From: Sulfurimonadaceae bacterium
Lineage (GTDB): Bacteria > Campylobacterota > Campylobacteria > Campylobacterales > Sulfurimonadaceae
Length of the DNA stretch: 20,131 bases
Assembly (NCBI GenBank): GCA_041548245.1
Contig: JBFESZ010000031.1
Location: 1-20,131 of the forward strand
Direction of reading: 5' to 3'
Numbering within the stretch: the first letter of the stretch is position 1; every line of letters begins with the position of its first letter. Under the pieces are notes generated by a model that made no database searches, had not been told where the DNA came from, and saw nothing but the letters and a program-made list of their open reading frames with translations. Below, piece by piece: positions 1 to 20,131 of the stretch. A program made the position numbers and the translations under genes.

Positions 1-1670
1 TCAAGCCGGCCCTTGCCAGAGGGACATTGCGCTGTGTGGGCGCCACCACGCTGAATGAATACCGGAAGTACATTGAAAAAGACGCGGCCCTGGAAAGGCG
101 CTTTCAACCGGTTTTGGTCAAAGAGCCGTCTGTTGCAGATACAATTTCGATTTTGCGGGGACTCAAAGAAAAATACGAGGTACACCATGGCGTCCGGATT
201 AAGGATTCGGCCATCGTTGCGGCGGCAACCCTTTCCAACCGCTATATTGCAGACCGTTTTTTACCGGACAAGGCGATTGACCTTATTGATGAGGCTGCTG
301 CTGAGCTGAAGATGCAGATCGAGTCTGAACCACATGTACTTTCAAGTGTGAAACGGATTATCTCGGAGCTTCAGGTCGAAAAAGAGGCTTTGAAGATGGA
401 AGAGAGTGCAAGCAATGAAAAGCGTCTTGTGGAGGTTGAAAAAGAGTTGGCAGATGCCCAGGAGAAACAGCGCTCACTTGAAGCACAGTTTGAAAACGAG
501 AAAGCTGTTTTTGACAAGATATCTCACATCAAGAATGAGGTTGAGGTCAAAAAACGAGAAGCTGAACAGGCCAAGCAGAGCGGCGAGTTCAACAAGGCAG
601 CGGAGATCGAGTATGGGGATATTCCGAAACTAAAAGAGCAAGAGCTCGCTCAGCAGGATATATGGACGAAGATGCAGGCAGAAGGGACACTGTTACGAAA
701 CAGTGTTGATGAGAACGCCATCGCGTCTATTGTAAGCAAATGGACGAAGATCCCTGTGACGAAGATGCTTCAGGGAGAAAAAGAGAAAATCTTGCATATT
801 CAAGATGAATTGGATAAAGAGGTCATAGGTCAAGAAAAAGCCACGTTTGCGATATCGCGTGCGATCAAGCGAAATAAAGCAGGACTTTCCGATAAGGATA
901 GACCGATCGGTTCGTTTTTGTTCCTTGGTCCGACAGGTGTGGGTAAGACACAAACAGCTAAGACTTTGGCCAAGTTCCTGTTTGATTCTGAAGAAGCGAT
1001 GGTCAGGATCGATATGAGTGAATATATGGAGAAACATGCCGTATCACGTCTTGTCGGAGCACCTCCGGGGTATGTGGGATATGATGAAGGCGGACAGCTT
1101 ACGGAAGCCGTCCGTCGCAAGCCATATTCTGTCATTTTACTTGATGAGATCGAAAAAGCGCATCCAGATGTCTTTAATATTTTACTTCAAGTCCTTGATG
1201 ATGGGCGTTTGACTGATAATAAGGGAGTTGTGGTTGACTTTACCAATACCATCATTATTCTTACCTCGAACATTGCATCAGACAAGATCATGGACGGGGC
1301 CGGCGATGATGTGGTTCTTGGTGAGTTGAAACAACATTTTAAACCCGAGTTCTTAAACCGTCTGGATGATATAGTCGTCTTTAATCCGTTGGGGCTTGAG
1401 CAGATTAAGGGAATTGTGACATTGTTCTTCAGTGAGATACAGCAGAAGGTCAAAGAGAGAAATATCACCCTAAACCTTAGCGATGAAGCTTCCTCCTTGA
1501 TCGCAGCATCAGGGTTTGATCCTGTGTATGGTGCAAGACCGTTGAAACGTGCCCTGTATGAGATGGTTGAAGACAAGTTGGCTGATCTTATTCTCTCCGG
1601 AGAGGTAGATGAGGGTTCAGTCGTTGATTTCAATGCTCAAGATGATGAGTTCGTTGTGAGGGTTCATTAG
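1..1670 (+). CDS. clpB: ATP-dependent chaperone ClpB (5'-truncated by the window edge)
   Basis: The frame is open from position 3 ([16 protein letters not shown]). It contains [14 protein letters not shown], a long coiled-coil M domain, second Walker [43 protein letters not shown], Walker [10 protein letters not shown] and GARPLKR. Confidence 0.97.
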
Positions 1671-1677
1671 ATTAGTT

Positions 1678-1683
1678 TATAAT
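1678..1683 (+). promoter_or_regulatory. Candidate sigma70 -10 box (TATAAT) 7 nt upstream of the cytochrome ATG
   Basis: TATAAT-tagtgcc-ATG, with no Shine-Dalgarno sequence. Confidence 0.5.
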
Positions 1684-1690
1684 TAGTGCC

Positions 1691-2038
1691 ATGAAAACGG
1701 TAATATTTTTATGGGGTCTTACGATGGCTTTTTTTGCGTGTACTGGCGACTGCCTTACCTGCCATCCGAATTTGGCCACTACAATCAAAGAGGATAAACG
1801 TCATAAACCTATGATGACCTGTATCAACTGCCACTCCGCCGATCCCAACAGCATGGCTGATTGCGGCAGTGACTGTTTTGCCTGTCATCCTATGTCCAAG
1901 ATCAATGGACTGGGCATTAAAGAACATGAGGTGATACAGGGATGCAGGGACTGTCATGTGGCCTTAAAGCAGGAACTTTATGGTATCTCTGAGAAAGGCC
2001 AATCTACTCTAAAAGAGACGCTTTTTAACCCGGATTAG
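1691..2038 (+). CDS. Small exported tetraheme c-type cytochrome
   Basis: N-terminal signal peptide and four CxxCH motifs (CLTCH, CINCH, CFACH, CRDCH) in 115 aa. Confidence 0.85.
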   Translation: MKTVIFLWGLTMAFFACTGDCLTCHPNLATTIKEDKRHKPMMTCINCHSADPNSMADCGSDCFACHPMSKINGLGIKEHEVIQGCRDCHVALKQELYGISEKGQSTLKETLFNPD

Positions 2039-2042
2039 AGCC

Positions 2043-2573
2043 TTATGCGTAATAAGGCTCTTCAGCCTTATCAAGCTGTTTAAACATCTGTTCTAAAAAC
2101 CGTTGTGCATGTGAAAGTATGGTCTCTGTTTGTTCAAGCGGCTTGAACTCTTTATCCAAGGCCTTGTCCATACCCTTTACAAGTCCACTCTTTGTGAAAT
2201 TCAAAAGGTTTTGGTTATTTGCTTCTCTGACGGGTCTGAATATCTGCGTAATATCTTGTGTCAGCTGATTGATAGGCTGAATTAAAGAGGAGCCATCATT
2301 TAATCCTGCTACAAAGTTGTCAATACTTGGTTGTGCTACTTTTAAAAATGCTTCAATCTCTTTTTTGTCCTGAGCATCAATGCCGTTGCCTTCATAGTGA
2401 AATGAAAAAGATTCCATGGAAGAAAAGGAAAAAGATTTTTGGTGATCACTTGCGCTGTATTGTAAAGACTTCTCATTATTGAAGTCGAGTTCAATGATAT
2501 CCCCGCTGCTTGTTCTGATGTCGATAGACAGTACATGTTGTGAATAAGTGGCTAGGGCGTTGGTTACATTCAT
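2043..2573 (-). CDS. Conserved Campylobacterota hypothetical protein, probably in the flagellar (sigma28) regulon
   Basis: 176-aa ORF. Motifs RTSSGDIIEL and FHYEGNGIDAQDKKEIE resemble, from recall, a Campylobacterota family often mislabelled 'ATP/GTP-binding protein'; no P-loop is present. A sigma28 promoter lies upstream. Confidence 0.7.
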   Translation of the reverse strand: MNVTNALATYSQHVLSIDIRTSSGDIIELDFNNEKSLQYSASDHQKSFSFSSMESFSFHYEGNGIDAQDKKEIEAFLKVAQPSIDNFVAGLNDGSSLIQPINQLTQDITQIFRPVREANNQNLLNFTKSGLVKGMDKALDKEFKPLEQTETILSHAQRFLEQMFKQLDKAEEPYYA

Positions 2574-2603
2574 GGTCAGCTCTTTGCTATATAGATAAAT
2601 ACA

Positions 2604-2630
2604 ATATCGGCTGATCTGGCTGAATATTTA
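2604..2630 (-). promoter_or_regulatory. Sigma28 (FliA) promoter
   Basis: The minus strand reads TAAA-tattcagccagatca (15 nt)-GCCGATAT against the consensus TAAA-N15-GCCGATAA, about 30 nt upstream of the ATG at 2573. Confidence 0.8.
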
Positions 2631-2993
2631 CAGGTGTGTTTTAAAAGCGTCGTGTTGAAGCTGTTGTAGATCCTCATGAGAGATCTGTTTGATCTGTGTC
2701 GGAATCATCTCTTGTGTGACGGATATACCGGAAGGGAGAAGTTTTCCATCTTTTACCAAGGCATATTCATATCTTCGGCTCTCTTTGTTGTACAGGCAGA
2801 TATAGCCATTGGCAAGTTCGATATAGTTAAAGAACTCTTCACCCCGTACTATCCCTTTGAAGCTGGACCCATCAGCTTGTCTGAAGGTTTTGAAATTTTC
2901 CTGCTGCATTGTTTTTGTCCCGAAAGCCGTTGAGTTGTTTTGTTCTGCTATAAGGCTTGAAAGTAGAAAAGCAGTGATTAAAAGTATTCTCAT
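2628..2993 (-). CDS. Exported protein resembling the N-terminal region of M6-family (immune inhibitor A-like) metalloproteases, without a catalytic domain
   Basis: AAGGAG RBS, signal peptide, and the pattern FRQADGSSF..RGEEFF..GY..YEYA..LLPSG. No HExxH. Confidence 0.6.
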   Translation of the reverse strand: MRILLITAFLLSSLIAEQNNSTAFGTKTMQQENFKTFRQADGSSFKGIVRGEEFFNYIELANGYICLYNKESRRYEYALVKDGKLLPSGISVTQEMIPTQIKQISHEDLQQLQHDAFKTHL

Positions 2994-3073
2994 AGTAATC
3001 TCCTTAATCTATATGCAATCGTATCATTTCAAATTAAATAAGCAGTAAACATCCTAAGGAAGTCTTGTTCCGT

Positions 3074-3096
3074 AAGAAACAGCAGAAAAACTGCTG
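3074..3096 (-). terminator. Probable intrinsic terminator after the EI24-domain gene
   Basis: Minus strand CAGCAG-TTTTT-CTGCTG followed by TTTCTT, immediately after the stop at 3098. Confidence 0.55.
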
Positions 3097-3097
3097 A

Positions 3098-3961
3098 TTA
3101 TTTGTCTGTTATCATGCGCATTTCTATGCTTTCATTGATAAAGATATGACTCAGGTAGATGACAAAAAGCAGGGGAAAAAGTATTCCCACAAAAGGTATG
3201 AGTGTCAAGAGGTACATCAAAAGTGTTCGAATACGGACCTGATTGCCGACAATGGCCTTTATTCGAAAGAATTCCTCTTTGGTATTGATGGTCGAGCCGA
3301 CATCAAAGACAAGCATCTTATGAAAGAAATAATAAGCAGGTATATTAAAGGCGATGATATTTAAAACAGGGATGAAATAAAAAGGAATCAAGACAATATA
3401 CAAAAGAATCATAATCAAAAAAGATTTTAAGCCGTGCCAGATAACATAGACAAGACTACCGTGCCCTTTGATATGAAAAGGGGGATAGTGGCGAGATTTG
3501 AGTTTTTTTACGACAAGCGGCGTGAAAAAACCGACAATGGTCACTGCGATGATAACGGCAAAGATCAGTATGAAATAACTGGCGACCAAGAAGATAACCT
3601 TTTCGATTATCCAGCGTAGGATATCGTTTTGCAGCATGCTCTCAAGGATATCAGAGCTTTGAATCGATTCAATAAGGGCTATCGGGTTGATGTCGAACAA
3701 GGAGGAAGCTTCTGTAGCATTGTCATCATAGGTAATACTTATAGAGCTTTGTGAACGGGTCTGTGTAGGTGTGGAGTATTCTGTTGTAGTCTTTTCGATG
3801 CTGACAGCGTTCATCTTGTTGTTTAAAACCTCTATACCGTAGAACAAGGAGGTGAAAAGAATAGCCAAGGTGATAAGAAGAGGCAGAAGAGCCAAGCCTA
3901 GAAAATAAGGGGTGAAAAAATCTTTTAAGGAAAGCTTGAAGAGGTTTCTTCTTTTCATCAT
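3098..3961 (-). CDS. EI24/CysZ-like integral membrane protein
   Basis: Hydrophobic helices with IVGFFTPLVVKKLKSRHY, PFYFIPVLNIIA and YYFFHKMLVFDVGS. The ATG at 3961 is preceded by GGAG, so it is preferred over the TTG at 3967. Confidence 0.8.
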   Translation of the reverse strand: MMKRRNLFKLSLKDFFTPYFLGLALLPLLITLAILFTSLFYGIEVLNNKMNAVSIEKTTTEYSTPTQTRSQSSISITYDDNATEASSLFDINPIALIESIQSSDILESMLQNDILRWIIEKVIFLVASYFILIFAVIIAVTIVGFFTPLVVKKLKSRHYPPFHIKGHGSLVYVIWHGLKSFLIMILLYIVLIPFYFIPVLNIIAFNIPAYYFFHKMLVFDVGSTINTKEEFFRIKAIVGNQVRIRTLLMYLLTLIPFVGILFPLLFVIYLSHIFINESIEMRMITDK

Positions 3962-3988
3962 GTTCAACTCCGTTTAATCTGTTGATAG

Positions 3989-3994
3989 ATTATA
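3989..3994 (-). promoter_or_regulatory. Candidate -10 box for the EI24 gene
   Basis: gcTATAAT on the minus strand in the short intergenic gap, upstream of the GGAG RBS. Confidence 0.5.
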
Positions 3995-3995
3995 G

Positions 3996-5228
3996 CTATT
4001 TCATTGTTAAAGCTCTTAAAGCCAAAGCCGTCGCATTGGCACGGCCGTACCAGTTGAAATTAAAAAGACCAAAGGCTTCTCCGCCAAAGAGAGAATGCTT
4101 TGAGGGAAGATAAGCATACTCTTCTCTTTGCACAATGCCTTTTTTTAGCTCATTTTCCAAAGAAGCGATCAGACGCCTCAGAAAATAGCCTCTTTCATTT
4201 TCAGTTTTAAGGCTTTTTAGGATGATAATGTACTCAGCCATTTCGGTGAAGTAGTTCAGTCCGGGGTGTTCCAAAAGATAACGTGCCCGTTGCTTCGCTC
4301 GCGCAAGAATAAGTTTCTTATCCTCTTCCAGGCAAAAGGTGTCGGCTGTATAAGCTTTGGCATAGGCAAGGTAGAAGTGCGAAGGGCGAGTATACCAAGT
4401 GGCACATCTATCCTCTTTATTCAACTGGATGATCTCATGTATTAGACGGCAGGAAGCCTCTTTCGCTTTTCTTGTTGGTAAAGGCAGTGTTGCGAGGTTG
4501 TTCTCATATAAAGAGAGGGCAGTGAGGATGTTCAGGTTGACAACACAATCAACATCGTTGATGAGATCCATAATTCGGTTGATCGGTTTAGCCGGAGCCT
4601 CCTCTTCTGCCCAAGTCATGAAGGCACCGCTGTTTGGTTCTTTCCATTGCAGGTTTAAGGGGTGCTCAACTGAACGGTTCAGGTCGGTGAAGTGGCTAAG
4701 GGTATGGACAAAGCCATCAAGAAATGTTTTGTCCTGATGATCAAGATATAACCAGACAAAAGCCTGTGAAGAGGTATCGAAGTCGTTACCGACATTGAGA
4801 ATACGCATGGACGTGTTATACCATTTGGTATCGAAGCTTCGTATCCAATTTCCCTCATCATCTTGCAGCAAAGGCCAAAAAGCGATAGTACCCTTGGGTT
4901 CACTTGTCTGTTGAGCGTCCTTGATATAATTGCTGATCTGTCTGTTAGCCGAGGAGAAGAGATTCTGTATAGAGGGGAGATCATATTCCTGATTGACCTC
5001 ATGCAAGAGGATAAGGGTTTGCAGGGTCATGAAAGCATTGGACTCGGGTATCTCTTTACGTGCACCGTCATACATGGGATAGCTTGGCCATGTACCCAGA
5101 TATCTCTCTATAGGGTGTTCGGCTATTTGATTCTTCTGTATGTAGGCATAAAGTTTGGCTTCAAGAGGAGGAAGGCTTTGAGCGGCCCATAGATTCAGGC
5201 CGATTAAAACAAGTATAAAGAGACGCAC
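3996..5228 (-). CDS. Exported alpha/alpha-toroid protein, terpene cyclase/prenyltransferase-like (function unknown)
   Basis: GTG start overlapping the yceI TAG. Signal peptide; motifs GTWPS, IAFWP, NDFDTS, GAFMTW, NDVDCVVNLNIL and a C-terminal WYGRANATALALRAL. The ORF is solid; the fold is inferred. Confidence 0.55.
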   Translation of the reverse strand: MRLFILVLIGLNLWAAQSLPPLEAKLYAYIQKNQIAEHPIERYLGTWPSYPMYDGARKEIPESNAFMTLQTLILLHEVNQEYDLPSIQNLFSSANRQISNYIKDAQQTSEPKGTIAFWPLLQDDEGNWIRSFDTKWYNTSMRILNVGNDFDTSSQAFVWLYLDHQDKTFLDGFVHTLSHFTDLNRSVEHPLNLQWKEPNSGAFMTWAEEEAPAKPINRIMDLINDVDCVVNLNILTALSLYENNLATLPLPTRKAKEASCRLIHEIIQLNKEDRCATWYTRPSHFYLAYAKAYTADTFCLEEDKKLILARAKQRARYLLEHPGLNYFTEMAEYIIILKSLKTENERGYFLRRLIASLENELKKGIVQREEYAYLPSKHSLFGGEAFGLFNFNWYGRANATALALRALTMK

Positions 5229-5764
5229 TATCTGAGTAGTACTGCTTTGGCGAAGATGTCGACATTATCCTCTACACACAAGGCAAAAACAAGCAGACAC
5301 GGTGCTTCCACATTATAGTCGCTTAATAGGATCTTGGATACGGCACTGATCGTTACCGTATCCTCCTGAAGCAAGATCTCCGCATCAAAGTCAAGCTCCT
5401 TTTTAACACCATGAAAATCAAGCATGCCATTGAGGGTATAAGCGTTTGTCTCTTTTGCTTTATGGATACCGGTGATCGTATAAGATGCGAGTGGAAACTT
5501 TTCTGCTTCGGTCGTCTCGTGCATGTTCTCATCACGATCACTGTTGTCACTCATGAAGAGACTCAGCTCAACAGAGAGTTCACCTGTGATACTGGTGATA
5601 TCATCACCCGAAATGTTTAAATTGGCATGCAGGCTATGATTGAGCGGATCGATCGTACTGTCACCAAGGACTTCAGTATGTGCGGCTACGAAACCCTCTT
5701 TGAGTTCTAGGTTCCCTGCAAAGAGCGAAAAGCTCAAGAGTAAGAGAAGTGAAAATGTTTTCAT
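5228..5764 (-). CDS. yceI: YceI-family (polyisoprenoid/lipid-binding beta-barrel) periplasmic protein
   Basis: Signal peptide; SDNSDRDENMH, AEKFPLASY, LNGMLDFHGVKKEL and LLSDYNV match the YceI signature; AAGGA RBS. Confidence 0.9.
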   Translation of the reverse strand: MKTFSLLLLLSFSLFAGNLELKEGFVAAHTEVLGDSTIDPLNHSLHANLNISGDDITSITGELSVELSLFMSDNSDRDENMHETTEAEKFPLASYTITGIHKAKETNAYTLNGMLDFHGVKKELDFDAEILLQEDTVTISAVSKILLSDYNVEAPCLLVFALCVEDNVDIFAKAVLLR

Positions 5765-5782
5765 GGATCATCCTTTGAATAA

Positions 5783-5791
5783 ATTATAGCA
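5783..5791 (-). promoter_or_regulatory. Extended -10 promoter (TGcTATAAT) for yceI
   Basis: Minus strand TGCTATAAT-ttattca-AAGGA-tgatcc-ATG. Confidence 0.6.
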
Positions 5792-5794
5792 CGT

Positions 5795-6703
5795 TTAATG
5801 CAAACTTTTTGACAAGGCGATAGCAAGGCCGAGACCGGACGCTATCCATGCAATAAAGACCATCAGTTGCGAAAGTTTTAAGAGGCTTGTCTCTTTGCTT
5901 AAGGTCATAAACACGATGACATTATAATAAGAGATCGTAAAAGGATATATGACGGACAAAGCCAGTTTCCATTCAAAGTAGGAAAATATATAGCTTGCTA
6001 TAAAAAGTAGGGCAATCAAGAGATGTTGTCTGTTCTCACTGATCTTGACAAATGAAGCACCCAAAAGACCAAGAAGGTGAAAGGCGATGATGGTGTAAGT
6101 GTTCTCACTCCAGATGTGTAGTCCTTGATGGCGGGAAAGGGTCTCAAAAAGATTGGAATCAAGCATGATCCACAGCATCAACGGAACATAAGAGATTAAA
6201 GGGCTTTCTTTTTTAGGGTCATCATGTCCGACCTTATATTTACGCAGTAAGATGGCACTGCTGAGTGCCGCTGTTGAAAAGACAACCGCCATCCATTCTC
6301 TATGATCGGCCAAAGAGGTAAAGGCGTATGTTCCTATGGTATAGGCAATGGCCAAAGCAGAGAGAAGTTCGTAATGCTGATGCTCTTTAAAAAGGTAGAT
6401 ACCCAAAGGAGCCATTAATCCGACGGATATCCCAAAGAGTAACAGAGTGAATGGGTTATAGTCCGGATATAAAAAAGAGAGCAGCAGTTGCATGCTTAAT
6501 GCGATGATGATCTTGTGGACAGGGTTGGTGATTTTCCCCCATCTATAACCGCTTAAAAGAGTCCCAAGAATACCTCCGGCAAAGAGTGGGGAAAGTGTTA
6601 CTAGATCTGAATGATAATGCTCCGCAATACCCGTCTGGATGATCAGAAGGTAAAAACTGAGTTCGAACCCAAGCAGTACTACTAGTGCAAACGAGTGAAT
6701 CAT
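5795..6703 (-). CDS. Compact MFS-like integral membrane protein (about 11 TM)
   Basis: 302 aa, almost entirely hydrophobic segments in two halves joined by a charged linker (RKYKVGHDDPKKES). ATGA overlap with the upstream gene. Confidence 0.6.
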   Translation of the reverse strand: MIHSFALVVLLGFELSFYLLIIQTGIAEHYHSDLVTLSPLFAGGILGTLLSGYRWGKITNPVHKIIIALSMQLLLSFLYPDYNPFTLLLFGISVGLMAPLGIYLFKEHQHYELLSALAIAYTIGTYAFTSLADHREWMAVVFSTAALSSAILLRKYKVGHDDPKKESPLISYVPLMLWIMLDSNLFETLSRHQGLHIWSENTYTIIAFHLLGLLGASFVKISENRQHLLIALLFIASYIFSYFEWKLALSVIYPFTISYYNVIVFMTLSKETSLLKLSQLMVFIAWIASGLGLAIALSKSLH

Positions 6704-8241
6704 AGACGATGCCTCATCAGAAGATAAAACAGGGCATAGAAAATGTCATACACACCGACAAAAAGCCCAAGAATATCAATGCCTTGGGCATAGAACAGAG
6801 TCAAAAAAACAGTTCCCGTTATCAGGCGTGCCAAGGAGGTCAGATGGGCTAAAAGATGAGCATGTCTGTCGATGCCAACAAAGTGTAAGATACCGACAAA
6901 TCCCATAAACCCAAATACAAGATAATAGTGTACATCAAAGACAAAACCCAAAAGGGCAAAGAGGTAAGAGCCAAAAAGAAAAAGGATAAGGGCACCAATA
7001 CCATCAGAAGCAAATCCGATCAGGTGATAAAGCTGTAGCAAGGAGGGCTTAACATAGGCTGTTTTTTGGAATATGAAATAGATTAGACCCAAGACAGAGA
7101 CGATGCCAGCGATAAGACGCAGCCACCATAGCAGAGTTACATCAAGCTGTATAAGGTCTGCTTCGACAAAGCCGGCAAGACTCAGCGGTATAAAGATAAG
7201 GGCTATGATATAGAGCCAGAAGTGGGCAAACTTTTTAGGCAGTTGATAAAAATAGCTCAATATACTCAAGGCCATAAAGACGATGCCCAGTCCGATAGCG
7301 ACATGGGCATGGGCTACGATGAGGTCGTTTCTATGAAAGAGCCATCGAAGTTCGGGAATGAAAAGAATGTTACCTTCTATCATCACAAACAGAAAGGCCC
7401 AGATAGATATGACAAGGTAAGGGGTATCAGAAAGGCTGAGTTTGGCATCCCTGCACCACTTGATAAGGAGCGGTGCATAGGCAAAGGTCATCCATTGGAA
7501 GACCCACTCTTCAGCGTAAGAGAGCTCTCCCCTAAAGATACGAAGCGCTACAGAAAGGGCATAGGCACCTAAAGGAAGTATCCAGAAGATATCCCAGGCG
7601 GCGTTGAACTTCTCTTTGGCATGCAGTTTTATCATAAGATAAAACAACGGAATCATGGTGAAGCTCATTCCCAGGGTATTGTCTCCGTGCGGACCTGAAA
7701 GCGTCTTTTCAACCTGGCCATAACTCGGGTTCATCAAGACAAGAAGCGAAATTGGTGCGATAAAGATCAATGCTTTTGAAACCTTAACCCACAGTGGAGG
7801 AACGTCATACTGCCTGATGACTTTAAAGATGGCGATTATATAGAATATTCCCGAAGAAGCCAGAAGAAAATTAAGCTCATAGGCAAAGTCATAAAAAGGC
7901 AGACCTCTTTGTATTCCCAAAAGAATAGAGATAGTGGCCATAAAGAGAAAGAGGTGCCACAGTAAAAAATAGTTCCGTAGCGGGGCACCGGCCGGTTGCA
8001 AATCAAGCCTGTCTTTTGAAAAGAGTGCAAAAGGAAGGAGTGAAAGGGCAAGCATGACTGGCCCGTAGAGCATGAGTGTGATGTGCAGTGAACGGGTTCT
8101 GATGGGCTGAAGAAGCGTGTCATCAAACAGGGTGAATCCCACAAGTTGGGCGGCATAGATTACGCCAACAAGAACAGAAGCAAAAAATATCCATGCCCAG
8201 AGGGGGACAATGGAGTGAATGAGTTTATGAAAGGTGTCCAT
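6700..8241 (-). CDS. Divergent heme-copper oxidase superfamily subunit I-like protein (CcoN/NorB fold) lacking the CuB/FeB histidines
   Basis: Helix II RSLH (R50/H53), GIQRGLPFYD loop, helix VI HGDNTLGM (compare CcoN YGHNAVGF), EGNIL..FHRNDLIVAHAH (H303, H311, H313), and the terminal WLRLIAG helix. No His-His pair in helix VII. Confidence 0.8.
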   Translation of the reverse strand: MDTFHKLIHSIVPLWAWIFFASVLVGVIYAAQLVGFTLFDDTLLQPIRTRSLHITLMLYGPVMLALSLLPFALFSKDRLDLQPAGAPLRNYFLLWHLFLFMATISILLGIQRGLPFYDFAYELNFLLASSGIFYIIAIFKVIRQYDVPPLWVKVSKALIFIAPISLLVLMNPSYGQVEKTLSGPHGDNTLGMSFTMIPLFYLMIKLHAKEKFNAAWDIFWILPLGAYALSVALRIFRGELSYAEEWVFQWMTFAYAPLLIKWCRDAKLSLSDTPYLVISIWAFLFVMIEGNILFIPELRWLFHRNDLIVAHAHVAIGLGIVFMALSILSYFYQLPKKFAHFWLYIIALIFIPLSLAGFVEADLIQLDVTLLWWLRLIAGIVSVLGLIYFIFQKTAYVKPSLLQLYHLIGFASDGIGALILFLFGSYLFALLGFVFDVHYYLVFGFMGFVGILHFVGIDRHAHLLAHLTSLARLITGTVFLTLFYAQGIDILGLFVGVYDIFYALFYLLMRHRL

Positions 8242-8848
8242 CTTTCATCCTTATAGTCTGTGTTGCAAATTTTTCAATCTGTATATCATGTGAAGCGACC
8301 ACAACAGTGGTCCCATTGTTTGAAGCCTTTGCCAAAAGCTCGTAAACGATCTGTGTGTTCTTGGAGTCAAGACTTCCCGTAGGCTCATCTGCGAAGATTA
8401 TCGCAGGTTCGTTGATCAGTGCTCTTGCGAGGGCCACGCGTTGTCTCTGCCCGCCTGAGATCTCATTGGGATAACGTGAAGACAGCTCTAATATACCTAG
8501 ATCACGTAATAAGTCGTCAATGTTTGCTTTTTTCTCTTTCAAAGCAGCCAGGACAATGTTCTCATAGACACTGAGATAATTGATCAGGTAGTGAAACTGA
8601 AAGACAAAACCGATCTGGTTCTGACGAAAGCGATCTATGTCTTTTATATCTTCGATCAGCCTATTGTCCAAACGAAGCTCGCCTTTTGAAGGGTGTAACA
8701 AGGTAGACAGAATGGATAGCAGGGTCGATTTTCCGCTTCCGCTCTCTCCGCTTAAAAAGACAAACTCACCGGGATTGATCTTCAAGGAGACATCAAAGAG
8801 AACCTGTTCATTACCGTAAAGATGGGAGATGTTATTAGCCTCTATCAT
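8225..8848 (-). CDS. ABC transporter ATP-binding protein, LolD/MacB-type
   Basis: Walker [19 protein letters not shown], signature [27 protein letters not shown]-loop ASHD. Start reassigned to the ATG at 8848 (TGATG overlap with the permease stop). Confidence 0.93.
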
Positions 8849-9921
8849 CAGGAACATCCTTGATTGATCAAAATGATAGGATCCGTCTTTGAAGCAATCC
8901 AAGCAGGTATCAGTGTACCGATAAGGGCCATACCGATGGTAGATATCAGGACATAAAAAGACGAAGAGAGGGACAAAGAACCATTGACATAGCCTTGCAA
9001 CATCTCTATATGCGGCAATGTTTCCAGTACCAACAGACTCAGTACAAGCGCAAAGAGGTAGGCTGTGAAACTCATGATAATTGTCTCAAAAAAGAGGTTC
9101 TTGATGATAAACAGACGGCTTTTACCCAGGGCTCGCATGATACCGAACTCCTCTTTTCGGGAGTTTACGATCATGCTCATCACGGAAGCGATTCCCATCA
9201 GTCCCATGGTAAAGGCCAAAGAAGAGATGACGAAAGAGGAATTCTCAATGATCTTGAACTGGTTGTATTCCTGTACAAAGCTTTGCGTTGTCTTGACGTC
9301 GGTCTCCGTATCCAAGGTGGCGATCTTTTCTTTAATCTCATCAGTGTATTTAGGCGATTGTGCGGAAACAAGAATAAAGGAAGCGGAACGGCTGAAGAGG
9401 GTACCTGCATCTTCAATGTTCATAACAACACCTCCTTCTTCAAACCCGATATCACTGGTGTATGAGCCTGATATCTTAAAACGTCGGTTCCCTATCTTGA
9501 CACTTTTGCTGCGAAGCTGTTTGGATAGGGTCCTGCCCAGAAGCACTTCACCCTGTTTCGGGTATTTCCCCTCTTGAAGTTTGTAATGAGTAAGGTGATT
9601 CTCACTCACCCCGTAGATGCCGGCGATAGGAATATGTCCTACGGGAGAAGCACCGACGATCATGGCATAGCTTGATTTGACATGTTCAATCGCATTGATG
9701 TCTTGCATCAAATCAATATTGACATTGGAGAAGAAAGTATCGGCAATACCCCGTTGCGTAATGATGATATCCCCATCCGTCTTGATCATCTTTGAATACA
9801 TCCCGATCACGCCTTGAGAGATCGAGGTGATCAAAAAAATAGCCATCACGGCAATGGTGATGGAAGAGAAGATTAAAAAGCTTTTGAATGGGTTTTTTGA
9901 TAGTGCCTTAAGAGACATCAT
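8848..9921 (-). CDS. ABC transporter permease, MacB/FtsX family
   Basis: N-terminal TM helix, large periplasmic domain (EGKYPKQGEVLLG), RKEEFGIMRALG, three C-terminal TM helices, IPAWIASKTDP. Confidence 0.92.
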   Translation of the reverse strand: MMSLKALSKNPFKSFLIFSSITIAVMAIFLITSISQGVIGMYSKMIKTDGDIIITQRGIADTFFSNVNIDLMQDINAIEHVKSSYAMIVGASPVGHIPIAGIYGVSENHLTHYKLQEGKYPKQGEVLLGRTLSKQLRSKSVKIGNRRFKISGSYTSDIGFEEGGVVMNIEDAGTLFSRSASFILVSAQSPKYTDEIKEKIATLDTETDVKTTQSFVQEYNQFKIIENSSFVISSLAFTMGLMGIASVMSMIVNSRKEEFGIMRALGKSRLFIIKNLFFETIIMSFTAYLFALVLSLLVLETLPHIEMLQGYVNGSLSLSSSFYVLISTIGMALIGTLIPAWIASKTDPIILINQGCS

Positions 9922-10388
9922 CGCTCAATGGCTGATTTCAGTTCATTAAGTGTCAAAATATAATCAATACTATCAACTTTTTCATCTTTGATGCGTAGAA
10001 TCGTCAGTTTTCCTTCTTTATGCGGTACAAAGTTCTCAAACTGGTCTTCGTAGTGAAGATAGATGGGATGTTTGTACTTTTGCATCTTTGGCAGGGCGAA
10101 CATGGTGGTGATAATGGAAGGCATTCTATTGATATCGGCAATAAAGACGGCATTATGATCGACGATATAGCTTGATTTCTTTGTGTCAAGATAGTCATTG
10201 ACCAAAGCACCGGTGTCTTTTTCAAAAGAGACAATTACGAGTTTCGTTGCTGAAGGGATCTGCATCGGATATTTGTGCTGGTTTTCGTACTTGTAGGGCT
10301 TTAGTTTGTTTAGATGTGTCCCGACACCCAGTGTTTCAGCGGCAAAGAGAGTAAATGATAAAGTCAGTATCAAAAATAGTGTTTTCAT
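9918..10388 (-). CDS. Exported thioredoxin-like-fold protein without cysteines
   Basis: Signal peptide; peroxiredoxin/TlpA-like start (LGVG..YKYENQH..KLVIVSF) and conserved-looking VFIADINRMPSIITTMFALPKM; AAGGA RBS; ATGA overlap with the permease. Confidence 0.6.
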   Translation of the reverse strand: MKTLFLILTLSFTLFAAETLGVGTHLNKLKPYKYENQHKYPMQIPSATKLVIVSFEKDTGALVNDYLDTKKSSYIVDHNAVFIADINRMPSIITTMFALPKMQKYKHPIYLHYEDQFENFVPHKEGKLTILRIKDEKVDSIDYILTLNELKSAIER

Positions 10389-10415
10389 TAATGTTTCCTT
10401 TTTAGGTGATAGACG

Positions 10416-10421
10416 ATTATA
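10416..10421 (-). promoter_or_regulatory. Candidate -10 box heading the 10388-5795 operon
   Basis: Minus strand gcTATAAT, then AAGGA and the ATG at 10388. Confidence 0.55.
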
Positions 10422-10432
10422 GCGTTTATTTA

Positions 10433-11179
10433 TTACAAAATGGTAAGGACAGGTATCTCACTTGGCGCTTTGTAACGAATCTGTACTCCCCAGTAGCCCA
10501 AACCGCGTGTGACGTATAAAAGTGTCTTGCCATGAATATATTGACCTGAAAAATAGGGCTGAAACCGTTTGACAAGTTTGTTGAAAGGGTAGACTTGTCC
10601 GGCATGCGTGTGTCCGCTTAGCTGGATGTCAATACGATAGTTGGAGGTGTGTTCAATGTCTTTTGGCTGATGGGCCAATAGAATCGTCGAGATGTTTTCA
10701 TCAAGACGAGAAAAGAGCTCATCGATCGGACGTTTTACTCCTCTGGCAAAACTGTAGCGGTCACTCAATCCGACCAGCTGTAAAGGAGTATTATTGATAT
10801 TTAAGATAGCAATACTGTTATCCAGGCATGTAATGCCGTTTTGGTTCATTTCCTTTTTGAGCATATTAGGCCCATAGACGATGTCATGATTCCCGGTGAC
10901 ATAATAGGCCGCCGCTTCCAAAGCCTTAAAGGCATGGAAGTGTTTGCGAAGACGAAAGGCAAAAGTCTGGAGAATGTCGCCCGTGAAGACGACAATATCC
11001 GGATGCAGTGCATTGATCTTTTTGACCAGGTTTTCGAGATAGTGGATATCAAAACTCTTTTTCATATGTAAGTCTGAGAGCTGCACGATACGAAGTCCCT
11101 TAAGCTCATCTGCAAAGTTGCCAGGCTGAAGTGTAATCTCTTCAAAGGGAAAATTTTTCCATCCCGTCTGCAGACTCAT
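10433..11179 (-). CDS. Calcineurin-like metallophosphoesterase (YkuE/YaeI-type)
   Basis: Motifs SDLH, TGD, GNHD, LLAHQP, SGHTHAGQ, YVTRGLG and SEI. Confidence 0.93.
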   Translation of the reverse strand: MSLQTGWKNFPFEEITLQPGNFADELKGLRIVQLSDLHMKKSFDIHYLENLVKKINALHPDIVVFTGDILQTFAFRLRKHFHAFKALEAAAYYVTGNHDIVYGPNMLKKEMNQNGITCLDNSIAILNINNTPLQLVGLSDRYSFARGVKRPIDELFSRLDENISTILLAHQPKDIEHTSNYRIDIQLSGHTHAGQVYPFNKLVKRFQPYFSGQYIHGKTLLYVTRGLGYWGVQIRYKAPSEIPVLTIL

Positions 11180-12141
11180 ACTTTGCTCCAGAGTTTTTCA
11201 TTGAGTTTCAGCTCGTGTACGATACCTATGGCAAGTTTCAAGGTCGAAATATACTCTTGTACCAGCTTATAATCAAGCAAAGAGCTGAAGACGGTAGGCT
11301 CAAAGAGGTCTTTTTTGTATTCAAGTGCGAGATATATTTGGGCGTTGTTAAAACTGACATACAGAGGTACGCTGGAGCGTTTTTTAAAGTCCAAAAGCCT
11401 TTTCATCATGGCATGCGTAAGAATATAACGCGCTTCGATCTGGTTGGTGCCGTAGACGACAAAATGTCGCTCGAAGGTCGGATCATCCATCTTGATCAAA
11501 GCTTCCTGAGAGATATTGTTACGCTGCAGCCATGAACCGATGATCTTTCCGAATAATTTTTCGGCCTTGTCGGGAAGGATGGTCGTGCGTCCTTTGAAGT
11601 CCTTGTTAAAATCAGCGATAATAAAGAGGCCTTGAAAGATCGTATGCCAAGAAGTCCTTCCTTTTGAATCTTTGCTCTTGTATTCGGCATGGACATCTGA
11701 GAACCTTAGATTGACTCCATCTATCTGACCCTTGACAAGATCATTGCCGCTGTAACGGTCTATGCGCTTTCTAAAGAGCTTTGATCGTTCAAAATGGGTC
11801 TGGGAGACACAGAGTGTTTTGCTGTATTGTAAGGAGGCATCGATCTGTTCAATGAGGGGATGGATGATATTGTCTTTAAACTCATGAGCGTAGTCTTTGC
11901 TCATGACTTTTTTGATCCATATGAAAAGTGCGAACCCGATGAAAATAGGAGCAAGATCACTCTCAGAGTGTGAATTTGAGCTGTTAAAAAAAGCATAGGT
12001 GATCCCCATAGATATGAGGGCGATTCCTATGCCGATATAGATCAGTTTTTTTGCCAGCTTCTTTCGGTCATCTTCTAGTTTTTTCAGATCGGGATGAAGT
12101 TCATTGTAAAAAAAGTTGGTCAGTTCACTGATCTTTTTCAT
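11176..12141 (-). CDS. DUF3137 domain membrane protein
   Basis: Two N-terminal TM helices; TIFQGLFIIADFNKDFKGRT, MDDPTFERHFVVYGTNQIEARYILT; located directly downstream of lemA. Confidence 0.85.
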   Translation of the reverse strand: MKKISELTNFFYNELHPDLKKLEDDRKKLAKKLIYIGIGIALISMGITYAFFNSSNSHSESDLAPIFIGFALFIWIKKVMSKDYAHEFKDNIIHPLIEQIDASLQYSKTLCVSQTHFERSKLFRKRIDRYSGNDLVKGQIDGVNLRFSDVHAEYKSKDSKGRTSWHTIFQGLFIIADFNKDFKGRTTILPDKAEKLFGKIIGSWLQRNNISQEALIKMDDPTFERHFVVYGTNQIEARYILTHAMMKRLLDFKKRSSVPLYVSFNNAQIYLALEYKKDLFEPTVFSSLLDYKLVQEYISTLKLAIGIVHELKLNEKLWSKV

Positions 12142-12152
12142 TCGATGGTAAC

Positions 12153-12707
12153 CTATCTTTCAAACAGCTCTTTGACATTGACGTTTTGACGTGCACTTTC
12201 TTCTGCTTCGAACACCGCTTTTCGTGTGTAGCGCATGAAGCTCGCCATGAAGTTTGTAGGAAACATCTCAATCGCGTTGTTGTAGTCTGTAACCGCCTGG
12301 TTATAGGCACGTCTTGCTGCAGAGATCTGTGCTTCAACTTCTGTTAAAGTACGTTGCAGGTGCATGATGTTCTCATTGGCTTTGAGATCCGGATAATTCT
12401 CCACTGCGACCATGATGGAACCGAGTGCTCCTGTCATCTGTCTGTCCAGCTCAATCTTCTTTTCATCACTCAGACCTGGTTTCATCGCCTGCGAACGCCA
12501 TTGTGTGATCTTTTCGAGAAGCTCTTTTTCATGTGACATGTATTGCTGTACGCTCGAGACTAGGTTAGGGATCAGATCATAACGTTTCTTCAGTACGGTA
12601 TCAACACTGGCAAAGATGTTTTCAACCTGGTTTTTATGCGAGACGAGGGTGTTGTACATCAAGACCAGTGCAAGTGCGACAACGCCGATAATAATCCATG
12701 CAATCAT
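12153..12707 (-). CDS. lemA: LemA family protein
   Basis: N-terminal TM helix; LKKRYDLIPNLV, VENYPDLKAN, ISAARRAYNQAVTDYN and FPTNFMA. Confidence 0.96.
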   Translation of the reverse strand: MIAWIIIGVVALALVLMYNTLVSHKNQVENIFASVDTVLKKRYDLIPNLVSSVQQYMSHEKELLEKITQWRSQAMKPGLSDEKKIELDRQMTGALGSIMVAVENYPDLKANENIMHLQRTLTEVEAQISAARRAYNQAVTDYNNAIEMFPTNFMASFMRYTRKAVFEAEESARQNVNVKELFER

Positions 12708-12735
12708 AGGAGACCTTTATGTTTAGATGTGGGTG

Positions 12736-12741
12736 ATTATA
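12736..12741 (-). promoter_or_regulatory. Candidate -10 box for lemA
   Basis: Minus strand gcgTATAAT upstream of an AAGG RBS. Confidence 0.5.
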
Positions 12742-12753
12742 CGCCTAGAAAGA

Positions 12754-13407
12754 TTAGTGAGAGATTAATACCTTGCGTTTTTCTATGAGGTTCTCTTGTT
12801 TCTTAGGGTCTTCTTCTTTATCGATTTGCAATGTCAACCAGGCAAGAATCGCTTGTTTGTAGCCATGATAGGAAAGTGTGTCAATGAGGTTTTGTATGTT
12901 CTTATTGCTGAGTTTATCTTTAATAAGAGCCGAGGCGAGTAACCTTGAAGTGATAGGCTCTATCGTGTGAATTGTATTGTTTATTGTCTCGATGTCACCG
13001 GCTAGAAGTGAAGCGGCAAAGTTTTGGTATCGTGACGGCAGGTTATCTATCTGCACGGGTGAGAGCTGATTGTTTAAGAGGTCAAAATAGGCTTTTTGAT
13101 TAGTGTCTGGATCAAGTTTCAACAACTTGGAAGCCTTTGGGCATGGATTGGGTTTTAAGATACTGATATCTGTGGCACATACACTAAGCTCGACATCGAT
13201 CAAGGTGTGTAGGGCAGCAGATCTAGAGGCTTCTTCTCTGGCATTTTTCAGGTCGCTTCTGGCACGAAGTGTGTTACCTTCCAAATAGTGTTCGATATAG
13301 GCCTTTAAAGAAGAGGTGGTTTGATATTGCCATTGGTTTTTAGGTTGTACGTAGGAGCAGCTTTGAAGGAAAAGCAAAGTGATAAAAAATAGAACAAATG
13401 TTTTCAC
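12754..13407 (-). CDS. Predicted helical lipoprotein, last gene of the MCE operon
   Basis: AAGGAG RBS, GTG start, lipobox-like LQSC, mostly helical-looking sequence. Confidence 0.7.
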   Translation of the reverse strand: MKTFVLFFITLLFLQSCSYVQPKNQWQYQTTSSLKAYIEHYLEGNTLRARSDLKNAREEASRSAALHTLIDVELSVCATDISILKPNPCPKASKLLKLDPDTNQKAYFDLLNNQLSPVQIDNLPSRYQNFAASLLAGDIETINNTIHTIEPITSRLLASALIKDKLSNKNIQNLIDTLSYHGYKQAILAWLTLQIDKEEDPKKQENLIEKRKVLISH

Positions 13408-13420
13408 AGTCTAATACTCC

Positions 13421-14356
13421 TTAAGGCAATTCGATGTTTTCTTGAGGTTTGTCCCCGAGCATGTTGTTCAGGCGCCCCGACAGTTCTGTGACTTCGTCAA
13501 GCCAGACGTTCATCTCATCTTTAAAGTAGCTGATGTCTTTTCCCGATTCACCTAGGACTTTAACCGTATCATCGATCTGAATCAGTTTAGAGCGGATGTC
13601 TTGCAGGATAAGTTCCAGTTCGCGCATATTGGTATGGGCGGGTTTGATAATCTCTTTACGTATCTCAAGGACACCTTTGTCCGTGTTTTGAACAAGAGAA
13701 CGAAGATCTTTTAAAACGACATTGAGTGTCGTCAAGGAGTGGTGAAACTCTTTCGCACTTTGGGTATCTCCGGTAAAGGTATGCAACAGATCAGGTGAAC
13801 TTGAGAGTCTGTATGAAAAGTTTTCCAAATGTTTAAGGGACATTTGAAAGCTTGCGTTTTGATCAGCCAGTGAAGCAGTGATCATATCCGCATTGCGTAC
13901 GATGTTTTGAAGTTCAACGACGACAGGCTGAATATTGGAGATAAGTTCATCGATACCATCCTTGATATGCATACGAAGAATGCTCTTTTCATTGAGCGGA
14001 GGACTTGACATGGAAGAGGTAAGTGTGATCTTTGGTTTTCCTATCAGGGGTTTTTCAAGAACAAAAAGCGCATCAGAACGCACCCACTTGGTATTATGTT
14101 CGGCAATTTTAATAAGGATAAGAACCTCACCGTTTTCGTAGAGGGAAAGCTCGTCGACCTGACCGATTTCAAAACCTGAGAAAAGTATGGGCATCCCCTC
14201 TTCGATCTCTTCGGCATTCTTGGAGACAAGCTTGTAATATATCTGTTTTTCAAAGACACCTTTTTTCTCTATTACATAAAAAAGTGAGATCAGGATAAGC
14301 ACCGAGCTTACGATGATGAAGATACCGACACTGAGGACTATCTTTCTATATGGCAC
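13421..14356 (-). CDS. mlaD: MlaD/MCE family protein with long helical C-terminal region
   Basis: N-terminal TM helix (VGIFII), MCE motif AEEIEEGMPILFSGFEIGQV..PLIG, heptad-rich C-terminus; AAGGAG RBS with GTG start. Confidence 0.88.
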   Translation of the reverse strand: MPYRKIVLSVGIFIIVSSVLILISLFYVIEKKGVFEKQIYYKLVSKNAEEIEEGMPILFSGFEIGQVDELSLYENGEVLILIKIAEHNTKWVRSDALFVLEKPLIGKPKITLTSSMSSPPLNEKSILRMHIKDGIDELISNIQPVVVELQNIVRNADMITASLADQNASFQMSLKHLENFSYRLSSSPDLLHTFTGDTQSAKEFHHSLTTLNVVLKDLRSLVQNTDKGVLEIRKEIIKPAHTNMRELELILQDIRSKLIQIDDTVKVLGESGKDISYFKDEMNVWLDEVTELSGRLNNMLGDKPQENIELP

Positions 14357-14787
14357 GAAATCTCCTTATATCGGCTTTGCTGATTTTTCAAGTCGATGAT
14401 AACTACCTGTTGATAAGGTATAAGCAAGACATCCAAGGCATCAAGTATAAAGTTGATGTTATTCTCTTCTGTCAAAAAGGAAAAAGGCTGGTCGATAACA
14501 ATTTTAGCACCTTTCTTTTCAAAAGCACGTATGAGTTGAACATAAAAGATATCTTTCTTGCTACAGACGTCATAACGCAGTGATGCTATGGAATCGAGTC
14601 CAAGCGATTGGAGTGCATCGTACGCTCTCTTCTTGGCACTTTTGCGGCTGAGGTGCTCGTGTACCTGTGTAATCAGCATAATGTTCTCTATCATGCTCAA
14701 GTTGGAGAGCAGTGGAGTTGATTTTGATACCAAAGCATACTCTTCATTCAAATAGGCATCCTCTTTGTAAAGATTAAGCTCATGCAC
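14338..14787 (-). CDS. Truncated, degenerate ABC ATPase-like protein in the MlaF position (start possibly ATT at 14823)
   Basis: PLLSNLSMIENIML, LQSLGL, CSKKDIFYVQLIRA (eroded signature) and IVIDQPF (Walker B/D-loop with E to Q). No Walker A. Confidence 0.72.
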   Translation of the reverse strand: MHELNLYKEDAYLNEEYALVSKSTPLLSNLSMIENIMLITQVHEHLSRKSAKKRAYDALQSLGLDSIASLRYDVCSKKDIFYVQLIRAFEKKGAKIVIDQPFSFLTEENNINFILDALDVLLIPYQQVVIIDLKNQQSRYKEISCHIER

Positions 14788-14801
14788 ACCGGAAAAGAGT
14801 T

Positions 14802-15590
14802 TTATAGATATTGAATCAGTAATAGTACCACCTCGATAGACATAATAGCTATGACAAGCTTTACCATTCCGTTTAAAACAGCGATGGGAACACCGGTATA
14901 GTTCATAGCGGTACGCAATCCGCTGTAAATGGGTACCAGGGTCACAAAAAAACCAAACAGCAAGCTTTTAGAGAATAGAAGGATAAAGTCATCGATGCCA
15001 ATAGCATGCATCAGCGTTCTGATATACAGGTCTGCACCGGTTTGATAAAAGAAGAAAAGGTAGATATAGCCGCTTAAGAGCATAATGATGCTTAAGAGCG
15101 AAGCCAACATGATAAGAGAGATGATACCGGCGATAATACGAGGCAAAAACAGGTATTCAATCATATCAATCTTAAAGGCTTTTAATGTGTTAAGCTCATT
15201 AGAGACCTTCATGACGGCTATTTCGGTATTGATGGCAGCACCTGAGCGCAGGGCGACGAGTAAAACGGTACTCAAAGGTGCGACTTCGTTTAGGACAATA
15301 CGGATAATAAAGGTGCCCAGATGGTCTTTGAGACCATAATCGAGTGCAAAGTGCACAATCAAGGCGATAATGATGGTACCGAAAACGACACCTAGAAGAA
15401 GAAGTAGAGGCAGCACCTGAACAGCGGTAAAGTAGATCTGTTTGATTAGGATGTCCTGGGTGGCAGAATTGTAAGCGCCTCTTTGAAATATCTTAAAGAG
15501 ACATTGATAGGTAAAGTAGAGTGCTTCGTAGAAGATATTTAAAAAACGAAGGGTCAGTTCACCAAGGTTCTCTATCGATTTAATAATCAT
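14802..15590 (-). CDS. mlaE: MlaE-family ABC permease
   Basis: QIYFTAVQ, EVAPL..LLVALRSGAAINTEIAVMKVSNELNTL, YLFLPRIIA, KSLLFG. Confidence 0.93.
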   Translation of the reverse strand: MIIKSIENLGELTLRFLNIFYEALYFTYQCLFKIFQRGAYNSATQDILIKQIYFTAVQVLPLLLLLGVVFGTIIIALIVHFALDYGLKDHLGTFIIRIVLNEVAPLSTVLLVALRSGAAINTEIAVMKVSNELNTLKAFKIDMIEYLFLPRIIAGIISLIMLASLLSIIMLLSGYIYLFFFYQTGADLYIRTLMHAIGIDDFILLFSKSLLFGFFVTLVPIYSGLRTAMNYTGVPIAVLNGMVKLVIAIMSIEVVLLLIQYL

Positions 15591-15636
15591 AATGAAACAA
15601 TCCTATCAACCCTTTTGTTAAAAGTATCTAAAGATA

Positions 15637-16320
15637 TCATGGTATGTGAAACTCAAGGGGATAGCACCAACCTTCACCTTCGGCCTCGAACACAGGTTCG
15701 ATGGTGTTCCCATTAAGTATCTCCTTCGTAGCAAAGGCAGCTAAGACGGCATCAACAAGATGGTCATCTTGTATATCAGCAATACCCAATTTGTTTAAAA
15801 TCTCTGTGTACTCTTTTTTATAGTTCTTATATCCCAATGCCAGGGCAATCTGCTTGGGATAGACCTCGTATATGGCTCTTTGTCCTTGAGGAAGCTTAAC
15901 AAAGGGCTCGTGATAATCAAAGAAATGAAGTAGCTCTACCATTCTGGCAGTCAGCCGTCCTATTCTGTCACCAGCTGGAGGCATGGGGCGCAGACCGTAA
16001 GTCTTATACAACCAATAATCGCTGTAGCGAAAAAGATATGGATTGATGATCTCTCCGGAACCTTCCCTTGAAGGTGGTTTGAATGATGGGTCCATAAGCG
16101 GTTTGGGCAGAGAAAAAGGGGCATCAATGCCAACGGCATCAAAGTCATATCTTGTCAGCACCTCTTTTAAAAAGGCTGTACAGGCATGATGCTCTTTGTG
16201 CTTGGGCTCTTTGAAAAGCTCAATGACTTTTGTCTCTTTCTCATCCCAGGCTATCAGTGCAAAAGCCGAGTTTCCACTCATACATCCGCCAAGGTCGATA
16301 CCTAATGTTGTTCTTGTCAT
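15637..16320 (-). CDS. DUF429 family predicted RNase H-like nuclease
   Basis: [36 protein letters not shown] and EGW. Confidence 0.82.
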
Positions 16321-16354
16321 AAGGATATGTTATCATAACTCAAAGGATTTGGAT

Positions 16355-16624
16355 ATGGGAAGTTATCAATTCATAATATCGGGAAAGGTCCAAGGCGTCT
16401 GGTATCGAAAAGCAGTATGTGAGAATGCCAGAAAAAAGGGATTTAGCGGCTATGTGAAAAATCTTGATGATGGCTGTGTGGAAGCGGGCGTCACCCTGAA
16501 GGATGATGACTTCGCCTATTTTATCGACATACTTGAGAAAGGTTCTGTCGGTTCACGCGTGGATAATATCGAACAGTATCAATCTAATGAAGAATTTTCG
16601 GGAGAGTTTGAAGTCCGTTATTGA
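16355..16624 (+). CDS. acyP: Acylphosphatase
   Basis: [35 protein letters not shown]. The true start is the ATG at 16355 after AAAGGA; the ORF track over-extends it to 16196. Confidence 0.95.
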
Positions 16625-17841
16625 CTCATTGACTTGCCTGCGAGATAAGCACTTGAAAAGGCAAAGTGAAAATTAAATCCGCCGCGTCTCCCGACGATGT
16701 CCAGGACCTCTCCGGCAAAGTAAAGGCCCTTGCATTTTTTTGATTCCATCGTTTTCTCATTGACTTCATCTGTATTGATCCCTCCACCGCTGACCTCGGC
16801 ATGTTTGAAACCATGGGTATCATTTACCTCAAATCGCCAATCTTTTATCTTTGTGACGATCTGTTTAGCCATTTTAGTATGCATATCTTTACCCGGAGTT
16901 TGTGTATCGATTTTTACATCTTCAAGTAGGACTCTACAGAGTTTGATGGGAAGAAGGCCTGATAGTATGATCTCAATAGGATGTGCAGGCAGGTTTTGTG
17001 CCATCTGCAACAGCTGTGAACTCAGGGCTTGTCTGTCAAACTTTGGAAGAAGATCCAAAGCAATATCAACAAGCTGGTGATTAAGAAGTGCTTCCGAAGC
17101 TATTTGGGAAATATCCAAGATGGCAAACCCTGAGATACCGTACTTTGTAAATAAAATATCACCTTTGACACGATGCTCTTTTTGAGTGTTAATAAAGAGT
17201 GAGACCTCGGCATCAAGCTTGATACCGGACATCTTCTCATGAAGCGACGAATTTAGATGTAGTTGCACCAAGGAAGGGTAGGTGGGTACAATGGTATGTC
17301 CAAAACCTGATGCCAGCTCATAACCTGAAGCGGAACCACCGAGTTGGGGAGCCGCTTCGCTTCCTGTACAGATAAGGACCTTCTCATACCCCTCGGATAT
17401 ATTAAGGGCGGTATGAAGAAAAAAGAGCCCCTCTTTTTTTTCAAGCTGGGTGATGGTGTACTCGTTAAAGATCTCTACACCACACGCAAGGGCATAGGTC
17501 TGAAAAGCCAGGGCAACGGATTTGGCTTCGTTTGAAAGGGGATAGGCGCGCCCATCATCGAGTATGTTGAATAAAAGGCCGATACTCTTACAGAACTTTT
17601 GAAGTTGTGCGAAACTGAAGCTATTCAGTGCAAAGTCGGCAAACTCGGGTCGTTGACCAGCATAGTCAGCAGTACTTACTAGAATGTTAGAGATATTGCA
17701 ACGCCCATTACCAGAAGCCAGTATTTTCTTTGCAGGTTTACTGTTCTGCTCATAAAGATGTACTTTTGCCCCGGTCTTAGAAGCGGTAATGGCAGCCATC
17801 AAACCTGCGGCACCGCCACCAATTATTGCGATGGAAATCAT
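16618..17841 (-). CDS. HI0933/YhiN/BaiN-family NAD(P)/FAD-dependent oxidoreductase
   Basis: [62 protein letters not shown]. Confidence 0.95.
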
Positions 17842-18028
17842 TTAAGTCTCAAATCGATAGATTTTTTTGTTTTATCAGGGAAATAGAGCATCTTCATATC
17901 TTTTAAACTATTTTCATGTAAGTGTACAGAAATCTCAATTAAAAGATGTTAGAAGCATTCAAAGAGGTTTGTTACAGGAAGAGAAGTGCATAGGAGTGAA
18001 GTAGAAAATCTTGGATATAATCCTTACT

Positions 18029-18766
18029 ATGAAAAAGATCGTTATCAACAAAAAATATTATGGAACCGTAGAGCTTGCTCCGACACGAAATGCCTATAAT
18101 ATTTTTGTCCGTGTTATCCGTGCCTTCAAGGCACGTGAAAAATTCAGTGTACAACTTCTGTTCTCACCTGAAAAGATTAAAAGTTTTGATCATTATCGTC
18201 CGGGAGGTTCTGAGAATGAACTGCTTGAGCTTCAGATGTATATTGAGATGTGTGATATATTTAAAAAAAACAGTGATGATGCGCGTCATCTGAAACAGCA
18301 TATAGAGTTTGTCAATGACAATGCCTATGTCAATCTTGATATAGGCAAACATCTGAGACTCTTTAACAAGCAGGAAGCATCCAAGACAAAGAAAGCCTAT
18401 CTCTTCTGGGATATCGAAAACTTTTCCAATGTCTCGCCGATGTTCTCACACATCATAGAGCCTTTTGAGATAGAAGATGAATCTATCTATATCGCATGCA
18501 ACCCCGATTCCCTGTATCTTTTTAAAGCCGAATGGGAAGCTGACCTGTATGACTTTTCAAAGACCTTGAATTCGTTTCATTTTACCAAATGTGATCATGG
18601 AAAGAATGTGGCGGATGGAGTCCTGTTGCAAAATTTCAAAGAGCTGGCTCCTCATGATTCAGACATCTATGTGATGACCTATGACAGAGAGCTCAAAGAG
18701 CTCTTCAAAACGGCCTGTCATCCGAGCAACAATCTGTATGTATTGGAAAGAAAGATTCTAAAGTGA
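18029..18766 (+). CDS. Protein with an unrecognised N-terminal region and a C-terminal NYN (PIN-fold) domain
   Basis: C-terminal half has YLFWDIEN, GKNVAD and VMTYDREL, matching NYN/LabA-type acidic motifs. ATG 18029 is preferred over TTG 18011 because TATAAT lies at 18016-18021. Confidence 0.68.
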   Translation: MKKIVINKKYYGTVELAPTRNAYNIFVRVIRAFKAREKFSVQLLFSPEKIKSFDHYRPGGSENELLELQMYIEMCDIFKKNSDDARHLKQHIEFVNDNAYVNLDIGKHLRLFNKQEASKTKKAYLFWDIENFSNVSPMFSHIIEPFEIEDESIYIACNPDSLYLFKAEWEADLYDFSKTLNSFHFTKCDHGKNVADGVLLQNFKELAPHDSDIYVMTYDRELKELFKTACHPSNNLYVLERKILK

Positions 18767-19492
18767 TTATTCTTCACCTAGAAAGATCTGTTTGGCACGT
18801 TTGAGGTCCTCTTCAGTGTCAATTCCAAATCCGGTACTGGCGACCTTGACCATAGAGATTTTCTTGCCATGGTAGATGGCACGGAGCTGCTCAAGCTTTT
18901 CAATGTCCTCGATAGGGGCATCATCAAGTTCACAAAAATCATGCAGACTTTTTTTTGTAAACCCGTATATCCCTATGTGGCCGAAGTAGGTGGCTGAACC
19001 GCTTCTGTTAAATGGGATAGGGTTACGCGAAAAGTAGATGGCGTTATGGTCAGCATCCATGATCACTTTGACAAGATTGGGATCTTGAGCGGCTTCATTG
19101 TTGATAGCGTTGTAGCATGAGGCCATTATGAAGTCGGCTTTTTGATTTTGCAGCTCTTTAAGACGTTTGATCACAGAATCAACGACTTCGGGTTCGATGA
19201 AAGGCTCATCAGCCTGGATGTTCACGATGATATCATCATCTTGAAGGTTGAGTATCTGTGCCGCTTCATTGATTCTATCTGTCCCGCTTTTATGAGTCTC
19301 TGAGGTCATCATCGCTTTGTAACCATATTTTTTACATAGATCGATTACCTCTTGTGAATCAGTCGCAATAGCGACTTCATCCAAATGCTCCACCTGTTTA
19401 GCTGTTCTGATGACCATTGGAAGCCCACCAATATCAGCCAAAACTTTTTTTGGAAAACGCGAGGAAGCAAGCCGTGCAGGGATGATAATCAT
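18767..19492 (-). CDS. kdsB: 3-deoxy-manno-octulosonate cytidylyltransferase
   Basis: IIIPARLASSRFPKKVLA, HKSGTDR, VNIQADEP, AIYFSR, HIGIYG, EKLEQLRA, GIDTEEDL. Confidence 0.97.
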   Translation of the reverse strand: MIIIPARLASSRFPKKVLADIGGLPMVIRTAKQVEHLDEVAIATDSQEVIDLCKKYGYKAMMTSETHKSGTDRINEAAQILNLQDDDIIVNIQADEPFIEPEVVDSVIKRLKELQNQKADFIMASCYNAINNEAAQDPNLVKVIMDADHNAIYFSRNPIPFNRSGSATYFGHIGIYGFTKKSLHDFCELDDAPIEDIEKLEQLRAIYHGKKISMVKVASTGFGIDTEEDLKRAKQIFLGEE

Positions 19493-19510
19493 TTTTAACC
19501 TTTATTTGGA

Positions 19511-19516
19511 TATAAT
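19511..19516 (+). promoter_or_regulatory. Candidate -10 box for the tRNA methyltransferase gene
   Basis: ggaTATAAT, about 30 nt upstream of the AAGGA RBS at 19547-19551. Confidence 0.5.
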
Positions 19517-19558
19517 CACTTTTTTTAAAAAGAAGTATACCCAAACAAGGAAAAAAGC

Positions 19559-20131
19559 CTGCTTTTATATCAGCCCCAAGAGGGATATTGTTACAACAGT
19601 GATTCTGTATATCTTTATGATTTCATCTCTTCTTTCAATATCAAAGGAAGACTTTTAGATGTTGGAAGCGGTTGTGGAGTTCTGGGGCTTCTTGTTGCAC
19701 GTGATAACAATGTTCAGGCTGAAGGGGTGGATAAACAGTGGGCATTTTGCCAATATACTTCAAAGAATGCTGAAGTTAATGGCATCGAGTATAGAATGCA
19801 TCAGGGTGACTTCTTGGAGTTTGAGGATGAGAAGGGGTTTGATGTGATCATCTCAAACCCGCCTTTTTACCATGAGGGTTCTTCCAAAAGCGAGAATGAG
19901 ATGCGTCATACTGCGAGGTATAATGTACATCTGCCAATGGACAGGTTCTTTAAAAGGGTGTCCAAACTTTTGGGGCCCAGAGGTCATTTTATCTTTTGTT
20001 ATGATCCGCAGCAGTTTCAAAGTATCTGTATAGGCCTTGCTGCTGCCAAGTTGACAATCGAGACGGTACAGTTTGTGCACCCCAAGGTTGATAGAAAGGC
20101 TTCCTTGGTGATGGTACAAGCACGCAAGGGA
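19559..20131 (+). CDS. yfiC: tRNA1(Val) adenine(37)-N6-methyltransferase-like protein (3'-truncated, CTG start, absent from the ORF track)
   Basis: Manual translation: (M)LLYQPQEGYCYNSDS..LLDVGSGCGVLGLL..GDF..FDVIISNPPFY..ARY..FVHPK. The frame is open to the window end. Confidence 0.88.
   Translation, partial: MLLYQPQEGYCYNSDSVYLYDFISSFNIKGRLLDVGSGCGVLGLLVARDNNVQAEGVDKQWAFCQYTSKNAEVNGIEYRMHQGDFLEFEDEKGFDVIISNPPFYHEGSSKSENEMRHTARYNVHLPMDRFFKRVSKLLGPRGHFIFCYDPQQFQSICIGLAAAKLTIETVQFVHPKVDRKASLVMVQARKG

Follow-up and report, generated by a model that had tools for sequence, protein, structure and literature searches.

Seven ORFs follow one another on the minus strand of the window, by which we mean the whole stretch of 20,131 bases analysed. 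Do they form one functional unit and, if so, what could that unit do?

Organization of the locus

Reading the sequence recovered every element described in the initial annotation: all seven ORFs, four overlaps, the junction of TAG with GTG and both TATAAT boxes (Table 1). The 156-aa and permease genes are joined by ATGA (9918-9921). The permease and ATPase genes meet at TGATG (8846-8850), with a further in-frame ATG at 8857; relatives of the ATPase start at the equivalent of 8851-8857. The ATPase and HCO-like genes share a 17-nt overlap (8225-8241), the start of the 302-aa gene overlaps the HCO-like stop (ATGA, 6700-6703), and yceI meets the 410-aa gene at TAGTG (5226-5230). Upstream of the run, a 4-nt overlap couples the metallophosphoesterase gene to the DUF3137 gene that precedes it. 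N-termini resembling signal peptides were read, not computed, on the 156-aa protein, YceI and the 410-aa protein.

Table 1. Features of the gene module in the window.
Feature	Position	Strand	Remarks
Exported 410-aa orphan protein	3996..5228	-	GTG start, coupled to yceI stop (TAGTG)
Exported YceI-family barrel, 178 aa	5228..5764	-	Core component
TG-extended GCTATAAT box	5783..5790	-	Within the 30-nt gap 5' of yceI
Polytopic membrane protein, compact MFS-like fold (mini-MFS), 302 aa	5795..6703	-	Core component
HCO-superfamily subunit-I-like protein, 513 aa	6700..8241	-	Module anchor; 16 predicted TM helices
ABC ATPase	8225..8857	-	Core component; start ATG 8857 or 8848; longest ORF from TTG 8902
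MacB/FtsX-type (type VII) ABC permease, 357 aa	8848..9921	-	Core component; periplasmic core domain
Exported 156-aa protein, Cys-less	9918..10388	-	Accessory; orphan family, possibly YtfJ/thioredoxin-like
GCTATAAT promoter-like -10 box	10416..10423	-	27 nt 5' of the 156-aa start; followed by AAGGA
Metallophosphoesterase, YaeI/LpxG-like	10433..11179	-	Frequent accessory; no signal peptide seen

The ATG at 10388 is preceded by cGCTATAAT and then AAGGA, and the gap between the 302-aa gene and yceI (5765-5794) contains TGcTATAAT. The 8-mer GCTATAAT occurs three times in the window, always on the minus strand and in an intergenic gap (5' of the 156-aa gene, yceI and a cysZ-like gene). Shuffled windows held 0.56 copies on average, three being reached in one of 100 shuffles. 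A generic -35/-10 scan of the window was unremarkable (21 sites versus 15.6 expected). TATAAT is found at the position equivalent to the upstream box in most Sulfurimonas-type loci (upstream-sequence listing, uncounted). In locus L005, the gap before yceI is only 3 nt versus 30 nt in the window, where the box is a possible internal promoter specific to the window's subclade.

Conservation of the module

The locus sample comprised the best 80 of 211 confirmed HCO-like matches, from four Campylobacterota families of a single phylum. The 16 proteins of the window were searched against the 80 fetched loci with tblastn; 54 of the loci formed the full-flank set used for accessory-gene counts. The order FtsX-ABC-HCO-like-miniMFS-YceI was retained across related loci. 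Among evaluable loci, the permease was found in 73/73, the ATPase in 79/79, the MFS-like protein in 68/68 and YceI in 65/67, always on the same strand as the HCO-like gene and at most 8 kb away from it. Window genes from outside the module matched in 0-3 of the 80 loci. Flanking gene families vary between Sulfurimonas, Sulfuricurvum/Sulfurovaceae, Sulfurospirillum and Arcobacteraceae, a grouping that the HCO-like tree mostly tracks. Identity across loci falls to about 45% in the HCO-like protein and to about 30-35% in the mini-MFS and YceI. The arrangement goes beyond chance, since 65-79 of the 67-79 related loci that could be evaluated show the same core order; these counts come from one phylum and are not independent events.

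These genes constitute a conserved envelope gene module of free-living Campylobacterota, whose invariant core is an FtsX-type permease, an ABC ATPase, an HCO-like protein, a mini-MFS and YceI. That the module is real and functionally linked is close to certain. The initial annotation had staked its proposal on co-occurrence in other genomes, and the unit survived this neighbourhood test in 80 loci. Instead, the genes might be unrelated neighbours (those of a common ABC exporter and an orphan remnant of an oxidase, plus yceI), adjacent by shared ancestry only, given that the evidence comes from a single phylum and that three of the seven proteins have no assigned function. However, the order is kept while all flanks change, stop and start codons overlap between genes, and one operator motif fronts both halves of a split module. 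The HCO-like protein is moreover under strong constraint, with about 113 invariant columns in a 12-sequence alignment (A1), and is therefore not a remnant. Mere adjacency is scarcely credible. No description of the FtsX-ABC-HCO-like-miniMFS-YceI module was found in the literature searched; it is apparently new, in line with the original remark that the combination was not recognised as a named system.

Three accessories are frequent. Two are the exported 156-aa protein that lacks Cys and a metallophosphoesterase of the cytoplasm; the third, linked to the module in most lineages, is a two-component system of the OmpR type. The 156-aa gene is present in 41/54 full-flank loci and relocates together with the phosphoesterase gene. 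Its product, including its alignment (A4), had no Pfam, NCBIfam or PDB sequence match. The initial annotation had called it a Cys-less thioredoxin fold: it indeed contains no Cys, but the fold is only a candidate, from a language-model lead to YtfJ_HI0045 (PF09695; score 0.90, rank 30).

The metallophosphoesterase (Pfam Metallophos, E 1.4e-14) scored below the cut-offs of the NCBIfam models YaeI (109 bits) and LpxG (112 bits), and the motifs DxH, GD, GNHD and GHTH can be read in it. Of the 54 full-flank loci, 43 have it at most 8 kb from the HCO-like gene, on the upstream side in Sulfurimonas and on the downstream side in Arcobacteraceae and Sulfurospirillum. Sulfurovaceae/Sulfuricurvum loci without it have an MBL-fold hydrolase in the neighbourhood instead.

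The 410-aa gene, present in 2/54 full-flank loci and 4/80 overall, is a lineage-specific add-on outside the conserved core. Neither the protein nor its profile (A5) had a Pfam, NCBIfam or PDB sequence match. Its family consists of 65 clusters, of which the few with a source name are hypothetical proteins and none has a precomputed Pfam domain. The gene set proposed originally holds for the five core genes. It wrongly counted the 410-aa protein, as a cyclase-like enzyme, among the members, and it overlooked the metallophosphoesterase, the two-component systems and their operator.

Regulation

TTCAT-N6-TTCAT occurs 68 times in the 1.36 Mb of loci. On the coding strand, 42 of these matches fall in the 220 nt ahead of FtsX; they come from 29 of the 72 loci that could be evaluated. 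The direct repeat fronts the module in Arcobacteraceae and Sulfurospirillum, and it also precedes the mini-MFS where this gene is parted from the HCO-like gene, by an HK/RR insertion in L026 and L031 and by the 156-aa gene in L043. A response regulator and then a histidine kinase directly follow the module, co-directionally, in about 20 loci. The kinases are not orthologous between clades: those in 15 Sulfurimonas loci carry an ODP di-iron domain, and those of Arcobacteraceae a periplasmic sensor and HAMP. For some linked kinases, the genes served may instead be neighbours such as the haem d1 or SHP/DHC clusters. The 20,131-base window contains neither a two-component system nor the TTCAT element.

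These systems raise the question of whether the module provides envelope stress defence or resistance, directed at hydrophobic toxins, oxidants or metals. Under the control of a CusRS/CopRS/HprRS-like system, three components would then be induced: a pump of the MacB type, a small exporter of the MFS type and YceI, acting as a 'lipocalin' for hydrophobic compounds. The haem protein would be a quinol-linked electron sink or repair enzyme, for which MsrQ of E. coli is a precedent. YceI-family lipocalins are known to capture antibiotics, and the repeats are spaced 11 bp apart, as is typical of OmpR-family sites. In the one Arcobacteraceae pair scanned (L045), regulator and kinase scored best against heavy-metal models, although below the family cut-offs (cztR_silR_copR, 249.9 bits against 279, followed by HprR at 221.6 bits; cztS_silS_copS, 236.4 against 292.6). 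However, an alignment of 18 kinases shows no His, Met or Cys that is invariant in their periplasmic sensor part, the Sulfurimonas kinase is of another type, and an HCO-derived protein as the invariant centre would be left unexplained. We consider a stress or resistance role distinctly unlikely.

The HCO-like protein

The anchor of the module matched Pfam COX1 weakly (E 8.9e-4, 18.7 bits against a cut-off of 34.8). A fold search of its AF2 model (pLDDT 87.3) against the PDB returned cbb3 CcoN as the best match (E 2.3e-7, TMt 0.64), followed by cNOR, and hhalign aligned it with a CcoN profile over 401 columns (probability 97%, E 1e-10), the helix 6-7 part being of low confidence. Both results point to a cbb3/NOR-type fold, in agreement with its first label of HCO-like. 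The family is very narrow, with 79 matches and five full-length 50%-identity clusters among 1.84 billion representatives.

The predicted haem ligands H53, H311 and H313, which correspond to the histidines of the low-spin and high-spin haems, are invariant across the alignment (76/76). No column lying between positions 185 and 303 is conserved as His among the 76 sequences (best 41/76). Where cbb3 has the helix-7 His-His and Tyr lie R234, kept in 75/76, and Y227, kept in all 76. Of the three CuB/FeB histidines, two or more are therefore missing, with an invariant Arg at one such position; the initial annotation had overlooked this loss. The protein probably holds two haems and no CuB. Its periplasmic loops contain the invariant motif GPHGDNTLGMS and the invariant histidines H185 and H303; judging from residue conservation, the H185/D187/N188 loop could form a non-canonical metal site.

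Would such a protein still be a working terminal oxidase or NOR variant, a new family for NO or O2 detoxification that the ABC, MFS and YceI proteins assemble or protect? Its nearest folds, cbb3 CcoN and cNOR NorB, its invariant haem ligands and the alignment of Y227 with the CcoN helix-7 Tyr all favour this. So do some neighbours: in 11-15 of the 15 Sulfurimonas loci with an ODP kinase, genes of the haem d1 type come after the kinase (tetrapyrrole methylase, cytochrome d1 domain, radical SAM/SPASM), and a YgbA_NO family gene lies upstream in six Arcobacteraceae loci. These NO-related neighbours are, however, clade-specific and missing from the window. Passages of PMC11214002 describe several different HCO active sites as compatible with NO reduction, but they call gNOR, in which only one active-site His is replaced, the first such case, whereas here no more than one histidine of the CuB/FeB triad is possible. 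The COX1 score is below the cut-off, and no cytochrome c, CuA or NorC-type subunit was found among the conserved neighbours. An oxidase or NOR function is thus unlikely.

The ABC transporter, mini-MFS and YceI

The permease scored above the Pfam cut-offs of both MacB_PCD (56.4 bits) and FtsX (53.1 bits), as its MacB/FtsX label had implied, and its weak matches to PDB sequences were to MacB-type permeases only. The ATPase (Pfam ABC_tran, E 1.2e-35, above threshold) has a readable Walker A, signature and Walker B; its closest NCBIfam models, LolD, DevA and FtsE, all remained below cut-off. MacB-type transporters work on outer-leaflet or periplasmic cargo, as in LolCDE, HrtBA and MacB. No membrane-fusion or TolC-type gene was present among the annotated recurrent neighbour families. 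The transporter is linked to the haem protein by gene order alone.

The 302-aa protein had no Pfam, NCBIfam or PDB sequence match. In a PDB fold search with its AF2 model (pLDDT 91.6), all 48 matches listed were MFS transporters (VMAT2, E 1.3e-5; TMq 0.52-0.68), which bears out its earlier description as a mini-MFS. Pfam likewise confirmed YceI (E 1.4e-14, 55.1 bits against a cut-off of 23.7). Polyisoprenoid chains occupy solved YceI structures.

Proposed mechanism

The explanation that we favour overall, tentatively, is a haem-based membrane redox core for which an extractor driven by ATP, together with YceI as carrier, would handle a lipophilic molecule. The HCO-like protein would be a two-haem, copper-free membrane redox protein with its active site on the periplasmic side, performing a reaction that is not the reduction of O2 or NO at a binuclear centre and acting as a unit with the translationally coupled mini-MFS. 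Driven by cytoplasmic ATP hydrolysis, the MacB-type transporter would shuttle a molecule of lipophilic or amphiphilic character between the YceI barrel in the periplasm and the outer leaflet, with an isoprenoid quinone as the first choice of cargo and haem or a lipid as alternatives. YceI would supply or remove a substrate, cofactor or product of the haem protein, and envelope or redox signals would set expression via the linked two-component systems. By analogy with LolCDE passing cargo to LolA, a hand-off from extractor to YceI, tied to the haem chemistry, is conceivable, and we hold this step more loosely. The scheme first put forward, in which a lipid, quinone or haem is modified at the haem site, extracted and passed to carriers, would be compatible with the components identified here.

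Alternatively, haem or another tetrapyrrole could itself be what is handled, an HrtBA-like extractor and a haem-binding polytopic protein moving it between membrane and barrel, loosely as CcmAB/CcmC/CcmE/CcmG do. Permease and ATPase are sized and built as stand-alone MacB-type pairs are, with no fusion-protein or TolC gene nearby; invariant histidines occur in both the membrane and the periplasmic loops, and the module includes a periplasmic barrel as well as an exported protein that is possibly thioredoxin-like. However, CcoN has conserved positions matching H303/D306 and the helix-10 His pair, which thus look like inherited cofactor and metal ligands, not a transport path. The known ligands of YceI proteins are isoprenoids or lipids, and they are not known to bind haem. 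The 156-aa protein, besides being Cys-less, is missing from 13/54 full-flank loci. Haem handling therefore appears improbable.

Comparison with known systems

With CcoN and NorB, the HCO-like protein shares the 12-helix subunit-I fold, the best in the PDB (6xkw_n, 3mk7, then 4xyd_A, 3o0r_B), as well as the helix-2 His, the helix-10 HxH and the H..D motif ahead of it. Unlike CcoN, it has an 11-column gap at the helix-6 His position and lacks the helix-7 His-His, one of which is replaced by an invariant Arg. It also differs from both in adding four C-terminal helices with invariant D413, H453, R472 and D499, in the absence of a CcoO/CcoP/NorC partner gene nearby and in being always operonic with an ABC transporter.

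Cbb3 assembly factors include CcoA, an MFS copper importer, and SenC-type thioredoxin-fold copper chaperones. Here too, the gene for a CcoN-like protein is accompanied by genes for a protein of MFS fold and for an exported one that is possibly thioredoxin-like. However, the mini-MFS has only about 10-11 helices in its 302 aa and no conserved Met/His copper motif (H209 is the sole invariant His), the 156-aa protein has no Cys, and the CcoN-like protein offers no copper site to fill.

In E. coli, yceI adjoins a dihaem cytochrome b561 gene (yceJ). In both cases, a YceI barrel gene stands next to that of a polytopic membrane protein predicted to carry two b-type haems. The module's haem protein belongs to the HCO superfamily instead of the b561 family, and the pair lies between an ABC transporter and a mini-MFS.

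The transporter scores far below the equivalog cut-offs of LolCE, FtsX and MacB (59 bits versus 362), and, unlike in LolCDE, HrtBA and FtsEX, its ATPase gene overlaps a haem-protein gene. It resembles these three in combining a four-helix FtsX domain and a MacB periplasmic core with a separate LolD/FtsE-like ATPase, with no adaptor or outer-membrane channel gene adjoining the module. Like LolCDE, which LolA serves functionally in this role, the module is provided with a periplasmic barrel of its own.

A conserved gene set around the HCO-like protein

Seven minus-strand ORFs occupy the window from 10388 to 3996 (table). The tight packing described in the initial annotation is borne out: the junctions ATGA (9918-9921 and 6700-6703), TGATG (8846-8850) and TAGTG (5226-5230) are all present, as are the 17-nt overlap at 8225-8241 and the 30-nt gap before yceI, which contains TGcTATAAT. 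The permease, ATPase and YceI identities that it proposed are backed by both Pfam and NCBIfam; for the 156-, 302- and 410-aa proteins neither database returned a family. Base composition is uniform across the module region. The window contains three copies of the 8-mer GCTATAAT, each on the strand of the module; they lie in the gaps 5' of the 156-aa gene, of yceI and of the downstream cysZ-like gene. In comparison, 0.56 copies are expected from shuffled sequences, and three copies were reached in 1 of 100 shuffles. A generic promoter and terminator scan of the window gave no excess over shuffles, and Rfam at the gathering score returned zero matches in the whole window.

Coordinates of module genes, neighbouring genes and repeats in the window and in related loci (L handles)
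Feature	Locus	Position	Strand	Assignment
156-aa exported protein without cysteine	window	9918-10388	minus	
MacB_PCD/FtsX permease	window	8848-9921	minus	Pfam
ABC ATPase	window	8225-8857 (alternative starts 8848 and 8902)	minus	Pfam
HCO-like protein, 513 aa	window	6700-8241	minus	weak COX1 match
302-aa polytopic protein	window	5795-6703	minus	
YceI protein, exported	window	5228-5764	minus	Pfam
410-aa exported protein	window	3996-5228	minus	
Metallophosphoesterase	window	10433-11179		
LemA, DUF3137 and metallophosphoesterase genes	window	10433-12707	minus	
Exported protein, 115 aa, four CxxCH	window	1691-2038	plus	weak Pfam and NCBIfam matches only
176-aa protein	window	2043-2573	minus	sub-threshold CiaI match
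Mla-like operon	window	13421-15590		
ATPase-like gene, 149 aa	window	14338-14787	minus	
TTCAT repeats	L045	8251-8277		
TTCAT repeats	L047	8246-8261		
TTCAT repeats	L026	7804-7819 and 15291-15306		
DUF1924, DHC and cytochrome b561 genes	L045	19726-20653		
ODP kinase, regulator and haem d1-type genes	L005	13760-18958		
MBL-fold hydrolase, about 305 aa	L060	12910-13830		
MBL-fold hydrolase, about 305 aa	L043	242-1213		

A search of species-representative genomes with the HCO-like family profile gave 211 confirmed loci, of which the best 80 were analysed. All but two carry Campylobacterota titles, the exceptions being L036 ('Proteobacteria bacterium') and L029 (a metagenome record), and a few more titles look mislabelled. 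The hosts are Sulfurimonas, other Sulfurimonadaceae, Sulfuricurvum, Sulfurovaceae, Sulfurospirillum and Arcobacteraceae. Sixteen window proteins were compared with the 80 loci by tblastn, counting only loci long enough to include the expected position. On the same strand and less than 8 kb from the HCO-like gene, the FtsX permease was found in 73/73 evaluable loci, the ABC ATPase in 79/79, the 302-aa protein in 68/68 and YceI in 65/67 (missing from L061 and L077), so that the grouping of these genes, which the initial annotation had proposed from one sequence, recurs in nearly all evaluable loci of this best-80 set.

Accessory genes were counted in those 54 loci whose flanks extend 4 kb or more upstream and 6 kb or more downstream. 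The metallophosphoesterase was present in 43 and the 156-aa protein in 41 of these; the 410-aa protein was found in 2/54 and the CysZ-like gene in 1/54, and each remaining window gene in 0-3 of the 80 loci. Crude ORF clustering showed one and the same order, FtsX-ABC-HCO-MFS-YceI, for all clades. In Sulfurimonas, the 156-aa gene and the phosphoesterase lie upstream of this core; in Arcobacteraceae, both are downstream of yceI. The phosphoesterase of Sulfurospirillum stands alone downstream of yceI, and tblastn for the 156-aa gene gave no match. Farther out, the flanking gene families change from clade to clade. Sulfurovaceae and Sulfuricurvum loci lack the phosphoesterase, and in 10 loci of these two groups an MBL-fold metal-dependent hydrolase gene adjoins the module (L060, L043 and 8 further loci); it may be a non-homologous replacement of the phosphoesterase. 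In the window, the phosphoesterase gene is tightly packed with those for LemA and DUF3137, with an 11-nt gap followed by a 4-nt overlap, and in other Sulfurimonas loci a DUF3313 or a divergent Ysc84-like gene precedes it.

A FastTree phylogeny of the HCO-like proteins from 75 loci and the window (without five loci whose HCO-like ORFs are truncated) broadly tracks the bacterial families. It places the window in a Sulfurimonadaceae subclade, and the window protein is 86% identical to that of L001. Identity among the loci falls to about 45% for the HCO-like protein and to about 30-35% for the mini-MFS and YceI. As the loci come from kindred genomes, their counts are not independent events, and inherited proximity could in principle mimic a functional association. 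Despite this kinship, the sharp boundaries of the module, the sequence divergence within it and its overlapping codons argue for a functional unit. We are highly confident that the module is a real functional unit, and consider it extremely improbable that its genes are chance neighbours. As far as sampled, the module is confined to Sulfurimonas, Sulfuricurvum, Sulfurovaceae, Sulfurospirillum and Arcobacteraceae; the HCO-like protein gave zero tblastn matches against a plasmid collection.

Several other genes of the window deserve mention. The ATPase-like gene lying between MlaE and MlaD in the Mla-like operon encodes a product that fits only the C-terminal two-thirds of ABC ATPases; it has no Walker A region, its signature and Walker B seem degenerate, and there is no space for the missing N-terminal half. 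The 115-aa exported protein is a small tetrahaem cytochrome c. The 176-aa protein matches the model of CiaI, a Campylobacter intracellular-survival protein, below threshold (E 4.3e-13, 49.5 bits vs 290).

A haem-copper fold lacking at least two copper-site histidines

The HCO-like profile, searched against 1.84 billion representatives, gave 79 matches at E up to 0.001, five of them full-length 50%-identity clusters and the others fragments. A handful of distant relatives was also retrieved, including a true cbb3 subunit (P0193). In their sources the relatives are called 'hypothetical protein' or 'cytochrome c oxidase subunit 1-like', and some carry a precomputed PF00115 label. The window protein itself missed the threshold of Pfam COX1 (PF00115; 18.7 bits vs a gathering score of 34.8), and the family profiles gave only chance matches against PDB sequences (E 0.81).

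The AF2 model, of good confidence (pLDDT 87.3, pTM 0.86), has 16 helices and is uncertain only at the loop 175-190. The top Foldseek matches in the PDB were cbb3 CcoN chains (E 2.3e-7 to 3.6e-6, TMt 0.63-0.65), followed by cNOR NorB, with A- and B-type oxidases and qNOR lower. A profile of 14 cbb3 CcoN sequences aligned to the family over 401 columns in hhalign (probability 97%, E 1e-10). The HCO-like protein is accordingly modelled with the twelve-helix subunit-I fold of haem-copper oxidoreductases.

In the alignment with CcoN, H53 matches the helix-2 haem ligand, H311 and H313 match the helix-10 HxH, and H303 and D306 match the conserved H..D immediately before it. H53, H303, H311 and H313 are present in 76/76 sequences and D306 in 75/76; H185 and H453 are likewise invariant or nearly so in this set. 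By alignment, therefore, the low-spin haem histidines (helices 2 and 10) and the high-spin haem histidine (helix 10) are retained. The CcoN helix-6 histidine falls opposite an 11-column gap in the family, and between positions 185 and 303 no column holds histidine in more than 41/76 sequences. The Tyr-x5-His-His of CcoN helix 7 pairs, with low confidence, with Y227 (76/76), the variable position 233 (His in 11/76) and R234 (Arg in 75/76). Whichever way these sequences are aligned, no more than one member of the CuB/FeB histidine triad (helix 6 contributes one, helix 7 two) can be present. Other invariant features are E245 and Q249 in helix 8 and the loop GPHGDNTLGMS (183-193) between helices 5 and 6, which should face the periplasm by analogy with HCO topology. 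We infer a protein with two bound b-type haems and without copper.

A reading as an atypical reductase of NO or O2 would be in keeping with the resemblance to CcoN and NorB. Considering the loss of at least two triad histidines, and that no CcoO/CcoP, NorC or CuA subunit was found among the recurrent neighbour families of the 80 loci, we regard this reading as unlikely. In the relevant portion of one paper, active-site histidines are described as completely conserved in all HCO families but gNOR, where the replacement of one of them is called unprecedented (PMC11214002). Measured against that partial account, the HCO-like family would lie outside the described catalytic types, as the histidines it has lost are elsewhere conserved except for one in gNOR.

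A second, distant HCO-like family was also noticed among the proteins retrieved (P0177, P0186, P0188 and P0198; 19-22% identical to the window protein). Its members have the helix-2 and helix-10 histidines in common with the window protein and a related loop motif, and their Pfam annotation is weak or lacking. Two of the four contain an HGHxSHH stretch in the helix-7 region.

The transporter and the other envelope proteins

The permease contains four-helix FtsX (PF02687, 53.1 bits) and MacB periplasmic core (PF12704, 56.4 bits) domains, and the ATPase (PF00005, 123.5 bits) has intact Walker A, signature and Walker B motifs. From these domains, the pair is assigned to the MacB/FtsX type VII ABC transporters. 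The permease is only distantly similar to MacB-type permeases. MacB-type transporters handle cargo of the outer leaflet or the periplasm. Among the annotated recurrent neighbour families of the 80 loci, no gene for a MacA membrane-fusion protein, adaptor or TolC-type channel was found.

The 302-aa protein is modelled with high confidence (pLDDT 91.6) and has about 10-11 helices, whereas canonical MFS transporters have twelve. Its designation as a mini-MFS in the initial annotation holds at the level of the fold: MFS transporters made up 48/48 of the PDB matches listed (E down to 1.3e-5, TMq 0.52-0.68), including VMAT2, VAChT, LacY, PfHT1, MdfA and EfpA. Its family of 19 members had no Pfam match at E up to 1, its profile matched nothing among PDB sequences, and an MFS_1 label was found on 10% of one look-alike cluster and nowhere else. 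Invariant polar residues include D182, E187, R191 and H209. Co-folding of the HCO-like protein with the mini-MFS scored 0.00, a value that counts neither for nor against binding.

The module YceI protein exceeds the gathering score of PF04264 (55.1 vs 23.7 bits), falls short of the E. coli YceI equivalog (22.3 bits vs 232) and matches nothing among PDB sequences. YceI structures contain polyisoprenoids, and E. coli has its yceI next to the gene for a dihaem cytochrome b561. Haem trafficking would give the transporter a cargo in line with the haem ligands of the HCO-like protein; with polyisoprenoids as the ligands of YceI structures, we hold it to be very unlikely.

The accessory proteins are less easily placed. 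When the alignment members of the 156-, 302- and 410-aa families were searched against Pfam at E up to 1, nothing beyond scattered single-member matches was obtained. For the 156-aa family (14 members) these were four unrelated matches (E 0.006-0.16), with no fitting Pfam family; no NCBIfam family was found and the PDB sequence search was empty. Its sole lead is YtfJ_HI0045, which we take to be a thioredoxin-like family (atlas feature score 0.90, rank 30). The 410-aa protein, a candidate terpenoid-cyclase-like enzyme, and its profile A5 had no Pfam, NCBIfam or PDB sequence match. It forms 65 clusters from Sulfurimonas-like sources, the few source names all being hypothetical protein; C228 and C275 are invariant, and C260 and C299 are present in at least 90% of rows. 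The phosphoesterase has the full set of metallophosphoesterase motifs and no signal peptide.

Regulation in related loci

Most of the 80 loci encode an OmpR-type regulator and a histidine kinase near the module; neither was found in the window. In Arcobacteraceae the pair directly follows the phosphoesterase and is co-directional with it, and the kinase combines a HAMP domain with a periplasmic domain and two membrane segments. One such pair, that of L045, was scanned; both proteins scored best with heavy-metal and HprR models, without reaching the cut-offs. No His, Met or Cys is invariant in the sensor domain of the 18 kinases aligned, and copper sensing by the Arcobacteraceae kinase is not supported by the alignment. 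A stress module against metal, oxidant or toxin would agree with the models matched at L045; given their sub-threshold scores and this sensor domain, we consider it quite unlikely. Downstream of the Arcobacteraceae regulator pair, L045, L051, L057 and L063 encode DUF1924, a dihaem cytochrome c (DHC) and cytochrome b561, presumably the SHP/DHC/cytochrome b cluster.

A TTCAT-N6-TTCAT direct repeat lies just upstream of FtsX in 29/72 evaluable loci, from Arcobacteraceae, Sulfurospirillum and a few others, usually in two to four copies with 11-bp spacing. The element was matched 68 times over 1.36 Mb of loci, and 42 of these matches fall on the coding strand within the 220-nt stretches preceding FtsX; it is absent from the window. 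Rearranged loci are instructive. In L026 and L031 a regulator and HAMP-type kinase pair and two unknown ORFs are inserted between the HCO-like and 302-aa genes, and in L043 the 156-aa gene separates the two. In all three, the repeat also precedes the 302-aa gene, and the first half of the module is preceded by it in L026 (before the 156-aa gene) and L031 (before FtsX). At the sequence level, this arrangement is evidence that both halves are co-regulated. Extra copies apparently lie just upstream of the regulator gene in L045, L061, L073 and L077, the gene coordinates having been checked for L045. The repeats, which we take to resemble the DccR site of C. jejuni, are probably the operator of the linked OmpR-family regulator.

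Fifteen Sulfurimonas loci (L005 and 14 similar ones) instead have a divergently placed cytoplasmic kinase that contains an ODP di-iron sensor domain (PF19583, E 2.7e-61). This kinase and a regulator stand between the module and genes of haem d1 type (tetrapyrrole methylase, cytochrome d1 domain, radical SAM/SPASM). The haem d1-type genes follow the kinase in 11-15 of the 15 loci, so that the kinase may belong to them and not to the module. As a general regulator of the module it was rejected, since the ODP N-terminus is found in 15/54 kinase ORFs, all Sulfurimonas-type and beside haem d1-type genes. One possibility is that it regulates nitrite reduction in response to O2, NO or Fe.

Proposed working and comparison with known systems

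The comparison establishes a conserved, co-oriented and partly co-regulated gene set, which encodes an HCO-fold protein with haem ligands and without the copper site, a mini-MFS, a type VII ABC transporter and a YceI barrel. We tentatively propose that a membrane redox/transport core would be made up of the HCO-like protein and the MFS protein, its haem pocket facing the periplasm and lined by Arg and Tyr. The ABC transporter would extract or insert a lipophilic molecule and exchange it with YceI, and the linked regulators would tie expression to envelope or redox signals. As a whole, this mechanism is possible, falling short of probable; it draws on the cargo of MacB, the polyisoprenoids of YceI and the yceI-b561 pairing of E. 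coli. The host bacteria inhabit sulfidic/oxic interfaces, and the module may therefore bear on coping with redox stress.

More speculatively, the module could be a new type of machine, in which an HCO branch without a binuclear centre carries out non-O2, non-NO chemistry and is obligatorily coupled to an ABC extractor, a mini-MFS and YceI. Its copper-free high-spin haem pocket, lined by Arg and Tyr, would open to the periplasm and take a lipophilic or anionic substrate, and the ABC motor and respiratory-enzyme scaffold would act as one unit. We consider this less likely than not, with a substantial chance of being right. Such a branch, if real, would be the first in the HCO superfamily to have given up the binuclear centre entirely. 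Neither the module nor an HCO family lacking CuB from its hosts was found described in the full-text literature outside subscription journals. Several hosts are in culture, so the question is open to experiment.

Every part of the module falls in a known superfamily. The transporter departs from MacAB-TolC, the permease scoring 17.3 bits against the MacB equivalog cut-off of 966, and from LolCDE, where the permease reaches 59.3 bits against the lolCE cut-off of 362.45 and the ATPase 181 bits against the LolD cut-off of 307.75. YceI proteins and stand-alone MacB-type transporters are widespread and poorly understood, and the operon pairing would offer both a concrete partner. To our knowledge, reduction of O2 or NO is the only activity known for the haem-copper oxidoreductase scaffold; a strongly constrained family with both haem sites and without the Cu/Fe site would broaden its known roles.
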